From a virus (lineage: Duplodnaviria; Heunggongvirae; Uroviricota; Caudoviricetes), in the IMG/VR virus record IMGVR_UViG_2740892442_000004: a stretch of DNA of 64,000 nt, one strand, 5' to 3'. This document shows positions 1 to 64,000 of this stretch, one piece after another; positions within the stretch are counted from its first letter, which is position 1, and every line of letters begins with the position of its first letter. The notes under the pieces were generated by a model. That model searched no databases, was not told the DNA's origin, and was given only the letters and a program-made list of their open reading frames with translations. The translations under genes and the position numbers were made by a program.

Positions 1-671
1 AGTTTTCTAATATGCTCATCGGCTATTCTGCCAACAAATTCATAACGTTTTGTGTCGGGGCCAAGAGCTATATCCCTTGTAAAGTACTGCTGAGAACCGG
101 CTTTGACCCAGCATTCAATCTGATAAACTTCCATTATTAGCCCACCATATGTAGCGTAGGCATATTTGAGATTCTCGTCTCTTGGAACCTTTGCCCATAC
201 GCCACGCGTAGCTTCATATAATGCCAGAGCGGACATTCCTGACTTGTAGGTGCTGTTTAGCAGGAAGGCAAGACCGGCGTGCTCAGGAGCAATTTCAGTT
301 TCCTCTTGCAGCACTAAGTGATGGTAGGCGTCCAGTGATATTCTGCCCATCATGGAACCACTTCCTCGTACCTTATTCGTAAGCTCTCCGACCCCCATAA
401 GGTCGATGCATGTCGCCTCAACAAGTTTGGCTGTGGTTTCATCCATACCATGACGAAGAATATCTATGCCTAATTTTTTATTAGCCAAAAGTTCTTTGAT
501 CCGCATGGATTTGGGAGAGTCATCGGGATACTTGATGTGATCGAGACAACGAGTCGATTTGCCTTTTCCTATGTAAAACGGTCTTTTCATCTTGTCTTCT
601 GTATCATAGAGACAGTAAACATAGTATTTAGCCTTATCCAATGATCTCGCGTATACCGATAAATCGTCCAT
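1..671 (-). CDS. GIY-YIG-like nuclease domain protein (partial; 3' end lies beyond window start)
   Basis: Reverse translation from ATG at 669-671 gives MDDLSVYARSLDKAKYYVYCLYD...KRPFYIGKGKSTRCLDH, matching GIY-YIG spacing; no stop before position 1. Confidence 0.5.
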   Translation of the reverse strand, partial: MDDLSVYARSLDKAKYYVYCLYDTEDKMKRPFYIGKGKSTRCLDHIKYPDDSPKSMRIKELLANKKLGIDILRHGMDETTAKLVEATCIDLMGVGELTNKVRGSGSMMGRISLDAYHHLVLQEETEIAPEHAGLAFLLNSTYKSGMSALALYEATRGVWAKVPRDENLKYAYATYGGLIMEVYQIECWVKAGSQQYFTRDIALGPDTKRYEFVGRIADEHIRK

Positions 672-781
672 TATTGCATCTCTTAGCTACTGACTAATGC
701 GTTCTATTTTACACATAAGTTTTTAATCAATTTAACAGGCTCAAAGTGTAGAGCTTCTGGGCGTCTAAGACGACAAGTTAT

Positions 782-837
782 GCCTGCTTCTGTATATATA
801 AATAATAAGTAACTTATTAAATATATACGGAAGCAGG
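782..837. repeat. Long imperfect hairpin (about 17 bp arms, AT-rich loop); second copy at 47756-47812
   Basis: gcctgcttctgtatatat ... atatatacggaagcagg; near-identical arms in the second copy. Confidence 0.5.
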
Positions 838-953
838 TCTTTTAAAAGACACCACCAGAACAACTCCCTTCCGTTTCCACTTCCAAAAACTGCCACCAGT
901 CGCTATCATCCGCTCATTGTGATAAGTAAGTAACTACCTACCAGGTGAGACAC

Positions 954-1694
954 ATGAGCCAAATCTTTTTCGATACCATCGACAACGACCAGTACGACTT
1001 CATGACAGAGTGGAATACCGCTGTTATGGACAAGTGGGTCGCTGAAAACATTGGTTTGTCGCGCTGTAAAGACGAGGCTGAACTCTTCGAGACGAAGTGG
1101 TTTGATTACCGCGACATGCATCCTCTCATGGCCACCTGTCTTTTTACGGAGGCATACAAACGTCAGTACTCAAATATCATGCTGACGCACGGTCGTGAAC
1201 ACTTTGAAACAGCTCCGTTCACCACCGGGTTAAAACGCTTGCCTTATCAGGAGTTGTCGACTGCTAATAAAACGTCGCTATGGAAAGCACGCCAGTTTGC
1301 GGATCGCTATTGCTGCTCATACGACTACTTTATCTCCACTGTTCTTTCCGCAGCTGCACGACGTCTGTGGGACAAGCTGCCTCGCCCACAGCATTTGTGG
1401 CAGCCAGAACTGATTGAGATATTTGAAGAGAAATTAGCCAGACGCGCAACAACCCGTCTGGATGACTCTCTGGTTAGCTTTAAGCATATGGGAGACATGC
1501 AGTTCAACCCGATTCAGGAAAGCTATTTTGAGTGGATTCTGGAGCGTTTGCGCACCATCCCTCGCAGTAAGCGCATACGCGCAATTTTCTCCGCTATCTG
1601 GCTAATGGAAATCGTTCCAGAGCGCCTTATTTCCGCCCACTTTCCAGAAGAACTGGAAGAAGCACGGCGGTTTATTGATCCCCTATCTAATTAA
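954..1694 (+). CDS. hypothetical protein
   Basis: ORF with AGGTGAG Shine-Dalgarno 5-11 nt upstream of ATG at 954. Confidence 0.5.
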   Translation: MSQIFFDTIDNDQYDFMTEWNTAVMDKWVAENIGLSRCKDEAELFETKWFDYRDMHPLMATCLFTEAYKRQYSNIMLTHGREHFETAPFTTGLKRLPYQELSTANKTSLWKARQFADRYCCSYDYFISTVLSAAARRLWDKLPRPQHLWQPELIEIFEEKLARRATTRLDDSLVSFKHMGDMQFNPIQESYFEWILERLRTIPRSKRIRAIFSAIWLMEIVPERLISAHFPEELEEARRFIDPLSN

Positions 1695-1704
1695 CTAATA
1701 CTAG

Positions 1705-1718
1705 AAAACAATTTGTTT
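1705..1718 (+). promoter_or_regulatory. Palindromic AAAACAATTTGTTT element upstream of helicase gene
   Basis: One of seven near-identical palindromes about 20-45 nt upstream of start codons. Confidence 0.4.
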
Positions 1719-1737
1719 AAAAAACAAAGGAAAGCAC

Positions 1738-3078
1738 ATGACCGAACTTTGCCATACAGGACGCGGGCTGTCCGAAGAGTTTGATGAAGATTTCCAGAAC
1801 AGACTGACGGCATATTTTTGTCGTGATCACGAGTTTCTTACTCGTGCGGGAGATCTGGTTGTGCCTAGCCAATTTGCCAATGCGGCCAATGCCATATTGG
1901 TTAATATGGTTTCGGGCTATTACCGTATGTACAAGAGCGCGCCCTCTTCATCTGCAATTCTGGATATGCTTAAGCGTGCGAAACGCGATAAGACTATCCG
2001 TGAGGAACTATTCGCCGATGTTGTTGCTGCGTTTAAGCGCATCCTTGCAGAAAAATTGTCCGATACCTCGTACATGGTTGACCAGGTATCAACCTTCGCA
2101 AAAAGCGTAGCGTTTGATGATGCTCTGATTAAGGCTGCTGAACTGAAAGAGAAAGGCGACTTTCAGGGGGCGATGGCAATCATGGCCAAGGTTCAGCAGA
2201 TTGGATCGAACGAAGCGACCGGAATCTATGACTACTACACCTCCGCAAGTGAGCGATTGAAAGCGCGTGAATATGAGGCTTCAGAGGAGTATGTACCAAA
2301 CAGTATTACAACTGGACTCCCTCTTCTCGATAGGTTGCTGTACCAAAAAGGCTGGGCAAAGCGCGAAATGGTGCTCTTCATGGGGTTCGCTAAATCCGGT
2401 AAATCGACCGCAATGGGTGAGTTTTCCATAAACGCAACGCTTGCTGGCTACAATGTTCTGTATCTCTCGCTGGAGGTTCACACCACCATTTTATCCGACC
2501 GTTTTGATGCAAGATTGTCGGAGACGGAAATGTCCAAGCTGGTGGAACGGCGCGATGAGGTTCATCGTAAGTTGGCAGAGTTGGGAGCCACGAAGGGGAT
2601 TGGTAGTTTGTGGGTTGTCGAGCGTCCGTCAGGAAGTATGTCACCGGCAGACCTGGATCGTATGCTTAACAGCATGAAAGCCAATGGCATGGTGCCTGAC
2701 ATGGTTGTTGTCGACTACGCAGATTTGATGCGTGCCAGTTATGACCTTCGTGATGATCGCGCCAACATTCGTAGTATCTACACCGATTTACGTGCTCTTT
2801 ATGACAAGCATAACGTTGCTGGTATCACGGCGTCGCAAACAAACCGTGAAGGTGGCGCGTCAGAAGTTGCCACAATGATGCACGCTGCCGACAACATCGA
2901 AAAAGTACGTATTGCTGACCTGGTAATAACGATCAACAAAACCGAAGAAGAAGAAGCGAAAGGAGAGGCTCGTCTCTACTTTGCTGGTTCGCGTAACCAG
3001 CAGGGAGGGATCAGCATTCGCGTTAAACAAAACCTCGAACAAATGCGCTTCATTGAGCGAATCTTAGACGTTACCTAA
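1738..3078 (+). CDS. DnaB-like replicative DNA helicase
   Basis: Walker A GFAKSGKST, Walker B-like VVVDYADLM, RecA-fold C-terminal domain, 446 aa. Confidence 0.75.
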   Translation: MTELCHTGRGLSEEFDEDFQNRLTAYFCRDHEFLTRAGDLVVPSQFANAANAILVNMVSGYYRMYKSAPSSSAILDMLKRAKRDKTIREELFADVVAAFKRILAEKLSDTSYMVDQVSTFAKSVAFDDALIKAAELKEKGDFQGAMAIMAKVQQIGSNEATGIYDYYTSASERLKAREYEASEEYVPNSITTGLPLLDRLLYQKGWAKREMVLFMGFAKSGKSTAMGEFSINATLAGYNVLYLSLEVHTTILSDRFDARLSETEMSKLVERRDEVHRKLAELGATKGIGSLWVVERPSGSMSPADLDRMLNSMKANGMVPDMVVVDYADLMRASYDLRDDRANIRSIYTDLRALYDKHNVAGITASQTNREGGASEVATMMHAADNIEKVRIADLVITINKTEEEEAKGEARLYFAGSRNQQGGISIRVKQNLEQMRFIERILDVT

Positions 3079-3159
3079 AAAATAAGCGTGGAGAACACCT
3101 CCACGCTTGATTCATTGGTGAAACAACTTTTCTTTTGCCAAACCACAAAAGAAAAACAC

Positions 3160-4341
3160 ATGAGCCTTTATGTTATATCAACATTTAGGTTGGTCACAAT
3201 ATTGCCTGTTAAAAGTGGAATTATCGTGAGCGAGCTGAAAGAGCTAATTACCGAATTAGATTTTGAACAATGGTTGGATACTGAAGGTATCGTTTATCGA
3301 CGTGGAAGCGTGAGTGCTCGCGGTCGTGAAGTGAATATCAAGGAGTGTCCGGTATGCGGCAGCTCCAACTGGAAGGTATATTTCAATCTGACCAGCGGCG
3401 TAGGCAAATGCTTCGCTGGTGATCATCCCGAAGAGATTCAGTTCAATAAGCTGGTTTTCCTCAAGCACTACAGCGGCAAATCACGACGACAGTTCGAGGA
3501 ATATGTGCAGAACGCTCTTCTTTCGCAGGGGTGGGCACCAAAGAAAGAAGAAATAGTGCTTGCAAGCACAGTCGAGTTAGAGGGGCCACTTGCACTCCCT
3601 CGTCATTACGAACTTCCTATAGATGGCCGTCTTCCAGACTATCTGGTTGAACGAAACATATCGCCTGAAATGGCAAAGTATTTTGACCTACGATACTGCG
3701 TCGAAGGTAAGCACGCCTATGTAGATCCGTATACAGATCAGGTTAAAGGACAGATATTCGATATGCGAATACTGATACCGGTTTACGATCTGGATGGGGT
3801 AATGAAGACATTTCAGGGACGAGACATTACCGGTACAGCAGAACGCCGCTACCTCTTCCCTATGCAGCTGCCGGCGTCGGGTAAGTTTCTCTACAACGGC
3901 CACAACGCAGTCGGGAAACAAACAGTCGTTGTGTGTGAAGGGGCATTTGACGTAATGGGCGTGAAGCGAGCCATCTTCGACGAAAAGACGCTGAGGGATT
4001 ATGTAGAGCCAATTGGCACGTTCGGGATGCACTTGTCCGGAAATATGAATGAGGACGCTGAAGATCAGTTGGGCGCGTTCCTGACGCTCAAGGCGCGTGG
4101 ATTACGCAACGTCATCATGATGTGGGATAGCGAGAAGCAAGCGATCCGCAACACCATGTCGGCGGCCAAACGCCTCACCAGCATCGGACTAAATGTCAAA
4201 GTGGCCTGTCTGGGCGAAGAAGGTCTCGACCCCGGCGACGCGACGCCAGAGCAGATCCTCAAAGCCTATTATCGTGCCAAGCCTTACTCCAAACAGCTGG
4301 AGTTAAAATGCAAAGTGCTCGGTATCAAGTCACTCGTGTAG
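3160..4341 (+). CDS. DNA primase (zinc ribbon + TOPRIM)
   Basis: CPVCGSS...CFAGDH zinc-binding motif and VVVCEGAFDVMG TOPRIM-like motif; start set at ATG after conserved AAAGAAAAACACATG leader (ORF opens at 3088). Confidence 0.65.
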   Translation: MSLYVISTFRLVTILPVKSGIIVSELKELITELDFEQWLDTEGIVYRRGSVSARGREVNIKECPVCGSSNWKVYFNLTSGVGKCFAGDHPEEIQFNKLVFLKHYSGKSRRQFEEYVQNALLSQGWAPKKEEIVLASTVELEGPLALPRHYELPIDGRLPDYLVERNISPEMAKYFDLRYCVEGKHAYVDPYTDQVKGQIFDMRILIPVYDLDGVMKTFQGRDITGTAERRYLFPMQLPASGKFLYNGHNAVGKQTVVVCEGAFDVMGVKRAIFDEKTLRDYVEPIGTFGMHLSGNMNEDAEDQLGAFLTLKARGLRNVIMMWDSEKQAIRNTMSAAKRLTSIGLNVKVACLGEEGLDPGDATPEQILKAYYRAKPYSKQLELKCKVLGIKSLV

Positions 4342-4342
4342 T

Positions 4343-5395
4343 TTAAGTTGTGGGAGACAGACGGTTCAGGACAAACGCTGCGATATTATTTAGTGCTATA
4401 TTTAGCAAACTTGCATCATATGTTTGGTCGTTATCCTTAGGTTTAAAATTGCTGATACTGACTGTCTCACTGTGCTCATTTTCATAGAAACGTTTACTGC
4501 TTGAATCTAGGCGTTTGAGGACGTAAATTTGCCCAAATTCAATCCACTCACCTTCACCATTGAGTCCGCTCCCTGTTTTGACTGAGATGAAGTACTTTGC
4601 CAGCTTGGTTGTAATGCAGTCTTCATTTTTTTCTATGCAAACCTTAATGCCGGCGGCTTTCAAACTACGATAAATGCTGTTTGGATATGCCCCACTATAG
4701 ATTTCGCTGCTTTCAATGATAATGACGTCGTATTCTTCCTTTGGCTCAATAGATAAAGCTTCAGGCTCCAAATCATCCTTGTGAAAAATAAATCCTAAAA
4801 GACGCTCAAGTTCATCTGTTAATTTGAACATGGGGTTCGCTTGGATCTCGCCAGCCCTGTCTTCGTAGACGAGACCCGAGGTTATGAGCTTATTTAGCGA
4901 TCTCAGAGCCATTCCACTTTTTTGTGATGTGAGGCTAACTTGGGCTAATACAGTTGATTTATAGCCTTTTATTGGCGAGCTTGTTGTGATGTAAAGTTTG
5001 CGCGCATATTCAATATCAAAGCAGGTTAACCCACTCAGTATGTGGATAAAAAATAGTTTTTCATCGTCGTTAAGGCTGCTGCGGGCTAGGCTTACCGTCA
5101 AGCGAATGTAGTATTCTGTTTTCTTGTCTTCATCATCAAGCACGAGCTTTTTGACTAACGCCGAAAAGTGTTCTCTTGAGATATCGACCTCATCGTCGCA
5201 AATTTCACCAATGCCCATAATGTAACGGTTGAATCGATCACGACAAGTCGTCGCATTTATCTCTGAGAACAACGTGAACATTTTTTCCGCTGCCTCAATA
5301 TGAGGTCCAACAAGCGGTATAGATTTGGCAAACGCCAAACCAGTTTCTTTCAATACCTTCCTGTGTTGCATCACGTTTTTGGACAACGTTGTCAT
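4343..5395 (-). CDS. hypothetical protein, AT-rich, opposite strand; possible PD-(D/E)xK-like C-terminal region
   Basis: 350 aa ORF convergent with primase; lower GC than flanks; YDVIIIE...VCIEKNED weakly nuclease-like. Confidence 0.45.
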   Translation of the reverse strand: MTTLSKNVMQHRKVLKETGLAFAKSIPLVGPHIEAAEKMFTLFSEINATTCRDRFNRYIMGIGEICDDEVDISREHFSALVKKLVLDDEDKKTEYYIRLTVSLARSSLNDDEKLFFIHILSGLTCFDIEYARKLYITTSSPIKGYKSTVLAQVSLTSQKSGMALRSLNKLITSGLVYEDRAGEIQANPMFKLTDELERLLGFIFHKDDLEPEALSIEPKEEYDVIIIESSEIYSGAYPNSIYRSLKAAGIKVCIEKNEDCITTKLAKYFISVKTGSGLNGEGEWIEFGQIYVLKRLDSSSKRFYENEHSETVSISNFKPKDNDQTYDASLLNIALNNIAAFVLNRLSPTT

Positions 5396-5578
5396 AGACC
5401 TAAGCCTTGTGTGTTTAACGTATTAGTTAAGTGAAATCATATAGAAGTGACCTGACAGCTACAACTGGACAAGATTAAGAGCATTTTTTATAAACGAAAA
5501 TAAACGCCTACATTGATAAGTAGATACATACTTATATTTCTGTAAGAATATGCTCGACGAAGGAATTGAGGAACCTTT

Positions 5579-6373
5579 ATGAAAGCAGATATTCAGAAGT
5601 CCGTTACCGAAATCATCGACAAATCAGGCGTAGAAATTGATACAGAAGAGCGCCAGAAGATTATCGATGAGGCGATCCAGACTGCGCTGGAGCACATCGC
5701 CACGTCTGTGAGCACCGCACCTCTTTCGGAAGGCTCGAAATACATGCGGGTCTGGGTTCGTTTTGGGGAGTCCCCGGAGCTGCCTGGTGTTAAACAGAAA
5801 CGCGCGGCACTCGTGGCGTTCACTCGCAAAATGAAGGACGCAACGGTCGAAGTACGCGCCGGTGCATGGTACGACGGTCGCGTTGTCTACACCAATCAGG
5901 CAGTGTGCGATGAAGGTGAACGGTTTGAGGAAATTGTCGACGCGACTCTTCGCGCGATCAAAGGCAGGGCTGGCGTAGAGGATGATCCTTCTATCGCGGC
6001 GTTCCTGAGCATTGTCGAACTGCCTGAAGTTACCGAACGCGTTACAGATCTGACAACCCCACCTGGTTTGCTGGAGTTGGTGGTCAGTGGCGATACCAAA
6101 AAAGCCGTTGAGCGCATTCGTGAGGTGGAATACGGCATCATCTGCGATATGTGCCGCAGCGACTTAGACCTGGTGCGCATCATTGTCGACGCGGGTCAGA
6201 CATGTGACGGTGTGCTCGCCAGTTTTGCAGGGCAGGTGGCACGCCTGGCCAACGAGCTGCCGATGATTAAACAGGAGGCAAAATCCTACGCCGTCCACCA
6301 TGCCAACGATTTACTGGAACCATACCGGTTCGAAGCCGCTCAGGACAAAATGACTGGCTGGGCTACCTGGTAA
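5579..6373 (+). CDS. hypothetical protein
   Basis: 264 aa ORF, GAGG Shine-Dalgarno before ATG. Confidence 0.5.
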   Translation: MKADIQKSVTEIIDKSGVEIDTEERQKIIDEAIQTALEHIATSVSTAPLSEGSKYMRVWVRFGESPELPGVKQKRAALVAFTRKMKDATVEVRAGAWYDGRVVYTNQAVCDEGERFEEIVDATLRAIKGRAGVEDDPSIAAFLSIVELPEVTERVTDLTTPPGLLELVVSGDTKKAVERIREVEYGIICDMCRSDLDLVRIIVDAGQTCDGVLASFAGQVARLANELPMIKQEAKSYAVHHANDLLEPYRFEAAQDKMTGWATW

Positions 6374-6390
6374 GCCTTGATAAACCATTT

Positions 6391-6413
6391 AGCCCCCTGG
6401 TGGGGCTTTTTTA
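6391..6413 (+). terminator. Rho-independent terminator
   Basis: agccccctggtggggct followed by a T-run. Confidence 0.55.
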
Positions 6414-6454
6414 AACTGCGCTCAATAAGTAAGTACACGACTACGGTTAGAAGC

Positions 6455-6919
6455 ATGTCCACAAAAACAGATTTGTCGAAAATCCCGTCTATCTCCGGAA
6501 ACAACGGTTATTCGCTGCGCTGTCAGGAAGTGAAGATCAACGGCCATGAGGCCCATTGCAGCTATACAGTCTGCCAGCACACCATCCTCGCCTACAAAGA
6601 GAAGCGTCTCCCAGCGACATCGTTCCAGTCCTGCGCTGCGGCCATTGCTGCTGGAAAATGCCAGGCGCTGAAGATGATGGTCGAAGAGATCCGCAAAGGC
6701 GAACAGCTCTACTTCATCGATATGGCTGCGCTTATCAAAGAAGTGGAAGAGCAAAACGACCACGCCAGAACGCTTACCCGGAAGCGCAACACCATGACGA
6801 TTCAACGCACGAAGAAAACAGAACCAGCCAAACCCGAAACCACGTCCACCGATTCACTGGCGCCTGTCACTGACGTGTACGCGGCACTCATTGAAGAAGC
6901 AACCAAAGAAAACACATGA
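6455..6919 (+). CDS. hypothetical Cys-rich protein
   Basis: ORF opens at 6377; start placed at ATG 6455 downstream of the intergenic palindromic motif. Confidence 0.4.
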   Translation: MSTKTDLSKIPSISGNNGYSLRCQEVKINGHEAHCSYTVCQHTILAYKEKRLPATSFQSCAAAIAAGKCQALKMMVEEIRKGEQLYFIDMAALIKEVEEQNDHARTLTRKRNTMTIQRTKKTEPAKPETTSTDSLAPVTDVYAALIEEATKENT

Positions 6920-6953
6920 AAACTCCCGAGCGACCGATGGAAGTTAAACACTA

Positions 6954-8276
6954 ATGGAAAAACTGATCGCCCTAAAGCACAAGCTGGATGCCATAAAAAC
7001 GATGGGAACCAACGCCAAAAAAGAGGCGCTGGCCAACCTTGATGAATTTGAGCAGAGCATGGTCTCGCTAATGCTCAACCCATTCATTCGATTCGGTGTG
7101 AAGAAGTACAAAGTGGTCGAGCCACTCGATACTTCCGTACCCATCGACCAGAAGGTAGTCGAGCTGCTGGAGAAGCTGGCGGCGCGCGAACTGACCGGGA
7201 ACGCGGCCATTACTGCTGTTGAGTCTATCGTGGCGTCAATGTGCGCCGATGGGCAGGACGTGTTCCGTCGTTTCCTCTTAAAAGACCCGAAAGCGGGTGT
7301 TGGGATTAGCCTATGCAACAAGGTTTTTGAAAATCCCATTCCGAAATTCGAGGTGCAGCTGGCGTCACCGTATAAAGAAAAAGGCGACAAATACCCCTTC
7401 AAGCCAAACCCTAAAGCAAAATGGCCTATGATTGGCAGCCTTAAGCTCGATGGTTTGCGAGTAATTTGCGAGGTTATTGTTGACGAAGAAGAGGTTAACT
7501 TCCTTTCTCGTACTGGTAATCCAATCACGTCTCTCGATCACCTAAAGCCAGCCATGCTCGAATTAGGCAAACTTTCAGGCCACAAACACATCTTCTTCGA
7601 TGGTGAAGGAACTGCCGGTTCATTTAACCAGTCCGTATCTGCATTGCGCAAAAAGAACGTGCAGGCAATTGGCGCTATTTATCATGTTTTCGACTTCTTC
7701 CTACCGGAATGGCGGGCACAGGCTAAATCCAAAGAGTATGCAAAGACAGGTATGAAGCTGAAAGAGCGCCTGGCTATTCTCGTGGCGTTGTTCAAAAACG
7801 ATCGCAGTGAAGGCTACACACAAGACATTCACCTGCATCCGTTCTATATCATCCATAGCCACGAAGACTTCATCGAACGCTTCATGAAACGCCTGGACGA
7901 TAACGAAGAAGGGGAGATGGGCAAAGATCCGAACTCTGTTTACGAGTTTAAACGTACCCGCAGCTGGTGGAAGTTAAAAGACGAAGATTCAGAAGATGGT
8001 GAAATTATCGACTTTGAGCCGGGCGACCCGGACTCTGGTTTTGCCAACACGCTTGGAAAAATTGTTATTCGCCTTGAAAACGGTGTGATTGTTCGTGCGA
8101 GCGGCATTAAGCATAAATATCTGGACGAGATCTGGAACAACAAAGAGAAGTACCGTGGTCGTATTGTCGAGGTTCATTGTCACGAGAAAACGCCGGATGG
8201 CAGCTTACGCCACCCACGACTGAAATGGCCTCGTTGCTTACGCGATACCGAAGATCGAATCGGAGATAAAGAATGA
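6954..8276 (+). CDS. ATP-dependent DNA ligase
   Basis: Nucleotidyltransferase motif I SLKLDGLR, motif III FFDGE, motif V WWKLK, LRHPR motif VI-like. Confidence 0.7.
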   Translation: MEKLIALKHKLDAIKTMGTNAKKEALANLDEFEQSMVSLMLNPFIRFGVKKYKVVEPLDTSVPIDQKVVELLEKLAARELTGNAAITAVESIVASMCADGQDVFRRFLLKDPKAGVGISLCNKVFENPIPKFEVQLASPYKEKGDKYPFKPNPKAKWPMIGSLKLDGLRVICEVIVDEEEVNFLSRTGNPITSLDHLKPAMLELGKLSGHKHIFFDGEGTAGSFNQSVSALRKKNVQAIGAIYHVFDFFLPEWRAQAKSKEYAKTGMKLKERLAILVALFKNDRSEGYTQDIHLHPFYIIHSHEDFIERFMKRLDDNEEGEMGKDPNSVYEFKRTRSWWKLKDEDSEDGEIIDFEPGDPDSGFANTLGKIVIRLENGVIVRASGIKHKYLDEIWNNKEKYRGRIVEVHCHEKTPDGSLRHPRLKWPRCLRDTEDRIGDKE

Positions 8277-8488
8277 TCGTATTAAGTAAACGGGAGAAGG
8301 AAACGCTTCATGAAATCAGTAAGTGGCCGGAGTTCCCTGAGTACTGGAAGCCTAAAACGCGAGCTAAGTTAGAGCGTTTAGGGTTGGTTGCAAACGTTTC
8401 TGAAACGTGGTGTTCGGCCAACTACCAGTTAACTGATAAAGGGAAAGTATTGCTACAGCAATTAGTAGAATCAGGAGCGTTAAAATGA
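8273..8488 (+). CDS. hypothetical small protein
   Basis: 71 aa ORF with ATGA overlap to ligase stop. Confidence 0.4.
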   Translation: MIVLSKREKETLHEISKWPEFPEYWKPKTRAKLERLGLVANVSETWCSANYQLTDKGKVLLQQLVESGALK

Positions 8489-8637
8489 TTCCATACATCT
8501 CATTAGCTTTTATGGGTGGCTTCCTTATCGGCTTCGGCATCTGTCGTGATTTAATTAAGCAGGAACTTAAAACCAAAACACTGTGCATCGGAAAGCGTGT
8601 GTATCGGGTAGTTCATGAAACAAAGGTTAGAAAATGA
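8485..8637 (+). CDS. small membrane protein (50 aa)
   Basis: AGGAG Shine-Dalgarno before ATG; hydrophobic MIPYISLAFMGGFLIGFGI; overlaps neighbours by ATGA. Confidence 0.35.
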   Translation: MIPYISLAFMGGFLIGFGICRDLIKQELKTKTLCIGKRVYRVVHETKVRK

Positions 8638-8924
8638 GCAATTTAACTTCTTGGGACTGGTGGTTGGCCACCTATTTCTTAGCGGCCGGAGTCGCATTCG
8701 CCTTTTACGTAGGTCAGTTAGTCGTAAAACTGTTGCTGATTAAATTTGCTAGTCATAAACGTATCGATGATGGTCTGTGGCGTCTTGGCACCCTGGTGGA
8801 AACTCGCTACGGGCAACTTAAGGAGAACGAAACCATTACTATCCAGGCGAAACGATTCACTGCCACCATCACAAGAACACCTAGTCGTAGAGTGGCCTTG
8901 ATCAAAAAAGTCACAACCGAATAA
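8634..8924 (+). CDS. hypothetical membrane protein
   Basis: N-terminal hydrophobic helix WDWWLATYFLAAGVAFAFYV. Confidence 0.45.
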   Translation: MSNLTSWDWWLATYFLAAGVAFAFYVGQLVVKLLLIKFASHKRIDDGLWRLGTLVETRYGQLKENETITIQAKRFTATITRTPSRRVALIKKVTTE

Positions 8925-9702
8925 AAACATCACGATAAGTATTTACTTACTTATCTTTTATGTATAAGATGACTTTGTTTTCGTTGAGACGCGACTGTTT
9001 GAACTTAAATACAAGTGCAAACGAAGAAGTCTATCTGGCAGTAGCCTAATAAGCCAAACACCAGCGAGGTCAGTTTCCAGCCTCGTTACCGAAATGGGAC
9101 ACACTGAGCGAGTGTGATTGCAGAACGCAGGAGGGAACATGAGTGTTCCCTCCGATGAAGTAACAGAATGGGCGGTTGGTATATTTTCAACTCCATATGA
9201 CTCCCGGATTCTTAGCCACTGACCGCCCATCCTGTTACGTCATTTTGTTCAATTATGTCGTTTATACTGGGTTAAAAAGCGGCGACGTAGCCCGGCTGGT
9301 ATGGTTAGCCAGCACACAACGTTGAGGCCATTACATTTTTATCAATTCTAAGGTTCTATTCACAGAGATACCGGCGAGCGTTGATATGTAACATGTTGGG
9401 CAAACATTCAATCGGAGTAGTGGCCTCAACGTTGTGAAGACGGGATTGTTGTGTAGGTTTAACCACTGTTGCCATTGGTGCCTGTTTTCACAACAAATGA
9501 TTCCATACATCACATTGTATAAATTACAAAGTAGGTGCTGTCCTCAGAAACATCATCTACTTAAAGATTTTGCCTTCTACTATTGAGCGAAGTCGAAAGC
9601 GTCTGGCACTAACGAAAAGTGCAAGTAGCGGTGCGTTTCCTGGCAGAAACTAAACCGTCGCGATTGGCACTGTTGAGTAATAAATACTGGCAGTGCTGAA
9701 TT

Positions 9703-9777
9703 GATGGTGTAGCTCAGCGGTAGAGCAGTTGGCTGTTAACCAACTGGTCGGTGGTTCGAATCCACCCACCATCGCCA
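9703..9777 (+). tRNA. tRNA-Asn (anticodon GTT)
   Basis: Cloverleaf: acceptor gatggtg/caccatc, D-arm tagctcagcggtagagc, anticodon loop ctGTTaa, T-loop ggttcgaatcc, CCA end. Confidence 0.75.
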
Positions 9778-9782
9778 ATTTA

Positions 9783-9869
9783 GGGGAGTTAGTCCGTAGA
9801 GGTAGCGGTGTAGACTGTAAATCTACTGTCATGGCGACTCGGGTGGTTCGACTCCATCACTCCCCACCA
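9783..9869 (+). tRNA. tRNA-Tyr (anticodon GTA), long variable arm
   Basis: Acceptor ggggagt/actcccc, anticodon stem-loop gtagaCTGTAAAtctac, T-loop ggttcgactcc, CCA end. Confidence 0.65.
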
Positions 9870-9873
9870 AATT

Positions 9874-9949
9874 GCCGGTTTAGCTCAGTTGGTAGAGCAG
9901 TCGCTTTGTAAGCGAATGGCCAGCGGTTCAAGTCCGTTAACCGGCACCA
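9874..9949 (+). tRNA. tRNA-Thr (anticodon TGT)
   Basis: Acceptor gccggtt/aaccggc, D-arm tagctcagttggtagagc, anticodon loop ttTGTaa, T-loop ggttcaagtcc, CCA end. Confidence 0.65.
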
Positions 9950-10269
9950 ACACAACAGGTAAGAGCATTGGGCGAATCGGCGATACTGACCCACAAGGCC
10001 GTAAATCGATAGAGTCAGACCAGTGCTCTTACCGTTGTGAGGAAGTGCAGCTCTTTGAAGCAACCAGAAGATAAGCATCTGGCTTCACAACACAACGATA
10101 ATATCATTACGGTTAATCGTCGTTCATGTGCACAATGACTGGTCGAAAGGTAGTGATCTTACCGTTGTGATGAATGCACAGGCTGATGTGCCGCAACTAC
10201 AGTAGTGCGCGCTTTGCGGGGCTTGCTACAACCCTGTGTCGGAGTTCAGCACCGACCATCACAATAGCT

Positions 10270-10356
10270 GGAGAGTAGGGAGCATGGTGCTCAAGCGGTC
10301 TTGAAAACCGTCCCATTGTGCAAACGATGATGGTTCGATTCCATTACTCTCCGCCA
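10270..10356 (+). tRNA. tRNA-Ser (anticodon TGA), long variable arm
   Basis: Acceptor ggagagt/actctcc, anticodon stem-loop gcggtCTTGAAAaccgt as in enterobacterial tRNA-Ser(UGA), T-loop ggttcgattcc, CCA end. Confidence 0.7.
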
Positions 10357-10514
10357 GACACAGCGTTGAGCGGTTTGGCCTTTTAATCAACTCGATTAAG
10401 ACTCCGCTAACATAAACCAGACCGCTCAACGCTGTGATAGATAATTACGGCAGACGTTCTTAACCATAGCTTGCTAACATCCTAGCAACACTTTTTTTCA
10501 GCGCAAAATTCAAA

Positions 10515-10534
10515 GGGGCTTCGGCCCCTTTTTT
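10515..10534. terminator. Rho-independent terminator between convergent transcripts
   Basis: ggggcttcggcccc followed by tttttt. Confidence 0.65.
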
Positions 10535-10549
10535 GTTGAACAGTGCAAT

Positions 10550-11812
10550 TTACTTTGCATAGTCGCCCAATTTTAATATTTCGCGCTTATATTCATTAAC
10601 CATGCTACTGGATTCAGTATAAATTCGATTTAAAAGATTATCGTTATCTTTATTCTCATTTATCTTAATGAGTGATAATTTATATTCATAGTCATCAAAT
10701 GCCACAATCAAATGGTGGCCTGGGATTATATCTTCGTCACTCTTGAAGTATATATCTTCAAGTATGTAATCTAGTTGATTAGATTTTCTTTTCTCGATGT
10801 AATCTTCAGCCATAGCTATTACATCATTCCTGTCATTTAACCTGTTTTTTTCGGAAGGCACATCTTCGTAATGTTGCACGATTGAACAACCAATAAGGCG
10901 TGGGATGTAAACGTCAAAATGAGTAACTCTATCATTCGCGGTTTTAAGTAGTTCCTCAAAGTAGTTTCTTACATGTAAAGGCAACTTCTCAAAGTAATCA
11001 TTAATTATAGGAGAACAAGGAGTTTTATAATTCATAAGAACCGACGGTACGAGCTTTGGGTCTCGAAACATCCAGTCCCTTTTAACGTCCGATGGAACAT
11101 AATAACTTTTAATGATATTATCAAAATAATTTATCATTCGAGATTTGAATATTTTGTTGAATCTAAGGTTTATGAATGCATCCAGATAAGGCATATCTGA
11201 ATAAGCATCATCAAAAAATATTTCATCATTGAAAAAATCATATTTATTTAATAAACAACACAGTTTTCCCGAATTAATATGTTCACAATAATCGATCTTT
11301 AATCCAAAGATAGCAATGATCAACTTCATCTGAGGTGGGATTTTGAAAATTAATTGTGACACATACGCTCTTTTTTCCTTTAGACATTCCCCATCAATAT
11401 AAAATGAACTATCCACATACTCAAAAATATTAATAATATGCTTCACATACTGTATTACCTCATGCTGTTTTACCAATGGGTAATATAGTCTATTTAACTC
11501 ATCGCTGTTTAAATTAATTTTGCGTTTATCGATAATTTGTTTTGCAAGAAGACATAGCTCATCATGTTGATTTAATAAGGAATCAAACCATTGTTTAAAT
11601 GCACTCTTTCGCATTTCGAACAATGATTCTGTTGTTAATTGAAGGGCTGAAAAAGCTGCTTTTGCACTTTTTCTCGCTTCGTAGGCATTCCATGCTGTTG
11701 CTATAAAAGCAAATGCTGTAGCCAATGTTCCAACAATTTGACCATTTAAAACAACCCAATCCCAAAAAATCACGGTGAGCAGTAGTATAATAATGAAAAT
11801 TAAAAAAGGCAT
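10550..11812 (-). CDS. hypothetical membrane protein, strongly AT-rich
   Basis: 420 aa; two predicted N-terminal TM helices; GC visibly far below flanks; opposite strand to neighbours. Confidence 0.55.
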   Translation of the reverse strand: MPFLIFIIILLLTVIFWDWVVLNGQIVGTLATAFAFIATAWNAYEARKSAKAAFSALQLTTESLFEMRKSAFKQWFDSLLNQHDELCLLAKQIIDKRKINLNSDELNRLYYPLVKQHEVIQYVKHIINIFEYVDSSFYIDGECLKEKRAYVSQLIFKIPPQMKLIIAIFGLKIDYCEHINSGKLCCLLNKYDFFNDEIFFDDAYSDMPYLDAFINLRFNKIFKSRMINYFDNIIKSYYVPSDVKRDWMFRDPKLVPSVLMNYKTPCSPIINDYFEKLPLHVRNYFEELLKTANDRVTHFDVYIPRLIGCSIVQHYEDVPSEKNRLNDRNDVIAMAEDYIEKRKSNQLDYILEDIYFKSDEDIIPGHHLIVAFDDYEYKLSLIKINENKDNDNLLNRIYTESSSMVNEYKREILKLGDYAK

Positions 11813-11986
11813 GTATGTATTTCACTCTACTAACTATAAAATATTAGGGTAATGTTAACCAAACAATGCCTTAATTAATAGATTGATCGAGGCTTTAATA
11901 GCTTTATAATGCAGACTGCAAAGATAAGTATGGACATACCTATCTTCTTTGTGAGTAAAGTTGCATATCAATTCTATGAGGTAACA

Positions 11987-12232
11987 ATGACGATCACTAT
12001 CTACGGACGAGATAACTGCTCATACTGCAAACGTGCGGTCGAGCTGGCGAAGCAACTAAAGGGACATGGCTACGGTGATTATGAGTACATCGACATCACC
12101 ACTGCCGGTATCGACAAGGAAAAACTAAGTGAAATTGTTGGTAAACCGGTAGAGACTATCCCCCAGGTGCTGATCGATGGCCAGCCGATTGGCGGATACA
12201 CAGAACTGGCTGCATACGTCAGCACCCTCTGA
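11987..12232 (+). CDS. glutaredoxin (NrdC-like)
   Basis: CSYC active-site motif in an 81 aa thioredoxin-fold protein; GAGGTAA Shine-Dalgarno; ORF opens at 11909. Confidence 0.7.
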   Translation: MTITIYGRDNCSYCKRAVELAKQLKGHGYGDYEYIDITTAGIDKEKLSEIVGKPVETIPQVLIDGQPIGGYTELAAYVSTL

Positions 12233-12238
12233 TTTTAA

Positions 12239-12259
12239 CGGCTCACAGGAGCCGTTTTT
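12239..12259 (+). terminator. Rho-independent terminator
   Basis: cggctcacaggagccg followed by ttttt. Confidence 0.6.
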
Positions 12260-12442
12260 ATTCCCACCAAACTCACTCCCATTTCCCTTAAAATTCAAAA
12301 AACAACGTCAAAATGATTCCATACCTACTATGTATGGAATCATTGCTGAAAATGAGTTACTTTTACTCTTGATCCTATAAGAATCTATGCCTAATATACT
12401 GTTTACTTATACAGTACATCGGCGTAACTCGGTGATTGTCAT

Positions 12443-13545
12443 ATGAAAAATAGCTTTGACAGAGCACGCGCTGCGGAGAACACCTCAAAAGAGGCGATAG
12501 AGTATCTCGAAAGAGCATCTCAAATGCAGGCCGTTATGATCTCGCAGGTTAGCAATGACATGAGATTCTCGGACGCATTCATGTTATTCACTCGCTTATC
12601 TCTGCTGATAACCAGACGTCGGCCAGAGATCGCTGTTCATTGTATTTTGATACATGTTTTGCCGCACATTGCCGATGTAAAAGTAAGTGACATTAATAGG
12701 TTCATGGTGAACCAACTGGTCAACCCACTAATACTGGATGGCAAAATTGTTATGGGCCGCCGCGTTTTCTCTCTGATGAAGCAGTTCCTTAGCTGGTGCG
12801 CCTTCCAGGGGATGATAGACGTGTCACCGTTAAACGATATGTCACTTAACAAAGTTGCCGGTGGCGCAAAGCCCACACCTCGCGAGCGGAAGCTGACCGA
12901 CGCAGAGGTATGGGTGTTCTGGAATATATGGGACTACTTCAATGTGTGTGCTGGTACAAAATGGGCGGCCAGGCTATGTCTTGTATCCGCAAGACGACCT
13001 GACGAAGTACTGCGGGCTAAAAAAAGTGAGTTCAATCTTAAGCGTGGGGTTTGGAATCAAGGCAAGAGGAACAAATCTGCCCGTGAGCATTCTCTGCCTT
13101 TAAGCTCATTAATGCGCACTTGTATTGAAGAGTTGTTCGAATATGGTAAAGACAGCCAGTGGCTCGTGCCTTCGAATAAAAAAATCGGGAAAGACCTTCC
13201 TATGTCTAAAGTGGCAATAGCCAGGCATTACGTCGTATTCTGGAACGACCAGAACTGATGGAGCTTGAGCCATTTACACCCCGAGATTTGCGCCGTACTG
13301 CGCGTAGTTACTTCCCAGCATTAGGCATAAGCCAGGAGGTATCACGTAAAATCATGAACCACAGTCTTGAGGGGATAGATCGGGTCTACGACCGGCACGA
13401 TTATATGGACGAGATGCGAGACGCCTTAGAAAGTTTCTCGACGTACATCGCATCAATCGTAGAGCAACCGGATTTAGACGAAATTGACCACAAATTTAAG
13501 GGAGATCGTCTATCAACAGAGCTTATTCGTGTAAATTTTTCATAG
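12443..13545 (+). CDS. tyrosine recombinase/integrase, apparently frameshifted near 13258 (possible pseudogene or indel error)
   Basis: Upstream ORF has LVSARRPDE box I-like Arg; downstream ORF has TPRDLRRTARSYF and MNHSLEGIDRVYDRHDY catalytic motifs; the two ORFs abut in different frames. Confidence 0.5.
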
Positions 13546-13926
13546 AGACTTTATGGCCTCAACAACCTTTTGTGATGCGCCTTTCTCTTTACCGAATCGC
13601 TCGTTATATGCAGCAAGAACCTGTTTTTCGTCCTCGTTAAGAGGAGCAGTGCCTTCTTTGTATAAAAATGCTGCGAGTTCGGGTTGGCGTTCTTCCAGCA
13701 CCATCATCATAAGACGACTTGGCTCAATACCCAGTGCCAGCGCCAGCGGACGAACCTTATCGATAGGCAAAGGAATTTTGCCGCTTTTAATTAAAGAAAG
13801 GTTGTTGGCGTTTTTATACCCAATTGTTTTGGCTATCTGGGCCTGGCTCATAGGTGAGGATTCAATCAACCCTGCGATAAAAGCAGCGTAGCGACTTTCT
13901 ATAAATTCAATCTTGTTATCAGACAT
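13540..13926 (-). CDS. HTH (XRE-family) transcriptional regulator
   Basis: Helix-turn-helix segment SQAQIAKTIGYKNANNLSLIKSGK, 128 aa. Confidence 0.55.
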   Translation of the reverse strand: MSDNKIEFIESRYAAFIAGLIESSPMSQAQIAKTIGYKNANNLSLIKSGKIPLPIDKVRPLALALGIEPSRLMMMVLEERQPELAAFLYKEGTAPLNEDEKQVLAAYNERFGKEKGASQKVVEAIKSL

Positions 13927-14177
13927 GGTTACAACCTTTGCGCGTTCAATTCTCTCTGGTAAGTGCTTACCGATATTACATCAAAGGTTAGGGTTGTAAA
14001 GCTATTATCATTTTTTTCGATAGGCACTTAAAAGACCGGTTAAAGGCCATTGCACGGAGAAAAATTAGCCCAAAATAGGTAAGAAAATCAACTTGCATAT
14101 GATATGAATGTATTCAGTATTGATACAAATTTTAGTAGTATTCCTTACCATAGTATAAGTTAGAATGGATTGATTGA

Positions 14178-14390
14178 ATGAACACCACTATTTCCAGCCT
14201 AATCGCTCTTGAGATCGGACACGTACAGAAATTAGCTGATGAGTGTGTAGCTGACATCCTCACCGATCTACCGAATGAGCAGATTCAGGTTGGTGTGAAT
14301 GACACAACTGGATTTATATTCGAACTTAACAACAAACGCTTCACGCTTCTCAATACCGGCTCCGGGTCTTTAGCCGTCAGAATCTGTTAA
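14178..14390 (+). CDS. hypothetical small protein, divergent from HTH regulator
   Basis: 70 aa ORF. Confidence 0.4.
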   Translation: MNTTISSLIALEIGHVQKLADECVADILTDLPNEQIQVGVNDTTGFIFELNNKRFTLLNTGSGSLAVRIC

Positions 14391-14488
14391 CCCCTCTTCT
14401 CCCTGCGCGAATGGCTTAGTTCCCTGTTCGCGCAGTGCTACATTAAACACACTAGTAAATAATTTGTTTTCATAACAAAGGATTAGCC

Positions 14489-16597
14489 ATGTCTAAAAAA
14501 CGTTCCATCAAAGAGGTTCAGGACTTCCGTGACAGTGTAAAACGAGTAGTCGCTCTCCTTTCAGGTAAAAACATCCCTGTTGCAGAACGAGGGGACGACG
14601 CTTATGTACGCTATAACGATGATGGAGAGCCAATTCTCGTAAACATCCCATCAATCCCGGATAACGCAACACCGGCATTGATGAATGCTGTGCGCGGATT
14701 TCTCGATCATGAGGTTGCTCACATTTTGTTTACCGATATTCGTGTGTCCAACAAAATGAGAGAAAAAGGACGCGTTCCTTCCTGGTCGCTATGGAATGCC
14801 TTAGAAGACGTGTTCATCGAGCGAAAAATGGGTCAGGTCTTTAACGGAACAAGACGTAATCTGATGGCAACTCAGCGCCTTATAATCGAAAAAGTCTTTA
14901 AACCAAAGGCTTCAGAGGCTATTGCTTATTGTGGCAAAGATCAGCGCGCGCTTTTTCTAAACTTCTTTCTCTGTCCGGTTGTAAGAGCCTGGGATGGCCA
15001 AGCACCGTTCGTAGATTTCATGGATGAATATTGGCCTGTCATTGAGAAACCAATTTCATTATTAAAAGAACATGGTATCGATGTGGCCGTGCGTAACATG
15101 TCTTGCACCGAGGATTGTGTAAAGGTGGCTGCGACCATAGCTAAGATCCTCAAAGACACTGAAAGTGAAAGCAAAGGTAAGGAGTCAGCTCCGGGAAAAA
15201 CTTCCGATCCTTCAGACGCTGACCAGACGGATGCCTCTGGAGAAAACAATGAAGACAACGAAGATCATGAGACACCCTCAGCGTTAGATAATCACAAATC
15301 TATCAAATCAGAATCACACAGTAAGCACAAACATGATAATAACGACGGTGATGATTCAGATAATTCTGAATCATCAGAAACAATATTCGATGATACAGAA
15401 AATGATAAAGAGGTATCAGATTCTGATGCTTCTGATAACGCGGTGTCAGAATCATTTACCGCTGACCACGAAAAAAGAAAAACGACAGAAGACGGCTCTT
15501 CAGATATCCCAACTCCGTCAAAAATGAGTCTGGAAGAGGCTTTAGAGGAGCTGGATAGCATAGAAGATGAAGTCGGAGGCATGACAGAAGATGCTCTATC
15601 CGAAACGATTAAAAGCGAGTTAACAGAAAGCTCGAAAAGCGAATACAGGCCATACAATCGCTCATACGACTTCATCGGCTCGATTGATCAGGCAGAAGCC
15701 CATATCAAACGGCTTATTAAAACATTCTCCGATATTGATTTAGGTGGATATCCAATCAGCCGTTATCGCATCGTTCCTGAAGGCAACCAACTCTTCGACA
15801 AATATATTGAAAAGCACCTTTCGTCAGGTGTTTCGTCGACGCTGGCAAAAGACCTGGAGCGAGCAATAGCAAGCAGAAACAGAGTTCAGTTTATACCTGG
15901 CCAGCGTCGGGGGCGCATTCATGGTTCAAGTATCTACAGATTAACAATGAATGATGATCGCGTGTTTCGTAAAAAAGAAGAATCTAAAGCCGTTAACGCC
16001 TGTGTTCAACAAGTGATTGATTTATCGGGTTCAATGAGTGGCGAAACGATAAAACTAGCTCTTGCAAGTGCATATACCATCGCCGATGCACTTGATCGAA
16101 TAAATGTTCCCAACATTATCACCGGCTTCACTACATTTGGTAGTCATATGGCGGCAGGAGAACTTAAGGCTGTCAAGTATGAGTTCTCTCGCTTTGAATC
16201 TTTAATGCTACCTATCATCAAAAATTGGAATGAAAAGGTAAATTCTCGCGAAGTTCGCTCACGTATGGGGTGCGTAGGCTACACATTCCCACTTCTTAAT
16301 AACGTGGATGGTGAAAGCATAGCCAGCCTTGCATCGTTATTTTCCGGTCGCATGGAGGACAGGAAGATCATGCTTGTTCTGAGTGATGGCGCGCCGTGGG
16401 CTGTTGGGAGAGGTTTTGACGCTCATTTGCGTTCAGTTGCGAAGCAAATTGAAACGCAGACTGATATTGATTTGATGGCAATTGGCATCATGACTGACGC
16501 ACCGGAGAGATTTTACTCAAATCATGCCCTGGTAACGAGCGTTGATAGTCTTGGTTCATCTGTAGTTACTGAACTATCTCGTATCATTTTAAAGTGA
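14489..16597 (+). CDS. vWA-domain protein (CobT-like) with acidic low-complexity insert
   Basis: MIDAS-type DLSGSMSG motif near C-terminus; D/E/S-rich segment around 15180-15560. Confidence 0.6.
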   Translation: MSKKRSIKEVQDFRDSVKRVVALLSGKNIPVAERGDDAYVRYNDDGEPILVNIPSIPDNATPALMNAVRGFLDHEVAHILFTDIRVSNKMREKGRVPSWSLWNALEDVFIERKMGQVFNGTRRNLMATQRLIIEKVFKPKASEAIAYCGKDQRALFLNFFLCPVVRAWDGQAPFVDFMDEYWPVIEKPISLLKEHGIDVAVRNMSCTEDCVKVAATIAKILKDTESESKGKESAPGKTSDPSDADQTDASGENNEDNEDHETPSALDNHKSIKSESHSKHKHDNNDGDDSDNSESSETIFDDTENDKEVSDSDASDNAVSESFTADHEKRKTTEDGSSDIPTPSKMSLEEALEELDSIEDEVGGMTEDALSETIKSELTESSKSEYRPYNRSYDFIGSIDQAEAHIKRLIKTFSDIDLGGYPISRYRIVPEGNQLFDKYIEKHLSSGVSSTLAKDLERAIASRNRVQFIPGQRRGRIHGSSIYRLTMNDDRVFRKKEESKAVNACVQQVIDLSGSMSGETIKLALASAYTIADALDRINVPNIITGFTTFGSHMAAGELKAVKYEFSRFESLMLPIIKNWNEKVNSREVRSRMGCVGYTFPLLNNVDGESIASLASLFSGRMEDRKIMLVLSDGAPWAVGRGFDAHLRSVAKQIETQTDIDLMAIGIMTDAPERFYSNHALVTSVDSLGSSVVTELSRIILK

Positions 16598-16692
16598 ACA
16601 AAACAGCCTTAACGATAAGTAACCACTTACGATAGATAATGATATATTTATATAAGAAGTTGAACGCTCATTAGAAAACAAAGGAAAAACGC

Positions 16693-17928
16693 ATGACTAC
16701 TACTGCACTGCAAAATGAAAAAAATCCTTCTGATTACCTTGTTTGCAAGTGGTGCGGAAAATCATTTCACTATTTTAAGTCCCATGTAGCCAATGGTAAT
16801 TGCGAGGGCATTCCTGAGTCAGTAAAAGATGCCGATCCTGACACCGTACTGAAAATGTACACAACACAGTTTCCAGATGAGCCAACGCTATCGAAAAAGG
16901 CACTTGATGCAATTCAAGCTAAACGTGCCGAGCAAAAAAGCGAAATGGCCAAATCATCTGGCGTGACCAGTAGCCCAGGCTACACAGGCACAGTTGAGTA
17001 CAAGACAGATCTGGTCGCAGCTCACGAACTGCTAAATGTAACGGTGAAAGAACTCGGAACAAAACGTGGGACGCCGCTCATGGTTAGCGTCAACGTCAAT
17101 ACGCCGTTTCCAGAGTTCGTTCCTGAAGTGAAGAAGGGATACGTATATGGCGACTTCGAACTGATCAAAGACATTTTCATGATGCTTGAACTTGGCATAC
17201 CTGGCTATTTGTGGGGTCATGCAGGAACAGGCAAATCTTCATTGCCTACACAACTATGTGCTTTGCTCAATCGTCCGTTAATCCGTGCCCAACATACAGC
17301 ATCAATGGAAGAGGCTCATGTTACGGGACAAATTCTGGCGCGTGATGGCTCTACGTATTTCGAGCCTGGCTTGCTTGCGCTCGCAATGAAGCATGGCTGG
17401 GTTTACCTCGCGGATGAATACGACTTTGCGTTTCCACAGATTCTTGGCGTGTATCAGCCAGTGCTGGAAGGTGAAGCGTTGGTCATCAAAGAGGCGACTC
17501 CAGAATGGCGTCGCATTACTCCGCATGAACGGTTTGCTTTCATTGGCACTGGCAACACGAACGGATCTGGTGATGAAACCGGCTTGTACCAGGGTACAAA
17601 CATCCAGAACGCCGCGAACTTTTCGCGTTTTGGCATCGTTTCGAATGTGAAATACATGAGCAAAGAGGCAGAGATCAACATGTTGATAAATGCCGGTATC
17701 GTGGATGAATACGCAGAAAAGATGGTTAAGTTTGCCGGTATCGTTCGCGATGGATACGAAGAACACCTTATCAGTCAGCCAATTGGCCCTCGTGAACTTT
17801 TGTTGTCGGCCAAGATTGGAATGATGCGAGGCGACTTTGTGACAGGTATTGAGCGTTCTTTCATTAACAAACTCCCTTCAGCTTCTGCACAAGCGGCTCG
17901 TGAAGTTGTTCAAAAAATATTTGGTTAA
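16693..17928 (+). CDS. AAA+ ATPase (CobS/MoxR-like)
   Basis: Walker A GHAGTGKSS, Walker B VYLADEYD; 411 aa. Confidence 0.65.
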   Translation: MTTTALQNEKNPSDYLVCKWCGKSFHYFKSHVANGNCEGIPESVKDADPDTVLKMYTTQFPDEPTLSKKALDAIQAKRAEQKSEMAKSSGVTSSPGYTGTVEYKTDLVAAHELLNVTVKELGTKRGTPLMVSVNVNTPFPEFVPEVKKGYVYGDFELIKDIFMMLELGIPGYLWGHAGTGKSSLPTQLCALLNRPLIRAQHTASMEEAHVTGQILARDGSTYFEPGLLALAMKHGWVYLADEYDFAFPQILGVYQPVLEGEALVIKEATPEWRRITPHERFAFIGTGNTNGSGDETGLYQGTNIQNAANFSRFGIVSNVKYMSKEAEINMLINAGIVDEYAEKMVKFAGIVRDGYEEHLISQPIGPRELLLSAKIGMMRGDFVTGIERSFINKLPSASAQAAREVVQKIFG

Positions 17929-18108
17929 TCGTGCGTAAAGGATGTTTCGGCTCTCTTATCGCTGCTTCTGAAACTGGTAAGGCTTGTCTGGTGTGTCCAG
18001 ACAAGCCCGATTGTCACCAATCAGCAAAAGAAGTTGCGATTTCGATGCATGGGAAGTTCGTAGGCTTCCCCAATGACAAAATCAAAAAAACCAGAAAGGT
18101 AAAAACAC

Positions 18109-21100
18109 ATGAAGGCACTGATGGTTCGAACTGACTTCTCACTTGGGGAGTCGGCTCTAAAAGCAGAAAACGCGGTGAAGATTGCCAGAGAAGCTGGCTA
18201 CACCGCTGTAATTTCAGCAGATAGCATGAATATTGCGAGCGTTATTCCACTACAACGTGCCGCTGGTGACGACATGGCGGTTATTTGTGGTGTGAAACTA
18301 AACATTGTTGATGATCCCACATACGAGCACCGGGCTAAACTTGCTAAAGAATCTATGAGATGTATGGAATCATTAGAGCGGGGACGTAACTACTCGTTTA
18401 CCGCTCTAATTAAAAATGAGCAAGGATATCGCGACATCTGCGAACTAATGACGGCGGCCAACACACGAGAACAGTTCTACTTTGTACCGCGTCTCTCGCT
18501 CGAACAGTTGGTTTCTACATATGCCAAAGGCAACATCATCCTGCTTACTTCCGACATCGGTAGCGTGTTCCAACGCAACGATTTTGCAAAAATCATAAGC
18601 ACACTGATTACAGCGGGTGGAAAAGACAACTTCTATAGTGTGGTTTATCCGCACCCTACTCCATTCTACGACCAGATTAACGTCCGGGCGATGAAAGTCG
18701 CCAGCGCATTGAAAATAGAGCCAGTGGCGTTCTATCCCGCTTATTACGAATCGATCGACGATGCAGACATTAAAGACATTGCGCACATGGTTACGAACAA
18801 CATCAAAATCGACCAGCCGCATCGTCTGCGTATCCCCCACCAGCGAGATAACGCCGTCAATGGTCGCCGCCATCTCCTTGAGGCGCTTAAAGCCTTCTCC
18901 GTTCGCATGGATGTGCCGGTAACAGCTGCAATGGCCTCAACAACGCAGGATACCATTATCGATGCCTGCACATGGCGCTGGCATGAATTGCCGCCAGCAC
19001 TGCCAAAGATGGCAGACGACGAGCCTGCAACGCTTATGAAACTGGCTGTTGCAGGGCTGCGTAAACGTCTTACCACAAAAGAGTTTGGCTACACACCACC
19101 TGCTTCTGAGAACAGGGTTTATGTTGAGCGGCTAAAGTACGAAATGGACACGCTGACTCGCCTGGGATTTTGTGGTTACTTCCTGATGGTACGCGATCTG
19201 ATGAATCATAGTCGTGAAACTGGCATTCCCGTTGGGCCTGGTCGTGGTTCCTCTGCCGGTTCTCTGGTGGCGTGGTGCATAGGCATAACCAACGTCGACC
19301 CAATCCGTCACGGTCTTCTGTTTGAGCGTTTCATCAACCCTGAGCGTCTCGACTTGCCGGATGCGGACTTGGACTTCAGCCAGGCACGTCGCCATGAGGT
19401 GATCGAGTATCTGAATGAACGCTACGGCGAAGATTACGTTGCGGGTATTCCGAACTTCACCTACCTGGGCGCAGCCTCTGCACTACGTGATACCGCTCGT
19501 ATTTATGGTGTGGAGTCCGCAGATATGGCGGTATCAAAAGAACTGAAGAACGTCGAGGATGATAGCCTTCCATTGGAAGAGCTGCGCGAACAACTGGCAA
19601 GTCTCGACAAATACGCAACAAAATATCCTGATGCATTCAATGCAGCCTGCAAGTTACAAAGCCTTATGCGTGGCTTTGGTAGACATGCGGCAGGGATGAT
19701 CGTAGCAGGTGTTCCTCTGACAGAACGTACACCGGTTGAGCGCCGTGGTGACGCGCGTTGTATCGCATTTGACAAGCGTTACTGCGAGGCTATGGGCCTA
19801 ATTAAGCTGGACGTGCTTGGCCTGGCAACTCTCGATTTGCTCGATAGTGCAAAACTCTACATAAAAGAGAACACAGGTGAAGATATCAATCTTGATGCCA
19901 TTTCTCTTGAAGATCGCAAGGTGCTGGATGGTTTTGCTGCTGGGTACAGTCAAGGTGTTTTCCAGCTTGAATCAGGCCCAATGCGCAAGCTGCTTAAAGA
20001 TTTAGGTGGTGGAATTGAGCCAATGAGCTTTAAAACGGTCGTCGCTACAACTGCGCTCTTCCGGCCGGGGCCAATTCAATCAGGCATGTTGGATGACTAT
20101 GTTTCTGTCGCCAAAGGCTTTATGACGCCGGAATCATTACACCCCGTTCTTGATGAACTTACCGCGGAAACAAATGGCGTGATTCTCTATCAGGAACAGA
20201 CGATGAACGCGACTCGATTGCTTGCCGGCTTCACAATGGCTGAAGCTGACGCTGTGCGTTCCGCAATCGGTAAGAAGAACATGGAAAAAATGAAGAGCAT
20301 GGGCGAGAAGTTCATCGTTCAGGCTCAAGCTGGCTGGATAGACGTTGAGCTGGAAGATGGCACTACACAGCGCATTCACCGTGCGGAACATTTTAAATGC
20401 GAAGACGGAACTCTGAAAACTGTCGAAGAGGCACTTGAGCACGGCGCAAAACTACCTATAAACGCAGTACGCGTTACAGCGTCACATCCAGGGCTATCAG
20501 AGATGAAAGCGAAGGAGATCTGGACCGCATTTGAGAAAAACGGAGCCTATCAGTTCAATAAATCACACTCCGTTGCTTATTCTTTAATCAGTTATCAGTC
20601 TATGTGGCTAAAGACGCACTACCCTGCTGAGTTCTTCGCAGCTGCGCTCACCATTCTGGGCGAGGATAAGCATCAGGGGCTGGTGAAGGATGCGCTGACC
20701 TATGGCATTCGCGTATTGCCACCAGACGTTAATGTGTCATCTAACCGAATTGAGATCCGCACACTCGAAGACGGCAGTCAGGCACTGTATGCGCCATTCT
20801 CTGCTGTGAAAGGCTGTTCTGAAAATGGTTGTCAGGCAATTATGCGTGCGCGTGAGAAAGTTGGTGGCAAATTCGAGTCAGTGGCACAATTCGATGAAGC
20901 GGTCGAGAAGCGTGCATGTAACAGTCGTGTACGCGAGTCGCTTCATAAAGTAGGGGCTTTTGCGTCAATTGAGCCAGGCAGTCTGCCAGCAACTGATCCT
21001 GAACGACTGCGCGACCAGGCTGAGCTGATGGGCAATCTCATCATTGACGCTGTTAAAGCATCACGTCCGTTCGAAATGAATCCTAAGCGTTCTGCCGAAA

Positions 21101-21627
21101 TCAACGTACTCATGACACGTATGGCGGCTGAAATGGGCTTGGGTGAGGAGTTGATACGCCCGACTATTGGTATTAAACCCAAAATCATGATCATTCTGGA
21201 CAATGCGAACGGCAATGACGCTCGTACCGGCTACTTCATGGAGAACGGATACGACGACTTTAAGGCAAAACTACTGACAGTTGGAGATCTGCGCATGGGC
21301 GATCTTTATGTCACGGGTGTTTGTAAGAAGGTTAAGGACAAAGAGAAAGACTATACCAAAGACGAGATAGGCCAGTTCACAGACTTTATGCGGGAAGAAA
21401 TTAATCTTGTACGACCAACCTACATTTTGACGTGTGGTAGTCGTTCAACCGCACTATTTAACAATAAGAGTAAACCATCAGATCTGATTGGTCGTAAGGA
21501 GTACTTCCCAGAGCTTGATGCAACCGTCTTCTACGGATTTAACCCGAATATCCTGTACTTCCGACCGGAAGAAGGAGAGCGACTGGAGGCCATTCTGGCT
21601 GATATCGCGGAGACAATAAATAAGTAA
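18109..21627 (+). CDS. dnaE: DNA polymerase III alpha subunit (DnaE-type)
   Basis: PHP N-terminus; catalytic GPGRGSSAGSLVAWCIGIT motif; 1172 aa; conserved AAAGGTAAAAACACATG leader. Confidence 0.85.
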   Translation: MKALMVRTDFSLGESALKAENAVKIAREAGYTAVISADSMNIASVIPLQRAAGDDMAVICGVKLNIVDDPTYEHRAKLAKESMRCMESLERGRNYSFTALIKNEQGYRDICELMTAANTREQFYFVPRLSLEQLVSTYAKGNIILLTSDIGSVFQRNDFAKIISTLITAGGKDNFYSVVYPHPTPFYDQINVRAMKVASALKIEPVAFYPAYYESIDDADIKDIAHMVTNNIKIDQPHRLRIPHQRDNAVNGRRHLLEALKAFSVRMDVPVTAAMASTTQDTIIDACTWRWHELPPALPKMADDEPATLMKLAVAGLRKRLTTKEFGYTPPASENRVYVERLKYEMDTLTRLGFCGYFLMVRDLMNHSRETGIPVGPGRGSSAGSLVAWCIGITNVDPIRHGLLFERFINPERLDLPDADLDFSQARRHEVIEYLNERYGEDYVAGIPNFTYLGAASALRDTARIYGVESADMAVSKELKNVEDDSLPLEELREQLASLDKYATKYPDAFNAACKLQSLMRGFGRHAAGMIVAGVPLTERTPVERRGDARCIAFDKRYCEAMGLIKLDVLGLATLDLLDSAKLYIKENTGEDINLDAISLEDRKVLDGFAAGYSQGVFQLESGPMRKLLKDLGGGIEPMSFKTVVATTALFRPGPIQSGMLDDYVSVAKGFMTPESLHPVLDELTAETNGVILYQEQTMNATRLLAGFTMAEADAVRSAIGKKNMEKMKSMGEKFIVQAQAGWIDVELEDGTTQRIHRAEHFKCEDGTLKTVEEALEHGAKLPINAVRVTASHPGLSEMKAKEIWTAFEKNGAYQFNKSHSVAYSLISYQSMWLKTHYPAEFFAAALTILGEDKHQGLVKDALTYGIRVLPPDVNVSSNRIEIRTLEDGSQALYAPFSAVKGCSENGCQAIMRAREKVGGKFESVAQFDEAVEKRACNSRVRESLHKVGAFASIEPGSLPATDPERLRDQAELMGNLIIDAVKASRPFEMNPKRSAEINVLMTRMAAEMGLGEELIRPTIGIKPKIMIILDNANGNDARTGYFMENGYDDFKAKLLTVGDLRMGDLYVTGVCKKVKDKEKDYTKDEIGQFTDFMREEINLVRPTYILTCGSRSTALFNNKSKPSDLIGRKEYFPELDATVFYGFNPNILYFRPEEGERLEAILADIAETINK

Positions 21628-21636
21628 TAAAGAAAA

Positions 21637-21658
21637 CCCGCCTGTTGGCGGGTTTATA
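21637..21658 (+). terminator. Rho-independent terminator after dnaE
   Basis: cccgcctgttggcggg followed by tttat. Confidence 0.6.
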
Positions 21659-21930
21659 AAGAATTATGGCGCTTGTTGAGGAAGTCACTCCTCTTACGCA
21701 CTTTGTTTTGCCATGCCGGCAGTTAGCTTCTGCCTTTGACTATTCATGCGGCAACCCCGCATTTCGCCACAATGGGCAATTCACTTTTATGGAATAAACT
21801 GGCCGTTGTGTCGATTTAATTAGCATGGCCTTACCATGCTAATTTATTCAACTTGTACAATCCTACAAATCTATCCACTCAGGCTTACACCGTCTTCGTT
21901 ATTGTAGAAATGAGGATCATCAGCGTTGAA

Positions 21931-22146
21931 TCAGCTTAGAGCAACGACATTTGCTGCTGCTGGGCCTTTAGCCCCATTCTCGATAGAGAATTCGACCTGC
22001 TGGCCTTCTTCCAAAGTGCGGAAATTATTACTCTGAATTGCCGAAAAATGTACAAAAACATCTTTACTGCCATCAGCAGGAGAAATAAAGCCAAAGCCTT
22101 TATCAGAGTTAAACCATTTTACTAAACCAGTCATTTTATTAGACAT
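21931..22146 (-). CDS. cold-shock protein (CspA family)
   Basis: [21 protein letters not shown]...[11 protein letters not shown] motifs; close to enterobacterial CspA. Confidence 0.8.
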
Positions 22147-22475
22147 AGATATTACCTTCTTAATTTTGTGAGCCACATAGTGCGGCGAGAATTTGATCTG
22201 TATAGATTGGGACTTACTTAGGCACTTAAGGAGGAGACTCACGAAGAAGGGAAATCAGAAGATAACACTGAACTGAGACTGCTTTACTAAAACTGCTTAC
22301 ATAAGGTCTGTCTTGCAAACCAACGATGCTATTAACGCATACCCCTTCTTTTCATGCAACCTTTATTTTTCAAAGATAACTAATTTTTGTCACCATTGGT
22401 TTAGTAAACGTTAACGAACCAGACGATGCCAGACACCTTTACAGAGAACAGATGCCCGCCAATTGGCGGGCATCA

Positions 22476-23075
22476 TTATGCGCATTTCGCAATATCTTTG
22501 CGGCGTTTAATCAGTTTCTCCGCAATTTGCTCTATTTCGTTGAAATCTTTCGAGACGCTGTTTCGAAGCGCCAGATTCCATTTACTCAAAGTTCGGGCAT
22601 TTTGGACAATTTGATCGCCCTCTTTAAGTCGTCCGTTATTCATGAGCCATTCAGCCACATCAGCCCAATCCCAGAGAGGAGACTGGCCTTTTATGCGTTG
22701 TACAGGGCAAGGGAAGTCGCCGCTTCCGCGCTTACCGTCTTTGAGCAACGCCACTGCCTGGCGAGACAGGTCTGTCAGTTCCGCGATATCGCTTAAGCCC
22801 ACAAGAGCCGAGTCGACGGATTCAACAATTGCACCGATACCGGCTGATTCAATATTGTCGACCGCAGATGCGATAGCTGCATCAAGTGATTGTGCTTCGC
22901 GGTCAAATTCTACATAGACGGAGTTTCCATATGCGCAAATTAGCGCATCGTCACAGCCGTTTTGGTACAGCGCGTCTTCCAGTCCTTCCGTCTCATACGA
23001 TACGCCTGAGAGCGTCAGAGTGAAGTTATAAAGCGCCATAGTTTTCCTTTGAAGATAGTTGGACAGTTTCTGCAA
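22476..23075 (-). CDS. hypothetical protein (possible DNA-binding C-terminus)
   Basis: 199 aa ORF co-directional and 25 nt downstream of the small ORF 23100-23324. Confidence 0.45.
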   Translation of the reverse strand: MQKLSNYLQRKTMALYNFTLTLSGVSYETEGLEDALYQNGCDDALICAYGNSVYVEFDREAQSLDAAIASAVDNIESAGIGAIVESVDSALVGLSDIAELTDLSRQAVALLKDGKRGSGDFPCPVQRIKGQSPLWDWADVAEWLMNNGRLKEGDQIVQNARTLSKWNLALRNSVSKDFNEIEQIAEKLIKRRKDIAKCA

Positions 23076-23099
23076 AAGGCGGCTAATGCCGCCTTGAAA

Positions 23100-23324
23100 T
23101 CATTTACAACGATCAACCATTCGTTTGATCTGTTTGGCATGGTTTTCGGGATTACCCGGAGTCGACCATACGCTCATTTGGTGAGTTTTGTGTTCACCTT
23201 CTGGATTACCGCATCGCAGTCTGCAAAAACAATGTGCAGCACCACCAGCTGCTACCCAGATCCAGCCTTTACTTAATGCATAGTCAATGGCTGCTTGAAT
23301 ATGCTTATTCGGATGTTGCTTCAT
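23100..23324 (-). CDS. hypothetical small basic protein
   Basis: 74 aa ORF; His/Cys/Lys-rich. Confidence 0.4.
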   Translation of the reverse strand: MKQHPNKHIQAAIDYALSKGWIWVAAGGAAHCFCRLRCGNPEGEHKTHQMSVWSTPGNPENHAKQIKRMVDRCK

Positions 23325-23578
23325 TCGCCTCCGATAATAGTATTCTATTCACAGTGTTGACATCTGTCAACGGCGACTGAATTTCATCCGTTCATGCCAC
23401 ACCCCCATCCATCTCATGTATGTGACCTAAAGATGGTCAGCACAGCTTACCAAAATAAGACAACTAATTATCTTCGGTGATCTCAATATTTTCCCCTGAA
23501 CAAAGTTGACATGACGCCATAAACCCGTTCTCTGTTTGATATAATTGATACAGATTTTATAAGTAGGAACCTATTAGA

Positions 23579-24010
23579 GTGAACACTGATATTTTTTCTA
23601 AAATCATGGCCGATCTGGAGTTCGACCGCGACAACCTTGAGGAAGTATGGCGTAAACAGCCACGGCTTTTAATGGAGTATGGGTCAAAACTAGCGCAGGC
23701 AGATCGAGATGTCGCAGAGGCAAAACTTAACCTTGAAGCTGTTGAAGCAAAGCTATACGACACAGAGCGTAAGAACTTGAGTATGAACGGCATTAAGTTC
23801 AACGAGTCTGTACTGGACGCTAAGGTTAAAACAAACCCACAGTATCTGTCTAAACGGCAGAAGTTGGATGAAGCACGGCACATCGCAGACATATACAAAC
23901 ATGCTGTCGCCGCCTTTTCGCATCGCCGAGACATGATCGTTCAGGCGTCAAAGATGGCCATCGTTGAATTAGAGCGATTAGGCTCTGAACGCTTTATTAC
24001 TCCCCGTTGA
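23579..24010 (+). CDS. hypothetical coiled-coil protein
   Basis: 143 aa ORF, GTG start with AGGA upstream. Confidence 0.45.
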   Translation: MNTDIFSKIMADLEFDRDNLEEVWRKQPRLLMEYGSKLAQADRDVAEAKLNLEAVEAKLYDTERKNLSMNGIKFNESVLDAKVKTNPQYLSKRQKLDEARHIADIYKHAVAAFSHRRDMIVQASKMAIVELERLGSERFITPR

Positions 24011-24127
24011 TTTTTGATAGATAATAAGTAAGCACTGATCTATCATTTAACAGCTCGAAAGAGCCACGAATGAACGAAAGCCCAACGCGCATAGCGCCAT
24101 CGGCCAAATCACAACAAGGAGAAACAC

Positions 24128-25156
24128 ATGTCTAAGACATTACTTGATTTGCTTAACAAAACTCGTGAAGACATTGCCGCCAAACGTGGCAACAACGTTG
24201 ATCTGACTCGCTTAAAAGACGGCGTCAACTATATCCGCATCTTCCCGAATAAAGACGACCCAAACGGTAAGTTCTTCCAGACTTTCGGTATGCACTACGT
24301 TAAGTATCAGAACGAGGAAGGTAAAGAAGCAACCAACGCTTATATTTGTGAGCAACATACTCACGGTCGCGCTTGTCAGCTATGCGAAATGGTTATGGAA
24401 GGTCGCGCTCGTCACAAGGGTAACAAAGCAATGGAAGAACGCATCGGTCAAATGCGTGCCACTCCTCGCTACCTGGTCAACGGCATTCTTTCTGCTCGTG
24501 AGGATTTCGCAGATGCTGAGAAATGCCAGTTAATCGAGCTGCCGTCTACTGTATTCGATGATATCTGCAAAGCAATCACCGAAGACATCGCTGATGATAT
24601 CGGCAATCCACTGAGCAAAGAGGAAGGCTACGCATTCCTGATTAAACGTACTGGCTCTGGTCGCGATACCAAATATGACGTCTCGCCTAAGCGTAAAGTC
24701 TACAAAGGCGATATCGAAGATAAATTCTGGAACACCCAGCATGATCTGATCGCATACGCAAATCAGGCTGATGAAACTCGTCTTCTGTCGACAGTTCGCA
24801 CTATGGGTCGTCTGATTGGCATCGCTGCACCAACTGCCGCAGCATCTGCACCAGCAATTTCCTCAACCGCGAAAACATCGGCTGCGGCACTACCTGGATT
24901 TGGCTCTGTCACTGGTCATACAGAAGGAGCGACGGCTGTAGCAACCGCGCACACACCGGCTTCTGAACCAACCAGTCTGGTTGATGAAGAAATCCTCCGT
25001 GCCGTTGAAACTGAATTTAAACCAGAGGCAAGTTCCGCTGCCGTTGCCGTATCAGTCAAAGAGTCTGAAGCAGTCGCAGCGACATCTGTAGCAACCGCAT
25101 CTGCGACGGAAGATGAAGGTCTGGATGACCTACTGAGAGAGCTGGACTCTCTGTAA
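24128..25156 (+). CDS. ssDNA-binding protein (gp32-like) with Ala/Ser/Thr linker and acidic tail
   Basis: Putative zinc site CEQHTHGRACQLC; acidic C-terminus EDEGLDDLLRELDSL. Confidence 0.5.
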   Translation: MSKTLLDLLNKTREDIAAKRGNNVDLTRLKDGVNYIRIFPNKDDPNGKFFQTFGMHYVKYQNEEGKEATNAYICEQHTHGRACQLCEMVMEGRARHKGNKAMEERIGQMRATPRYLVNGILSAREDFADAEKCQLIELPSTVFDDICKAITEDIADDIGNPLSKEEGYAFLIKRTGSGRDTKYDVSPKRKVYKGDIEDKFWNTQHDLIAYANQADETRLLSTVRTMGRLIGIAAPTAAASAPAISSTAKTSAAALPGFGSVTGHTEGATAVATAHTPASEPTSLVDEEILRAVETEFKPEASSAAVAVSVKESEAVAATSVATASATEDEGLDDLLRELDSL

Positions 25157-25172
25157 TCCCATTACGTGACCA

Positions 25173-25201
25173 GTAAGGCGTCTACGGACGCCTTACTTTT
25201 T
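25173..25201 (+). terminator. Rho-independent terminator
   Basis: gtaaggcgtctacggacgccttac followed by ttttt. Confidence 0.65.
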
Positions 25202-25216
25202 GGAAGGAATGTACCG

Positions 25217-26160
25217 GTGAATTATCTCTTCGTAGATGGCAATAGCTGGGTTATTACCATCAACAATCTGACAAATTGCACAACGGCGAAATGGAAGTAC
25301 AGGCTGCTTTCGGCTTTGTTAAGAACGTCCGTCGTTATGCCTCCATCCTCCATGCCCGACCTATGATTCTTTGGGATGGATTTAGTGACAAGCGTCGCGA
25401 CTTTTACCCGGACTACAAAGCAAATCGCGACGACGATCCTGATATGAAAAAGATGAAGGAAGGCTTTGCTATCCAGAAGCCATACATCCTCAAAATGATG
25501 ACCGCGCTTGGAGTTACCCAACTCATTGCAAAAGATGCAGAAGCGGATGATCTGGCCGGGCTGCTGGTATCCCGCATGGCACCGCAGCCAACCGTTGAAC
25601 ACATCTATCTGTTAACAGGCGATAGCGACTGGCTTCAGTTAGTTCGTGAAAACGTAAGCTGGGTAAGCCTGCGTGAAGACGCCAAAAACAAGCAGGTTAA
25701 TTTTGAGCAATTTGCGGAGCTGACAGGATTCGCCACGCCTCGCGCATTTTTGGAAGCAAAAGCATTACAAGGAGATAACTCGGACAACATTAGCGGTGTT
25801 GGTGGCATTGGTGCTGGCGGTGCGAAAGAGCTGCTGCATGAATGGGGAAGTGTCGCAACGATGGTACGCGGCATCAACGACGGCTCAATCGTGGTTAATA
25901 AAGGGCGTCATAAGACCGCCTTCAACAAACTAGCGAAGAATGCCTTCAACGAGAAAACAGGCTGTCGAATGCTCGAAGCGTTCAAGAGAAACATCACGCT
26001 AATGAACCTGATTGAGACGAAGTTTCCGCCTACCGAAATCGAAACAATCAAAGGCAATCGTGACGTGAAAGCATTCGAGCAACTGTGCTACGAGCTGAAT
26101 TTCCGTTCGTTCCTTGAAGACCTTGAAGTGTTTGTTCTTCCATTCGAAAGGTATTGCTAA
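25217..26160 (+). CDS. 5'-3' exonuclease / flap endonuclease, apparent frameshift near 25245-25280
   Basis: N-terminal VNYLFVDGNSW in one frame; remainder (AEADDL, GDNSDNISGVGGIG H3TH) in another. Confidence 0.6.
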
Positions 26161-26426
26161 TGCTTAAATCGATTATCAATGGCGCTACAACCACCCCTGC
26201 CCAACTGGCAAAAGAGATTGTCTTTTATCACGGTGAGTACGCTGTCATCGCACTGCCGTCAATTCTAGGCGCTGCCGGAATGAAAGCGACAGATCGCGAG
26301 TTTGGATTAGTCAGCGAGCAGGTCGTAAAAATCCTCGCTCGTGTATCCAGACTCCTTAACCACGATGCGATTGTATTCGATGAATCCGCCGCTTTAAAAC
26401 GAATCAACGAAACAAAAGGAGCCTGA
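26160..26426 (+). CDS. hypothetical protein
   Basis: ORF overlapping FEN stop. Confidence 0.4.
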   Translation: MLKSIINGATTTPAQLAKEIVFYHGEYAVIALPSILGAAGMKATDREFGLVSEQVVKILARVSRLLNHDAIVFDESAALKRINETKGA

Positions 26427-26428
26427 TC

Positions 26429-27502
26429 ATGGCAAAAGGAAAATCCGCACTGGCACTTGCTCTGAAAAAGAAAATCGGTAGCAACGACGAAATTCAGAAA
26501 GTAACTCATTGGATTGATACAGGCTTTCCACCGTTAAACAAAGCTATTTCTGGTCGTTACGATGGCGGCTTCCCATGTGGTCGTATCGTCGAAGTATTCG
26601 GTCCTCCAAGTGCAGGGAAAACGTTCCTTGCAACAGCAGCGATGATCTCCGCTCAAAAACAAGATGGTCTGGCGGTATTCCTCGATCATGAAAACAGTTT
26701 TGACGTTGGCCTGGCTGTCGCCAATGGCCTGAACGCAGATGAGGATGACGGTCAGTGGGTATACAAGCAGCCAGATACCTTCGAAGACTCTGTAGAGTTG
26801 ATCGGCACAATACTTAAATTGGTTCGTGATGAAGAGCTTATCCCCGAATCAGCACCAATCTGTATCGTGGCTGACTCTCTTGCGTCTATGGTTCCGAACT
26901 CCAAAGCCGAGAAGTTCGAAAAGATGGCTGAAGGCACTGCCAAAGACAAAGATCAGCTAAACATGAACGACAATACGGCACTGGCTCGTGCGACGAGTGC
27001 GAACTTCCCTACTCTGGCTTTGTGGGCACGCAAATACAACGCCTGCATCATCTTCTTGAATCAGGTTCGCACAAAAATCGGTGTAATGTTTGGCGACCCT
27101 ACTACGTCGCCAGGTGGAGATTCACCGAAGTTCTACGCTTCTGTACGTATCCGTCTTGGTGCATCGGTGATGAAGGATGGTAAAGAGAAGATCGGCCAGG
27201 ACGTAGGCGCAGAATGCATCAAAAACAAAGTTGCACCACCGTATGGCAAATGCACCTGGAAATTCTACTTCGATCCTACTCGTGGCCTCGACGTTATCGA
27301 ATCGCTCGTCGAGTACATGCTGGAAGAAGGATACCTGCCAAAGAACGCCAGCGGGCGAGTTGAAATTGGTGACAAGAAATACACCAAATCGCAGATCGTC
27401 GAGATGTATCGGGAGAAGCCACTGGCTGAAATCATTGCGGCTTTGCAGGCAATCGACGACCGAAGAGCAAAAGACAACCCCACCGAGTCAGTAGAAGAGT
27501 AA
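26429..27502 (+). CDS. RecA/UvsX-like recombinase
   Basis: Walker A GPPSAGKT; RecA-fold core; 357 aa. Confidence 0.7.
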   Translation: MAKGKSALALALKKKIGSNDEIQKVTHWIDTGFPPLNKAISGRYDGGFPCGRIVEVFGPPSAGKTFLATAAMISAQKQDGLAVFLDHENSFDVGLAVANGLNADEDDGQWVYKQPDTFEDSVELIGTILKLVRDEELIPESAPICIVADSLASMVPNSKAEKFEKMAEGTAKDKDQLNMNDNTALARATSANFPTLALWARKYNACIIFLNQVRTKIGVMFGDPTTSPGGDSPKFYASVRIRLGASVMKDGKEKIGQDVGAECIKNKVAPPYGKCTWKFYFDPTRGLDVIESLVEYMLEEGYLPKNASGRVEIGDKKYTKSQIVEMYREKPLAEIIAALQAIDDRRAKDNPTESVEE

Positions 27503-27506
27503 ACAC

Positions 27507-27531
27507 AAGGCGTCCTGTGGACGCCTTTTTT
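27507..27531 (+). terminator. Rho-independent terminator
   Basis: aaggcgtcctgtggacgcctt followed by tttttt. Confidence 0.65.
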
Positions 27532-27594
27532 ATCTCTTGAAAATATATAAGCACTTACTTATTATTTTCGCATAACAACCACATAGGAAAACAC

Positions 27595-27795
27595 ATGATC
27601 AAAATCTATCTATTGGCAGTAGCCACAGGCCTTTCAGTGGCTCTCATCTACGGTTTACTGGTTCCGTCGCTGATTTCTACCAAGAGTGATTTAGCCGTCA
27701 TGTTTGGAGTTATCGTTGGTTTTGGTGCTCCTGTAATCGGTCTTATTGCTGGTCGTAAGTTTATCAACTCATTAATCAAAGCAAAGGGGAAATAA
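27595..27795 (+). CDS. small membrane protein (possible NfeD-like partner of SPFH protein)
   Basis: 66 aa, two hydrophobic helices; immediately upstream of SPFH gene. Confidence 0.4.
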   Translation: MIKIYLLAVATGLSVALIYGLLVPSLISTKSDLAVMFGVIVGFGAPVIGLIAGRKFINSLIKAKGK

Positions 27796-27798
27796 GTA

Positions 27799-28628
27799 AT
27801 GAAGAAAGGTTTACTTGCAGTTGCTCTGGCGGCTATTTGCACAATGGGTCTTACTGGCTGTGATCGCGTGGAGCTGGATACGTTGGCATCAAAGTAAACA
27901 AATTAGGTGAAGACAAAGGGATTGGTGAAGTGGTTGGCGTTGGTCGCCAATGGACAGGTCTTAACACCGAACTTTACGTATTCCCGACCTTCAAACAAAT
28001 GAAGACCTACGACGAGCCGTTCACATTCCAGATGAGTGACGGTACTGCTATTGGTCACAAAATTGGCGTTGCGTATCTGGTTAATCGTGACAAGGTAACG
28101 ACGGTGTTCCAGACCTATCGCAAAGGCGTAGACGATATCACCGAATCAGATCTGCGTCAGAAAATTGCCGACTCTCTAAACCGTTTGGCCAGCCGTATGA
28201 CCACTGACTCATTTATCGACGGTGGTAAGGCACAATTGCTGGACAACGCACTGAAAGATATTCAGAAAGAGATGTCTCCGGTTGGTATTGAGGTACTGAG
28301 CCTGTCATGGGTTGGAAAGCCTGATTACCCAAAAACTGTCATTGAATCTATTAACGCCAAAGTAACGGCTAACCAGCGTACTCTGCAACGTCAGCAGGAA
28401 GTTGAACAACGTAAAGCTGAGGCGAATATGCTACGTGAACAGGCTAATGGTGAAGCTGATGCTATCCGTGCTCGTGCGCAAGCAGAAGCAGACGCCATTC
28501 GTCTGCGCGGTGAAGCTCTGCGTCAAAACCCGAACGTTATGGAACTGGAAGCCATCAATAAATGGAATGGCCAGTTACCGCAGTACATGACTCAAGGGGC
28601 TAACACTCCTTTCATTACAGTGAAATAA
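27799..28628 (+). CDS. SPFH/band-7 domain lipoprotein, apparent frameshift near 27862-27870
   Basis: Lipobox signal MKKGLLAVALAAICTMGLTGC stops after 32 aa; SPFH body continues in another frame (…QRQQEVEQRKAEANMLREQANGEADAIRARAQAEADAIRLRGEAL). Confidence 0.5.
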
Positions 28629-28644
28629 CTCCCCTAAAAAGTTC

Positions 28645-28669
28645 AGGCGTCCAGTTGGACGCCTTTTTT
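28645..28669 (+). terminator. Rho-independent terminator
   Basis: aggcgtccagttggacgcct followed by tttttt. Confidence 0.65.
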
Positions 28670-28689
28670 ATCGCAATTATCTTATTAAG

Positions 28690-28703
28690 AAAACAATTTG
28701 TTT
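28690..28703 (+). promoter_or_regulatory. Palindromic AAAACAATTTGTTT element
   Basis: Same palindrome family, 17 nt upstream of ATG 28720. Confidence 0.4.
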
Positions 28704-28719
28704 AAAAGGATAAGAAAAC

Positions 28720-29145
28720 ATGACAGCTATTAAGAAACTCTACGATGCCGCAAACGTGGCTCTGGATGTTATTGATGATGAAGCAGCAAAAGGCTTTCCT
28801 GAACCTGATTGGGCGCATCAGCTACGAAACGCTATCGCCGAAATGAATCCACCAGATCCGACCACCGACGAGACAGACTGGCAGCGATTTATCCGTATGT
28901 ACGCTCAGGAAATAGGTCCAACGCCAACGGCAGAGCAAGCAATGCTGCTGAAATACTTCAAAGAGGCGGGAGAGGATTTACCAATTGATGACTCAGCATA
29001 TTGGTTCCACTGCGCATGGCGTAAGTATGACGTGATATTCACACAAGGCATGGGGAGCAAAGATATGGTTGTGTGGCATCTACTCCATATAGACACAGCC
29101 GTTGACAGAGTTATTGAACAGTTTTTCCCTAAACAAGAAGATTGA
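28720..29145 (+). CDS. hypothetical protein
   Basis: 141 aa ORF. Confidence 0.45.
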   Translation: MTAIKKLYDAANVALDVIDDEAAKGFPEPDWAHQLRNAIAEMNPPDPTTDETDWQRFIRMYAQEIGPTPTAEQAMLLKYFKEAGEDLPIDDSAYWFHCAWRKYDVIFTQGMGSKDMVVWHLLHIDTAVDRVIEQFFPKQED

Positions 29146-29200
29146 TCGCCTATTCATAACTAACAAAATAAGTAAACACTAACCACAAAAGGAAAAACAC

Positions 29201-29476
29201 ATGAGAGTTTTAGTTCGAATCGTTACCAGCACTGTCTATGACGTGTTTCCGCTTTTTATGGTCAAAGCCGATGGCCTTAACGACGAAGAAACTGACGCGC
29301 TGATCCAGCGTATTCTCGTTGAATATACAGGTCATGACGCTGATTCAGTGATGGTTGATGATGATGGTGTTTGTTGGCATAACGGCAACTGTTGGTACGT
29401 AGAAGAGACTCAACAAATCAGTGATGAAGATGCCGCACATCTTGAGCGTATTTTAAGCATCAGCACTTTTGAGTGA
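29201..29476 (+). CDS. hypothetical acidic protein
   Basis: 91 aa ORF after AAAGGAAAAACACATG leader. Confidence 0.45.
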   Translation: MRVLVRIVTSTVYDVFPLFMVKADGLNDEETDALIQRILVEYTGHDADSVMVDDDGVCWHNGNCWYVEETQQISDEDAAHLERILSISTFE

Positions 29477-29691
29477 GTTTACAGTAAAATTTATATAAGT
29501 TAGTATCTACCTATCATGAAGATTTTTATTGAATACTTGTTACTCATCGTTTCAATAGCTTTTGTCATCGACTGCATTTTCACCGGTGTCATTCGTAAAG
29601 TCTTTTCCCCGGTGAACGACGTAGTCATAAACGCTTTGGCTATCGTGCTCGTATTTAATTCAGCATTTGATGTAATCAAAGAGGTGGCAGC

Positions 29692-30027
29692 ATGAAGGCC
29701 ATCCCATTCGCGCTGTTGTTCCTTTCTTCGATCGTTGTGGCCGACACCACTGTTTATCAGTGTGAAATGTCTGTAGCCGACGTTAAGAATGGCGCTCTTA
29801 CCGACGTCATAAAAGCACCATATGGAGCGATGGTCGTAGACAGCGGCGACCAGTTCTATGTTGTGCGTGACGATCGAGTGTTGTCATCCCCATATCTCAC
29901 AAATCGTAATGGCAAATTAACCGGCGTCGGAGAAGACCACTTCGTATACAACAAATACAAGGGCTTCTATGGTGTTCACGCTTCTCAGCAAAGCTACCTT
30001 TTCGATGACTGCAAGGAGGTTGGATAA
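29692..30027 (+). CDS. hypothetical secreted protein
   Basis: Signal-peptide-like N-terminus MKAIPFALLFLSSIVVA. Confidence 0.45.
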   Translation: MKAIPFALLFLSSIVVADTTVYQCEMSVADVKNGALTDVIKAPYGAMVVDSGDQFYVVRDDRVLSSPYLTNRNGKLTGVGEDHFVYNKYKGFYGVHASQQSYLFDDCKEVG

Positions 30028-30224
30028 TGGCATTAACACTGGCAGGTCTGGAAATCGAGAAAACAAGCGGCTACTGGCGTGCTAAGGGTTTCAAGCAGCC
30101 TGGCATTCTTGAGCGTCTGGAACGTGAAGATGGGTATATCGTCCACCAGCGGCGTGAATGGCGTATGTACGATCCAGAAACAGGAAAACTGACTACAAAA
30201 GCCGGAACACTTTGGGTCTGTTAA
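30027..30224 (+). CDS. hypothetical small protein
   Basis: 65 aa ORF overlapping upstream stop. Confidence 0.35.
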   Translation: MALTLAGLEIEKTSGYWRAKGFKQPGILERLEREDGYIVHQRREWRMYDPETGKLTTKAGTLWVC

Positions 30225-30284
30225 AGAAAATACACTAAATGCAAACTGACTGCGGCACGTTCCGCAGTCATATTTCATAGTCGT

Positions 30285-30695
30285 CACCGCTGACAGCATA
30301 CACAATCAACTACCGCTGATAGCATATCGAGAGTCTATCTCACCGCTCACAGCATACTTTACTCGATTTTTTACCGCTGACAGCATACTTAAGACATTGC
30401 ATGAATAATGTGTACCGGTATGGGTATAACCAGAACAAAATTACCGCTGGCAGCATACGAAGGTCTGACATATACCATTAATTACCGCTGATAGCATATC
30501 CAAACTGGAATGCACTCTTCGAGGTTAGTAACCACTGGGGAGGTATGACAGAGCATTGAGTGGTGATAGATGATTTACCGCCCACAGCATACGTTCATCT
30601 CACTATACCGCTGGTAGCATATATTTAACCGTTTACAGCATACTTTTCAGAAAAATAGCCGCTGATAGCATACATTTCACCGCTGACAGCATATC
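30285..30695. repeat. Iteron array, about 11 copies (consensus ACCGCTGACAGCATAC), downstream of repA
   Basis: Degenerate direct repeats at irregular 20-70 bp spacing. Confidence 0.75.
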
Positions 30696-31788
30696 AAAGC
30701 AGTTTGAGACTATTGGAAAGGATCTCAATCATCTTGATATTTTCAGGCGTCAAATTCTGCGAAAGTTCGGTTATCTTGTTGATAATGTTCTGTTTGGCAT
30801 CAATTTCCCCAGCTTTCTCATCTAGTTTTTTGGGTTCGATGTCTTCAGGTTTTGGCGGTGCGACTTTGAGTTTTGGATTGCGGCTGTGAATCTGGATATA
30901 GATCGACCGCCCTCGCTTAATCTCGCTGTATTCGAGATAACCCAAATCTTGGAGAGCTTTTAAGCCGTTGCGTATAGTCTGATTCTGCGAGCTGACATTC
31001 CTGCTACTCAAATTGAGTCGCGCACGCAATCGAGCAAGCGATACCGGCGCAGGCTTGGTTGGAAGACTTTCGATGAAGGTGTACAGAGCCTGTGCTGTTT
31101 CTTTGCGTGGTAGCTTATTGATAACCTTTAACTGCAAAAGAACCTTATGGTCAAAGCGATATAGTTCGGCCAGCTTCGGTTCTGCATAGAACACCACCGT
31201 ATCTTTCTGCTCGTTGTAGTCCACGCTATTGATGAGGTGCACCATCAGAAGCGAGATCTTGTTAGAGCCGTCGACGTTCTTTTCTTCATACGTTCTCTGG
31301 AAAGACAGAGTTGTACGCATGATCTTCAAAAGACTGTTTGTAAGCCGGTCGCGGAGTGTTTTGCGGATCTGTGACGATGGATAGCCACAAAACTTCGCAA
31401 ATTTCGTGATGCTTAACTCGACACGACCGTTAGGTTCGCCGTATTCTGCCAGCGAACGCACAACGCCCACCCACGTTTTGAAATCATGATCCATGTCGAG
31501 ACGAGGACCGGTTATCTTGATATCGGAATAGCCTTCAGAACGGGCTACTTCGAGCTGAACAAGCTCCTTTGAAGCATCGATCTCATTTGGCTTGTTACGC
31601 TTGCTGTATTTTGTCCCCTTGAGCGTGGGCACGAACAATCCCAGCCGCATCAACGCAATTGGTTGGACTGTATTGTTGCTATTAGGGACAAGTTCCCCTG
31701 TGTACAATTCAAGGGAACCTTCTTCAAAGTTGTCGAGATTATCTTCTACTTCTTTGTTATTTTTACCTTTTTTATTTTTTGTGGACAT
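30694..31788 (-). CDS. repA: Replication initiator RepA-like protein
   Basis: Gene bracketed by iteron arrays; start set at MSTKNKK (AAGG Shine-Dalgarno) because ORF N-terminal extension to 31908 overlaps upstream iterons. Confidence 0.6.
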   Translation of the reverse strand: MSTKNKKGKNNKEVEDNLDNFEEGSLELYTGELVPNSNNTVQPIALMRLGLFVPTLKGTKYSKRNKPNEIDASKELVQLEVARSEGYSDIKITGPRLDMDHDFKTWVGVVRSLAEYGEPNGRVELSITKFAKFCGYPSSQIRKTLRDRLTNSLLKIMRTTLSFQRTYEEKNVDGSNKISLLMVHLINSVDYNEQKDTVVFYAEPKLAELYRFDHKVLLQLKVINKLPRKETAQALYTFIESLPTKPAPVSLARLRARLNLSSRNVSSQNQTIRNGLKALQDLGYLEYSEIKRGRSIYIQIHSRNPKLKVAPPKPEDIEPKKLDEKAGEIDAKQNIINKITELSQNLTPENIKMIEILSNSLKLL

Positions 31789-31807
31789 GTGGACACCTTT
31801 GTCATTC

Positions 31808-31910
31808 AACCGCTGACAGCATACTTGATTTGCCGCTGACAGAATACCAAAAACAGTTGGCAGCATACGGTGAACCGCTGACAGACTATCAATTACCGCT
31901 GACAGCATAC
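31808..31910. repeat. Iteron array, 4-5 copies, upstream of repA (origin-proximal)
   Basis: aaccgctgacagcatac, gccgctgacagaatacc, accgctgacagactatc, taccgctgacagcatac. Confidence 0.7.
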
Positions 31911-31950
31911 ATGAACATGGCTTCAGACCAGTCGTGGCGCGGCTTACAGC

Positions 31951-32023
31951 GATCGGGGATCTTATTTGATCTATACAAGGATCTATCTATGGATCTCTTT
32001 ATTAGGATCTATCCTGTGGATAT
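31951..32023. promoter_or_regulatory. Origin-like region: six GATC sites plus DnaA-box-like site
   Basis: GATC at 31951, 31958, 31968, 31980, 31992, 32006; tgtggatat at 32015-32023 is 8/9 to TTATCCACA on reverse strand. Confidence 0.5.
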
Positions 32024-32109
32024 GTGAATAATTAAAACAGGCATTTACTACCTTCGGCGCACCTGGTGGGTTATCGTTGCCTCGGCTAACAATCACAGAA
32101 AAATGACAT

Positions 32110-32754
32110 ATGGATCTAAAACGCACGCGCTGGGTTCGTCGTCTTGAAGACGGCTCCTACACTATCGAATCAAATTCCAACCTGAATAAGCAGAAGTTGC
32201 TTTGTGACATCTGCGGTATAGCGGCGAAGTGCCCGATCTACGAAACCAGAATTAAACTTGATAAGGCTGGTGTGAATTTTCATTTAAACAGTTGCATCAG
32301 GTACGTTCCATTACTCGCATTTCGTAAACCGATCATCGGATTGGATGCTCCCTACTTCAACACACTCCGTTCAGGTGTGACGTGGCGAGATCGTTTATCA
32401 CCAGACAAGCTGATTTGCCTCGTATCCGCAGACACAGGGAAAATCATCCGTTTTGGGAAAGTAGACAAGGTTTACTCAGGCCCAGTAGACGAAATGTTGC
32501 GGAAACACAGCCGGTTTAATCATCTCTGTATGGGTGGTGAGAAAATCGAGAAGGTAGAAGAAGTGATCCGCAAATCCTACGGACACTTTCTGACCAAAGA
32601 TAGCCTGCTCACCGCAATCTACATCAGACATGTAAAACGTGAGTTCGACCTCGAATACCACAGCGAAGAAGAGCTTAACCTTGTTGACCCACGTCCAAAA
32701 GCTGGCGTCATAAGCATAAACGCAGCGCGTAAAAAGCCCACTGACGCGCTGTAA
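32110..32754 (+). CDS. hypothetical protein
   Basis: 214 aa ORF next to origin. Confidence 0.45.
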   Translation: MDLKRTRWVRRLEDGSYTIESNSNLNKQKLLCDICGIAAKCPIYETRIKLDKAGVNFHLNSCIRYVPLLAFRKPIIGLDAPYFNTLRSGVTWRDRLSPDKLICLVSADTGKIIRFGKVDKVYSGPVDEMLRKHSRFNHLCMGGEKIEKVEEVIRKSYGHFLTKDSLLTAIYIRHVKREFDLEYHSEEELNLVDPRPKAGVISINAARKKPTDAL

Positions 32755-33008
32755 CCCTCCAGATCGTATATTGGCGTAGATAGAATCTACGCCCCCTCAA
32801 AATAGCTCTCATAGCGTTCTACAGTGATCCTGTCTTATTTTTAGTCATACAGACAAGCAAAGTTGCGCCACGATAAATAGGTATATACTTACTTATAAAT
32901 TTTGTATATTAAGGCGCTCGTTTCATTCCTAACATACCGTTATGCATAGTTGTTTACCTCCTCATTGCTCTTAGAATTTGTATCAAAATAACCACAAAGG
33001 AAAAATAC

Positions 33009-34094
33009 ATGACTTTGCCATACGGCGTCATTTCTGACTGCCACTACCACAAATGGGATGCGTTCTCCACGACGAACGCTGAGGGGCTTAACTCCAGACT
33101 TGAAATACAGTTGGAAGCAACGAAAGAAGCAGCCATCGCCATGAAGAAGGCCGGTTGTAAGTACATGTTGGTTGCCGGTGATACATTTCACGTCCGAGGA
33201 ACTGTGTCCCCTTCTGTTTTGCATTACGTAACTGAAACGTACAAGTGGATTATCAACGAGCTTGATCTGACAGTAGTAATGCTGGCCGGTAATCACGATC
33301 TTGAAACCAACGATTCAGTATATAGCGCCAACGCAGCAGCATCGCTGAGTTCTATCGGCGTGGTAATCGTATGTGGCAAGCGCCCACACTCAATAAAAAT
33401 TGGTGATGTGACTGTCCACCTGATTAGCTGGCGTAACAATCATGCGGAGCTTATCAGCGATCTGAAAGCATTACGTAAGAGCGTAGAAGGTGATAATCAT
33501 GACGTTGTTATCCATACATCCATTAACAAAGCCATTCCAACAATGCCTGACGTCGGTATCGATGCGCAGGAGTTAAAGGATATCGGCTTTCGTCTCGTGC
33601 TTAGTGGGCATTACCACAACCACAAAGAGGTCATTCCTGGAGTTATCAGTGTCGGTGCACTGACTCATCAAAATTGGGGAGATGTTGGATCTCTGGCTGG
33701 CTACATGATCGTAAACCCGGACGGCAGTTTCAGTCACTACGAAACCAGTGCGCCTAAATTCATTAACCTGGAAGATGATGTTGCTGATGACCAAATTCGC
33801 GGCAACTACGTGCGTTTCCGCGCCGTAATTGAGAACGATGAAGAAGGCATTAAGTACCAGAACATCCTCAAAACAATGGGTGCAAAAGGTGTCGTGTGCA
33901 ACTTCATCCGTAAGTCATCAATGATGGAAGGGACAGCCAGCACAACTGAAACCAGCAAAATCGATAGCCTGGGAGAGTCGGTATCTGCTTATTGCAAGAT
34001 TGTCCACGATACTGACGGCGGATTTGATCTGAGCAAATTGGATATTTTGTGTCAGGAAATCCTCACCGAAGCGGAGAGTTCGGAGGCTGTGTGA
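33009..34094 (+). CDS. SbcD/Mre11-like nuclease
   Basis: Calcineurin-like phosphoesterase motifs DCHYH, GDTFH, GNHD, GHYH. Confidence 0.7.
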   Translation: MTLPYGVISDCHYHKWDAFSTTNAEGLNSRLEIQLEATKEAAIAMKKAGCKYMLVAGDTFHVRGTVSPSVLHYVTETYKWIINELDLTVVMLAGNHDLETNDSVYSANAAASLSSIGVVIVCGKRPHSIKIGDVTVHLISWRNNHAELISDLKALRKSVEGDNHDVVIHTSINKAIPTMPDVGIDAQELKDIGFRLVLSGHYHNHKEVIPGVISVGALTHQNWGDVGSLAGYMIVNPDGSFSHYETSAPKFINLEDDVADDQIRGNYVRFRAVIENDEEGIKYQNILKTMGAKGVVCNFIRKSSMMEGTASTTETSKIDSLGESVSAYCKIVHDTDGGFDLSKLDILCQEILTEAESSEAV

Positions 34095-34323
34095 AGCAAA
34101 GTCGTTATGGGAGCTTTCGAGACTTTGCCATCACGATGAAAAGACTTGAACGAGGCCAGACGGTGATGTTTCACAAGCCCTACCCGCCACAAGGAAATCC
34201 CGTAGCGTTTTATCTTGGAAGGTTAACAAGAAAAGGCGTATTGAGGCGCAGATCCTTCCCGGCGCATACGGAGTTCAGATTGAAAGAAGGCCAAAAGCTA
34301 ACACACGGTATCAGAGGTGTTAT

Positions 34324-36240
34324 ATGAAGTTTTTAAAGCTCCAGGTTGAGAATTTTATGGCTATCGCCAGCGCGGAGGTCGAGTTAGATCAGCGTGGTTT
34401 AGTGCTTATTCAGGGTGTTAATAGTGATGATAGTTCCGCATCAAGTAATGGCTCTGGAAAGTCAACTCTAATGAATAGCCTGATGTGGTGTCTTTATGGC
34501 GAAACAGCTCATGGTGTGAAGGGTGACGATGTGTTGTCTACCGACCATGAAAAGAACTGTCGTGTTGCAGTAACCATCGAGGATGAAGGCAAGAGATACG
34601 CAATCATTCGTCACCGTAAACACAAAGAGTTCAAAAATCGTCTTATCGTTCGTGGTGAAGATGGCGATATGACGAAAGGCAAAGATGCGCTGACGCAGGA
34701 GTTCGTCGAGCGTCTGATCGGTGCATCTAAAGAGGTTTTCATGGCTTCCATCTATGCGAGCCAAGAAGCTATGCCAGATTTACCTGGAATGTCCGACAAA
34801 AACCTCAAAACCATCGTAGAAGAAGCCGCTGGCGTTGACAGACTGACACGCGCCTACGCTATTGCTCGTGAGCGAGCTAATGCAGCTGCCGCACGTATGG
34901 ATGTGGTTAAAACCAAATTGGAGTCGACAATCTCGACCATTGAGGCAACACAGTCAGAAATTGAGTCAGCGAAAGCCTCCTCTGAATCATGGGAGCAAGA
35001 GCGTTCTAAACGTTATGACGATGCCCTGGCTGGGCTGGCCAGTGCCGAAGTTGAGTTAACGGAAGTTGAACTTGAGATCCGCACTCTTCCCGAACAGATA
35101 CGTGATACCGAGAAGGCAATCGAAAGTGAGCGCAAAAAGTTAGCCTCAAAAGAAGAACATGACGCCAAGTTGCTCAAAGTTCGTGGTGCGATAACTGATA
35201 TTCGGGCAAGCATCAAAGCTACAGAAAATAGTCAGGCTGATGCAATGAGCCGCGCGCGCAATTTTAAGACCAAAGCAGAAGAGGTTGGTACTAAAGTAGG
35301 ATCACCATGCCCTACTTGTGGCAAAGCCTACTGCGAAGAAGATCTATCAACGGTGAAGGAGAATTTCATTGAACAAGCACGTCAGGAAATTGGTCAGGCG
35401 AAGACACTTGCAGAGGCAATGGCTAAACACAAAACGAATCTTGAGAAAGCGTTAAGCATTGAGTCTGCCCTTGTTAAAACGACACCTGATGTAACGGCTA
35501 TCATTGCCCGGATTGAAGAGCTTACGAAACAACTCTCATCTTTGCGTCATCGTGAGAAGGAGGTTGTTGCTATTGAGTCTCTTGTGACTCGTGCTCGTAC
35601 TGAGGTCGATCGTATATCAAAAGAGATTAATCCGTTTATTGCTCTTATCGCCAGACACGAAGATAACTTGGTATCCAGTAAGTCTACCTTCAAGTCCTTA
35701 AAAGATGAGTTGAAGGCTATTCAGGAACAAACGTTGCTATTGGAAAAAGCTCGTCAGGTCTACTCTCCTGCCGGGGTGCGTTCTCATATTTTGACGTCTG
35801 TTACGCCTTTCCTGAATACACGCACTGCCGAGTATCTCAATACGTTGTCTGACGGGAATATTACTGCTGAGTGGTCGACGATGGATGTCACTAAAAAAGG
35901 TGAGTATCGCGACAAATTCAACATTAGTGTGCAGAAGAAAGGTTCAAGTAAGTCGTTCCAGACCCTCTCTGGTGGTGAGAAGCGGAAGGTTCGCATTGCG
36001 TGTTCTTTGGCATTGCAGGATCTGGTTAGTAACCGGGCGAGTAAAAACATCGATTTGTTTATCGGCGACGAAATTGACGATGCACTCGATACAGCCGGTC
36101 TTGAACGCCTCATGGGTATTCTGGAGTCCAAAGCTCGCGAGCGAGGTACTGTGCTGATTATCTCCCATAAAGAGATGAAGTCATGGTTCCGGGAAACTAT
36201 TACGCTGGAAGTTAAAGAGGGGCGCAGCTATGTCGTTTAA
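34324..36240 (+). CDS. SbcC/Rad50-like ATPase
   Basis: Walker A GSGKST, zinc hook CPTCG, ABC signature LSGGEKRK, Walker B LFIGDEIDDALD. Confidence 0.75.
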   Translation: MKFLKLQVENFMAIASAEVELDQRGLVLIQGVNSDDSSASSNGSGKSTLMNSLMWCLYGETAHGVKGDDVLSTDHEKNCRVAVTIEDEGKRYAIIRHRKHKEFKNRLIVRGEDGDMTKGKDALTQEFVERLIGASKEVFMASIYASQEAMPDLPGMSDKNLKTIVEEAAGVDRLTRAYAIARERANAAAARMDVVKTKLESTISTIEATQSEIESAKASSESWEQERSKRYDDALAGLASAEVELTEVELEIRTLPEQIRDTEKAIESERKKLASKEEHDAKLLKVRGAITDIRASIKATENSQADAMSRARNFKTKAEEVGTKVGSPCPTCGKAYCEEDLSTVKENFIEQARQEIGQAKTLAEAMAKHKTNLEKALSIESALVKTTPDVTAIIARIEELTKQLSSLRHREKEVVAIESLVTRARTEVDRISKEINPFIALIARHEDNLVSSKSTFKSLKDELKAIQEQTLLLEKARQVYSPAGVRSHILTSVTPFLNTRTAEYLNTLSDGNITAEWSTMDVTKKGEYRDKFNISVQKKGSSKSFQTLSGGEKRKVRIACSLALQDLVSNRASKNIDLFIGDEIDDALDTAGLERLMGILESKARERGTVLIISHKEMKSWFRETITLEVKEGRSYVV

Positions 36241-36973
36241 ATTAAGCCGCTCGCAGTTTTTGCAGGTATTTGCAGTGATGCAGTCGATAAAACTGATCAA
36301 TGGGCATACTTCCAATGGTGCGGCTCCACGTATTCTGTGGGGCAGCAACAATATTGACGGAGTACAATTCGCCGCGTTGCTTGGTCTAATATCCGAGACG
36401 CCATTGATGCAAAGTTTGAAATCACTACCACCTGGATGTATTGCGCCGATCCTGATTAATCCTTTTGTTGAGGGGGGATATCTTCCCAACGTCGGGCCTG
36501 GGTTTATTGCATCCCATGAAACTGAAGATCTTAACATTAATAGCGAAGGGTTCTTTGGGGGAATGGGTGCGCATCACTGTATGGCTTTCACGAACCTTAT
36601 TCGACTTGCCAATAAGCGGGTGGATAGTTTGGCATCGCCAGGTGATGCTTTTACTGGTTTCCTTATCCAAAGGAGGGATAAAAAGTACAGTGCGGACAAA
36701 CTACAGTTTGTTGGTAAGTATGGAGAAATGGTAGAAATCGAACTTCAGCTCCCTCATGTTTTAGCAAACGATAGTGCAGACAGTCGGAGGCTATTGGGCA
36801 TCATGCGTCATTTCATAGCAAGTGGTGTTAAACATGCCGCAGATAAACGTGTCACGCAGGAAAATGAGTATTCAGACTTTGCAAACTATCCCCAACCAAC
36901 GTTGCAAACGGCAATAGTAGCCAATTCGTTGGAGGCGAGATTATTGGAAAACCCTATATGGGGAACATGGTAA
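36230..36973 (+). CDS. hypothetical protein
   Basis: 247 aa ORF. Confidence 0.45.
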   Translation: MSFKLSRSQFLQVFAVMQSIKLINGHTSNGAAPRILWGSNNIDGVQFAALLGLISETPLMQSLKSLPPGCIAPILINPFVEGGYLPNVGPGFIASHETEDLNINSEGFFGGMGAHHCMAFTNLIRLANKRVDSLASPGDAFTGFLIQRRDKKYSADKLQFVGKYGEMVEIELQLPHVLANDSADSRRLLGIMRHFIASGVKHAADKRVTQENEYSDFANYPQPTLQTAIVANSLEARLLENPIWGTW

Positions 36974-36982
36974 GGAGACTAT

Positions 36983-37552
36983 ATGAGTAAAAAAATCAGC
37001 GTAGTTGGTGTTGATCCCTCAATGAGCAACTTTGGGCTTGCTGTGGGCACTTTAGACCTTGAGACGGACGAACTTGAGATTCACGGCCTTACTCTTGTTG
37101 AGACTAAAGCGGGGAGTAACAAAAAGACCGTTCGTGTGAACAGTGACGATCTGCGCCGCGCCAGTGAAATATGGCGTGTTGCGAAGCCAATCATTGATAA
37201 GGCAAATATGGTTTTTTGTGAGCTACCGGTTGGGAGCCAAAACTCTCGTTCGCAGACGTCTTACGGTATTTGTATCGGTGTACTTGCGTGTGTGGATAAG
37301 CCATTGATCCAGGTTACTCCAAACGAAATCAAGCATTTTGTCGGCAATAAACTTACTACATCGAAAGAAGAGATTATCCAGTGGGCTACGAAAAAACACC
37401 CTAAAGCACCGTGGCTGCGTCGTAAGCAATCTGGACAGGATGTTCTCGTGAACAAAAACGAACATTTGGCTGATGCGGTGGCTGCCATCCATACCGGTAT
37501 GCAAACAGATCAGTTCCGCCAGGTGCGCGATGTTCTTAAGTCTCTCATTTGA
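36983..37552 (+). CDS. RuvC-like Holliday junction resolvase
   Basis: N-terminal VVGVDPSMSNFGLAV and C-terminal EHLADAVAAIHTG resemble RuvC-fold catalytic motifs. Confidence 0.55.
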   Translation: MSKKISVVGVDPSMSNFGLAVGTLDLETDELEIHGLTLVETKAGSNKKTVRVNSDDLRRASEIWRVAKPIIDKANMVFCELPVGSQNSRSQTSYGICIGVLACVDKPLIQVTPNEIKHFVGNKLTTSKEEIIQWATKKHPKAPWLRRKQSGQDVLVNKNEHLADAVAAIHTGMQTDQFRQVRDVLKSLI

Positions 37553-37625
37553 TTTCATTGATAGGTAAGTGCTTATCTATTAACATGGGCCACTATATTT
37601 AGTGGCCCTCTTTATTTGGTGATAC

Positions 37626-39939
37626 ATGATAAGCATCGTAAAACGTAACGGCCAAACAGAGCCGTTATCCGAAGAAAAATACAACCGCGTCGTAATGTAT
37701 GGCGTAGAAGGCATTCGTGGTGTAAGCGCATCCGCTGTAGCAATGGGAGCTGCGGCCAGCATTTTTGATGGGATTACCACCAGCCAGTTGCATGAGGCTT
37801 TGGTTAAATCTGCCGCTGATTTGATCTCACCAGAAGCACCAAATTACTCACAGGTGCTGCCCGCCTGAACATTTTTAAAATCCGCAAAGATGCCTTCGGT
37901 CGTTACGACTATCCGAACTTCTACCAACACATTGTCAAGAACGTTAACAAGGGCGTTTATGACAAGGATTTGCTGACACATTATTCGTTTGAAGAGATCG
38001 AAGAACTCGGCAATTACATTAAGCCGAAACGTGACGATCTTTTTGGCTATGCAGCTACGGTGCAGTTGCAAAGCAAATACCTCGTTCAAAACCGTGTTAC
38101 TGGTGAGATTCATGAGGGGCCGCAACATATCTATATGCTGGTAGGCATGTGTCTGTTCCAGAATTGGGAAGACGACTGCGCTGGCAAAACACGTATGGAG
38201 ATGGTCAAAGGTTTCTATGACGTTACAAGTACGTTCAAACTGTCTCTGCCCACACCAATCATGGCCGGCGTCCGTACTCCAACCCGTCAGTTCTCCAGTT
38301 GTGTGCTGATTGAGTCTGGCGATAGTCTGAAAGGGATTAGTGCAGCTTCAGCCGCAATTATCGACTACGTTTCACGTCGTGCTGGAATTGGTATTGGTTT
38401 TGGCCGTATCCGTGCGCTGGGCAGCGAGATCCGCAATGGTGAAGCCACCCATACCGGAGTTATTCCATTCCTGAAGCATTTCCAGACGGCTGTTAAATCT
38501 TGTTCGCAAGGTGGTGTTCGTGGTGGCGCAGCAACAGCGTTTTACCCGATCTGGCATCTTGAAGTTGAAAGTCTGCTGGTGGTGAAAAATAACCGTGGTA
38601 TTGATGAAAACCGCGTTCGCCATCTTGATTACGGCGTCATGAGTAACCGTCTAATGTACCGTCGACTCGTCAGAAGCGAGAACATCACTCTGTTCAGCCG
38701 CATGATGTGCCTGATATGTACGAAGCCTTCTTCACAGACCAGGAGCTGTTTGAAAAGCTGTACCATAAATACGAAGCCGATGATTCAATTCGCAAGAAGC
38801 CAGTACCTGCCATTGAGCTGTTCTCATCTCTGATGCAGGAACGAGCGTCCACGGGCCGAATTTATATTGCGAACGTAGATCATATTAACGAGCATGGCGC
38901 TTTCATTCCTGCTCTTGCACCTGTTCGCCAGTCAAACCTGTGCATGGAGATCACTCTACCCACTCGTCCACTGGCATTTACCGACGACCCGAACGGTGAG
39001 ATCGCGCTATGCACTTTATCCGCTTTTAACCTCGGAGCCATCCGTTCACTGGAGTCTCTTAAAGAGGTGGCGTTCTATGCCGTTGCTGCACTGGATTCGT
39101 TACTGGATTATCAAGACTATCCGATGGAGGCAGCCGAAGTGCCTGCCAAAGCTCGTCGTAGCTTGGGAATTGGTGTAACCAACTTTGCTTATTACCTGGC
39201 AAAGAATGGCGTTCGTTATTCTGATACCGCTGGCAATAAACTGGTGCATGAAACGTTCGAAGCTATCCAGTATTACCTTCTTGATGCCAGCTGCCGACTT
39301 GCTGAAGCAAAAGGTGAGTGTGACTGGTTTGAGCAGACCAAGTACGCAATTGGTCAGTTGCCGATCGACCATTACCGTTCTTCATTAGACGAAAGTGGCG
39401 AAACCAACTTTGAGTTAAAGATGCCGTGGGAAGAACTGCGTGAACGTATTGCAAAATACGGCCTTCGCAACTCCACACTGACGGCACAAATGCCATGCGA
39501 GACTTCCAGCCAGATCACTAATTCCACCAACGGCATCGAACCGCCTCGTGGCCCGGTGTCGGTGAAATCTTCTAAGGACGGCATCGTTAAGATGGTCGTG
39601 CCTGAGTTTGAAAAACTGAAGGAACAGTATGAATACCTGTGGGATATGCCGGACAACCGCGGCTATCTGACAAAGGTGGCGATCATCCAGAAGTTCTTTG
39701 ACCAGGCTATTTCAGCCAATACCAACTATGACCCTTCTCGCTTTGAAGGCGATAAAGTCCCAATGATGACGCTACTGTCAGATTTGCTTCTCGCCTACAA
39801 GATGGGAGTTAAAACGCTTTACTACCACAACACCAGAGATGGGGCAGGAAAGCGTGATGACGACGAACCGCAGAATCCACTGACGCAAGCTGTAGCCGTC
39901 GAGCCAGAAGATGAGTGCGACGGAGCCTGCAAAATCTGA
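37626..39939 (+). CDS. nrdA: Ribonucleotide reductase large subunit NrdA, interrupted by two apparent frameshifts (about 37856 and 38695)
   Basis: ATP-cone (37626-37868), catalytic core (37970-38833) and C-terminus (38707-39939) in three frames; each closely matches enterobacterial NrdA. Confidence 0.7.
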
Positions 39940-40002
39940 CATATGGTGGGGGATATCCCCACCTTCTCTTTGATTTGTAAGCCTTGTTTAAACACATAAG
40001 AT

Positions 40003-40014
40003 AACAACTTGTTT
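40003..40014 (+). promoter_or_regulatory. Palindromic AACAACTTGTTT element
   Basis: Same palindrome family, about 30 nt upstream of nrdB start. Confidence 0.4.
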
Positions 40015-40045
40015 AAACGCACCAAAAAAGAAAAAGGAAAAACAC

Positions 40046-41188
40046 ATGTCATATTCAACGTTCCGTTTGGGTGCTAATGATGCAACCAAAGAGCCTATGT
40101 TCCTCGGACAATCTGTCAACGTGGCACGTTACGATCAGCAAAAATACCGTGATTTTGAAAAGTTGATTGAACGTCAATTGTCTTTCTTCTGGCGGCCGGA
40201 AGAAGTTGATATTTCGAGCGATCGTATCGACTTCAACACGAAGCTGCGGGACCACGAACGTCACATTTTTCTGAGCAATCTCCGTTATCAAACGTTACTC
40301 GATTCAGTTCAGGGACGTAGCCCAAATGCAACGCTGCTGCCGCTTATCTCTATTCCTGAACTGGAAACGTGGGTTGAAACATGGTCTTTCTCTGAGACTA
40401 TCCATAGCCGCAGCTACACCCACATTATTCGTGGCATGGTGGACGATCCGAGCATTGTTTTTGACGGTATTGTTACGGATGAAGAAATCATCAACCGAGC
40501 GATCAGTATCTCTGCTGAATATGACAGGCTTTATGGGATGACCTGCGAGCGCCAGTCGTTAGGTGAGAAAGAGTTTGAACGTCTGTACGTAAATGAATAT
40601 GGCTGGGAGCCATACCCTTTGCATCGTCAGCTTTTCCGCACGTTGGTGTCCATTAATGCGCTTGAGGCGATCCGTTTCTATGTAAGTTTTGCATGTACGT
40701 TTGCCTTTGGCGAACGGAAGTTGCTTGAGGGTAACACCAAAATTATGCGCTTTATTGCCCGTGATGAAGCTCTGCATTGCGAAGGAACTGAACGCATGAT
40801 CCGCTTCATGCGTACCGGTCGCGAAGGTTTATTGTGGAAAGAGATTGCTGCTGATGAAGAAAACGTCATTTACGACACCATGAAATCAGTCGCCGAACAA
40901 GAAATGAACTGGGCAGACTATCTCTTCAAAGACGGTTCGATGATTGGTTTAAACGCGGATATTCTGAAGACCTATGTAAAATACCGAACCAATCTGGCTA
41001 TGAATCGTCTTGGCCTGAAGGCTTTATTTCCAGAAGTTACCACTGATCCGCTGGTCTGGATGAACAAGTGGTTGTTAACCGACACACTGCAAATTGCACC
41101 ACAAGAGGCAGAGCAAAGCACATATCTGGTAGGTCAGATCGATTCTACCGTGGATAAGGCTTCTCTAAGCCAGTTTGCAGACCTGTAA
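40046..41188 (+). CDS. nrdB: Ribonucleotide reductase small subunit NrdB
   Basis: Iron ligand and tyrosyl radical context [19 protein letters not shown]; 380 aa. Confidence 0.85.
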
Positions 41189-41265
41189 ACCGATACAAAG
41201 CATTATGTGGCCTGGCAACGCTGGGCCACAATGGATCACAAGAATTAAGAAGGAACAAAACTAGC

Positions 41266-42135
41266 ATGAACTTTACCAAACTGACTGACCACCTGAAACT
41301 TGCCACCGATCGACTCATTGGATTTAAGCCAGAACCATATGAGTTGCATGAAGGCCATGGTGTAGCCACTGAAAGTATTTACAAGATGGTCGATCAGTTT
41401 CATGAACTCTTCCAGCATCCGAGACGCGTTATGCCGACACCAGAGCTGCTTCGTCTCCGTGCAAGCCTGATTCATGAAGAAGCTGTAGTGGAAGGTATTC
41501 CAGCTGCAATGAATGGGGATATTGAGCAACTGCTGGATGCAATGGCCGACTTTTTATACGTTGGTGTTGGTACGATGGTCGCCATCAAAGGTGGTATTTC
41601 TACCGGCATGACCTATTACACGCAGGAACAGAGCATTGATCGCTTTATGCAGACAATTTTTGTGCCCGGTAACACTGTTTTCGATGATATGGCAATGCCA
41701 TTTCAGGAAGCTCGTGAGGCGTCATGTATGCTCGAAGAGCTGGCAGATAAACTTGAGAACAAGACTGTTAAGGATTCTGAGCTGATTCAGGAACTGCGCC
41801 GTGTCATGAACAAAATCTATGTGGCGTGCATGATGACCTATCGACTGGCTGATTTCCTCGGTATCAATGTAGTCGAGCTGGTTGGCGAAATTCATCGGTC
41901 TAACATGACAAAATTATGGCCTGCTGATGTAGAGGAACGTCACCAGGCTGTGGCCAACTGCAAATACGACTCTTCAGACCTGGGATTTCGCCATGCTGAT
42001 GGTACCGATAAGATGATCGGTTTTCGAATTTCCGATGGAAAGATTCTGAAGTCTCCAACCTATAGTGATGTCGATTTATCCTCCTTTGTTGAGCAAGCTA
42101 AAGCCTCAGCAATGTACGGAATGATCAAAAAATAA
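41266..42135 (+). CDS. putative all-alpha NTP pyrophosphohydrolase (MazG/HisE-like)
   Basis: Glu-rich helical motifs IHEEAVVEG...DIEQLLDAMADFLYV; weak. Confidence 0.35.
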   Translation: MNFTKLTDHLKLATDRLIGFKPEPYELHEGHGVATESIYKMVDQFHELFQHPRRVMPTPELLRLRASLIHEEAVVEGIPAAMNGDIEQLLDAMADFLYVGVGTMVAIKGGISTGMTYYTQEQSIDRFMQTIFVPGNTVFDDMAMPFQEAREASCMLEELADKLENKTVKDSELIQELRRVMNKIYVACMMTYRLADFLGINVVELVGEIHRSNMTKLWPADVEERHQAVANCKYDSSDLGFRHADGTDKMIGFRISDGKILKSPTYSDVDLSSFVEQAKASAMYGMIKK

Positions 42136-42203
42136 TTGTAGGTAGTTATCTATCTATGTATATTGTGTTGGCGCGTTAAATTCCTGAAACAACTATTCGT
42201 TTT

Positions 42204-42229
42204 TGGTGGCCTATGGCCACCATTTTTTT
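42204..42229 (+). terminator. Rho-independent terminator
   Basis: tggtggcctatggccacca followed by ttttttt. Confidence 0.65.
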
Positions 42230-42306
42230 ATCTATCTGGCCTTGTTCTCTCAATAAATGTAAACTCACGTAATGAATAAGTGGTTACTTATCTTTGTGAG
42301 GTTTTT

Positions 42307-43410
42307 GTGTCACTCCTTTTGAATCGTGAGCATACGAACGGTCAGGTAACAAACGCATCGTATGCAAAAGTTATTGAGACGGTGCTTAAAAGCGGCGTGC
42401 AGGCTGATGATCGCACAGGCACTGGTACTTTAAGCACCTGCTACGTTCCCTCTTACTACATGCTTACTGGTGGGACTGTGCCGCTTATTTCTGGAAAGGC
42501 GGTAAATCTTAAGCCACTGCTTGTCGAACTTGAGTGGTATCTGAAAGGCACGGGCAACATCCAATTTCTCAAGGATAACGGCGTTAAGATTTGGGATGCA
42601 TGGGCCGATGAGAATGGCGATTTGGGGCCGGTTTACGGTAAGCAGTGGCGTCGATGGGAAGATACCCGCATCGTGAGCCATAGTGAATATCTGAGCAAGA
42701 TCGCTACTTTCCGTGAACGCGGGTACAAAGTCGAGGGATACCTGGGTATCAGTGAAGATCGCGTAGTGCTGTCCCGTGAAATCGATCAGCTACAGCGTAT
42801 TGTCGATACACTGCGCACGAACCCTACCGATCGTCGCATCATGCTTAACGCATGGAACGTAGGCGAGCTTGAGGATATGAAACTGCCACCTTGCCACTTT
42901 GTCTTCTCTTTGTGGAGTCGTGAGCTGGATTTTGAAACCCGTTTAACGATGGCAACTGACATTGGTCTTCAACACAGTCGCCTCGGTTACGAGTCTATCT
43001 ACACCAAGATGCTATACGATCTGGAGATGGACGGCAGTGTTACTGAAGCTGAACTGGATGAACTTGGAATCCCCAAACGCATCCTCAACTCCTGCCTCGT
43101 ACAGCGTAGCGTAGACACTTTTGTTGGTATGCCATTCAATATTGCTGGCTATGGCATTCTCACTCATTTTCTCGCGAAGATTACGGGTCACATGGCCGGT
43201 GCATTTGTGCATTTTGGCTTTGACGTGCATTTGTACAACAACCACATGGAAGGTGTGTGTGAGCTAATGAAACGACAGGCTCCAGAGCATTCAGATCCGG
43301 TCGTTATTTTCCCTCATGAATGGTCAGAGTTGGATGATTTCAAATGGGACGAGGTTTTAATTCTTGGCTATGACCCTCTATCGTGGATCAAGGTTCCAGT
43401 GGCGGTGTGA
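42307..43410 (+). CDS. thyA: Thymidylate synthase (ThyA-like) with internal insertion
   Basis: DRTGTGTLS, GPVYGKQWRRW, catalytic PPCHF, LVQRSVDTF...PFNIAGYG; about 50-65 aa insert after the catalytic Cys; start uncertain (ORF opens 42280). Confidence 0.7.
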   Translation: MSLLLNREHTNGQVTNASYAKVIETVLKSGVQADDRTGTGTLSTCYVPSYYMLTGGTVPLISGKAVNLKPLLVELEWYLKGTGNIQFLKDNGVKIWDAWADENGDLGPVYGKQWRRWEDTRIVSHSEYLSKIATFRERGYKVEGYLGISEDRVVLSREIDQLQRIVDTLRTNPTDRRIMLNAWNVGELEDMKLPPCHFVFSLWSRELDFETRLTMATDIGLQHSRLGYESIYTKMLYDLEMDGSVTEAELDELGIPKRILNSCLVQRSVDTFVGMPFNIAGYGILTHFLAKITGHMAGAFVHFGFDVHLYNNHMEGVCELMKRQAPEHSDPVVIFPHEWSELDDFKWDEVLILGYDPLSWIKVPVAV

Positions 43411-43411
43411 T

Positions 43412-43825
43412 ATGGCAAGAGGTATGTATGTCTTATGCGAAATTGAAGGTGTGCTGGCAAATGCCAGCCATCGTAAATCAGTATCTGACGCGGATGCAGG
43501 CCAGCTCATTGCCGGTGATGAACTCATTTTCCCCACCAGCCGTATGTTGCGTGGTTTTGCTCGCTCAGGGGCTGAAGTGGTGCTTATCAGTAGCCGCTCT
43601 GAAACTCTTGAAGCGCCAACTAAACGATGGCTGAAAGATTTTGGCGTTGATTATGACTGGCTTCATCTCGTACCGAATGGCACCAGTTATGAGAAGCATA
43701 TTAAGCGCACATTAGCGGAGCATAAAGGCGATCTGCTTATCGCTGCGCTGGTGCACGATCCTCGACTCCGTGCCGCTTTAGCCGACTCTCACCATCGACC
43801 GGTCATCTATGAGGTGAGCAAATGA
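43412..43825 (+). CDS. hypothetical protein
   Basis: ORF opens at 43364; ATG 43412 just after thyA stop. Confidence 0.4.
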   Translation: MARGMYVLCEIEGVLANASHRKSVSDADAGQLIAGDELIFPTSRMLRGFARSGAEVVLISSRSETLEAPTKRWLKDFGVDYDWLHLVPNGTSYEKHIKRTLAEHKGDLLIAALVHDPRLRAALADSHHRPVIYEVSK

Positions 43826-44298
43826 AGATGATCGCTGCTGTTGGCCGTAACTATGAGATCGGCATAGCGAATGAACTCCCCTGGCGTTGTTCTACCGATC
43901 TGAAGCTATTTAAGAGACTCACCAAAAACGCCACTGTCGTTATGGGGCGTAAAACGATGGAAAGTCTCAAACGCCCTCTTCCAGAGCGTCATAACCTCGT
44001 TTTGACGCGCTCTCATGGCTTTGTACCAAATGGATTCTACCCTGCTGGTGTGGATGATGTGTTGCGATTACCAGAGCCTGTGTGGGTGATTGGCGGGGAA
44101 CAAATTTACTCGCTATTCATGCCGCATGTTGAAGAGATTTGGCTCTCCCACATCGGCGTTGATGTGCCAAACGCCGATGCATTCTTCCCGGCAAGCATGA
44201 TGCGTAATTTAGGCTTTGTGCCTGTTGAAACAGCTTATACCCAACGAGCCAGCGAGGAAGAGCCTGGCTTTTCGCAGATCGTATACAGAAGGTCGTAA
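43822..44298 (+). CDS. folA: Dihydrofolate reductase
   Basis: IAAVGRNYEIG...LPW...VVMGRKT...RPLPER...VIGG motifs; 158 aa. Confidence 0.8.
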   Translation: MKMIAAVGRNYEIGIANELPWRCSTDLKLFKRLTKNATVVMGRKTMESLKRPLPERHNLVLTRSHGFVPNGFYPAGVDDVLRLPEPVWVIGGEQIYSLFMPHVEEIWLSHIGVDVPNADAFFPASMMRNLGFVPVETAYTQRASEEEPGFSQIVYRRS

Positions 44299-44732
44299 TG
44301 GATTACCGGATTGGGATCACTGGTGCTCAGGGCAGTGGGAAAACAACCCTGGCTAAATATATCGACAAACATTACGGAATCCCTTACGTGGATGCTGGTG
44401 TCGGAAGTTTGATGAGCCGCCTCGGTGTTCGAGTAGGTGATTCTATGCCTCTATATGAGCGGCTTCAGATTCAAATGGAAATAGCAAAGCATATAGAGCT
44501 ACTTACGCGTGGTGTTGAAGGCTTTGTTATCGATCGCACACCTGCTGATGTTATGGCCTACACGTTGGATTTGGTCGGCCATACAAATGAAGATCGGTGT
44601 ATTGAGTTAGCCCTCGATATCGAAAAGTTTTGCCACAAAACTGCTATTTCAAACTTTAACGCCATTGCTGCTTACGCCCGGGAGTCGCTCTCTCAGAGCG
44701 AGATTACTTGCGATCACAACGAGCATCATTAG
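44298..44732 (+). CDS. P-loop nucleotide kinase-like protein (may continue in another frame to about 44941)
   Basis: Walker A GITGAQGSGKTTLAKY; downstream ORF 44708-44941 in a shifted frame could be its C-terminus. Confidence 0.45.
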   Translation: MDYRIGITGAQGSGKTTLAKYIDKHYGIPYVDAGVGSLMSRLGVRVGDSMPLYERLQIQMEIAKHIELLTRGVEGFVIDRTPADVMAYTLDLVGHTNEDRCIELALDIEKFCHKTAISNFNAIAAYARESLSQSEITCDHNEHH

Positions 44733-45002
44733 ACCGTCTGTATGTCGCTCGTATTGATGCGTTGATGTGCGGGGAACTGACAAAAATTCACCTGCATCCG
44801 CAAAGGGGAGATCTGCAAACCTTCGTCGTTTCCAACCGATATCGCACGGTTGAAGCAAGAGCCAGATCAGTGATGAGAATGCTAGATAACGCTGTAGAAA
44901 AGATAGAAAACCGGTTCTGTGGCCGAGTGACCGTTCATTAGAAATTGTTCGCCTCTTCGACATTGCGACAATAAAACTCTCAAAATGGGTTAAGGATAAA
45001 AA

Positions 45003-45421
45003 ATGTTTAGTGAAATGTTGCTTGAAGATGAACTGGATCGGAAAACAACAGAGGCTTTGATTCGTGTAGCGGACGAACATTCCCGGTCGCTTATGAGCGA
45101 TCGAGAGGCTCGTCTGGCTATTCGTGCCATATTCGAACTGCGCAGGGGCTTGTTGGTACACAAGTGGGTGAAGCCATTAACATCGCCATGTCTCAGTTCA
45201 GTGAAGGCAGTAAAAAGCCTCTGTTTCCTATGCATTTGATGCTGGCTGGTGGCACGGTGCTTTATATCTCTGTTTGTCTGGATAGCAACCAAATCAATAT
45301 TCTCAACACTGTGTCAGGTAAGTGGAAAGATCCGATTGTCTGTGAAACCAGTGAAGAAACTTTGAAAAAAGCGGCTCAATTTGTACGTAGCGCACTACTT
45401 AAGGGCGCTAAGAAGTTGTAA
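45003..45421 (+). CDS. hypothetical protein, apparent frameshift at GGGG run near 45170
   Basis: ORFs 45003-45239 and 45164-45421 overlap in adjacent frames across a homopolymer. Confidence 0.35.
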
Positions 45422-45430
45422 GGAGTTCTG

Positions 45431-45988
45431 ATGACAACGATTGTTGCAGGCATCGATATCGAGTCTACGGGACTGGATTTCCTTGCTGGTCATAAAATTA
45501 TTGAAATCGCAATTACCCGCTATGAACTGGAGACACAGAGACATATTGATAGTCTGGAGATGCGTTTTAACCCTCGCAGAAACATAGATCCGAAAGCTCA
45601 AGCCGTTCATGGCATTTCATTGGAACAGCTCGCAGCTGAACCTTTGTTGTCAAATCATGCCAGCGAAATTGGCGCTTATATGGGGGCATGTAGTGTGTGG
45701 GTTGCTCATAACGGCGAAGCATTTGATATACCATTTATTCGACACGAGTTTTCAGGGTATGGAGTAAGACTGCCAGAAGTTCCTGTTATAGATACTATGT
45801 TATCGGGATTGTGGGCCACAGAAGACGGTAAACGTCCCCGCCTTGAAGAGTTGGCCTTCTCTCTTGGCTTTATATACGATCATGCCAAAGCACATAGTGC
45901 CTTATATGACACAAACTTAATGATGCAATGCTTCTTTAAGGCACGTAATAAGTACGGATTTTTTAAATTACCCTCTGAAATTGTGTAA
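45431..45988 (+). CDS. DnaQ-like 3'-5' exonuclease (DEDDh family)
   Basis: Exo I GIDIESTGL; Exo II HNGEAFDIPF; Exo III HSALYD. Confidence 0.7.
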   Translation: MTTIVAGIDIESTGLDFLAGHKIIEIAITRYELETQRHIDSLEMRFNPRRNIDPKAQAVHGISLEQLAAEPLLSNHASEIGAYMGACSVWVAHNGEAFDIPFIRHEFSGYGVRLPEVPVIDTMLSGLWATEDGKRPRLEELAFSLGFIYDHAKAHSALYDTNLMMQCFFKARNKYGFFKLPSEIV

Positions 45989-46146
45989 AACAAAAGCCTA
46001 CTTTAAAAAGTTTAAAGTAGGCTTTCTTTTAAAGAACAGTCGCCTTTCAATCATTTCCTGCCTGTATTTAATACTTTTCCGCCTGATAGGTTTAGTCAAA
46101 ATGTAGCCATCGAAACGCAAATGTAACCAAACAGAAGGAGACTTAC

Positions 46147-46956
46147 ATGAGTTCGGTTGAAAATGTAATGACAAATGATGATCTGGACGAGCTGGCAGCC
46201 ATGTTGCAATCACTTGATGAACCAGTAAAAAAAGCTGCACAGGTTGAAAATACTGATGATATTGACGATCTGCTGCTCGGCCTAGATGCTGGCGTAGCCA
46301 TGAGTTCTGATGATGTTGCCGAAGAACTGTTCAATGAAGAAAAAGCAGGTGATTTCAGCTCAGCTTTAAATGAGTTGGAGTTAGCGCATGAGCCTATAAA
46401 CGTAATTAACGCTGAAAGTGGTGAAGCTGCCGAAAACGAACCAGAACAGTTGGGGATCATCGAGGTTGAAGGGTGTGTTGAGATTAATGATGAATTAAAA
46501 GTTCAACAGTCAAATGATAGCAACACAAATAAAAAAGCGCGTACTGCAAGAGGTCCTCGTTTTGCTCTAAGTGATAAAGATGATGCGTTTTTCAATAAAG
46601 CGGGTTTAGAGAAAGATATTTTTTTAGACGCTTACGATAACGCGCCTGTCAAAGCAAAGGATAAGATATTAAACCTTCTTAATTGGTTTAGCGGAGGTCC
46701 AGATATTAGTGTTTACACGGTAATTTCCATGAGACACCTTCTCACAGAAAAGAAGGCTACAAGTAATAGTATTAAGATTGCTTTAATGAGCAATCCAGAA
46801 AAACCGTATCCGCTTAACACTGCGTCAACTCAGGCTGGGCAAATGATGGCTGTATTTCCAGCGACAGGAATTGCCGTTAGAGACGGTGGAAATCTAACAT
46901 TGAACGAAGAATCACCGATCGTTAAGAAGTTTGTCGCGGAGTACACTATTGGATGA
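46147..46956 (+). CDS. hypothetical acidic protein
   Basis: 269 aa, D/E-rich N-terminal half. Confidence 0.45.
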   Translation: MSSVENVMTNDDLDELAAMLQSLDEPVKKAAQVENTDDIDDLLLGLDAGVAMSSDDVAEELFNEEKAGDFSSALNELELAHEPINVINAESGEAAENEPEQLGIIEVEGCVEINDELKVQQSNDSNTNKKARTARGPRFALSDKDDAFFNKAGLEKDIFLDAYDNAPVKAKDKILNLLNWFSGGPDISVYTVISMRHLLTEKKATSNSIKIALMSNPEKPYPLNTASTQAGQMMAVFPATGIAVRDGGNLTLNEESPIVKKFVAEYTIG

Positions 46957-47014
46957 CGTTCCCCTACTGAAAATAAAGCCCATAGAGAGCTTTATAGTGC
47001 TGGGTAAGCCAATC

Positions 47015-47058
47015 ACATACCCAGCACCACAAAAACGCGCCAGAGAGCTTCTCGTTTG
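47015..47058 (+). terminator. Rho-independent terminator (long stem)
   Basis: acgcgccaga ... tctggcgcgt followed by tttatttg. Confidence 0.55.
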
Positions 47059-47139
47059 CATTTCTGGCGCGTTTTATTTGATTGCCAGACATAAAATCAA
47101 ATGCAAAAATAGGTATTTACTTACCTATCGAGAAAGAAG

Positions 47140-47733
47140 ATGATTGCAGCCGAAAAAATCAAACAGCGAAAGCGCGACAACTCTCTTCGTGACCTCTGGA
47201 GAACACCTGACTGGCTGTTTTCTGCCATTCAACGTTATCTTGGAGTGACATTTGATGTTGACGTTGCCTGCAACAAGGACAATGCAAAGCTGCCTAATTT
47301 CATAGGCGTTGAGCGTGATGCTTTGAAATCTGAATGGGGACAGCCAGGTACAATTGCCTTCCTCAATCCACCCTACTCCAAAATCTCCCCCTGGATTGAT
47401 GCGGCTATACGTGAGCAGGCTCGCGGAGTTACAACAGTGATGCTAATTCCTCAATCCCTAGATACAAAGTGGTATGAGCGTGCAACAGAGTGTGCGAATG
47501 AGACGATTATTCTGTCTGGTGGCCGCGTAGCGTTTGTCGAGCCTGACGTCAATCTGGGTCAGGTAGAAGTAAACATCAACCCAGGTGGCAGTATGCTCGT
47601 TGTTTTTCGAGGATTCTGTCAGGACGCTGGGCACTCTATAAGCAAGATCCCTTTGGACGTCATGAAAAGTCTGGGAGGGTATGATCCTGCGAATGTGATC
47701 AGGAAAAAAAGACCATCAAAGAAGGCTGCTTAG
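47140..47733 (+). CDS. DNA N6-adenine methyltransferase (phage Dam-like)
   Basis: WRTPDWLF N-terminus and FLNPPYS catalytic motif; 197 aa. Confidence 0.7.
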   Translation: MIAAEKIKQRKRDNSLRDLWRTPDWLFSAIQRYLGVTFDVDVACNKDNAKLPNFIGVERDALKSEWGQPGTIAFLNPPYSKISPWIDAAIREQARGVTTVMLIPQSLDTKWYERATECANETIILSGGRVAFVEPDVNLGQVEVNINPGGSMLVVFRGFCQDAGHSISKIPLDVMKSLGGYDPANVIRKKRPSKKAA

Positions 47734-47755
47734 TTTGTTCTGGCGTCTGTAATTA

Positions 47756-47812
47756 GCCTGCTTCTGTATATATAAATAACTACATATTAATTATTAATAT
47801 ACGGAAGCAGGC
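47756..47812. repeat. Long imperfect hairpin, second copy of element at 782-837
   Basis: gcctgcttctgtatatat ... atatacggaagcaggc followed by tgttttg. Confidence 0.5.
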
Positions 47813-47918
47813 TGTTTTGTATCAGAGACTCCAGACCTGAACATCACTACAGAATCCACTAGAACCCCTTCCCAGACGCTTTAAAATCGATTTTATGAAT
47901 CACTTTAAGGAAACTAAC

Positions 47919-48149
47919 ATGTCATACCCGACTAATGTCGTTGCGCTCGTAGAGAGCGATTTTCTGGCCCAGGCCCGTGAAATGATGAAAGACCGCGAGC
48001 AGGCTTTCAACTTGTACGAATGGGCAATTAAGTGCTTGCATCTTGGGGAGCATCGCGAACTTGTTGAACAGCTTTTAGGTGAGTTGATCAACGAGGTGTT
48101 TGCCTTGAATGTTCAACTACATGGTCGAGAAAATAATCAATCGAAATGA
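47919..48149 (+). CDS. hypothetical protein
   Basis: ATG 47919 preceded by AAGGA; ORF opens at 47895. Confidence 0.4.
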   Translation: MSYPTNVVALVESDFLAQAREMMKDREQAFNLYEWAIKCLHLGEHRELVEQLLGELINEVFALNVQLHGRENNQSK

Positions 48150-48169
48150 TAGATAAGTACAAACTATTC

Positions 48170-48650
48170 ATAAAATGAATTGTAAGTGCTAAGATCTGAT
48201 AGTTTCCAGTCGTAGACTGGAGACTCGACCTGATGGGTGGGGGTAAGCGTCACTGGCGTCAGGTTTAAAAAAGCTCACTACCAGCGTAGAACCGGTGCCG
48301 TTTAGGTGTCGGGGAAGGGGGAACCAAAGTGAGCGGAGACAAGGGTCACTTTATGATTGTCGAGTCTGGGGTGTTTCGAGAGGTTGAATCCAGTACTCCC
48401 CTTCATAAAGTGTGGGAAGATCTCGGTTCTGGGGTGCTGTCATCCATAACTTCCCAAGTCTAAGCTGGCAGTAGACTTAGGCCATAACTTTTCAGGTTAT
48501 GAAACGACCAGGTTGGTGAGGGATTTTTATACTCACCTCCCTGGGAGAGTATTACCTGAAAAGACAACCTCTCACTTCGTTCGAGGTGAACTTCACTCAC
48601 TTCGTTCGTTCAGTTCAGGTTTATAAAAACCTGTTCTGGGAAGTAATTTG
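48170..48650. other. ORF-free, GC-rich, hairpin-dense tract (candidate structured RNA or origin-associated element)
   Basis: About 480 bp with no ORF of 60 aa or more on either strand, and several local inverted repeats. Confidence 0.3.
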
Positions 48651-48734
48651 TTTATTTTAATAATTATTAACACGCACGCGTGTGCGCACGCGCGAGGAAA
48701 AAAAATCGGCGCGGCGCTTGATTCAGGAGTTTAT

Positions 48735-49325
48735 ATGACGACGAAGACACCAGCCCGATCGCAAGAAAAAACTCGCAAAAAAGCCAAAAACAAAAATTCT
48801 CCCCGCACCAATTCCACAACGCCTGTCGTAGAGTTCAATCCCCAGCTTAAAACCGTGAAAATCTTCAGTGATGGCTCTTGCCTTAAAAATCCGGGTGGCC
48901 CGGGCGGTTACGGTATCGTTCTTCAGTATCGTGGAGAGGAACGCGAGTTCTCAGATGGTTTTCATAGCACCACCAATAACCGCATGGAGATGATGGGGGC
49001 ACTTATCGGGCTGGAGCGTTTGAAATATCCATGCAACGTTATTTTGCACTCTGATAGCCAGTATCTGAAAAACGGCATGACACAGTGGATGAAATGGTGG
49101 AAACGCAATGGATGGGTGACTTCTGACAAAAAACCGGTAAAGAATGTTGATCTGTGGAAGCGTCTGGATGAGGCTGCAAGTCGACATAATGTTCGCTGGA
49201 AGTGGGTTAAAGGTCACGCCGGGCATCGTGAAAATGAAATATGTGATCGACTCGCGAAGATCGCAGCTTTTTCCGCAGCAGATATGCCTCACAAGAAAGA
49301 TATTGGTTTTGTTTACAACAAGTAG
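48735..49325 (+). CDS. rnhA: Ribonuclease HI with Lys/Arg-rich N-terminal extension
   Basis: [49 protein letters not shown] RNase H motifs; AGGAG Shine-Dalgarno. Confidence 0.8.
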
Positions 49326-49473
49326 TAAGTAAGTGTTTACCTATCATTTTAAATCATGTATCTTATCGGCGTCAGGATGACAATGTGTCGGTAAGACACA
49401 GTTCCAGGATGGAACGAGAAAGGCGGCTGGCAATCGCCAGCCGCAACTCTTTCTGACACTGGATGGAGTCCAC

Positions 49474-49968
49474 ATGGCACGTCAAACCTATTTCACTTCT
49501 GCAACTAAACGTCCTCGTTCACTACGTCAAATTTTGGCCGAATTATTTAGCGGTCGTGTTCTGTCACGTCTTGATGAACTAGAGACTGCCGTTCGGTTGA
49601 TGAATGAACGTTTAGATAAGCAAGCGTCAGTTGTTGCGAACGTGGGGGCGATTGTTACCTCTGGTTCTTCACGCGAAGCGAAAAGTACACGGCCTTTAGT
49701 GAAGGAGAAAAACAACAAGGACAGTTCGAATGGAAAATTTTCAAAGAAAGAGGCTGAAACCAATGGCCTACGTTCTCATTATAGTTTCACTGGCGACGGT
49801 AGCCGTTCCAGCCGGCCAGAGCCTTTTGATGCCGGGTTCATCCATCACCACACCTCCGTCGACGACAATTACCACCACTCCAGTAGAGCGTCCTGTCACT
49901 CTGGATGGGATGACGGTGGATGCGATACCTCAAGTTCATCCAGTTACTCAGGATCATGCTGTGACTAA
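49474..49968 (+). CDS. hypothetical protein
   Basis: 164 aa ORF; Ser/Cys-rich C-terminus. Confidence 0.4.
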   Translation: MARQTYFTSATKRPRSLRQILAELFSGRVLSRLDELETAVRLMNERLDKQASVVANVGAIVTSGSSREAKSTRPLVKEKNNKDSSNGKFSKKEAETNGLRSHYSFTGDGSRSSRPEPFDAGFIHHHTSVDDNYHHSSRASCHSGWDDGGCDTSSSSSYSGSCCD

Positions 49969-49977
49969 GGCGGTTGT

Positions 49978-50175
49978 ATGAACTGGTTTTCAAATCACTT
50001 TGGAAAAACTTGGCTGGCGATTCTGGCTTTCATAGCTCTCATGGCCGCCGGTTGGGTATCGAACATTGTAAAACTCGTTTGCTCTGGTGATCTCCAGTTT
50101 CAGGCTGGTATGACCTTGGCTCGTGTTGTTGGGATTTTTGTTTTTCCAGTCGGTTCGGTACTTGGTTATTTCTGA
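49978..50175 (+). CDS. small membrane protein
   Basis: 65 aa with two hydrophobic segments. Confidence 0.4.
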   Translation: MNWFSNHFGKTWLAILAFIALMAAGWVSNIVKLVCSGDLQFQAGMTLARVVGIFVFPVGSVLGYF

Positions 50176-50230
50176 CGGTTGTTAGTGCATATGCATTGAC
50201 CGTCTTTTCGTAAGCAATTCATGTAACTAG

Positions 50231-50245
50231 AAAACAACTTGTTTT
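50231..50245 (+). promoter_or_regulatory. Palindromic AAAACAACTTGTTTT element
   Basis: Same palindrome family, upstream of ATG 50269. Confidence 0.4.
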
Positions 50246-50268
50246 AACAAATAACAAAAGGAAAGCAC

Positions 50269-50694
50269 ATGTTAGGTTTATTCAAAAAGAAAACTCGTAA
50301 AGCTGTTATCGAGGTCAAAAAAATGGAGAACCGAGATGCGGTTGAAGCCACCGTGTGGGGCGCGTACATGATCTCCTATGCCGATGGCACATGCGACGCA
50401 AAGGAAATTTCCATTCTTGAGAAAACAATTGCAGCTCTGCCTGCGTTTTCTCCGTTTGCTGGTGAGATTGCCCAAATGAGCGCCAATATCCGTGCTCAAT
50501 ACGAAGCCTCACCGCGCCGCGCTAATGCCCAGGCTTTACGTGAGCTGGCTGATGTGGCCGGGACTAATGATGCAGTAGATGTACTGTGTCTGTGCCTTGA
50601 TATTGCCGACCAAGACGGTATTGGCGAACAAGAAGAGCTGGCCCTGAAAAAGATCGCACAGGCGCTTCAGTTGTCACTGGATGCTTATCTCTAA
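50269..50694 (+). CDS. hypothetical protein (possibly TerB-like)
   Basis: 141 aa helical protein; weak resemblance only. Confidence 0.3.
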   Translation: MLGLFKKKTRKAVIEVKKMENRDAVEATVWGAYMISYADGTCDAKEISILEKTIAALPAFSPFAGEIAQMSANIRAQYEASPRRANAQALRELADVAGTNDAVDVLCLCLDIADQDGIGEQEELALKKIAQALQLSLDAYL

Positions 50695-50852
50695 TGCTTG
50701 AGAGATTCCGGCTTGTGACCGTCATTGCTCTTCTGGTGATGGCGGTGTTGGTGGATTTTACGGGAAAGATGATGTCTGTCATTTCTGATGGCGTCCTCAT
50801 TGGTCTGGCGATCTACTTCGCTTATCCGCTAGTCCGTAAAGCAACGTGTTAA
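50694..50852 (+). CDS. small membrane protein (52 aa)
   Basis: MLERFRLVTVIALLVMAVLV...; TAATG overlap with upstream stop; followed by terminator. Confidence 0.4.
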   Translation: MLERFRLVTVIALLVMAVLVDFTGKMMSVISDGVLIGLAIYFAYPLVRKATC

Positions 50853-50856
50853 TGAC

Positions 50857-50882
50857 AAGGGCCAAATGGCCCTTGTGTTTCG
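50857..50882 (+). terminator. Rho-independent terminator
   Basis: aagggccaaatggccctt followed by a T-rich tract. Confidence 0.55.
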
Positions 50883-50991
50883 TTGACCGAAATAGAGAGT
50901 TTGCACCTTTACGTTTAGCTTGCTCCCCTTTTATGCCACATCACAATAAAGCCAATAAGAAAACAACTTGTTTAAGCATTAGGAAAAACAC

Positions 50992-51561
50992 ATGTGCAAG
51001 AAATGCAAAGCGATAGCTGATGAACAAAACGCCTTATTCGAAGAAATGGATGCTAATGAACTGGTCAAAATGTTAGCCATTCTTCGAGGAATAGAAGACG
51101 TTTCCATATTTGAGAGAGTGGTTACAGCACTTAATTTTGAGTCCACCTTTGAAGAGCCAACTCAGGTTGTAGCTTTAGCACATCATTTCGGTGTTCATTA
51201 TCTTGCTGAAAAAGAGCGCGCTGATAAGTTGCAGGCGACTTTGGATATGGTGAGCGAGACTCAACGAACTGATGACACTAACAAGAGTGAGGCGATTATT
51301 GCCAGCAAAGATCGTGAAATTGCTGGGCTTAAATCCTCTCTAACGATGTTGATGTCTGCGTTCAATCTTATGTCTTCTCAGGCGGGTTATAAAATGCCAT
51401 CACTAAACAGCGATGATCCGATGGCCGTTCGTCAGCTTTTGGGAGCAATGGCCGACCAACTCGACGACACAAAGAGTCGGCTTGAAGACATGATGCGTGA
51501 GTTAAGCCATCGACATAACCTCGCAACACAGCCACACAAAGCCTTTCAAAGCTCTAATTGA
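50992..51561 (+). CDS. hypothetical protein
   Basis: 189 aa ORF with palindrome + AGGAAAAACACATG leader. Confidence 0.45.
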   Translation: MCKKCKAIADEQNALFEEMDANELVKMLAILRGIEDVSIFERVVTALNFESTFEEPTQVVALAHHFGVHYLAEKERADKLQATLDMVSETQRTDDTNKSEAIIASKDREIAGLKSSLTMLMSAFNLMSSQAGYKMPSLNSDDPMAVRQLLGAMADQLDDTKSRLEDMMRELSHRHNLATQPHKAFQSSN

Positions 51562-51616
51562 TCTGATATGGCCGCATGATCGGCCATATTGTGTTGATAA
51601 AAAACAAGGATGAAAA

Positions 51617-51898
51617 ATGGCATACGGTACAGGGATTTACAACAATAAAGGAATTAACGTTACTGGCTTCCTTACTCCTATTTTTTTTCTTGATCGATTT
51701 ACTGCGTCATCAGGCTCTAAGACGTACTCCAATCCGCCACCGGGTAAATCGCTACATGCCGTGTGGTCATTGATGCCTCTTAACAACGACAACTACATTA
51801 ATTTACCTGTTCCAACAGTTACTATTAATGGAAATACGGTTAGTTGGTCAAATTTATATACGGGGCTTGGTTCTTACATATACACATACTGGGGATAA
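51617..51898 (+). CDS. hypothetical protein, AT-rich, Tyr/Asn/Gly-rich
   Basis: 93 aa ORF. Confidence 0.4.
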   Translation: MAYGTGIYNNKGINVTGFLTPIFFLDRFTASSGSKTYSNPPPGKSLHAVWSLMPLNNDNYINLPVPTVTINGNTVSWSNLYTGLGSYIYTYWG

Positions 51899-51900
51899 TT

Positions 51901-52515
51901 ATGTTCGGGATGTCAATTACTCAATCAGATGGAAGTTTGTGGATGAGTCCAGAATTTACTCCGCAAAATCTGATTAATAAAGGGACAATGTCTACATCTA
52001 AAGGTTCTGTTTTTCAAACATCAATCCCATCAAACAAATCATGCTTTTTCTTCATAAAAAGCAGTAATAAGGCGAACATGATGTTTATTCATGAGCATAG
52101 TAACGGATACAATGCTCTCAGATTGCATCAGGTAAATGGTAGCCCCGGAACAATAACAGTTTATGCTTTTTCTGATATGGTGTTACCACATTCTGGCTAT
52201 GGCATTGCCATGTATAACAGCGCAGGCGCAATGGTGTATCACGGTGAGATGATGCCCCTTGATGCGAAACTTATCACTATTTCTGACCCTCAATTTACAA
52301 TAGATATGGGGTATCCATGTGCGGTAATGCCTGCTATGGTTGGGGTATATAACTATAGACGAACCGATTACGACAGACCTGTCTATGTAACAATGACAGG
52401 TGCAACTGGAAACCAAGTATATAACGGTCAATGGTATTCCGGTAATGTCACATGGGATATTAAGAAGATTTATACAAACAAAATTCTGGTGATAAATACC
52501 TCCAAGTATGATTAG
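51901..52515 (+). CDS. hypothetical protein, AT-rich, beta-rich composition
   Basis: 204 aa; ORF opens at 51844. Confidence 0.4.
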   Translation: MFGMSITQSDGSLWMSPEFTPQNLINKGTMSTSKGSVFQTSIPSNKSCFFFIKSSNKANMMFIHEHSNGYNALRLHQVNGSPGTITVYAFSDMVLPHSGYGIAMYNSAGAMVYHGEMMPLDAKLITISDPQFTIDMGYPCAVMPAMVGVYNYRRTDYDRPVYVTMTGATGNQVYNGQWYSGNVTWDIKKIYTNKILVINTSKYD

Positions 52516-52618
52516 CCAATGCCTTTATTTGAAGGATTGCCTGTTTATTTCTATTTAGTACCTTTTCATTTTTGAAATAATTGCACCATTAAACAAATCA
52601 CTTCTTAATGGTGCAATT

Positions 52619-54304
52619 ATGAATACAGCCCTTTCCATCATCGACGATGCCAACTCAAACACTGCTATCGACTATCGGCAGGAAATGAACGTCATCCACG
52701 AAATTGTGGCCGAGTGCGAGAAAGAGATCGCCTTCATGTATCAGGTACACGACTTCGTTTATGGCGACGAACGCCACAACATGATTAATCGCCTGCTGAG
52801 ACTAAACCATCGACCAGATGAAGATCGCTCGCGTTTAAATCGAGGTTGGTTGGATAAAGTCGATCTGGAATGGGTGAAACAGAATATTTGGGCCGAGTAC
52901 TGGAGGAAGGTCACGGACATGACTAACGTTTTGCTGATCATGCCAGCTTCCCGTCGAGATGAGTGGCGCGAGCAGTTTATAGAGGGCAAACAGGAAGTCA
53001 TCAAAACTGACAGAACCGGCTACCAGATGAAGGTTAAAGAGTTCGTTGGTGTACCGGAGTTCAAAGCAGAAACGGTCATACCCACGATGCTTAATTTGCT
53101 GAATGACAGGCACAAATATCTCTCTGAGCGCGTGTATGGCTTGTTTAAGGCGCTGAGTCCTGCGCACAAGACAAATAAGACAAACGGTTTCAGCGAACGT
53201 CTGATAATCGCTGACTGCATTTCTGATTTCTGGCGGGACAGCGTTAGTGTGAACTATCGCAAAGAGGACTATATCGACGATCTGCGTGTCTTGCTTCATT
53301 TCTTCGCGCACAAAGAATTTATTACCATCAACCGCACTGCTGAGGTGCTATCAGCTGCGTATCGGGCAAACGACTGCCAGACCGGTGACTGGATGAACGT
53401 CGATGGAAATCTAATGCGCGTGAAGATGTTCAAGAACGGCAACGTTCACTTTGAAATACATCCTGACGTGGCCTGGAAGTTGAATGAGGTGCTGGCTTAC
53501 AGTATGCCTGCTGCAATCCCCGCGCCATGTCGCACCGCGCCAAAAACACGGGCACCAAAGCAGTTCGGGTTAATCCAGAAGACGATCTCCGTGCCGGTTC
53601 GCACTGCGCTTCGTGACGGGCGATTTAGCAAAGACAAAGGCGTATGGTACTTCTCTGATTCAGCTCTCCAGAAGTCGCAGGTGGAAGAGCTTGAGCGCAC
53701 ACTGAGCTTCATTGGCGGCGTGCAGGAGAAAAAGCACTGGCAGTTCCCGTATGAGATCGGCCATACGCTAAATACGATTGTGGCTACCGGTTTAATACCG
53801 GATACAAAATCACACCAGTTCTACCCTACCCCACGCTTGATTGCTGAGTACGTTGCCAGAGCCACTGAATTGAAGCCTGGTGAGAAGTTGTTGGAGCCTC
53901 AAGCCGGACGTGGGGATCTTCTGGCCTATATTAACGCCGATCTGGAAGATGTTACCTGCATAGAAATCGCACCTCTCTTCGCTGATATCCTGCGTGGAAA
54001 AGGGTATACGAACACGATTTGCTGCGACTTCATAAAGTGGTCTGAGGACAACGCAGGTTATCAGTTCGACAAAATCGTTATGAACCCGCCGTACTCGCTT
54101 GGTCGTCATAGAGAGCACACGCTGGCTGCGCTGGGGCATCTGAAAGTCGGCGGGCGTCTTGTAGCAGTATTGCCGGGCACTGCGCCAATACTGGACTGGA
54201 TGACGATGGATAATTACGTTTATGCCAGAGGGAAGTCGTTTACCAACGAGTTTGAAGACACAGGGATCACAGTCAGCGTATACGTTTTCAAACGCGTTAA
54301 ATGA
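52619..54304 (+). CDS. N6-adenine DNA methyltransferase with about 380 aa N-terminal domain of unknown function
   Basis: C-terminal FYPTP, EPQAGRGDL (motif I), MNPPYS (motif IV). Confidence 0.6.
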   Translation: MNTALSIIDDANSNTAIDYRQEMNVIHEIVAECEKEIAFMYQVHDFVYGDERHNMINRLLRLNHRPDEDRSRLNRGWLDKVDLEWVKQNIWAEYWRKVTDMTNVLLIMPASRRDEWREQFIEGKQEVIKTDRTGYQMKVKEFVGVPEFKAETVIPTMLNLLNDRHKYLSERVYGLFKALSPAHKTNKTNGFSERLIIADCISDFWRDSVSVNYRKEDYIDDLRVLLHFFAHKEFITINRTAEVLSAAYRANDCQTGDWMNVDGNLMRVKMFKNGNVHFEIHPDVAWKLNEVLAYSMPAAIPAPCRTAPKTRAPKQFGLIQKTISVPVRTALRDGRFSKDKGVWYFSDSALQKSQVEELERTLSFIGGVQEKKHWQFPYEIGHTLNTIVATGLIPDTKSHQFYPTPRLIAEYVARATELKPGEKLLEPQAGRGDLLAYINADLEDVTCIEIAPLFADILRGKGYTNTICCDFIKWSEDNAGYQFDKIVMNPPYSLGRHREHTLAALGHLKVGGRLVAVLPGTAPILDWMTMDNYVYARGKSFTNEFEDTGITVSVYVFKRVK

Positions 54305-54365
54305 TAGGTAAATGCTTACTTAATTTGTGTAAGAATGTAATAACTAAACGATAAGAGAAAAACAC

Positions 54366-55070
54366 ATGAACAACCTCCAGTTAGAGCATTTTAACGTCAC
54401 AGGCCATTCTGATTTTCCTTTCAAGTTTACATTGAAAGGTTATGCAGAGGATGCGGTAGGCCAGATCATTATTGATAAAGGCATCGTTAAGTTTGAGGGG
54501 GATTTTGATGAATCCGCGAAAACATTCATAGACTTCGTTGCCAAACGTTGGAGCGAGCAATGGAAAGACCTGGAAAAGCGCGCTAGTGAGTTTGATCGGT
54601 TCATGGATGCAATGGATACAGCAAAAGAGGCTCTTGCTGCCGGGACTCCGTTAGATCTGGAGTCACTTTTCAACGGCGAAGTGGCCTCTGCGATGTTCGC
54701 CACCATGTTCGCGGGTGAGTTCGTCCGCAGCGGTGCCAAAAACTACCTTGAGCTGGATTACAACGTCCCTGCAATTGGCGATTTCGTCGTTACCATCCAA
54801 CGCAAAGAAGGTAAGACGCCAGGTGAACGCGTCGCAGAACTTGAGGCTGTTGTGGATCAGCGTAACGGAGAGTGTGACCGTTTGATCAACGAGCTTCATG
54901 CACTTCGGGAAGAAAGAATATGCGAGGGTAGTAATACACGTAATGCAGCGGATATCTACTTCCAGTTAGTTGAGGAATGCCAGATTCCACCAGGTGGCTC
55001 TCTTGTCGATTACGTCGGACATTTAATGGCGGAAGTTAACTCCAGCCATAAAGATGGTGAGGTGCGCTGA
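54366..55070 (+). CDS. hypothetical protein
   Basis: 234 aa ORF after AGAGAAAAACACATG leader. Confidence 0.45.
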   Translation: MNNLQLEHFNVTGHSDFPFKFTLKGYAEDAVGQIIIDKGIVKFEGDFDESAKTFIDFVAKRWSEQWKDLEKRASEFDRFMDAMDTAKEALAAGTPLDLESLFNGEVASAMFATMFAGEFVRSGAKNYLELDYNVPAIGDFVVTIQRKEGKTPGERVAELEAVVDQRNGECDRLINELHALREERICEGSNTRNAADIYFQLVEECQIPPGGSLVDYVGHLMAEVNSSHKDGEVR

Positions 55071-55450
55071 TGTTTGGCATTGACGCACAGCGTATAGCCG
55101 CTTTTGCAAAAAGCCCTCTTGATAATCCCTTGTCTCGTAGTGAGCAAATGGAGCTGGCAAGGCTTTTTCTTCACATTCAAAAACAGGCAGACATTTTCAA
55201 TAACATGCCTAATCAACCTATTCTGGATGGCCACATCCAGATGGTCATTAACAGTCATGAGAAAGGCTGGGCTGCAATCGTCCCCTGCACAATTACATAC
55301 AAGTTGGCGAAAGAGGTTCAAGAGTTTCGAAAAGCCAGTGTCGAATCGGAGTCTACCAAAGCCGCAATAAACACTCTTATTCGCATGGGGTTCACATGGA
55401 CCGGTGGAGCCTACTGGCAAGCACCTCACCCCATTTTATCCGGCAATTAG
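55070..55450 (+). CDS. hypothetical protein
   Basis: 126 aa ORF. Confidence 0.4.
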   Translation: MFGIDAQRIAAFAKSPLDNPLSRSEQMELARLFLHIQKQADIFNNMPNQPILDGHIQMVINSHEKGWAAIVPCTITYKLAKEVQEFRKASVESESTKAAINTLIRMGFTWTGGAYWQAPHPILSGN

Positions 55451-55587
55451 ACGCTACAAATCCTTCGGCATGAATAAATAAAGGCCATAAGTTGTGGCCC
55501 TAAATAAATTGTTTTCTACCTTTTCTTATTTGTGAAAATAACCAGCACTTGGTAGTGCTTATGTAACAGCAAAGAAGAGAAAAACAC

Positions 55588-56139
55588 ATGAGTAACAAAA
55601 TCGAAAATCCCGTAGTTCTCATTCACAAGCGCGAGAACCACGACTCCTATGCGGTGGCGATCACCAATGGGAGTCACGATTTTTACGATGGCCTGCTAAT
55701 GGCCTCAGTGTCGCCTGATGAGGCAGACAACTCTTTTGCCGTCTTCGCTATGGTTGGTTACTACATGGCTGCCGAAATTGAGAAGTTGCGGGCGCAGAGA
55801 GACGCATTAGCGGCGGAGAATGTGGCATTGCGATCTAAGGCTGCGGAACTGGCACATGAAGCGTCAAAAATTTACTCGGCATATAACGCCACTATCACAG
55901 AGCCTGACGGGGATTTTATGGACATGCAGACATTGCATGAAATGCAGTGCATAGAAACTCCAGCCACCGATGCTTTTCTGGCTGAAGTACGTGCGCAGGG
56001 CGTGGATATGGCTCGTAACGCGATGATTGATTTTGTTGATGGTGAAGTTGGGCCAAACAAGAACGTTCCGGGGCTGATTAGAGGCGCAGAGATATGCGTA
56101 AGTATTGCTGAACTGCTTCGTAAAGGAGTCATCCAGTGA
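55588..56139 (+). CDS. hypothetical protein
   Basis: 183 aa ORF after AGAGAAAAACACATG leader. Confidence 0.45.
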   Translation: MSNKIENPVVLIHKRENHDSYAVAITNGSHDFYDGLLMASVSPDEADNSFAVFAMVGYYMAAEIEKLRAQRDALAAENVALRSKAAELAHEASKIYSAYNATITEPDGDFMDMQTLHEMQCIETPATDAFLAEVRAQGVDMARNAMIDFVDGEVGPNKNVPGLIRGAEICVSIAELLRKGVIQ

Positions 56140-56780
56140 GCAAGATTGACTATCAGGCACTGCGTGAGATAGCAGAGAAAGCAACGTGTGGTGTGTGGTC
56201 GCTCGAATATGGAGAGGGCCGATTTGATGGTGATGATGCACTAATTCATCGCGAGGCTGCTGGATATATTCCCATTTGCAGAATTGAAGGAGCGCATCCT
56301 GAAAGCGGTTTCGATGAAGATTTCCAAATGGAACAGCAGGCCAATGCTGAATTCATCGCCGCAGCCAGTCCGGCTACTGTGCTGACGCTGCTGGATGAAC
56401 GGGAAAGAAACCAGCAATACATCAAAAGCCGTGACCAGGAGAACGAGGAAATTGCGCTAACGGTAGGGAAGCTGCGTGTTGAGCTGGAAGCCGCAGAGAA
56501 GCGCATAGCAGAACTGGAGGCACGGGAAATAAAACCAGCCAAAGGCGAAGTTCTTGTCGTTGTATCTGGTTTTACTGGTTGCGGAAAAAGCGCCATTGCC
56601 GGGGAAATAGAAATCGCGATGAAGGCTATTGGTGTACCGGTTCAGTGGACTAATGGCGATGCGGAAAAGCGCATGACAGGAGCTGACTGGCTGACAGCGA
56701 TTGAGATGTACAAACCAACAGTGCGCATCGTGGAAGTTAATGTGCCACGCGCCCCTGGCATTCGCATCAAAGGAGAGTGA
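56136..56780 (+). CDS. hypothetical protein (possibly Ead/Ea22-like)
   Basis: 214 aa; N-terminal [14 protein letters not shown] segment; weak. Confidence 0.35.
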
Positions 56781-56781
56781 G

Positions 56782-57108
56782 ATGGCCACATCGCATTATG
56801 CAATCACCCAGGAAAAAGTATTTCGCTTGCTCGAACGTCTGGAGGCGCTCGCCACGGAGGAGGATATATCCCCGGAGATGCTGGTTGAGTGCAGCCGTGT
56901 GATATTGCGTCGCAAGAACGACATCGCGCGGTTGACATCTGGCGCACCATCCGTATCAGCCAGTCCAACGCTTTATTGCAGCTTCTGCAACAAATCCCAG
57001 CACGCCGTCAAAAAGTTAATTGCTGGGGACGCCGTTTTTATCTGCGACGAGTGCGTGGATGTGTGCAACAGAATTATCCGGGGAGAGAAAGAGGGATCAG
57101 CACGATGA
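56782..57108 (+). CDS. Small protein with ClpX-type zinc-binding motif
   Basis: C-terminal [37 protein letters not shown] closely parallels the ClpX N-terminal ZBD; four Cys conserved; AGGAG Shine-Dalgarno. Confidence 0.55.
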
Positions 57109-57290
57109 GAAAACTAGAGGTTCGCGCTGAAGACGTAATCCCTGGTGATGTGCTCATAACATCTAAAGGTCAACAATGTGCGGTTAAATCTTTCTGGATG
57201 GACGGTGACAAAGTGACTCTGTTCGGTACGGATGGTTCCGAAACTGATTATGACTACGACGAATTGCTTGTTGTTGAGAGAGCTGCCTAA
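57105..57290 (+). CDS. hypothetical small protein
   Basis: ATGA overlap with upstream stop; 61 aa. Confidence 0.35.
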
Positions 57291-57916
57291 TGACCACGGT
57301 TAACAATAAGAAATGCTACCCAAGCGAGAAATATCTTAATGAGCTGATCACCAACATAGAGTTTGCGGCAAGGGCACCAGTTGAAGTCGTGAGAGCAATG
57401 GCAGCAGAGCTACAGAAGCGGCGCGAAGCTGATAGTGCCGAACCTGCAAGTAATCATGAAGAGTTGCCGCTTGATTATCTCCAAGGTCAAAAAGATGGTC
57501 TTGAATGGGCTGCGCAGCTTGCAGAAGCAAATCACCCACAAACTGGCGACTGGCTTTACGATGACCCGCTGGAGCTGGCTAAAGCTATCAGAAAAGGTCC
57601 TGACATGCCCGAATTCGATGGGCCAACTCCGGTAACTCCGGATGGTTGGATAAGCTGTAGTGAGCAGATGCCTGTAATCGGCGAGCTAAATTGGAGAACT
57701 GGTTTTCCTTTGCTGATTACGTGTGAGATCGGCGTTATACCAGCTTATTACGGCTTTGTGAGCGTTAATGGGGATAAGCATTATGGTTTTATGGAAAGTT
57801 TTAAATACGGAGACGATCGCGGCGGCCATCCTAAAACTAATGAATATGGTCTGATTAGCAATGTCACACACTGGATGCCGCTACCAGAACCTCCGCAGGA
57901 GTCGAAGAGTGAATAA
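57290..57916 (+). CDS. hypothetical protein
   Basis: 208 aa ORF. Confidence 0.45.
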   Translation: MTTVNNKKCYPSEKYLNELITNIEFAARAPVEVVRAMAAELQKRREADSAEPASNHEELPLDYLQGQKDGLEWAAQLAEANHPQTGDWLYDDPLELAKAIRKGPDMPEFDGPTPVTPDGWISCSEQMPVIGELNWRTGFPLLITCEIGVIPAYYGFVSVNGDKHYGFMESFKYGDDRGGHPKTNEYGLISNVTHWMPLPEPPQESKSE

Positions 57917-58130
57917 AGCAGAGTTATTTCAGAAAATATCGGCTCTCGCGACTGAATGCCACGCTATAGCATCTGAGCTTGATGTTGGCGATGAACGAAC
58001 CGAGATGTTCGAAATATACAGTGTGCTGCGCAATCTCTGTCGGCGTGGCTACGCCACTCAAGTAGGGCGAATGACTAACCCACTACTCTCATCCTGTGAT
58101 GAGGATGACTCGGATGAGGATGACGAATGA
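57909..58130 (+). CDS. hypothetical small acidic protein
   Basis: GTG start with AGGAG 6 nt upstream; ORF opens at 57861. Confidence 0.35.
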   Translation: MNKAELFQKISALATECHAIASELDVGDERTEMFEIYSVLRNLCRRGYATQVGRMTNPLLSSCDEDDSDEDDE

Positions 58131-58510
58131 TGCATAAATCAGTAGCCGGTGAGTTTCAGAAGGAAGTCGATAATACCACTGATCTATTGGACGATATTTT
58201 AAGCATTCTCGCGCTGCTTGAGGCTGGCGATTGGTCAGAACATTGCACTAAAACAGAGCTAGGCGGTCGGCTTGAAAGAGAGATTACACGACTGATTAGC
58301 GATGCCCAAAATGATTTGTCACCTGAGCATCTCCCCTGCGATGTAGTTCTTGTGCCAGGGATGAGGATACACGAAGGCGTCAGAACGAAAACATTATTAA
58401 CCGCATTACAGAGAAGAGCCGAACTAAGCTCGCGGATAAAGTTGATGCCATCCAAAATATTTGATGTCGTCAAATTTATGCCATCGCAACATACTGAGAG
58501 AGATAAATGA
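58127..58510 (+). CDS. hypothetical protein
   Basis: 127 aa ORF, ATGA overlap. Confidence 0.4.
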   Translation: MMHKSVAGEFQKEVDNTTDLLDDILSILALLEAGDWSEHCTKTELGGRLEREITRLISDAQNDLSPEHLPCDVVLVPGMRIHEGVRTKTLLTALQRRAELSSRIKLMPSKIFDVVKFMPSQHTERDK

Positions 58511-59133
58511 GCACGGTAGCGAAAGATCTCACAGAAGATATTCTCAATGAAATTATTGCTGGTGCAAATACCTCGCTTGAGCAACTTCTTGCGTTAGCAC
58601 TGAGAGCCGAACGTCGAGACAGAAATCGTTTTTATGAGCGATTACCAGGGAAGCGACCAGATAGATCGGATGAAGAAGGTTGCGATATAGACTACATGGA
58701 GCCTTCAGAGATTTATCAACTTGGTAAAGATGACGGCTGGAACGCTTATCACGATGCTGTGATGAAGTTGGATGAAAAAGTTAAACCTCTTTCTCGACCG
58801 GTAGATCACGGTTTCCGCGATAACTGCGAATGCTCTAGTTGCCAGACCACGGCCCGTATTTGTTCCGAATTGACAGATAAGTCCAGCCTAATCTACGAAG
58901 TTAATGTAGGCGGTAATACATGGGTCGAATGCACAAGAGCTGCATACGTAAGAGCAAAAGACAAGGGTGAATTAACCAGAGTTGTTACCAATCACCCAAA
59001 TAATGAGCTTAAAGATCACCAGATTCGAGAACTGGTGAACGAGTTGAGAGATATTGCGGTTCAGTACCACGGAACGCAGCAATTGCGGGAGAAGATTGCC
59101 AGAGCAGTGAACAACTCAGTCCGTAAAAAATAA
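58507..59133 (+). CDS. hypothetical protein
   Basis: 208 aa ORF. Confidence 0.45.
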   Translation: MSTVAKDLTEDILNEIIAGANTSLEQLLALALRAERRDRNRFYERLPGKRPDRSDEEGCDIDYMEPSEIYQLGKDDGWNAYHDAVMKLDEKVKPLSRPVDHGFRDNCECSSCQTTARICSELTDKSSLIYEVNVGGNTWVECTRAAYVRAKDKGELTRVVTNHPNNELKDHQIRELVNELRDIAVQYHGTQQLREKIARAVNNSVRKK

Positions 59134-59188
59134 GCAATAGTACGATAAAGAGGCCCCATGCTCTTGATGGGGCCTGTAGCAACTAGCG

Positions 59189-59272
59189 TTATGGACGCTG
59201 GTTTACGTACTCAATGATCGCTTTGATAATCGCGAACATCGGCGGCACGATTTTGAACAGTAAGTTAACCAT
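59189..59272 (-). CDS. candidate small hydrophobic peptide (27 aa)
   Basis: MVNLLFKIVPPMFAIIKAIIEYVNQRP with GAGG Shine-Dalgarno about 8 nt upstream; below the ORF-track size cut-off. Confidence 0.25.
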   Translation of the reverse strand: MVNLLFKIVPPMFAIIKAIIEYVNQRP

Positions 59273-59572
59273 AACAGGCCTCACTTAGTTTTATCGCGCC
59301 TAGCTGCAAATACCTTTGGGCTTGCCTTTGCAGTTGCAATATCTGTAGTCGCCAGATACTTACGGCACGATTTCGAGTTAAGGTAAGGTTTTAGAGTCAC
59401 CAAAAACCTGGACTTAAATCTTCTTTGAGAACAACGATGTTTAGTAAATGGTCATTATTACCTGGTATGACCACTCAACGTTTCTTGATGAATCCAGTAC
59501 ATTCGGTTAATCTTAATTCAGTCGCCAGATACTTATGGCTCAGGAACAGAGCCGCAAACTCTGTTTCCTTTT

Positions 59573-59604
59573 AAAAAGCCCAGCCTAGTCAACTGGGCTT
59601 TTTA
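59573..59604. terminator. Bidirectional rho-independent terminator
   Basis: agcccagcctagtcaactgggct flanked by A-run and T-run. Confidence 0.55.
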
Positions 59605-59701
59605 ATGTCTATTTTTAACCCAATGAACCTTCAATACCGCAACATCAGTGTCTTGCGAATTAAGATAGTGTGTATAGGTTATGCATGCAAGTGCATAACT
59701 C

Positions 59702-59710
59702 TGTGGATAA
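59702..59710 (-). promoter_or_regulatory. Perfect DnaA-box sequence
   Basis: tgtggataa is the exact reverse complement of TTATCCACA. Confidence 0.35.
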
Positions 59711-59898
59711 CTCAGGAAGGAAAAAGTAGCTTCCGCGCAATTTAGGCCAGACAAGGCTTTCGCAAAAGTCAACAGAGAGAAAAAATTTGTTAAAAATAAC
59801 GTTTGTTGGAATTATATATATTTATGCCTTTCAATAGTTAGCATCTTATTAACATCTTTTTTAAGAGATAGAGTTCAAAAATATATAGCTTCAACATA

Positions 59899-59918
59899 TA
59901 CTGTATGTATATACAGTA
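59899..59918 (+). promoter_or_regulatory. LexA (SOS) box upstream of UmuD'-like gene
   Basis: TACTGTATGTATATACAGTA matches CTGT-N8-ACAG perfectly; 17 nt upstream of ATG 59935. Confidence 0.75.
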
Positions 59919-59934
59919 TTAAGAGGCGAGTATT

Positions 59935-60324
59935 ATGGGCTTCCCTTCTCCTGCGGCGGATTATGCTGAGAGCCGTATTTCTCTTGATCAGCAGATAATT
60001 AGACATCCTTCAGCGACCTACTTCATGAGGGCAGCTGATAGTCATCATCGTGAGGGAATATTACAGGGTGCATTGCTGGTGGTCGATTCCTCACTTACCC
60101 CGGTTGATGGTTCTCTGCTTGTATGCGCTCTGGATGGGGAATATCGCGTAAAAAGATACCGGAAGTATCCACGTCAGCATCTGGAGGATTTAAGAACCGG
60201 TAAGAAGGAAGCATTGCCAAAGGATGACGATGGATGCACGGGCAGCAATGCCGTGTTTGGTGTGATCACTCACATTATCAACGACGCAAGAAGTGGCGAG
60301 TTTGATGATTGTCCCGTGATGTAG
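59935..60324 (+). CDS. UmuD'-like S24 peptidase-fold protein (resembles phage P1 HumD-type UmuD' analogue)
   Basis: Begins MGFPSPAADY, i.e. at the position of the UmuD Cys24-Gly25 cleavage site; Ser (ADSHH) and Lys (RVKRY) dyad positions retained; no umuC-like gene follows. Confidence 0.65.
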   Translation: MGFPSPAADYAESRISLDQQIIRHPSATYFMRAADSHHREGILQGALLVVDSSLTPVDGSLLVCALDGEYRVKRYRKYPRQHLEDLRTGKKEALPKDDDGCTGSNAVFGVITHIINDARSGEFDDCPVM

Positions 60325-60336
60325 GAGAACTGATTA

Positions 60337-60360
60337 GGCGGTGCAATGCACCGCCTTTTT
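60337..60360 (+). terminator. Rho-independent terminator
   Basis: ggcggtgcaatgcaccgcc followed by ttttt; ends 2 nt before apbC stop codon. Confidence 0.65.
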
Positions 60361-60361
60361 A

Positions 60362-61462
60362 TCACACTGCGCGGAATGCGATTTCGCCAGGTATTACTTC
60401 ACCTTGCCAATACATTTGGGCAGCAACGCGATCTGCGAGGTCACGATAAATAGCCGTAAATTCGCTATCTGGACGACTAATAACGGTTGGTGTTCCGTTA
60501 TCCAGATCTTCACGAAGAGAGATATGAAGTGGCATTTGGCCTAACAACTGCGTGTTGTATTTCTCGGCCAGTTTCTGTGCGCCACCGGTGCCAAAAATTG
60601 GCTCGTGATGACCGCAGTTACTGCAAATATGCACACTCATGTTTTCGACGATACCCAGTACCGGCACTTCGACTTTTTCGAACATCACAATGCCTTTCTT
60701 CGCATCGATCAGCGCGATGTCTTGCGGCGTAGTTACCACAACCGCACCAGTTACAGGAATGTTCTGCGCCAGCGTCAACTGAATATCACCAGTGCCCGGC
60801 GGCATATCGAGAACGAGATAGTCCAGATCAGGCCATAGAGTTTCCTGCAACATCTGCATCAGCGCCTTGCTGGCCATCGGTCCACGCCACACCATTGCAT
60901 TGTCGTCGGTGACCAGATAACCAATAGAGTTGGTTGCCAGGCCATGAGACATGATAGGTGCCATGTGAGTACCGTCAGGTGAGGTTGGACGTTGGTTTTC
61001 CGCGCCCAGCATGGTTGGAATTGATGGACCATAGATATCGGCATCCAAAATACCAACTTTCGCACCTTCAGCAGCCAACGCCAGTGCCAGGTTTACCGCC
61101 GTGGAGGATTTACCCACGCCGCCCTTGCCTGAGCTGACGGCGATAATGTTCTTAACGCCATTAATGCCTGGTTGGTTTTTGACGCGCTTAAGCGTGGCAA
61201 TGTTGTACGACAGCTTCCAGTCAATAGCCTTTGCGCCAGTGATACGGAGCAGATCACCACTACATTGCTCTTTCAGGTCTTCAAAAGGCTTATTCCACAC
61301 GAAAGGCATGATTAGTTCGACATGCAGTGTGTCATCCATCAACGCAACATGGTGTAACGCTTTAAGCGTAGTCAGGTTGTGTTTCAGGGTTGGGTGCTGA
61401 AAATTAGCCAGCGTACCGGCTACCATTGCTCTCAGGGCATCCGGCGATTTGGACTCGCTCAT
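60362..61462 (-). CDS. apbC: Fe-S cluster carrier ATPase ApbC/Mrp
   Basis: 366 aa; essentially collinear with E. coli Mrp as recalled; P-loop SSGKGGVGKSS; CxxC-containing ICSNCGHHEP. Confidence 0.9.
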   Translation of the reverse strand: MSESKSPDALRAMVAGTLANFQHPTLKHNLTTLKALHHVALMDDTLHVELIMPFVWNKPFEDLKEQCSGDLLRITGAKAIDWKLSYNIATLKRVKNQPGINGVKNIIAVSSGKGGVGKSSTAVNLALALAAEGAKVGILDADIYGPSIPTMLGAENQRPTSPDGTHMAPIMSHGLATNSIGYLVTDDNAMVWRGPMASKALMQMLQETLWPDLDYLVLDMPPGTGDIQLTLAQNIPVTGAVVVTTPQDIALIDAKKGIVMFEKVEVPVLGIVENMSVHICSNCGHHEPIFGTGGAQKLAEKYNTQLLGQMPLHISLREDLDNGTPTVISRPDSEFTAIYRDLADRVAAQMYWQGEVIPGEIAFRAV

Positions 61463-61619
61463 CCCGTCTCCTTTATTTTAATTTGCGCAATTGTCGCCTT
61501 GTAGTGTACTCCAGCTACGACATTTAATCATTTATGAGAAATGCTGTTATCACATGGCAGACATAAGGCCATTTTGTTACTATCAAGCCCCTTTTCACTA
61601 CAAAGAAGTAATGCCTACT

Positions 61620-63653
61620 ATGACCCAAGTCGCGAAGAAAATTCTGGTGACGTGCGCGCTGCCGTACGCTAACGGCTCAATCCACCTCGGCCATATGCTG
61701 GAGCACATCCAGGCTGATGTCTGGGTTCGTTACCAGCGAATGCGCGGCCACGAGGTTAATTTCATCTGTGCCGACGATGCCCACGGTACGCCGATCATGC
61801 TGAAAGCACAGCAGCTTGGTATCACACCGGAGCAGATGATTGGCGAAATGAGTCAGGAACACCAGACTGATTTCGCAGGCTTTAACATCAGCTATGACAA
61901 CTATCACTCGACGCACAGCGAAGAGAACCGTCAGTTGTCTGAGCTTATCTATACTCGCCTGAAAGAGAACGGTTTTATTAAAAACCGCACTATCTCTCAG
62001 TTGTACGACCCGGAAAAAGGCATGTTCCTGCCGGATCGTTTTGTAAAAGGCACCTGCCCGAAATGTAAAGCGCCAGATCAATACGGCGATAACTGTGAAG
62101 TCTGCGGCGCAACATATAGCCCGACTGAATTGATCGAGCCGAAATCGGTGGTTTCTGGCGCTACCCCGGTAATGCGTGATTCCGAACACTTCTTCTTTGA
62201 TCTGCCTTCTTTCAGCGAAATGTTGCAGGCATGGACCCGCAGCGGCGCGTTGCAGGAGCAGGTGGCGAACAAAATGCAGGAATGGTTTGAATCCGGCCTG
62301 CAACAGTGGGATATCTCCCGAGATGCGCCTTACTTCGGTTTTGAAATTCCGAACGCGCCGGGCAAATATTTCTACGTCTGGCTGGACGCGCCGATTGGCT
62401 ACATGGGTTCCTTCAAGAATCTGTGCGACAAGCGCGGCGATACCACCAGCTTCGATGAATACTGGAAGAAAGACTCCACCGCCGAGCTGTACCACTTCAT
62501 CGGTAAAGATATTGTTTACTTCCACAGCCTGTTCTGGCCTGCCATGCTGGAAGGCAGCAACTTCCGCAAGCCGACCAACCTGTTTGTTCACGGCTATGTG
62601 ACGGTGAACGGCGCGAAGATGTCCAAGTCTCGCGGCACCTTTATTAAAGCCAGCACCTGGCTGAATCATTTTGACGCCGACAGCCTGCGTTACTACTACA
62701 CTGCGAAACTCTCTTCGCGCATTGATGATATCGATCTCAACCTGGAGAATTTCGTTCAGCGCGTGAATGCCGATATCGTGAACAAAGTGGTTAACCTGGC
62801 CTCCCGTAATGCAGGCTTTATCAACAAGCGTTTTGACGGCGTGCTGGCAAGCGAACTGGCTGACCCGCAACTGTACAAAACCTTTACTGATGCCGCTGAA
62901 GTGATTGGCGAAGCATGGGAAAGCCGCGAATTTGGTAAAGCTATCCGTGAAATCATGGCATTGGCTGACCTGGCTAACCGCTATGTCGATGAACAGGCTC
63001 CGTGGGTGGTGGCGAAGCAGGAAGGACGCGATGCCGATCTGCAGGCGATTTGCTCTATGGGCATTAACCTGTTCCGCGTGCTGATGACGTACCTGAAGCC
63101 GGTACTGCCGAAACTGACTGAACGTGCAGAAGCATTCCTGAATACAGAACTGACCTGGGATGGTATCCAGCAACCGCTGCTGGGCCATAAAGTGAATCCG
63201 TTCAAGGCACTGTATAACCGCATCGATATGAAGCAGGTTGAAGCACTGGTGGAAGCATCCAAAGAAGAAGTGAAAGCCACAGCCGCACCGGTAACTGGCC
63301 CACTGGCTGACGACCCGATTCAGGAAACTATCACCTTTGACGACTTCGCCAAAGTTGACCTGCGCGTGGCGCTGATTGAAAACGCAGAGTTTGTAGAAGG
63401 TTCTGACAAACTGCTTCGCCTGACGCTGGATCTCGGTGGTGAAAAGCGTAATGTCTTCTCAGGCATCCGTTCCGCTTATCCAGATCCACAGGCACTGATT
63501 GGTCGTCACACCATTATGGTGGCTAACCTGGCACCACGTAAAATGCGCTTCGGTATCTCTGAAGGCATGGTGATGGCTGCTGGCCCCGGCGGGAAAGATA
63601 TCTTCCTGTTAAGCCCGGATGCTGGTGCTAAACCTGGCCACCAGGTTAAGTAA
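61620..63653 (+). CDS. metG: Methionyl-tRNA synthetase
   Basis: 677 aa from [26 protein letters not shown] (HIGH) with KMSKS; near-identical to E. coli MetG as recalled; track ORF opens upstream at 61491 with non-native extension. Confidence 0.92.
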
Positions 63654-63673
63654 TTAAACAACCTCTCTTCGCA

Positions 63674-63699
63674 ATGCCCGGCAACACGCCGGGCATTTT
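63674..63699 (+). terminator. Rho-independent terminator after metG
   Basis: atgcccggcaacacgccgggcat followed by ttt. Confidence 0.65.
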
Positions 63700-63736
63700 C
63701 ATATAGACACAATCCCTTCTGATTTACACAGTACCT

Positions 63737-63802
63737 AAAACAATTTGTTTTCTGCCTTTTGTTGATGGAGATAATAAACCACATAAGAAAACAACTTGTT
63801 TT
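63737..63802 (+). promoter_or_regulatory. Two tandem phage-type palindromes (AAAACAATTTGTTTT, AAAACAACTTGTTTT) plus ACCACATAAGAAAAC leader
   Basis: Same elements as upstream of genes in the phage-like region; located downstream of metG. Confidence 0.45.
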
Positions 63803-63814
63803 GGAGTGGTTGAA

Positions 63815-64000
63815 ATGTTGAACATTACCCAAGCCTACCAGGTGGCATTGATCAGCTCATCTCATACATCAGAGGAAGATGCTCGCCGATTCATGATCGC
63901 AAGCAATGAGCTGGATTGGGTTTCACAAATTGAGTACGGTTGCATTGTCCACGCCGGGTTACAGGACGATGACTGGAAAGATGAGTTGCGTCGATATGGT
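63815..64000 (+). CDS. hypothetical protein (partial; 3' end beyond window end)
   Basis: ATG 63815 after the tandem palindromes; open to the window end. Confidence 0.4.
   Translation, partial: MLNITQAYQVALISSSHTSEEDARRFMIASNELDWVSQIEYGCIVHAGLQDDDWKDELRRYG

Follow-up and report, generated by a model that had tools for sequence, protein, structure and literature searches.

Why do two small AT-rich genes lie directly in front of a large adenine methyltransferase gene in an SSU5-like phage-plasmid, and do the three genes form one module? The window analysed here, the whole stretch of 64,000 nucleotides, is an SSU5-like phage-plasmid with 98–99% identity to the E. coli phages CMS-2020a and Cyrano. 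The two small genes (ORF1 and ORF2) are flanked by a conserved hypothetical gene on one side and by the methyltransferase gene on the other. The families of all three proteins are already known and are poorly characterised. The features of the locus are listed below.

51545..52545 (approximate), + strand: inserted segment of about 1 kb with ORF1 and ORF2, from the alignment with SSU5 and the empty site of pEcFELIX533.2
51566..51589, + strand: inverted repeat with 9-bp perfect arms, ATATGGCCG / CGGCCATAT, after the upstream gene and before ORF1 (repeat search)
51617..51898, + strand: ORF1, 93 aa
51901..52515, + strand: ORF2, 204 aa, in the reading frame next to that of ORF1 and starting 2 nt past its stop
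52577..52620, + strand: perfect inverted repeat with 16-bp arms and a 12-nt spacer (repeat search)
52619..54304, + strand: methyltransferase ORF, 561 aa
52619..53803, + strand: N-terminal module of the methyltransferase, aa 1–395 (helical, 1–139; DUF4942, 140–295; small alpha/beta, 296–395)
53804..54304, + strand: catalytic domain, aa 396–561 plus stop (QFYPTP, 400–405; motif I EPQAGRG, 426–432; motif IV NPPY, 489–492)

The ORF coordinates of the initial annotation, and its description of a 561-aa protein with a C-terminal N6-adenine-type methyltransferase domain, were borne out. For ORF2, homologues favour the ATG at 51901 (204 aa) over an upstream TTG at 51844. Composition analysis also agreed with what had been noticed in the letters: the pair has a GC content of 0.389 (39%), whereas the window has 0.461 (46%), the upstream gene 0.44 and the methyltransferase gene 0.498; only 2.8% of 900-bp windows have a GC content as low or lower. 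Tyr, Asn, Gly and Thr together account for 42% of ORF1 and 30% of ORF2, as compared to 20% of the methyltransferase. A scan for promoters and terminators around ORF1 and ORF2 gave nothing above chance.

Alignment with SSU5 and with the E. coli plasmid pEcFELIX533.2 revealed that the pair is an insertion. Homology breaks off close to where the upstream gene ends and restarts about 60–80 bp 5′ of the methyltransferase ATG; the inserted segment takes the place of about 60 bp of intergenic DNA, including a terminator-like hairpin, which are kept at the empty site. No target-site duplication was seen in this alignment. The methyltransferase of pEcFELIX533.2 is 99% identical and the ORF1/ORF2 site is empty; SSU5 also lacks the insertion at its methyltransferase gene. 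ORF1 and ORF2 are therefore not core genes of these phage-plasmids, being absent from SSU5 and from an E. coli phage-plasmid that is 99% related, and the idea that they might be conserved core genes, which would have spoken against the initial annotation, did not hold. In the sister plasmid with the empty site, the tail module has the other cassette, type A, which encodes proteins of 84 and 188 aa, together with cor; Cyrano and PhiR41_1 are type-B phage-plasmids, with the cassette studied here. In the 108-kb genome of Cyrano, J is located at 17.7–22.4 kb and the pair at 81.9–82.8 kb; in this E. coli lineage the pair is about 40–60 kb from the tail genes, with early and DNA-metabolism genes around it. 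Cyrano and the window have a single copy of the pair, and the usual tail-module cassette (pair plus cor) is missing from both. The window, and those parts of Cyrano that were sampled, gave no homologue of cor or of tonn gp65.

ORF1 belongs to PHROG family 557 (E = 4.7e-29), labelled 'outer membrane protein' in that database, and ORF2 to PHROG family 425 (E = 2.2e-72), labelled 'membrane associated protein'. Both labels are mislabels. Neither ORF has a signal peptide, a lipobox, a transmembrane segment or a hydrophobic N-terminus, and the maximal Kyte-Doolittle(19) values are 0.94 and 1.10, respectively. We also asked whether ORF1 is a copy of the ORF2 N-terminus, which was unsupported (hhalign probability 2.5%). 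The two-gene layout, an ORF of about 90 aa followed a few nucleotides further on the same strand by an ORF of about 200 aa, is common to JenP1, Stx2-86, tonn and SSU5. The identity of ORF1 is 76% with JenP1 gp22, 63% with Stx2-86 gp27, 49% with tonn gp66 and 30% with SSU5_023; between ORF2 and SSU5_024 it is 27%. The homologous pair is beside gpJ in JenP1 (78% nucleotide identity) and in tonn/FritzSarasin, and 3′ of a J-like tail protein gene and adjoining lom in the Stx phages; in SSU5 and the type-A phage-plasmids of E. coli it precedes cor. A pair of the same kind adjoining gpJ or a tail fibre gene is found in small siphoviruses (T1-like phages, Nonagvirus) and in Stx podoviruses. The pair studied here is not directly downstream of a gpJ-like central fibre or tail fibre gene. 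It also has no adjacent superinfection-exclusion lipoprotein gene of the Cor/Llp/Rtp45 kind, a frequent but not universal companion that JenP1 lacks as well.

In PLSDB, 257 copies of the cassette were counted across 246 plasmids, so that at most 11 plasmids can have two cassettes. The tail-module cassette is absent where the ectopic pair is present, and the distribution is close to one cassette per plasmid; among E. coli phage-plasmids the two cassette types are largely mutually exclusive. Many Klebsiella SSU5-like plasmids have no cassette of any type.

The composition of ORF1 and ORF2 had suggested fibre or adhesin proteins, a guess with which the family assignments agree, since these families form the receptor-binding-locus pair of T1-like phages. 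ORF2 was predicted as an all-beta protein whose model resembles a solved phage receptor-binding protein (PDB 9RPT); its predicted fold is related to that of an experimentally proven receptor-binding protein of this locus. A BFVD fold search with ORF2 matched only uncharacterised phage proteins. The locus downstream of gpJ tracks terminal-receptor specificity (PMC8594841; bioRxiv 10.64898/2026.04.02.716166), and the small siphoviruses that have it are Drexlerviridae, Dhillonvirus and Queuovirinae (Maffei et al. 2021, PMC8594841). The receptor of FritzSarasin is BtuB, and the nearest relative with a measured receptor, at 40% identity, is from a BtuB-dependent phage; a receptor for JenP1 or JenP2 was not found in the BASEL supplements. 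The case for PHROG 425 as a candidate receptor binder comes from correlation, from AlphaFold modelling by others and from the present fold match. The J C-terminus was not seen to co-vary with cassette type: between type-A and type-B plasmids, the J tips are 99% identical. The J C-terminal domain is present in 1744 phage records; being so widespread, and so similar across cassette types, it says little about compatibility.

We propose that ORF1 and ORF2 were gained horizontally as a receptor-binding cassette. ORF2 would be a soluble beta-sandwich protein, presumably made in the lytic cycle, that may dock by its poorly ordered N-terminal base on the tip of the J-like central fibre, and may bind a host outer-membrane protein. 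ORF1 would act with it as a small adaptor or assembly factor. Since the pair is far from the tail genes and the tail-module pair and cor are missing, it probably supplies or alters terminal-receptor specificity in trans, and is probably an accessory host-range determinant. A borrowed receptor-binding cassette and an unrelated core orphan adenine methyltransferase that merely stand side by side is the reading we favour, with a confidence that is about evenly balanced. More tentatively, it is possible that phage-plasmids switch their terminal receptor by capturing exchangeable trans-encoded pairs, with Stx podoviruses and virulent phages of the T1-like or Queuovirinae kind as donors, and that the ectopic cassette replaced the FhuA-type pair and cor in about 120 E. 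coli phage-plasmids. Under this extension any position in the genome would serve, as the proteins of the cassette would dock post-translationally on the conserved tip of the J fibre, and a widespread plasmid-phage that is common in the clinic would have been retargeted to a BtuB-like or BamA-like outer-membrane protein, with loss of its self-exclusion gene.

The pair could also be passenger cargo, recombined in from a Nonagvirus- or Stx-like phage and still intact, with no part in adsorption and with either no role or an unrelated one. Its position, 40–60 kb from the tail genes and amid early and DNA-metabolism genes, would fit this view, as would the existence of SSU5-like plasmids without any cassette and the lack of a cognate exclusion lipoprotein. 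The Stx-phage homologues are moreover dispensable on K-12: ORF72 and ORF73 of Sp5 were targeted separately, each with its own deletion primers, and neither belongs to the nine genes that plaque formation or lysogeny on that host requires (PMC5155283), so that the pair is not universally essential for infection. However, both ORFs are intact and full length, at 95–100% identity, in about 112 E. coli plasmids, the pair is under strong purifying selection (dN/dS = 0.06 between lineages), and there is nearly one cassette per plasmid, with no tail-module copy beside the ectopic pair. We therefore consider mere carriage unlikely.

The neighbourhood of exclusion genes in other phages raises the alternative of a membrane-associated moron, in which the pair would act in superinfection exclusion beside or instead of Cor. 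The pair is directly 5′ of cor in T1, N15, phi80, HK022, ES18 and SSU5 (PMC13164509) and adjoins lom in Stx phages, and its non-essentiality in Sp5 would suit an accessory exclusion role; but ORF1 and ORF2 carry none of the membrane signals looked for, whereas a lipoprotein signal is clear in tonn gp65 and Cor. Furthermore, the pair is at background transcription in the lysogen (LF82, in which CYRAN_88/89/90 transcripts are at background, as for the tail genes), the modelled fold of ORF2 matches a virion receptor-binding protein and no exclusion protein, and no cor gene accompanies the pair here. An exclusion role thus appears improbable.

Judged from its sequence, the 561-aa protein is a core orphan SAM-dependent methyltransferase of SSU5-like phage-plasmids, of predicted N6-adenine type, with orthologues in SSU5-like elements of many Enterobacterales. 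No restriction endonuclease or specificity gene is adjacent: the neighbours are the pair, the conserved hypothetical gene and Ead/Ea22-like genes. PADLOC matched the methyltransferase domain only, and gave no defence-system match for ORF1 or ORF2. As in gamma-type enzymes, motif I precedes motif IV, (N/D)PP(Y/F), in a Rossmann-fold domain. The chain ends about 70 residues past NPPY and has no C-terminal target-recognition domain; the C-terminus is a M.TaqI-like minimal catalytic domain.

The first 380 aa had been described as unassigned. This needs correction for residues 140–295, which match Pfam PF13708 (DUF4942; E = 1.8e-20, 73.9 bits against a cut-off of 25), and stands in so far as DUF4942 is itself a family of unknown function. 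The same match was obtained in 12 of 12 diverse relatives of the methyltransferase. The N-terminal module has an invariant HxTN loop at residues 183–186, and its AF2 model has a pLDDT of 82.6; sequence searches gave no PDB relative, and the module could not be matched to a fold or a known function. A profile search with the module gave 1534 cluster representatives; among the best 149 of these, 139 were at least 490 aa long, and NPP[YFW] was present downstream in 136 of the 139. The module is family-specific and, in nearly all of the full-length relatives that were checked, is joined to the catalytic domain in one chain, which makes a part in target recognition plausible. As there is no C-terminal recognition domain, the DUF4942-containing module most likely provides recognition of the substrate, putatively DNA. 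Values of dN/dS are 0.068 for the module and 0.095 for the catalytic domain. The enzyme may methylate phage DNA during lytic growth or establishment, and so blunt host restriction.

The start of the methyltransferase gene is covered by the hairpin at 52577..52620, whose 3′ arm takes in the probable Shine-Dalgarno sequence and reaches the second base of the AUG. The corresponding RNA fold has an energy of −23 kcal/mol (z = −6.1). In the sister plasmid a 12-bp stem is kept, with a compensatory G-C to A-U change; in the case of SSU5, the stem at this site is weak.

The best structural match of the methyltransferase is METTL5, an rRNA m6A enzyme, and most relatives have NPPF, so that DNA as the substrate is not proven. 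The protein might act on RNA or protein and not on DNA, for example as a host-takeover enzyme on rRNA or tRNA. We give this little credence, since DNA enzymes score nearly alike (M.BseCI 17.4, M.TaqI 17.3, CamA 16.8; identity up to 26%), the QFYPTP...EPxAG...NPPY layout aligns with M.TaqI, and the family is found on phages, plasmids and islands, with a catalytic domain that is homologous to YdcA and also matches methyltransferase modules of giant phage proteins.

The single target-recognition or anti-restriction module suggested by the initial annotation, in which the pair would aid the enzyme, draws on adjacency and shared orientation and is very improbable, because the methyltransferase (at least 80% identity) is found in about 547 PLSDB plasmids and the pair in only about 122, leaving about 78% of related plasmids with the enzyme and no pair, the 99%-identical enzyme of the sister plasmid is beside an empty site, Nonagvirus, Warwickvirus and Stx phages (JenP1 and tonn among them) have the pair with no such enzyme nearby, and GC3 differs between pair (0.37) and methyltransferase (0.59). 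Nothing was found for a functional link between the two.

What sets the host range of SSU5-like phage-plasmids matters, since these elements are frequent in Enterobacterales of clinical and animal origin and can bring resistance genes with them. If the ectopic pair is a terminal receptor-binding module, host range would be readable and engineerable from a 1-kb cassette outside the tail operon, and annotation that seeks receptor-binding genes only near tail genes would miss such cases. Through its fold match to the LptD-binding protein, PHROG 425 gains a structural connection with a proven receptor binder, which a 2026 paper on T1-like phages failed to find. The fusion of DUF4942 with a methyltransferase constitutes a large family, which is spread over phages, large plasmids and islands, numbers at least 1500 clusters (50% identity) and is a reasonable methylome target.

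Among known systems, the closest alleles of the pair are those of Warwickvirus tonn/FritzSarasin (gp66, gp67 and the lipoprotein gp65) and Nonagvirus JenP1 (gp22/gp21), which are alike in PHROG families 557 and 425, in gene order and in the gap of 2–3 nt. Compared with the small-siphovirus receptor-specificity locus (PMC8594841), the pair has 76–83% identity to JenP1 and 40–49% to tonn; that locus adjoins gpJ, whereas the pair here is about 40–60 kb away among early genes, with no exclusion lipoprotein, in a 108-kb temperate phage-plasmid. The cor cassette, composed of a small ORF, an ORF of about 190–200 aa and the Cor lipoprotein gene, is found in the FhuA-dependent phages T1, phi80, N15, HK022 and ES18 (PMC13164509, citing Wietzorrek 2006) and also as SSU5_023–025. 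It holds distant homologues within the same phage-plasmid family; the pair studied here is another allele at another locus, without cor. ORF72 and ORF73 of Sp5, the Stx2 phage of O157 Sakai (92 and 205 aa), match by position and length the Stx-phage pair (Stx2 phage 86, VT2-Sakai), which is 61–63% identical to ORF1/ORF2; they follow a J-like tail protein with the same terminal ...RVRIGRL motif, and their carrier is a podovirus. The LptDE-bound receptor-binding protein of Oekolampad (Bas18; PDB 9RPT, PMC12685063) has 309–321 aa against the 204 aa of ORF2, and acts alone with an exclusion lipoprotein, whereas ORF2 has a partner of about 93 aa. No sequence similarity was detectable between the two (hhalign probability 0.4%), and the pair was ruled out as the LptD-type protein, which has 310–320 aa and is of a different family.

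As to the methyltransferase, enzymes of the M.TaqI, M.BseCI and CamA type (gamma-like) have a C-terminal target-recognition domain, in place of which the present protein has an N-terminal, DUF4942-containing module of 390 aa. M.EcoGIX and M.BceJIII resemble the present enzyme in being orphan m6A methyltransferases encoded on mobile elements, for which a part in countering restriction at entry has been proposed (PMC7736820). They are single-strand-specific plasmid methyltransferases of the beta class, with DPPY (PMC7736820), and therefore represent a different family from the enzyme here, in which motif I precedes NPPY; kinship with M.EcoGIX was ruled out. The plasmid relative of the catalytic domain is, by profile comparison, YdcA (187 aa), encoded beside ydbA and ssb in the conjugative leading region of IncF plasmids (hhalign 99.6%, E = 5.5e-24, 150 columns). 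YdbA itself, a DUF3560 protein, was ruled out as a split-off N-terminal module (hhalign probability 0.2%). YdcA stands alone, without the N-terminal module, whereas the 561-aa protein is encoded on a non-conjugative phage-plasmid; both belong to mobile elements and have many establishment and anti-defence genes around them.

The AT-rich gene pair described in the initial annotation as preceding a methyltransferase is real, and the window contains the following features:

9703-10356 (+), four-tRNA cluster: Asn-GTT, Tyr-GTA, Thr-TGT, Ser-TGA
51566-51589, inverted repeat, perfect arms of 9 bp (ATATGGCCG / CGGCCATAT), between the upstream gene and ORF1
51617-51898 (+), ORF1, 93 aa
51901-52515 (+), ORF2, 204 aa
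52577-52620, inverted repeat, perfect arms of 16 bp, spacer of 12 nt
52619-54304 (+), methyltransferase, 561 aa: N-terminal module (aa 1-395, including DUF4942) and C-terminal catalytic domain

Over the 3.1 kb around the pair and methyltransferase, identity is 99.0% with Escherichia phage CMS-2020a (CP053388) and 98.3% with Cyrano (phage-plasmid pLF82 from E. coli LF82); the match to Salmonella phage SSU5 covers the methyltransferase part alone (89.8% identity). These matches place the window in an SSU5-like phage-plasmid. In the Cyrano annotation, ORF1, ORF2 and the methyltransferase are named CYRAN_88, 89 and 90; their neighbours are Ead/Ea22-like early genes on one flank and, on the other, TciA/TciB-like genes with a conserved hypothetical gene. 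Elsewhere in the window, a 420-aa ORF with a hydrophobic N-terminus (10550-11812, minus strand) lies directly past the tRNA cluster, for which the Cyrano annotation gives Asn, Thr and Ser only. This ORF occupies the window's most AT-rich stretch (GC 0.30-0.33), has no match in Pfam or PADLOC, and is a candidate moron or defence gene; at the equivalent place, Cyrano has a different gene, CYRAN_43, expressed very highly.

SSU5 has an orthologue of the upstream gene (SSU5_094), and its methyltransferase gene (SSU5_095) comes directly next, after 141 bp and without the pair. The site is likewise empty in E. coli plasmid pEcFELIX533.2. Alignments to these empty sites place the limits of the inserted segment near 51545 and 52545, and show no target duplication; about 60 bp with a terminator-like hairpin at the empty site were replaced by the insertion. 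The repeat at 51566-51589 lies within the inserted segment, and the hairpin of the empty site is different and GC-rich. With JenP1, JenP2 and BRET, which are virulent phages of the genus Nonagvirus, a nucleotide similarity of 78% spans the pair only.

Searching PLSDB with ORF2 retrieved 257 copies on 246 plasmids. Close copies (at least 60% identity) occur on 122 plasmids, with at least 95% identity in 112 of them, and their carriers are almost all 100-116-kb non-mobilisable E. coli plasmids. The distant SSU5_024-type copy only is found on 124 plasmids, and at most 11 PLSDB plasmids have two copies. The methyltransferase is present at 80% identity or more on about 547 plasmids, as against 122 with close copies of the pair, leaving unsupported the functional link that had been suggested between them. 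Against a single target-recognition or anti-restriction module stand pEcFELIX533.2, where a methyltransferase 99.1% identical to that of the window adjoins the empty site, and JenP1, Warwickvirus tonn and Stx2 phage 86, which carry the pair beside tail genes and have no methyltransferase of this kind in the vicinity. Adjacency is the sole link between pair and methyltransferase, their distributions, composition and evolutionary histories being independent. Both are members of known families.

Full-length orthologues of the methyltransferase (45-99% identity) are carried by 100-118-kb contigs from Escherichia, Salmonella, Klebsiella, Citrobacter, Cronobacter, Enterobacter, Xenorhabdus, Providencia, Moellerella and Morganella. 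Remoter homologues (33-39%) are chromosomal or on other elements, and IncHI2 plasmids encode full-length homologues at 31% identity. The N-terminal part contains many invariant residues in an alignment of 28 sequences, including LSxxHxTNxxxGF (179-191, modelled as a loop of low confidence), DLR (221-223), DG (262-263) and HxxxHP (277-282). Searching 1.84 billion cluster representatives with a profile built on residues 1-395 gave 1534 protein matches, 418 of them below 1e-30. HxTN is kept in all of the best 149, 139 of which are at least 490 aa long; NPP[YFW] is found in 136 of these 139 (as NPPF in 111), and the N-terminal module and catalytic domain thus form one conserved unit. Compared with SSU5, dN/dS is 0.068 for the former and 0.095 for the latter. 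In the 136 motif carriers the distance from motif start to C-terminus has a median of about 71 residues; the chain stops soon after motif IV-VIII, too early to accommodate the recognition domain that is usual at the C-terminus, and the obvious candidate for substrate recognition is therefore the N-terminal module. YdcA (187 aa, beside ssb in the IncF leading region) is a homologue of the catalytic domain, which also matches methyltransferase modules within phage proteins of very large size (PHROGs, 1400-3900 aa). M.EcoGIX was rejected as a relative, being unrelated. No nuclease or specificity gene was found among the neighbouring genes or with PADLOC, so the methyltransferase is an orphan enzyme.

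The first 62 or so residues (52619-52804), which have a PHROG to themselves (25525), match separately, at 63-67% identity, genes of Klebsiella plasmids annotated as 'restriction endonuclease subunit M' or hypothetical; possible readings of this N-terminal helix are a mobile sub-module and a recombination junction. A second, small adenine methyltransferase (47140-47733, plus strand, 197 aa, NPPY motif), annotated as such in both Cyrano and SSU5, lies 4.9 kb upstream; IncHI2 plasmids have a Dam-family enzyme within about 2 kb of their DUF4942 methyltransferase. In the repeat at 52577-52620, the 3' arm spans the first two bases (AU) of the methyltransferase start codon together with the probable Shine-Dalgarno sequence. 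The RNA hairpin has a folding energy of -23 kcal/mol (z = -6.1). A sister plasmid retains a stem of 12 bp that includes a compensatory G-C to A-U change; in SSU5 the stem is weak. This hairpin could gate translation or serve as an operator.

The guess of fibre- or adhesin-like proteins, made from composition, was right: ORF1 matches PHROG 557 ('outer membrane protein') and ORF2 PHROG 425 ('membrane associated protein'), a pair found at the locus associated with gpJ, the central tail fibre protein J. JenP1 carries this two-gene unit between gpJ and a tail protein gene, on the opposite strand; in tonn the unit is convergent with gpJ, and in Stx2 phage 86 it follows a 422-aa J-like tail protein and precedes lom. 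Warwickvirus phages encode an 89-aa lipoprotein with a clear lipobox upstream of the pair (5451-5720 in tonn), whereas JenP1 has the pair alone at this locus (5944-6842); the cassette can thus include an exclusion gene as a third member or do without it. Alleles of the locus downstream of gpJ have been matched one by one to terminal-receptor specificity (PMC8594841; bioRxiv 10.64898/2026.04.02.716166). FritzSarasin (Bas04) uses BtuB; its ORF2 homologue shares 98.5% identity with the tonn protein and about 40% with ORF2 of the window. BtuB is the vitamin B12 receptor, and these phage-plasmids carry cobalamin-related genes (CobT-like, cobalamin synthase; Cyrano 43137-46576) away from the pair, an overlap that may be coincidence.

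We propose receptor binding as the role of ORF2. During lytic growth, ORF2 would be made with ORF1 as its partner, join the J fibre tip and bind an outer-membrane protein; the terminal receptor of the window lineage would then differ from that of the FhuA-type lineage with pair and cor (a superinfection-exclusion lipoprotein gene). The relatives point to no single receptor: the one associated with BtuB shares only 40% identity, and relatives at 61% identity occur in Stx phages. Stx phages reportedly use BamA. The J C-terminal domain, ending in VLRVRIGRL, is common to JenP1, tonn and the Stx tail protein; it is 99% identical between phage-plasmids with the cassette and cor in the tail module (type A) and those of the Cyrano kind (type B) and present in 1744 phage records, and so is compatible with the model but not diagnostic.

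ORF2 is under constraint relative to JenP1 (pN 0.094, pS 0.669, dN/dS about 0.06); synonymous sites of ORF1 are saturated in the same comparison. In normalised RNA-seq of the LF82 lysogen, CYRAN_88, 89 and 90 reach 7.6, 11.4 and 7.8, the level of tail genes (J, 12.5), against 96 for the repressor and 7084 for a true moron (PMC9928086, S1 Table); therefore none is expressed for lysogenic conversion. In Stx2 phage Sp5, ORF72 (92 aa) and ORF73 (205 aa), the counterparts of the pair by position and length, were given separate deletion primer sets and are outside the nine genes required for plaques or lysogeny on K-12, while the upstream J-like ORF71 is essential (PMC5155283). This leaves the pair, in Sp5, as an accessory or conditional determinant at most, a point against the proposed receptor-binding role.

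A distant version of the pair (SSU5_023/024, 27-30% identity) is present in SSU5 itself, past the tail fibre genes and followed by cor; this arrangement has been described as a conserved cassette of the FhuA-dependent phages T1, HK022, N15, ES18 and phi80 (PMC13164509). In type A, the tail module of pEcFELIX526.1, a sister of equal length to pEcFELIX533.2, consists in order of J, a tail fibre gene, ORFs of 84 and 188 aa, an unannotated cor and holin. The cor-like lipoprotein gene (MMKRLFLTIAVVLSLTGC...; NZ_CP101923.1, about 9615-9850) that comes after the 84-aa/188-aa pair in the tail module of type-A E. coli phage-plasmids is absent from the PLSDB gene table. In type B, J is followed in the Cyrano tail module by a longer tail fibre of the P1 S-like kind and then by holin, with neither cassette nor cor, and the pair lies by the methyltransferase instead. 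There is thus usually one cassette per phage-plasmid, at either place; Klebsiella relatives have it at neither. What is unusual here is a receptor-binding cassette in an ectopic position, in a phage-plasmid lineage without the usual tail-module cassette.

Follow-up and report, generated by a model that had tools for sequence, protein, structure and literature searches.

Sigma-S, proteins of the SOS and translesion responses, cell-division proteins, antitoxins, and several proteins of phage replication and transposition are under the control of ClpXP, and a large part of this control runs via a small N-terminal docking domain. A gene of a temperate phage encodes a copy of this ClpX domain within a protein of only 108 amino acids. 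The gene lies in a 64,000-nucleotide stretch of DNA (IMG/VR record IMGVR_UViG_2740892442_000004), which was analyzed as a whole and is referred to here as the window. What would a phage do with a ClpX docking domain that is not attached to ClpX? A sequence-only reading of the window had suggested a mimic or decoy of ClpX. Whether this suggestion holds depends on the integrity of the gene, the identity of its domains, the history of its family, and what is known of the docking domain in ClpX itself.

The gene and its reading frame

The gene occupies positions 56782-57108 on the + strand of the window and is an intact open reading frame (ORF) of 108 codons plus a stop. It is called the ZBD gene here because its product carries a ClpX-type zinc-binding domain (ZBD). 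A ribosome-binding site, AGGAGAG (56771-56777, + strand), is located 4 nt 5' of the ATG. The upstream gene is Ead/Ea22-like; its TGA stop codon occupies 56778-56780 (+ strand), and the ZBD gene begins one base later. At the other end, the stop codon of the ZBD gene and the start codon of the gene that follows share bases in the sequence ATGA (57105-57108, + strand). The next gene encodes a 61-aa protein that matches PHROG 15283. Because of this overlap, the ZBD gene and the downstream gene are putatively coupled in translation, as the ATGA arrangement indicates. No promoter-like or + strand terminator-like sites were found in the co-directional array that spans 52000-59200 of the window. The neighborhood is made up of small accessory genes, which include Ead/Ea22, DUF551, DUF4942, and several PHROGs of unknown function.

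Full length is also evident from comparison with relatives. The protein belongs to PHROG 6797 (E=9.5e-57), with its residues 1-106 matching profile positions 1-106 of 107, and it aligns end to end with relatives of 107-112 aa. On 49 other contigs, an identical 108-aa protein is annotated as the product of an ordinary gene. The protein has thus already been catalogued, as PHROG 6797 (function unknown) and in RefSeq as "ClpX C4-type zinc finger protein", and is less novel than the sequence-only reading implied. Many GenBank and RefSeq records, those of phages D6 and P88 included, use the name "carboxylate--amine ligase" instead. This name has no domain support and appears to be a propagated misannotation. 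No functional study of the ZBD family, or of any stand-alone phage ZBD protein, was found in the full-text literature.

Is the gene a dead one? In NZ_CP103696.1, the closest RefSeq record, the PGAP annotation marks the ZBD gene as a partial pseudogene covering only 56932-57087 of the window. PGAP also flags the upstream Ead/Ea22 gene as partial in that record (83908-84859); both ORFs are intact in the window (56136-57108). Codon analysis revealed that two allele types recombined to give the window allele. Over the N-terminal domain, its protein sequence is the same as in a D6-type allele (L009); over the ZBD, it is almost identical to an SSU5-type allele (L007). Such mosaicism probably confuses evidence-based annotation of both the ZBD gene and the Ead/Ea22 gene. 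The pseudogene flag on the ZBD gene is therefore regarded as a likely annotation artifact of a mosaic allele, because the ORF is intact, positions 1-106 of the 107 in PHROG 6797 are covered, and the identical protein is found on the 49 contigs. Someone following PGAP could take the two partial flags, together with the recombinant nature of the allele, to mean that the gene is a non-functional remnant or pseudogene. This is very improbable for a gene whose frame is intact and full length against both its family and PHROG 6797, whose ribosome-binding site is present and whose stop and start codons are coupled, whose exact product is annotated elsewhere as a normal gene, and whose family retains every zinc ligand under purifying selection.

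A ClpX-type zinc-binding domain at the C-terminus

Residues 63-102 (56968-57087, + strand) form the ClpX-type ZBD, as identified by Pfam, a search of the PDB, and Foldseek. The Pfam family zf-C4_ClpX (PF06689) matched residues 65-100 over profile positions 2-38 of 39, with E=4e-17 and 62.2 bits against a gathering cutoff of 27 bits. In a sequence search of all PDB chains, the best matches were the E. coli ClpX ZBD structures 1ovx and 2ds5 (E about 7e-17); below them came only other ClpX proteins, and everything else had E > 0.2. The sequence-only reading had described the C-terminal stretch as following the ClpX ZBD closely. The peptide it quoted corresponds to residues 64-102, and the window ZBD is indeed identical to E. 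coli ClpX at 30 of 42 residues (71%). The ZBD of P2-type relatives is 74% identical to residues 10-51 of E. coli ClpX.

Structure prediction agrees with the sequence searches. An AlphaFold2 model built from 20 family sequences had a mean pLDDT of 70, with about 80 in the ordered parts and 75-82 in the ZBD. The modeled ZBD consists of a beta-hairpin and a C-terminal helix. When compared by Foldseek with the ClpX ZBD structures 2ds5-2ds8, it superimposed at 0.7-0.8 A rmsd on most chains and at 1.3 A on 2ds5_B, with target-normalized TM scores of 0.82-0.89. With 1ovx included, the ranges were 0.7-1.6 A and 0.76-0.89. The next Foldseek classes were LIM and RING zinc fingers at E > 0.4. A generic zinc ribbon, which the sequence-only reading had named as the finding that would undo it, is ruled out because Pfam, the PDB search, and Foldseek all give a specific ClpX-type ZBD.

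The C-x2-C...C-x2-C ligands noticed from the sequence are present as C66, C69, C88, and C91. They align to C14, C17, C36, and C39 of ClpX and are invariant in 21/21 family members. The first zinc knuckle, C66-S-F-C69 (56977-56988, + strand), includes F68, the equivalent of ClpX F16, and is invariant in all 21 members. The second, C88-D-E-C91 (57043-57054, + strand), contributes the two cysteines that align to ClpX C36 and C39, both of which are invariant in the family. In other words, the identity of the domain as a ClpX-type ZBD, predicted to be zinc-competent, is confirmed. The 108-aa protein is not a ClpX unfoldase. The full-length ClpX models TIGR00382 and NF003745 gave 44.7 and 46.2 bits, respectively, far under their equivalog cutoffs of 370.75 and 359 bits, and only model positions 5-48 were matched; the protein is also 108 aa only.

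How much of the ligand-binding surface of ClpX has been kept? The hydrophobic core and the zinc ligands of the ZBD are invariant or nearly so within the family. As far as the ligand patch can be mapped by two residues, F16 and I46, the equivalent of F16 (F68) is invariant and the equivalent of I46 (position 98) varies among I, V, L, and A in the 21 family members. The variable positions of the ZBD cluster at the turn of the hairpin (83, 84) and along the last helix (93, 94, 97, 98, 100, 101), and D6-type alleles have Asp at the position of ClpX L42. Judging from the alignment, the variation near the I46 equivalent (93, 94, 97, 98), the change from L42 to D included, could alter contacts with ligands or at the dimer interface.

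The N-terminal hairpin and the linker

The sequence-only reading had described the rest of the protein as an unrelated N-terminal region, and this was borne out: a region of about 63 aa bears no relation to ClpX. Residues 10-52 (56809-56937, + strand) form a two-helix hairpin that is a domain unique to the family, according to AlphaFold, HMMER, and profile searches of the PDB and Pfam. In the AlphaFold model, its helices comprise residues 10-26 and 31-52, with pLDDT about 80. The hairpin is followed by a flexible linker rich in Ser, Ala, and Pro (residues 53-62; 56938-56967, + strand), whose pLDDT falls below 50 at residues 54-60. The length and sequence of the linker differ among lineages in the alignment.

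An exhaustive HMMER scan of residues 1-59 against 1.84 billion cluster representatives yielded only 9 matches. Seven of these were members of the same family or its truncated or frameshifted copies, and the other two were repetitive, unrelated-looking proteins. A profile search with the N-domain found no relatives in the PDB at E up to 10 and only noise above E=0.05 in Pfam. Within the family, the N-domain is marked by invariant charged residues: E11, K12, E18, R19, E21, E26, E27, E36, R44, and D47. Because this conserved domain is unique to the family, the protein appears to do more than present a bare ZBD.

Several relatives differ in how the protein begins. Four of them (P0009, P0010, P0013, and the gene at 2941-3303 of locus L010) have 12-13 extra residues at the N-terminus. 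In another, P0025, an Ea22-like coiled coil replaces the hairpin and is fused to the same linker and ZBD. Since the coiled coil takes the place of the hairpin in P0025, domains appear to have been shuffled at the linker. Comparison of the alleles shows apparent recombination both at the 5' end of the gene and at the linker.

The host element

The gene was thought from the sequence to reside on a mobile element, and the element proved to be a phage-plasmid. The window is 99.7-99.9% identical to the E. coli plasmid pMB3825A_2 (NZ_CP103696.1). Its genes include dnaE, nrdAB, recA, a gp32-like SSB gene, a ligase gene, CobT/MoxR, four tRNA genes, and a gene for a RepB initiator; because of this content, the element is an SSU5/pHCM2-type phage-plasmid. 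The four tRNA genes (Asn-GTT, Tyr-GTA, Thr-TGT, and Ser-TGA) are clustered at 9703-10356. A D6-like backbone was ruled out since the gene content is SSU5/pHCM2-like, and D6-type plasmids share the accessory cassette only.

The plasmid pMB3825A_2 carries an insertion at about 42447-42455 of the window that consists of ISEcp1, bla(CTX-M-14), IS903B, and a TonB-receptor fragment and splits the thymidylate synthase gene. Carriage of bla(CTX-M-14) as in NZ_CP103696.1 was ruled out for the window, which does not have this 4.8-kb insertion. For that reason, the window represents the ancestral form, without interruption, of a phage-plasmid that gained an extended-spectrum beta-lactamase (ESBL) gene elsewhere.

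Two features lie downstream of the ZBD gene. A gene of the HumD family (UmuD'-like, S24 peptidase) is located at 59935-60324, 2.8 kb away. Beside it, at 60362-63653, are a divergent apbC (mrp) gene and metG, which encodes methionyl-tRNA synthetase. The pair looks like a captured host segment because apbC and metG are presumably divergent neighbors on the E. coli chromosome too. The turnover of UmuD/UmuD' uses tethering to the N-domain of ClpX; HumD is for this reason a conceivable beneficiary of a ZBD competitor. No S24/HumD gene was present in the 7-12-kb stretches examined of the P2-type carriers of the ZBD gene.

Distribution and evolution of the family

Relatives of the ZBD gene were found in 218 of 5,426 complete E. 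coli genomes (about 4%, including UTI89 and strains of O55:H7 and O104:H4), in 106 plasmid and 125 chromosomal places. They occur on three temperate backbones. SSU5-type phage-plasmids are represented by the window element and by p09EL50 of O104:H4. The D6/P1-type phage-plasmids include phage D6 itself. The third backbone is that of P2-type prophages, to which P88 and the prophages of UTI89 and O55:H7 CB9615 belong. The gene was thus shown to pass as a single-gene cassette between temperate elements of three kinds in Escherichia and Salmonella, the only genera to which named family members belong.

On the P2-type backbone, the gene order was the same in 5/5 loci examined: gpA, ParM, ParR-like, the ZBD gene, variable genes, and portal. 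In L002 (4480-6151), L003, and L013-L015, the ZBD gene lies directly 3' of the ParM/ParR-like (StbA/StbB) pair at a fixed spacing of 63 nt. The phage-plasmid copies of the ZBD gene do not adjoin partition genes. The order from gpA to portal places the gene in the gpA-gpQ locus, where accessory and anti-phage genes of P2-like phages have a hotspot (Rousset et al., PMC9122126). Because of the ParM/ParR-like neighbors in 5/5 loci, and because the other two carriers are kinds of plasmid prophages, the family appears to be tied to elements with plasmid-style segregation.

A conserved partner gene, or a two-gene module, was ruled out because the downstream gene differs by backbone. Among P2-type prophages, the downstream gene is shared over its first approximately 55 residues only. 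Since no partner gene is conserved across backbones, the target of the protein is probably a host protein. Neither the protein nor its neighbors, in the window or in the P2-type locus of UTI89, matched any defense model in PADLOC-DB v2.

How old is the family, and where did its ZBD come from? Between phage-plasmid and P2-type alleles, synonymous divergence is saturated (dS at least 1.4) and dN/dS is 0.2-0.35, a ratio that points to purifying selection between the lineages. When the ZBD gene was searched by blastn against the 5,426 genomes, host clpX was not found. Against clpX of K-12, nucleotide identity is 64% and identity at third codon positions is 36-48%, at a protein identity of 71-74%. 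The blastn result and these nucleotide and third-position identities rule out a recent capture from host clpX. Third positions this diverged at such a high protein identity instead suggest an old acquisition followed by long maintenance of a ClpX-like sequence. It was also considered whether the ZBD is matched to its host, as a mimic might be. This argument was dropped because ZBDs are so conserved that many non-enterobacterial ones score alike (58-71 bits, versus 64.6 bits for E. coli ClpX in a separate PDB search).

ClpX-type ZBDs outside ClpX

The family is not the only place where a ClpX-type ZBD occurs without ClpX. Six metagenomic proteins of about 130 aa (P0035, P0068, P0070, P0082, P0085, and P0101) have an N-terminal ClpX-type ZBD, an 'LPTERLLERL' helix, and a C-terminal helix-turn-helix (HTH; …SWAQIGAALGISRQSAWERF). 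These ZBD-HTH proteins are a large, apparently uncharacterized family with a different use of the ZBD. A stand-alone ClpX-type ZBD was also seen, as an independent case, in the lytic Caulobacter phage Cr30 (L011, NC_025422.1), at 1486-1725, in an ORF of up to 79 aa. The Cr30 record annotates only the last 41 codons, as gp170, with a start in the middle of the domain; the ORF is truncated or misannotated. The free ZBD ORF of Cr30, together with PHROG 12435, suggests that phages acquired the ZBD more than once. ZBD-HTH proteins, ZBD-sigma proteins, the mini-ZBD of Cr30, and PHROG 12435 are all alike in having a ClpX-type ZBD outside ClpX. However, their ZBD is N-terminal or alone, their partner domains are different, and they have no hairpin.

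A possible competitor for ClpX ligands

The reading favored here, at a probability of about 0.42, is that an accessory protein of temperate phages presents a free ClpX docking domain, which would compete for ZBD ligands or cap the ZBDs of ClpX. According to this model, the protein would dimerize, as the isolated host ZBD does, and would bind the proteins or motifs that dock on the ZBD: the SspB tail, RssB, substrates of the lambda O and MuA type, the UmuD tether, and trigger factor. The bound ligands would be withheld from ClpX. Alternatively, the ZBDs of ClpX would be capped via heterodimers. Either way, adaptor-dependent proteolysis by ClpXP would be selectively damped. The helical N-domain would probably provide oligomerization, and with it avidity, or a second, specific contact. 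What could be the payoff? A phage or plasmid protein, or host sigma-S, might be stabilized. Another candidate payoff is that ClpX would be denied to rival phages that need it, such as Mu, which depends on ClpX. A broader version of the idea, held tentatively and at less than even odds, is that a phage mimic of the ClpX docking domain reprograms ClpXP. It might do so as a pan-anti-adaptor that soaks up adaptors and substrates, or as a ZBD-heterodimer plug whose N-domain chooses the cargo.

The biology of the ClpX N-domain provides the grounds for this model. In ClpX, F16 and I46 define a hydrophobic pocket for lambda O, trigger factor, SspB, and RssB (PMC7804408). The N-domain is needed for MuA, FtsZ, and adaptors but is dispensable for ssrA tags (PMC5415555), and it is required for SspB, RssB, and lambda O (PMC5415555; PMC7804408). 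More direct precedent comes from a finding that 5-20 uM of purified ClpX ZBD, supplied in trans, inhibits the RssB-mediated breakdown of sigma-S by 0.6 uM ClpXP (PMC7226468). The ZBD alone dimerizes, and it crosslinks to the C-domain of RssB (PMC7226468). Given this N-domain biology and the inhibition in trans, a competitor or heterodimer cap is the simplest reading of the phage protein. A decoy function is plausible: like the other two roles raised by the sequence-only reading, heterodimers with ClpX and redirected proteolysis, it is consistent with all of the findings, and it has a biochemical precedent.

Some observations weigh against a simple decoy. In vitro, the precedent depended on ZBD in large molar excess, and a simple decoy may therefore have only a weak effect in vivo. 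Nor would the strictly conserved N-terminal domain be required in a bare decoy. Furthermore, the F16/I46 patch is conserved in ZBD-HTH proteins too, so its retention is not specific evidence for a decoy. The decoy reading is likewise weakened by the presence of the ZBD in ZBD-HTH proteins and cyanobacterial sigma factors.

Other explanations

One possibility is that the protein is an adaptor. Its ZBD would heterodimerize with the ClpX ZBD or join the ZBD cluster of the hexamer, the hairpin would bring a specific cargo, and proteolysis would be redirected. Much like tethering adaptors such as SspB, the protein has a binding domain connected to a docking element via a flexible linker, and its family-unique N-domain, with many invariant charged residues, suggests a specific binding surface. 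Heterodimers are conceivable because the ZBD is 71-74% identical to that of host ClpX and has kept the hydrophobic core. However, the ZBD is reported to form homodimers readily by itself (PMC7226468), its exchange into assembled ClpX hexamers is hypothetical, and no candidate cargo gene adjoins the ZBD gene in all backbones. An adaptor role is for these reasons improbable.

The ZBD may also act independently of ClpX, as a zinc-stabilized module for dimerization or peptide binding in regulation, replication, partition, or inter-phage exclusion via another target. Nature has used the domain in other settings, since it is joined to HTH modules in the ZBD-HTH proteins and, in cyanobacteria, to sigma-70 factors (PMC11119718). 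The ParM/ParR-like pair that precedes the gene in 5/5 P2-type loci, and the plasmid prophages that make up the other backbones, hint at a link to a plasmid-like lifestyle common to the three backbones, and the gpA-gpQ locus is a documented accessory and anti-phage hotspot (PMC9122126). Against this reading, the phage-plasmid copies are not beside partition genes, and the protein, like its neighbors, has no PADLOC match. Moreover, host ClpX has a ZBD as similar to that of the family as any ZBD outside it, and this likeness was kept over saturated synonymous divergence. A ClpX-independent function is accordingly rather unlikely, and competition for ClpX ZBD ligands, or capping of the ClpX ZBD, remains the preferred reading.

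Comparison with known systems and significance

How would such a protein compare with what is already known? It shares with the ZBD at the N-terminus of ClpX the fold, the C-x2-C...C-x2-C ligands, 71% identity (E. coli), and the F16/I46 patch. It differs from ClpX in being a phage protein without an AAA+ motor, and its ZBD is C-terminal rather than N-terminal and follows a family-unique hairpin. A functional parallel to a free ZBD is the recombinant isolated domain of Micevski et al. 2020 (PMC7226468), whose binding of RssB and block of delivery are the activity proposed for the phage protein. The recombinant domain is a laboratory fragment of a host protein, whereas the phage protein has been naturally selected and has an extra domain. 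The ZBD and the anti-adaptor IraD have been proposed to use an overlapping site on RssB (PMC7226468). Like the phage protein as modeled here, IraD, IraM, and IraP of E. coli are small proteins that disturb adaptor docking, spare the protease, and thereby stabilize a substrate of ClpXP. In contrast, they are without sequence or fold relation to the phage protein, in which Pfam recognized the ZBD alone, are encoded by the host, and are specific to RssB, whereas competition by a ZBD copy would extend to all ligands of the ZBD.

Phages are known to inhibit other AAA+ proteases of the host: PinA of T4 and Gp4.5 of T7 act against Lon, and CIII of lambda acts against FtsH. These too are small phage proteins that modulate regulated proteolysis of the host, although they act on other proteases and have unrelated folds and mechanisms. 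To our knowledge, none of the three copies the docking domain of the protease itself. As a mechanism, the proposed competitor would be a variation on a known theme, in which small proteins impede adaptor docking or host proteases. If the model is true, the phage protein would be the first natural protein known to work by copying a protease's own substrate-docking module, and free ZBDs in unrelated phages such as Cr30 may then reflect a recurrent viral strategy. As a decoy, it would provide a simple and selective switch on the adaptor-dependent branch of proteolysis and possibly a research tool. If the protein works independently of ClpX instead, the ZBD would be a general-purpose module and domain-based annotation would be misleading here. 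The question bears on how plasmid-like prophages, which are frequent in clinical E. coli and Salmonella, manipulate their hosts.

Follow-up and report, generated by a model that had tools for sequence, protein, structure and literature searches.

The locus studied lies near one end of a 64 kb (64,000 nucleotide) stretch of viral DNA, analysed as a whole and referred to here as the window, and comprises a short gene preceded by a LexA operator and followed by an intrinsic terminator (Table 1). The gene product is 129 aa long and starts MGFPSPAADY, as the initial annotation had described. Its operator, TACTGTATGTATATACAGTA, occurs only once in the window, with 0.00 occurrences expected by chance in shuffled sequence, and shares 19 of its 20 positions with the E. 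coli LexA consensus TACTGTATATATATACAGTA. A LexA box had been proposed ahead of the gene and is thus present, with one mismatch; the spacing between box and ATG is 16 nt, not the 17 nt first given. The box overlaps the -10 hexamer of a promoter-like sequence that matches the consensus at nine of 12 positions in a consensus scan, although such matches are not enriched over shuffles here. Because of this overlap, bound LexA would block RNA polymerase at the humD promoter, itself recognised by consensus match only. An in-frame TAA (59920-59922) stands five codons ahead of the ATG, and the terminator-like hairpin sits between the humD stop and the stop codon of the convergent apbC gene at 60362.

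Table 1. Features at the humD locus and elsewhere on the element, in window coordinates
Feature	Position	Strand	Basis and details
Promoter, sigma-70-like	59874..59902	+	-35 TTCAAA 59874-59879; 17-nt spacer; -10 TATACT 59897-59902
LexA operator (SOS box) TACTGTATGTATATACAGTA	59899..59918	.	Exact match, unique in window
Ribosome-binding site AAGAGG	59921..59926	+	Read from sequence; 8 nt before ATG at 59935
humD, 129-aa UmuD'-like accessory protein	59935..60324	+	NCBIfam NF051876; Pfam Peptidase_S24; PDB UmuD' match
Intrinsic terminator	60336..60356	+	Terminator scan; 9-bp stem, 7 GC pairs, then TTTTT
Three tRNA genes	9703-9946	+	
Pol III alpha subunit (dnaE), full	18109-21627		
cspA-type RNA thermoregulator	21906-22324	-	Rfam RF01766, 185.7 bits
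T4 gp32-type SSB	24128-25156		Colinearity with pMB3825A_2 annotation
RecA of element	26429-27502		Pfam RecA, 2e-42

The protein matches the equivalog model of the HumD family (NCBIfam NF051876) over its entire length, residues 1-129 falling on profile positions 1-129 of 129, with a score of 219.8 bits against a cutoff of 120. It scores 87 bits with the UmuD model NF007621, below the cutoff of 110, and 27.2 bits with the LexA model, whose cutoff is 110.95 and which matches the C-terminal domain only. An identical protein (100%) is encoded by phage Cyrano, as found by tblastn, and is held in RefSeq as WP_000506720.1, under the names "HumD family translesion DNA polymerase" or "S24 family peptidase". 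The HumD proteins of P1 and P1-like phages are 91.5-93% identical by tblastn and alignment, that of P1 itself being at 91.5%, and the UmuD-like proteins of phiKO2, N15, HK140 and HK639 are 64-71% identical, with N15 gp26 and phiKO2 gp23 at 68-71%. When the sequences of solved structures were searched, UmuD' 1umu was the best match (E=7e-23), and UmuD was also found. The gene is best classified as an ordinary copy of humD, the phage version of UmuD', within an already known family. The earlier reading, of a UmuD' equivalent like P1 HumD that is pre-activated, under LexA control and unaccompanied by umuC, is borne out by the full-length NF051876 match, the identity to P1 HumD and the aligned LexA site; what went unrecognised is that the gene belongs to the same named and catalogued family and is not a variant of it.

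Two other identifications were considered and rejected. A LexA- or CI-type repressor does not fit a protein of only 129 aa that has no N-terminal DNA-binding domain and falls below the LexA cutoff. UmuD proper is excluded by the score below the NF007621 cutoff, by the lack of both the 24-residue N-terminal arm and the Cys/Ala-Gly cleavage site, and by the lack of a umuC operon.

The start of the protein coincides with the point at which UmuD is cleaved, as had been claimed from the sequence: in pairwise and multiple alignments Gly2 of HumD pairs with Gly25 of UmuD, the residue that follows the Cys24-Gly25 cleavage site, and the alignment runs from Gly25 onward. This start is usual for the family, 106 of 120 cluster representatives beginning MGFPSP. 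Longer members of 148-223 aa were considered as possible full-length forms and rejected, being ORF calls over-extended through the LexA box, with MGFPSP internal. A full-length UmuD disrupted upstream by a frameshift, which the initial annotation had named as the finding that would overturn its reading, was also looked for; no UmuD N-terminus is readable in any of the three frames upstream of humD, the in-frame stop lies five codons away, and the stretch that would have to encode the N-terminus is taken up by the LexA box.

The S24 fold, the absence of which would likewise have overturned that reading, is present, with a match to Pfam PF00717 (Peptidase_S24) in addition to that to UmuD'. The AlphaFold model, for which 40 family sequences were used, is of moderate overall confidence (mean pLDDT 68.6): residues about 31-90 form a core at pLDDT 82-87, while confidence is low in the N-terminal arm (1-24), at loop 98-104 and in the C-terminal tail (121-129). 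The best Foldseek matches of this model are UmuD' 1umu at the top, UmuD 8gmt and 1ay9. An insertion of about 25 aa, RKYPRQHLEDLRTGKKEALPKDDDGCTGSNA, had been proposed ahead of the C-terminal strand, and modelling had been suggested as a check on whether it disturbs the dimer interface. In the alignments this stretch falls opposite UmuD residues about 99-127, being longer by a net four residues, and P1 HumD has it too. What was taken for an insertion is thus homologous to UmuD, though diverged, and it is modelled as beta-strands (69-76, 82-85 and 91-93) at pLDDT 82-87. The part of HumD that does extend beyond UmuD is a C-terminal tail of about ten residues, SGEFDDCPVM (residues 120-129; window ~60292-60321). 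All of the HumD-family proteins examined carry this acidic tail, with the strongly conserved motif INDaR..EFDDcPvm, whereas UmuD lacks it.

The element carrying humD is an E. coli phage-plasmid of roughly 110 kb. A 114 kb E. coli plasmid, pMB3825A_2 (NZ_CP103696.1), runs colinear with the window at 99.6-100% identity except for an ISEcp1-CTX-M-14 insertion that the plasmid carries. The window is also 97-98% identical to the phages Cyrano, CMS-2020a and PhiR41_1, and shares about 78% identity with Salmonella phage SSU5 across the replication and nucleotide-metabolism genes, a homology that ends at window position ~55015. On these grounds the window is an SSU5-like phage-plasmid. The annotation of pMB3825A_2 lists RepB, ParB, RecA, Pol III alpha, a gp32-type SSB, ligase, primase, helicase, NrdAB, and head and tail genes, and the CTX-M-14 resistance gene is present in this sister plasmid. 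The cspA-type thermoregulator of the window corresponds in position to a cspG-like cold-shock gene of the colinear plasmid. The absence of a nearby umuC or dinB partner, stated at the outset for the surroundings of humD, extends to the whole element, since no UmuC, dinB-like or other Y-family polymerase is found among the 132 annotated features of this complete, near-identical plasmid.

Lambdoid-type genes, encoding Ea22, a ClpX-zinc-finger protein and a DUF551 protein, are found in the last 5 kb upstream of humD, and the terminator downstream is followed by the convergent apbC and by metG. A chromosomal prophage beside mrp/metG was considered as the source of the window and rejected, the apbC and metG genes being plasmid-borne and only about 90% identical to the chromosomal copies. 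These two genes (apbC being mrp; window 60362-63653), for an Fe-S carrier protein and a methionyl-tRNA synthetase, are extra copies of the E. coli genes, and such copies are found at 223 plasmid places among complete E. coli genomes. Immediately upstream of humD, some 760 bp (59134-59898) are non-coding and 99.6% identical to the lambdoid prophage described below. This stretch gave no match in an Rfam scan; it contains a terminator-like hairpin at 59582-59599 (+) and, at 59686-59809, a patch of 124 bp with 75% identity to upfO / pre-hot of P1, a region in which the P1 record annotates DnaA boxes. A DnaA-box-like sequence, TGTGGATAA, is found at about 59703-59711 within the same stretch.

A second LexA box was observed elsewhere in the window. 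The sequence TACTGTTTACTTATACAGTA (12397-12416), with three mismatches to the consensus and 0.00 occurrences expected by chance, sits 26 nt upstream of a tyrosine recombinase/integrase gene (ORFs 12443-13258 and 13258-13545). The box upstream of the integrase is kept in Cyrano and also, as TACTGTATATAAACACAGTA, in pJN2-26, a Klebsiella phage-plasmid with 73% identity, and this conservation suggests that the integrase of SSU5-like phage-plasmids may be SOS-controlled. The gene is split into two ORFs in the window by a 1-bp deletion (CCC to CC) at ~13221; in Cyrano and pMB3825A_2 it is intact and encodes 367 aa. The split may represent either a real pseudogene or a sequencing error. A helix-turn-helix 'putative repressor' gene (13540-13926, minus strand) lies convergent at the 3' end of the integrase.

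Of 5426 complete E. coli genomes, 785 contain sequence related to humD, for the most part on plasmids. A search of a large protein collection returned 562 relatives; the best 120 of these show 67% identity or more, have a length of mostly 126-130 aa, and come from Escherichia, Citrobacter, Klebsiella, Enterobacter and Salmonella, many of them already named as HumD family. The DNA homology to P1 spans 59899-60323, beginning exactly with the first base of the LexA box. The region 57628-60425 of the window is in turn 98.7% identical to a P22-like/lambdoid prophage at the tRNA-Thr adjoining proA, in which humD adjoins the integrase. Because homology to P1 begins at the box, and because a near-identical module is present in the tRNA-Thr prophage, the LexA box and humD together behave as a compact, self-contained cassette that has moved between very different temperate elements and is common to P1-like, N15-like, lambdoid/P22-like and SSU5-like ones. 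In the literature library searched, no paper dealing with UmuD or HumD on SSU5-like elements turned up; what sets this copy apart is its host element and not its kind.

The humD-module homology with the tRNA-Thr prophage was also seen to run ~64 bp into the 3' end of apbC (window 60361-60425, corresponding to L001 12662-12726), and the prophage therefore carries a 3' fragment of apbC. In HK140, a putative attP overlaps the 3' end of humD. It is possible that an ancestral phage had humD beside an attP at the apbC 3' end, and that apbC-metG was then captured by aberrant excision.

The operator itself recurs with the gene. The annotated LexA site of P1 aligns with TACTGTATGTATATACAGTA, as does the box of N15, and in both the flanking sequence is unrelated; LexA sites are annotated at the humD homologues of P1 and phiKO2, and in HK140 a LexA box lies between dinI and the gp27-humD pair. 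LexA control thus appears to be common to the whole HumD family.

The sequence of events that these features point to would be as follows. In undamaged cells, judging by sequence, host LexA would sit on the operator that overlaps the humD -10. Upon DNA damage, RecA would be activated, LexA would cleave itself and humD would be transcribed, as in established SOS biology. The HumD product is made directly in the UmuD' form, which UmuD reaches only after the slow, RecA-stimulated loss of its first 24 residues. To judge from the 91.5% identical P1 protein, HumD would dimerise and, together with host UmuC, make up a translesion polymerase of the Pol V kind. By skipping the delay of UmuD cleavage, damaged DNA of the element or its host could be copied sooner, with mutations as the cost. 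The element, bringing no polymerase subunit of its own, would rely on host UmuC for this. Taken as a whole, the reading in which a LexA-controlled HumD mimics UmuD' and joins host UmuC is highly probable. The conserved C-terminal tail, absent from UmuD, counts against it in that it plays no part in the model. So does the reportedly poor expression of P1 HumD. In addition, humD is dispensable for the lytic growth of P1 (PMC10695390), so that a benefit to the element can only be supposed.

Several other roles can be put forward, all of them less likely than this one. The best placed would have HumD act mainly as a modulator, pairing with uncleaved UmuD or competing for UmuC, and so cancelling the replication-slowing checkpoint exerted by UmuD2C or altering the levels of Pol V; replication of the element could then continue during SOS. 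The fold and conserved core, being those of UmuD', would allow this, as would the general preference of UmuD' for heterodimers with UmuD, and the replication genes of the element (dnaE, primase, helicase and recA) would gain from an unblocked fork. However, no data point to inhibition, and the title of McLenigan et al. 1999 (J Bacteriol 181:7005) reports the P1 homologue as promoting mutagenesis with UmuC. A primarily modulatory role is accordingly improbable.

The C-terminal tail prompts a further idea. Since it is missing from UmuD, and since the element has a RecA, a Pol III alpha and an SSB of its own, the tail may conceivably attach HumD to that RecA or to the replisome of the element, making of it a phage-directed mutasome or SOS-timing device partly independent of host control over Pol V; the likelihood of this is slight.

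It is more doubtful still that HumD serves as a DinI- or PsiB-like binder of RecA filaments, tuning SOS, the cleavage of LexA or of repressors, and prophage induction. Lambdoid and N15-like phages do place humD back to back with dinI under a single LexA box, UmuD-type proteins dock on RecA filaments (PDB 8gmt was among the matches), and the element encodes a RecA. The copy in the window, however, has no adjoining dinI, and the strong conservation of the whole UmuD' core is a better fit to a UmuC partner than to a simple filament binder.

The catalytic positions bear on the suggestion that HumD acts in trans as an S24 peptidase, with host UmuD, LexA or a phage repressor as its substrate. The Ser and Lys dyad is retained in the window copy, as had been noted: Ser36 (codon 60040-60042) and Lys73 (codon 60151-60153) align with Ser60 and Lys97 of UmuD. 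Of 103 family representatives, 101 keep the Lys, and enzymes of the UmuD type are known to cleave intermolecularly. The nucleophile column of the same 103 representatives, however, is occupied by Ser 59 times, by Thr 42 times and by Ala twice, and the G-D-S-M of UmuD, which reads A-D-S-H in the window protein, is replaced across the family by x-x-(S/T)-H-(F/Y/H)-R-E-G, a change that points to relaxed catalytic constraint. Such variability at the Ser position fits a protein that would never cleave itself and for which self-cleavage would no longer be needed, and a trans-acting peptidase is very unlikely.

That humD is an inert passenger or decaying remnant of a recombined lambdoid module, as its place in an accessory stretch gained by recombination and the non-essential nature of the P1 gene might hint, is barely credible given a dN/dS of 0.055 against P1 humD, which indicates strong purifying selection, an intact ORF, ribosome-binding site, operator and terminator, and an identical protein kept across many plasmids and prophages.

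As a catalogued member of its family, the gene described here has little value beyond its correct annotation. The UmuD'-mimic reading does imply that temperate phages and phage-plasmids, including SSU5-like elements carrying resistance genes, bring with them an SOS-inducible shortcut to error-prone DNA synthesis, and this shortcut could raise the supply of mutations under DNA-damaging antibiotics. The product name that NCBI uses, "HumD family translesion DNA polymerase", misleads a little, as HumD is an accessory subunit and not a polymerase.

Among known systems the closest is HumD of P1 (AAQ14181.1), which shares with the window protein its length of 129 aa, the MGFPSP start, the C-terminal tail and a LexA box directly upstream, and which is likewise carried by a phage-plasmid without umuC. 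The surroundings of the two genes differ. In P1, lxr is divergent from humD and phd-doc lies downstream; in the window, the gene is preceded by the non-coding stretch and the ea22/DUF551 genes and followed by apbC-metG. The spacing from box to ATG is 16 nt in the window and 19 nt in P1, and the present carrier is a siphovirus-type SSU5-like element, whereas the other copy resides on P1. P1 HumD reportedly complements UmuD', dimerises, and binds both UmuC and RecA filaments; it is also said to be poorly expressed, with good complementation only from a high-copy plasmid. It has been described as an already activated, shorter UmuD (PMC7092418), and humD as a LexA-regulated SOS gene (PMC9603915).

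The N15 gp26, phiKO2 gp23 and HK140 gp28 proteins, which are UmuD-like and come from linear phage-plasmids and lambdoid phages, belong to the same family and agree with the window protein in length, start, tail and LexA control. N15 and HK140 have Thr at the nucleophile position, where the window HumD has Ser, and in phiKO2 and HK140 humD is paired with a divergent dinI, which is lacking beside the window copy. E. coli UmuD' (1umu, 1ay9, 1i4v) has the same fold, a nearly identical arm, GFPSPAADY, and the same Ser and Lys positions. By contrast, UmuD starts out as a precursor of 139 aa, depends on RecA-stimulated cleavage and is co-transcribed with umuC, whereas HumD is a pre-shortened orphan, about 44% identical to it, without G-D-S-M and with a ten-residue C-terminal extension. 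MucA, RumA, ImpA and SamA are also S24 accessory subunits of Pol V-type polymerases that are carried on mobile elements under SOS control (PMC7092418, and general knowledge). Unlike HumD, these proteins are full-length and self-cleaving, and are encoded in an operon with their own polymerase subunit, such as mucB or rumB.

Follow-up and report, generated by a model that had tools for sequence, protein, structure and literature searches.

A probably long-resident, chromosome-derived apbC–metG gene pair in SSU5-like phage-plasmids of Escherichia

The stretch of viral DNA analysed here (the window, 64,000 nt) contains a divergent gene pair of chromosomal type, apbC (mrp) and metG, set within phage-type DNA (Table 1). 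The same divergent layout is found at 78 of the 78 Enterobacterales chromosomal loci with sufficient flank. An earlier note on this DNA had described the pair, a UmuD'-like gene with a LexA box upstream of it, a terminator ending about 2 nt before the apbC stop codon, and tandem palindromes ahead of a new ORF downstream of metG; all four descriptions hold, at the coordinates given in Table 1.

Table 1. Features at and around the apbC–metG pair (window coordinates)
Feature	Position	Strand	Basis or remark
humD promoter-like site, TTCAAA-17-TATACT	59874-59916	+	overlapped by LexA box
Perfect LexA box, CTGTATGTATATACAG	59901-59916	+	overlaps humD promoter-like site
humD, UmuD'-like, P1 HumD family	59935-60324	+	NCBIfam HumD equivalog, 219.8 bits (cut-off 120)
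Hairpin terminator and T-run	60336-60361 (hairpin 60336-60356)	+	between humD stop and apbC stop
apbC (mrp), Fe–S cluster carrier ATPase, 366 aa	60362-61462	-	ApbC equivalog match
Divergent intergenic (promoter) region, 157 nt	61463-61619	.	chromosome-like only at 61573-61619
metG, methionine-tRNA ligase, 677 aa	61620-63653	+	MetRS equivalog match
Terminator-like hairpin 3' of metG, GCCCGGC-loop-GCCGGGC, then UUUUCAU	63673-63704	+	folding energy
Palindrome AAAACAAyTTGTTT, two tandem copies	63737-63750, 63788-63801	+	motif scan
Next phage-plasmid ORF, CYRAN_101 homologue	63815-64000	+	runs past window end

The left neighbour, humD, lies outside the captured segment. Its DNA is 85–87% identical to humD of P1, P7 and D6, and the signal of its homologue in phage Cyrano, CYRAN_98, rises from 7.4 to 12.3 (log2) in macrophage-grown LF82 (PMC9928086, S1 Table). 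The terminator behind humD ends 1–2 nt short of the apbC stop codon (60362–60364); it is kept in phage-plasmids with another left neighbour and is not found in the der variant. On the other side, the hairpin 3' of metG (63673–63697) has a folding energy of −19.1 kcal/mol (z = −6.5). The palindrome AAAACAAyTTGTTT is matched 11 times in the window (0.14 expected), at eight positions; seven of these precede plus-strand start codons, and the one at 55502 is a one-mismatch site on the minus strand. The window scan finds none within the pair or its intergenic region, and beyond metG the tandem copies show that regulatory DNA of the phage-plasmid type resumes.

ApbC matches the NF008669 equivalog over residues 2–366 (759.3 bits, cut-off 348) and contains a deviant Walker A motif, GKGGVGKS, at residue 112 and a CXXC motif, CSNC, at 280. 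The name ‘septum site-determining protein MinD’, used in the Cyrano annotation, is a misnomer, as MinD models score far under their cut-offs. The metG product is, by prediction, a full-length methionine-tRNA ligase (MetRS) of the gammaproteobacterial dimeric class I type. It matches the NF001100 equivalog over residues 4–677 (1018.2 bits, cut-off 587) and the Pfam domains tRNA-synt_1g, Anticodon_3 and tRNA_bind; HLGH is present at residue 22, KMSKS at 333 and the zinc knuckle at 146 (CPKC) and 159 (CEVC), with a C-terminal tRNA-binding domain.

As judged from its sequence, the window belongs to an Escherichia-type SSU5-like phage-plasmid of the pLF82/phage Cyrano group. It is 98.9% identical to Cyrano/pLF82 over 5 kb (59000–64000), its backbone genes at 32–54 kb are 96–100% identical to those of two plasmids of the Cyrano group, and its nrdA backbone gene is matched in 172 Escherichia/Shigella-type plasmids, with at least 98.5% identity among the matches listed. 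Cyrano (pLF82, OV696614) represents the same type of element with the same module, sharing the order humD, apbC, metG, downstream ORF; the window alleles differ from its own (99.0% identity for metG, 98.3% for apbC), and the window has an extra tRNA-Tyr. Other Escherichia SSU5-like phage-plasmids named as closest are NZ_MK125035.1 (111,741 bp, the published length of pECOH89) and phage PhiR41_1. According to the Cyrano annotation, the homologous stretch encodes ParA, RepA, helicase, primase, DnaE, NrdAB and ThyX. Cyrano produces virions, is inducible by ciprofloxacin and is present at about 5.5 copies per cell (PMC9928086); the experimental demonstration of virions concerns Cyrano, and the window is a 64-kb part of its own element. 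Besides the pair, the gene set of the element includes tRNAs, NrdAB, ThyX, DHFR and DnaE.

Among plasmids, 156 cover at least 80% of the region, and metG is found in 208 plasmid records. A 62-kb reduced derivative of the element retains the pair. In the sister lineage of Klebsiella and Enterobacter, nrdA is matched at about 77% in 363 plasmids (301 Klebsiella records among all matches), and only five Klebsiella records have any metG, including replicons of 727 kb and larger. From these matches, the module is essentially universal in the Escherichia lineage and absent from the sister lineage. It is annotated in databases, yet apparently goes without discussion in the literature searched.

Only positions 60366–63654 (3.29 kb) are homologous to the K-12 chromosome, from one stop codon to the other; yehE and a DUF4132 gene, which flank the chromosomal pair upstream and downstream, are absent from the element. 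Compared with the chromosomal apbC (mrp)–metG pair of Enterobacterales, the element has the same genes, divergent layout and gene lengths and a conserved metG leader and −10 element, but on the apbC side its promoter region is unrelated, as are both terminators. Only the 47 nt of the intergenic region just upstream of metG (−10 TACTAT and leader) resemble the 82 chromosomal loci compared; the other 110 nt and both terminators have no detectable counterpart among them, and the metG 3' terminator differs from that of K-12. The capture of a roughly 3.3-kb host segment, as first suggested, is borne out for the chromosomal origin and extent of the homology; the shared promoter region and metG terminator, which had been counted as part of that segment, are not traceable to a chromosome beyond those 47 nt. 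The stretch at 59–64 kb matches Cyrano throughout, and within it only the pair matches E. coli chromosomes, at 89.6–90.4% identity. The direction chromosome to element is supported. The module is very probably an old, long-resident and widespread cargo of the variable accessory arm, with an enterobacterial chromosome as its source.

The two halves of the module have, on codon and tree comparisons, discordant histories, apbC belonging to a deep lineage with GC3 shifted towards the lower G+C of the element and metG being of Escherichia-genus depth. Relative to K-12, apbC is 82.1% identical in nucleotides and 94.8% in amino acids (dS 1.545, dN/dS 0.02), and metG 94.1% and 98.7% (dS 0.287, dN/dS 0.023); the proteins are therefore not ‘essentially host-identical’, as the earlier note had put it, and the DNA is diverged by 18% and 6%, respectively. 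For comparison, dS between E. coli and E. albertii is 0.618 for apbC and 0.343 for metG, and the apbC distance from E. coli (about 1.5) is at least the depth of Escherichia versus Citrobacter. GC3 is 0.526 for apbC (0.62 in chromosomes) and 0.612 for metG (0.625 in chromosomes). In the protein trees, ApbC stands on a long branch of its own next to Escherichia and Citrobacter, and MetRS falls in among the E. coli and E. albertii sequences; it is 98.7–99.3% identical to Escherichia chromosomal MetRS. The N terminus of ApbC is three residues shorter than in K-12; 12 of its 19 substitutions fall in residues 3–86, and the core (residues 87–295) has none. No donor lineage was found for apbC, so that a distant source and rapid change while on the element are indistinguishable.

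The metG alleles of the element, as their alignment indicates, form a heavily recombined pool that includes tracts copied from E. coli chromosomes. All 25 alleles differ, the PHI test gives p = 0.0005, at least 83 recombination events are needed, and there are pairs of elements with 99.9–100% identical apbC whose metG is only 95.8–97.5% identical. Two tracts have, from their base matches, clearly been copied from chromosomes. One, of 344 nt in the metG allele L098, is identical to an E. coli chromosomal allele and has 7–20 mismatches in the other 24 alleles. The other lies in Cyrano-lineage apbC, where 13 of 19 deviations, lying in clusters, match the base of the E. coli chromosome, with an 80-nt exact run shared with the chromosome against a median of 29. 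The accessory arm as a whole is more diverse than the backbone, humD and the non-coding flanks being 84–97% identical, so conversion from chromosomes does not by itself account for the metG diversity. With about 94% identity to the host gene remaining, metG would keep recombining with the host copy, and apbC, at 82%, mostly would not.

A possible though doubtful reading of the metG half is that it links the phage-plasmid, which is multi-copy and proficient in recombination, to its Escherichia host chromosomes as a standing homology bridge, across which essential-gene sequence is repeatedly exchanged, the element acting as an allele shuttle between species. Exchange from chromosome to element is demonstrable, and the reverse direction is possible. 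If so, an occasional single crossover could insert the 108-kb element at metG and mobilise the adjacent chromosomal DNA, and the conserved element-specific promoter region would hint at a regulatory input timing extra MetRS and ApbC. It is unlikely that the module is kept mainly as such a patch of homology, for integration, mobilisation or transduction, or allele exchange, and not for its proteins. The chromosome-to-element conversion and extreme mosaicism of metG fit this idea, as do the RecA-like, UvsY, SSB, SbcCD and RuvC functions that the element encodes, but it leaves the conservation of apbC, the promoter region and the protein sequences unexplained, and a non-systematic look revealed no copy integrated at metG.

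As evidence of retained function, both genes are full length with catalytic motifs, and nearly all of their variation is synonymous. All 38 apbC alleles extracted in full are intact (mean dN/dS 0.015), with 104 synonymous-only and nine amino-acid-changing polymorphic codons. The 25 metG alleles are likewise all intact, with 275 synonymous-only and 20 amino-acid-changing codons and a mean dN/dS of 0.012, a low value that may owe something to imported, already-purified chromosomal sequence and not only to selection acting on the plasmid copy. Far more conserved than the synonymous sites next to it is the short stretch holding the divergent promoters: in 35 phage-plasmids it is nearly invariant (nucleotide diversity 0.0037, versus 0.104 and 0.042 at third positions of metG and apbC). 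On the metG side, the −10 element and leader are conserved and the −35 is poor; a consensus scan of the intergenic region returns no site.

Expression is documented by one lysogen transcriptome, that of Cyrano, in which reads may be mis-assigned between the 94%-identical metG copies. There, CYRAN_99 (apbC) is listed as a moron, with a log2(5+fpkm) of 6.7, nine times the local background (PMC9928086), and CYRAN_100 (metG) is weakly transcribed, at 4.2 dropping to about 3 (PMC9928086, S1 Table); it reaches about 1.6 times background (16 versus near 10), which is below the moron threshold, and is unlisted (PMC9928086). With metG barely transcribed and reads possibly mis-assigned, a dosage benefit in lysogeny is doubtful; as apbC is expressed and metG weak in the lysogen, the MetRS contribution may matter mainly in other conditions, such as lytic growth. 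The pair would be transcribed from its own sigma-70-type divergent promoters, independently of the palindromic operator/promoter motif, and the element, at about five copies, would thereby gain its own supply of MetRS and Fe–S carrier beside its tRNAs and the NrdAB, ThyX, DHFR and DnaE enzymes. Our leading guess for the benefit is such an additional supply of two housekeeping activities under the control of the element.

That the pair is instead a non-functional passenger, neutral DNA kept healthy-looking by chromosomal gene conversion, is quite improbable. Conversion tracts do exist and metG is poorly transcribed in the lysogen, but apbC is too diverged for upkeep by conversion (longest exact runs, median 29 nt) and is nonetheless intact in every allele; moreover, the 110 nt of promoter sequence specific to the element are nearly invariant without a chromosomal template, and the 62-kb derivative keeps the pair.

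A MetRS resistant to an inhibitor or toxin, comparable with plasmid MupA (IleRS) or the self-immunity synthetases of antibiotic producers, would agree with the classic role of plasmid-borne second aminoacyl-tRNA synthetase (aaRS) genes (PMC9437257). It is very improbable here: resistant paralogues are usually highly divergent, and this MetRS has no lineage-specific substitution in its catalytic or anticodon-binding domains. Wherever the majority residue of the plasmids departs from that of E. coli, it is the E. albertii one, and only T554, in the linker, is a majority state peculiar to the plasmids.

That the pair was captured recently from the present E. coli host is highly unlikely. The 98.7% identity of MetRS to K-12 speaks for it; the dS values (0.29 for metG, about 1.5 for apbC), the 89.6–90.4% identity of chromosomes over the segment and the GC3 shift of apbC speak against it, and the Cyrano copies are no closer to the chromosome of their own host LF82, with 131 (metG) and 189 (apbC) mismatches. 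A chimeric assembly, with chromosomal reads misjoined into a phage-plasmid contig, had been proposed as an alternative and is suggested only by the a priori oddity of chromosome-type housekeeping genes within phage-type DNA; it is scarcely credible, since identical junctions recur in more than 150 closed circular plasmids (156, from many laboratories and platforms), four phage records, one with K-12 MG1655 as listed host, and about 30 IMG/VR contigs, and the plasmid copy is 6% (metG) and 18% (apbC) off every E. coli chromosome. Integration of the element next to a chromosomal apbC–metG pair, or a rearrangement juxtaposing chromosomal DNA, is no more credible and found no support, as yehE and the DUF4132 gene are missing, homology ends exactly at both stop codons, both flanks match circular plasmids of 105–115 kb, and a chromosomal copy is present as well in each of the 5,426 complete E. 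coli genomes.

The 5,426 complete E. coli genomes yield up to 239 plasmid matches, so that about 4% of them carry the element. For a considerable part of the species this means a second, multi-copy gene for an essential aaRS and for an Fe–S carrier, and the element includes lineages spreading resistance genes. With regard to MetRS inhibitors and metG-linked antibiotic tolerance, mutations in the chromosomal metG could be hidden by a wild-type copy on the plasmid, and MLST or read-mapping with metG is affected by the 94%-identical paralogue. The module also bears on how phage-plasmids gain and keep host genes: apbC, diverged and insulated, and metG, still recombining, constitute a natural experiment on how divergence gates recombination between element and host.

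Carriage of host genes by a temperate phage is an already known kind of phenomenon, and the system described here is an instance of it. As in phage morons, a host-type gene, with what may be its own promoter and terminator, lies amid phage genes, and apbC is expressed above the prophage background in the Cyrano lysogen; unlike the usual morons, the cargo is a core housekeeping pair with one essential member, not an accessory gene for virulence, defence or metabolism. Huge phages (>200 kb) likewise carry host-related aaRS genes and tRNA genes (Al-Shayeb et al. 2020, PMC7162821), but their synthetases are ‘distinct but related’ to those of the host, whereas the MetRS of the element is nearly host-identical and is encoded on a temperate plasmid-prophage of about 108 kb. 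Plasmid synthetases of the MupA/IleRS2 type also provide a second copy of an essential aaRS outside the chromosome; the MetRS described here differs from them in having neither a divergent inhibitor-insensitive sequence nor a lineage-specific catalytic-domain change. Among phage records, MetRS matches are found in only 26 of 50,697, most of them tiny fragments or megaphages.

The divergent genes apbC (mrp; Fe–S carrier ATPase) and metG (methionyl-tRNA synthetase, MetRS) constitute an intact, selectively maintained host-derived pair with its own conserved regulatory region, located in the accessory arm of an SSU5-like Escherichia phage-plasmid, and this pair exchanges sequence with host chromosomes. 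The gene anatomy described in the earlier note is borne out by both the ORF listing and a direct reading of the sequence. The two genes are separated by 157 nt. The MetRS product contains the HLGH and KMSKS motifs, a zinc knuckle and a C-terminal tRNA-binding domain; ApbC contains the GKGGVGKS and CSNC motifs. The DNA of the neighbouring humD is 85–87% identical to humD in P1, P7 and D6.

Features of the apbC–metG segment and its flanks
Feature	Coordinates	Strand	Remarks
Promoter-like TTCAAA-17-TATACT before humD, overlapped by a perfect LexA box	59901–59916 (box)		
humD (P1 UmuD′-like), 129 aa	59935–60324	+	HumD equivalog 219.8 bits (cut-off 120)
Hairpin terminator with T-run	60336–60356 (hairpin)		T-run ends just short of the apbC stop codon (60362–60364)
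apbC, 366 aa	60362–61462	−	NCBIfam ApbC equivalog 759 bits (cut-off 348)
metG, 677 aa	61620–63653	+	NCBIfam MetRS equivalog 1018 bits (cut-off 587)
Stable hairpin downstream of metG			−19.1 kcal/mol, z = −6.5
Next ORF	63815 (start)	+	Two tandem AAAACAAyTTGTTT copies upstream (63737, 63788)

The segment recurs in many independent records. Escherichia phage Cyrano (pLF82, OV696614.1; carried by the LF82 lysogen) is 98.9% identical to the window over the 5-kb region, and three other phage records contain this region with 95.8–97.8% identity, covering 81–100%. At least 80% of the region, with gene order kept, is present in 156 PLSDB plasmids of about 105–125 kb from E. coli, Shigella, E. albertii and E. 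marmotae. By itself, metG is found in 208 plasmid records, and a matching ApbC in 32 IMG/VR contigs. A chromosomal copy of the segment is present in all 5,426 complete E. coli genomes, with up to 239 further copies on plasmids. Several PLSDB entries are chromosome-sized and yield chromosomal metG and der matches labelled as plasmid, a pitfall in counts of plasmid-borne copies. Such entries include NZ_CP141089.1 (4.94 Mb), NZ_CP134663.1 (4.90 Mb), NZ_OL790696.1 (4.80 Mb) and CP125156.1 (5.37 Mb). Since the junctions are found in plasmid and phage records that keep the gene order, and every complete E. coli genome has a separate chromosomal copy, a chimeric assembly and an insertion into the chromosome, the two alternatives raised by the earlier note, are excluded.

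Phage Cyrano makes virions, is inducible by ciprofloxacin and has a copy number of about 5.5 per cell (PMC9928086). Going by the annotation of Cyrano, the part of the window homologous to it encodes ParA, helicase, primase, ligase, DnaE, a RecA-like protein, UvsY, SSB, RepA, SbcCD, RuvC, NrdAB, ThyX, DHFR and tRNAs. Only tRNAs Asn, Thr and Ser are annotated in Cyrano, whereas the window additionally has tRNA-Tyr (9783–9869), located between tRNA-Asn and tRNA-Thr, which brings the total to four. The Cyrano homologue of apbC, CYRAN_99 in OV696614.1, is labelled ‘septum site-determining protein MinD’ and was reported as a moron under that name. For the apbC product, MinD models score far under their cut-offs and the ApbC equivalog reaches 759 bits; by these scores, the label is a misnomer for ApbC.

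Homology to the chromosome of E. coli K-12 covers 60366–63654 only, from stop codon to stop codon, and the chromosomal neighbours yehE and a DUF4132 gene are absent beside the element’s pair. The divergent arrangement was found at 78 of the 78 chromosomal loci with enough flanking sequence among the matches listed, so that the transfer ran from the chromosome to the element. Capture of a host segment, as the earlier note proposed, holds; inclusion of the metG terminator and of the whole shared promoter region does not. In a comparison with 82 Enterobacterales loci, the only intergenic match consists of the 47 nt immediately 5′ of metG, with the −10 element TACTAT and the leader; the other 110 intergenic nt and the sequences following the metG and apbC stop codons have no counterpart at these loci. 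The search for a donor comprised 80 of at least 592 loci, without Salmonella, E. fergusonii, E. marmotae and others, and none of these 80 had an ApbC more than 94.8% identical; a Salmonella record was left out for apbC, as the gene is disrupted there.

The main interest of the pair lies in the discordant histories of its two genes and in recombination between element and chromosome at an essential gene. Relative to K-12, metG is 94.1% identical at the nucleotide level and 98.7% at the amino acid level (dS 0.287), and apbC is 82.1% and 94.8% identical (dS 1.545); neither the host identity suggested by the earlier note nor a recent origin holds. For metG, dS is 0.367 to E. albertii and 0.76–0.85 to Citrobacter, and the chromosomal distances of E. 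coli are 0.343 to E. albertii and 0.69–0.77 to Citrobacter. The corresponding values for apbC are about 1.5 and 1.4–4.8 for the element and 0.618 and 1.08–1.43 for E. coli. In NJ trees, read by topology and branch lengths rather than bootstrap values, plasmid MetRS is intermixed with that of E. coli and E. albertii, and plasmid ApbC sits on a long branch of its own next to the clades of Escherichia and Citrobacter. The GC3 of the element’s apbC is 0.526 versus 0.61–0.65 in chromosomes, indicating a long stay on the 46%-GC element; the shift is almost nil in metG (0.612 versus 0.625). The two genes do not have a common history. The simplest reading is an old capture followed by replacement, or continual refreshment, of the metG half with Escherichia-type sequence, with a breakpoint near 61570. 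The divergence of apbC is compatible with a distant donor and with faster evolution on the element, and the two cannot be distinguished. A single ancient donor of the metG variants was also considered: the union of non-K-12 states in six plasmid alleles is 84–85% identical to outgroups, and K-12 is 87–88% identical. The reconstructed donor is farther from every outgroup than K-12, which rules out one old donor as the source of the variants.

Between the window and plasmid pF404-2, most backbone genes have a dS of 0–0.03 and many are 100% identical; metG and apbC have a dS of 0.251 and 0.131, respectively. Relative to the E. marmotae plasmid, metG and apbC have values of 0.336 and 0.135, and most of the backbone does not exceed 0.09. 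While nrdA is at least 99% identical to that of the window in 150 of 172 Escherichia-type plasmids, metG reaches this level in only 31 of 208 records. The divergence is not confined to chromosome-homologous DNA: humD and the non-coding flanks are likewise 84–97% identical between elements, so the variability covers the whole accessory arm. The metG alleles form a network: 52% of informative site pairs fail the four-gamete test, the 25 alleles require a minimum of 83 recombination events, and the PHI test is significant (p = 0.0005). In apbC, at least 16 events are required, and the PHI test is not significant. Elements with apbC 99.9–100% identical can have metG genes differing by 2.5–4.2%.

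Two tracts of sequence have a clear chromosomal origin. In the plasmid metG allele L098, nt 427–770 (344 nt) are identical to an E. coli chromosomal allele, and the other 24 plasmid alleles have 7–20 mismatches there. In the apbC of the Cyrano lineage, 19 positions deviate from the plasmid consensus, and 13 of them have the E. coli chromosomal base, with about 2.5 expected by our estimate under random mutation; these bases cluster at nt 309–390 and 534–567, and the gene has an 80-nt exact run with K-12 versus a median of 29. Among the first six metG alleles, no long recent K-12-like conversion tract was found (none above 131 nt), and clear ones emerged only in the larger sample, as in L098. 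Conversion by the matching host was considered and rejected. The Cyrano apbC patches agree with K-12-type E. coli rather than with LF82 in particular, and Cyrano metG is no nearer to the LF82 chromosome; the donor of the Cyrano tract is not the present host LF82. Similarly, the E. albertii plasmid allele is not nearer to the E. albertii chromosome, and the E. marmotae plasmid allele has no near match among E. coli chromosomes. All plasmid metG alleles nevertheless lie 84–134 mismatches away from K-12, and their distance from LF82 is about 130; K-12 and LF82 themselves differ by 69. The plasmid metG pool is distinct from E. coli chromosomal diversity.

Reading frames are open in 25 of 25 complete metG alleles and 38 of 38 apbC alleles. 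The metG alleles comprise 25 distinct DNA sequences encoding 17 proteins, with 275 synonymous-only and 20 amino-acid-changing polymorphic codons (mean dS 0.183, mean dN 0.0023). The apbC alleles comprise 30 DNA sequences encoding nine proteins, with 104 and nine such codons (mean dS 0.072, mean dN 0.0011). The purifying signal in metG could be partly imported ready-purified from chromosomes; that in apbC indicates selection on the element, because apbC is too diverged for chromosomal import. Among 35 phage-plasmids, the intergenic region (61463–61619) has five variable sites and a diversity of 0.0037, versus third-codon-position values of 0.104 in metG and 0.042 in apbC, and this near-invariance extends to the 110 nt lacking a chromosomal template. 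The region also contains a palindrome, TTGCGCAA (61483–61490). Compared with K-12, ApbC has 19 substitutions, 12 in residues 3–86 and seven in residues 296–362, with none in the NTPase core.

With both proteins encoded, the element would gain an autonomous supply of MetRS and an Fe–S carrier. That this supply is the selected function can be put forward tentatively, at somewhat less than an even chance. It fits because the element tends to carry its own housekeeping functions, including tRNAs, NrdAB, ThyX, DHFR and DnaE, and Der in three relatives. The main difficulty, however, is weak expression of metG in the lysogen: in published RNA-seq data for the LF82 lysogen, metG (CYRAN_100) barely rises above background, with a log2(5+fpkm) of 4.2, down to about 3; apbC (CYRAN_99) is listed as a moron, at nine times background, and humD is strongly induced in macrophages (PMC9928086). 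An inhibitor-resistant MetRS variant is argued against, as the only lineage-specific substitution is T554, in the linker, and elsewhere the plasmid-majority residues differing from E. coli equal the E. albertii state. The nearest known kinds are phage morons and auxiliary genes, aminoacyl-tRNA synthetase genes in huge phages (PMC7162821) and second aminoacyl-tRNA synthetase genes on plasmids (PMC9437257). Of 50,697 phage records, only 26 have a MetRS homologue, and most of these are fragments or megaphages; as cargo of a temperate phage of about 108 kb, metG is thus unusual. Hundreds of public records contain annotations of the module; a literature search found no paper discussing metG or apbC in these elements.

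The pair sits in a mosaic accessory arm. At 55500–59130, lambdoid early-left ‘ea’ genes (Ead/Ea22, Eaa, Eae and DUF551-type) form a block 86–95% identical with HK620, HK140, N7, P1 and D6, which shows that the window’s phage-plasmid, lambdoid phages and P1-like phage-plasmids have exchanged DNA. On its left side, apbC has different neighbours in different elements: humD in most, der in three, and GNAT and polysaccharide deacetylase genes in a 62-kb E. albertii derivative. The der gene (EngA; ribosome-assembly GTPase) adjoins apbC instead of humD in NZ_CP072690.1 (7290–8762 of locus L090), NZ_CP146383.1 and NZ_CP148383.1. Phage-plasmid der is 91.5% identical to E. coli chromosomal der; with it, a host gene related to translation was captured at this spot for a second time, independently. 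The 62-kb derivative (CP043239.1) is without annotated nrdAB, thyX and most of the DNA-metabolism block; its apbC–metG pair is intact, and among its further genes are hdeA and hdeB, which encode acid-stress chaperones of the host. The pair is absent from the sister lineage of Klebsiella and Enterobacter (363 plasmids, nrdA about 77% identical): metG is present in only five Klebsiella records, including replicons of at least 727 kb. Phage SSU5 had no match to 55.5–64 kb in either BLAST mode, and no empty site could be defined.

The motif AAAACAAyTTGTTT has 11 matches at eight positions in the 64-kb window versus 0.14 expected. As (T)AAG-AAAACAAyTTGTTT, it lies 15–35 nt 5′ of plus-strand start codons at 1705, 28690, 40001, 50231, 50960, 63737 and 63788; the ribosome-binding site GGAAAnCACATG precedes the start at five of these seven positions, not in the tandem pair before 63815. 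The eighth position, 55502, is on the minus strand, with one mismatch and no start codon behind it. The motif does not occur in the apbC–metG intergenic region; a regulator encoded by the element probably uses it as an operator or promoter. The Cyrano gene downstream of the tandem motif, CYRAN_101, is silent in the lysogen.

An Rfam search of 58.9–64 kb gave no hit above threshold. The 0.8 kb 5′ of the LexA-controlled humD is ORF-poor. A possible small antisense RNA or type I toxin–antitoxin-like locus lies at 59340–59606 (plus strand); it contains a 19-nt direct repeat (GTCGCCAGATACTTAyGGC; 59348 and 59521), sub-threshold Rfam matches to AgrB (27.6 bits, E 0.14) and RNAI at 59517–59606, and a terminator (59582–59599) at its end. 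Elsewhere in the window, the ASCH-domain gene at 32110–32754 has a dS of 0.253 and a dN of 0 relative to pF404-2, with the next compared genes 100% identical; this synonymous-only divergence is probably an allelic swap. A second exact LexA-type box, CTGTTTACTTATACAG, is located at 12399–12414, where the window is homologous to the part of Cyrano with the integrase and repressor.
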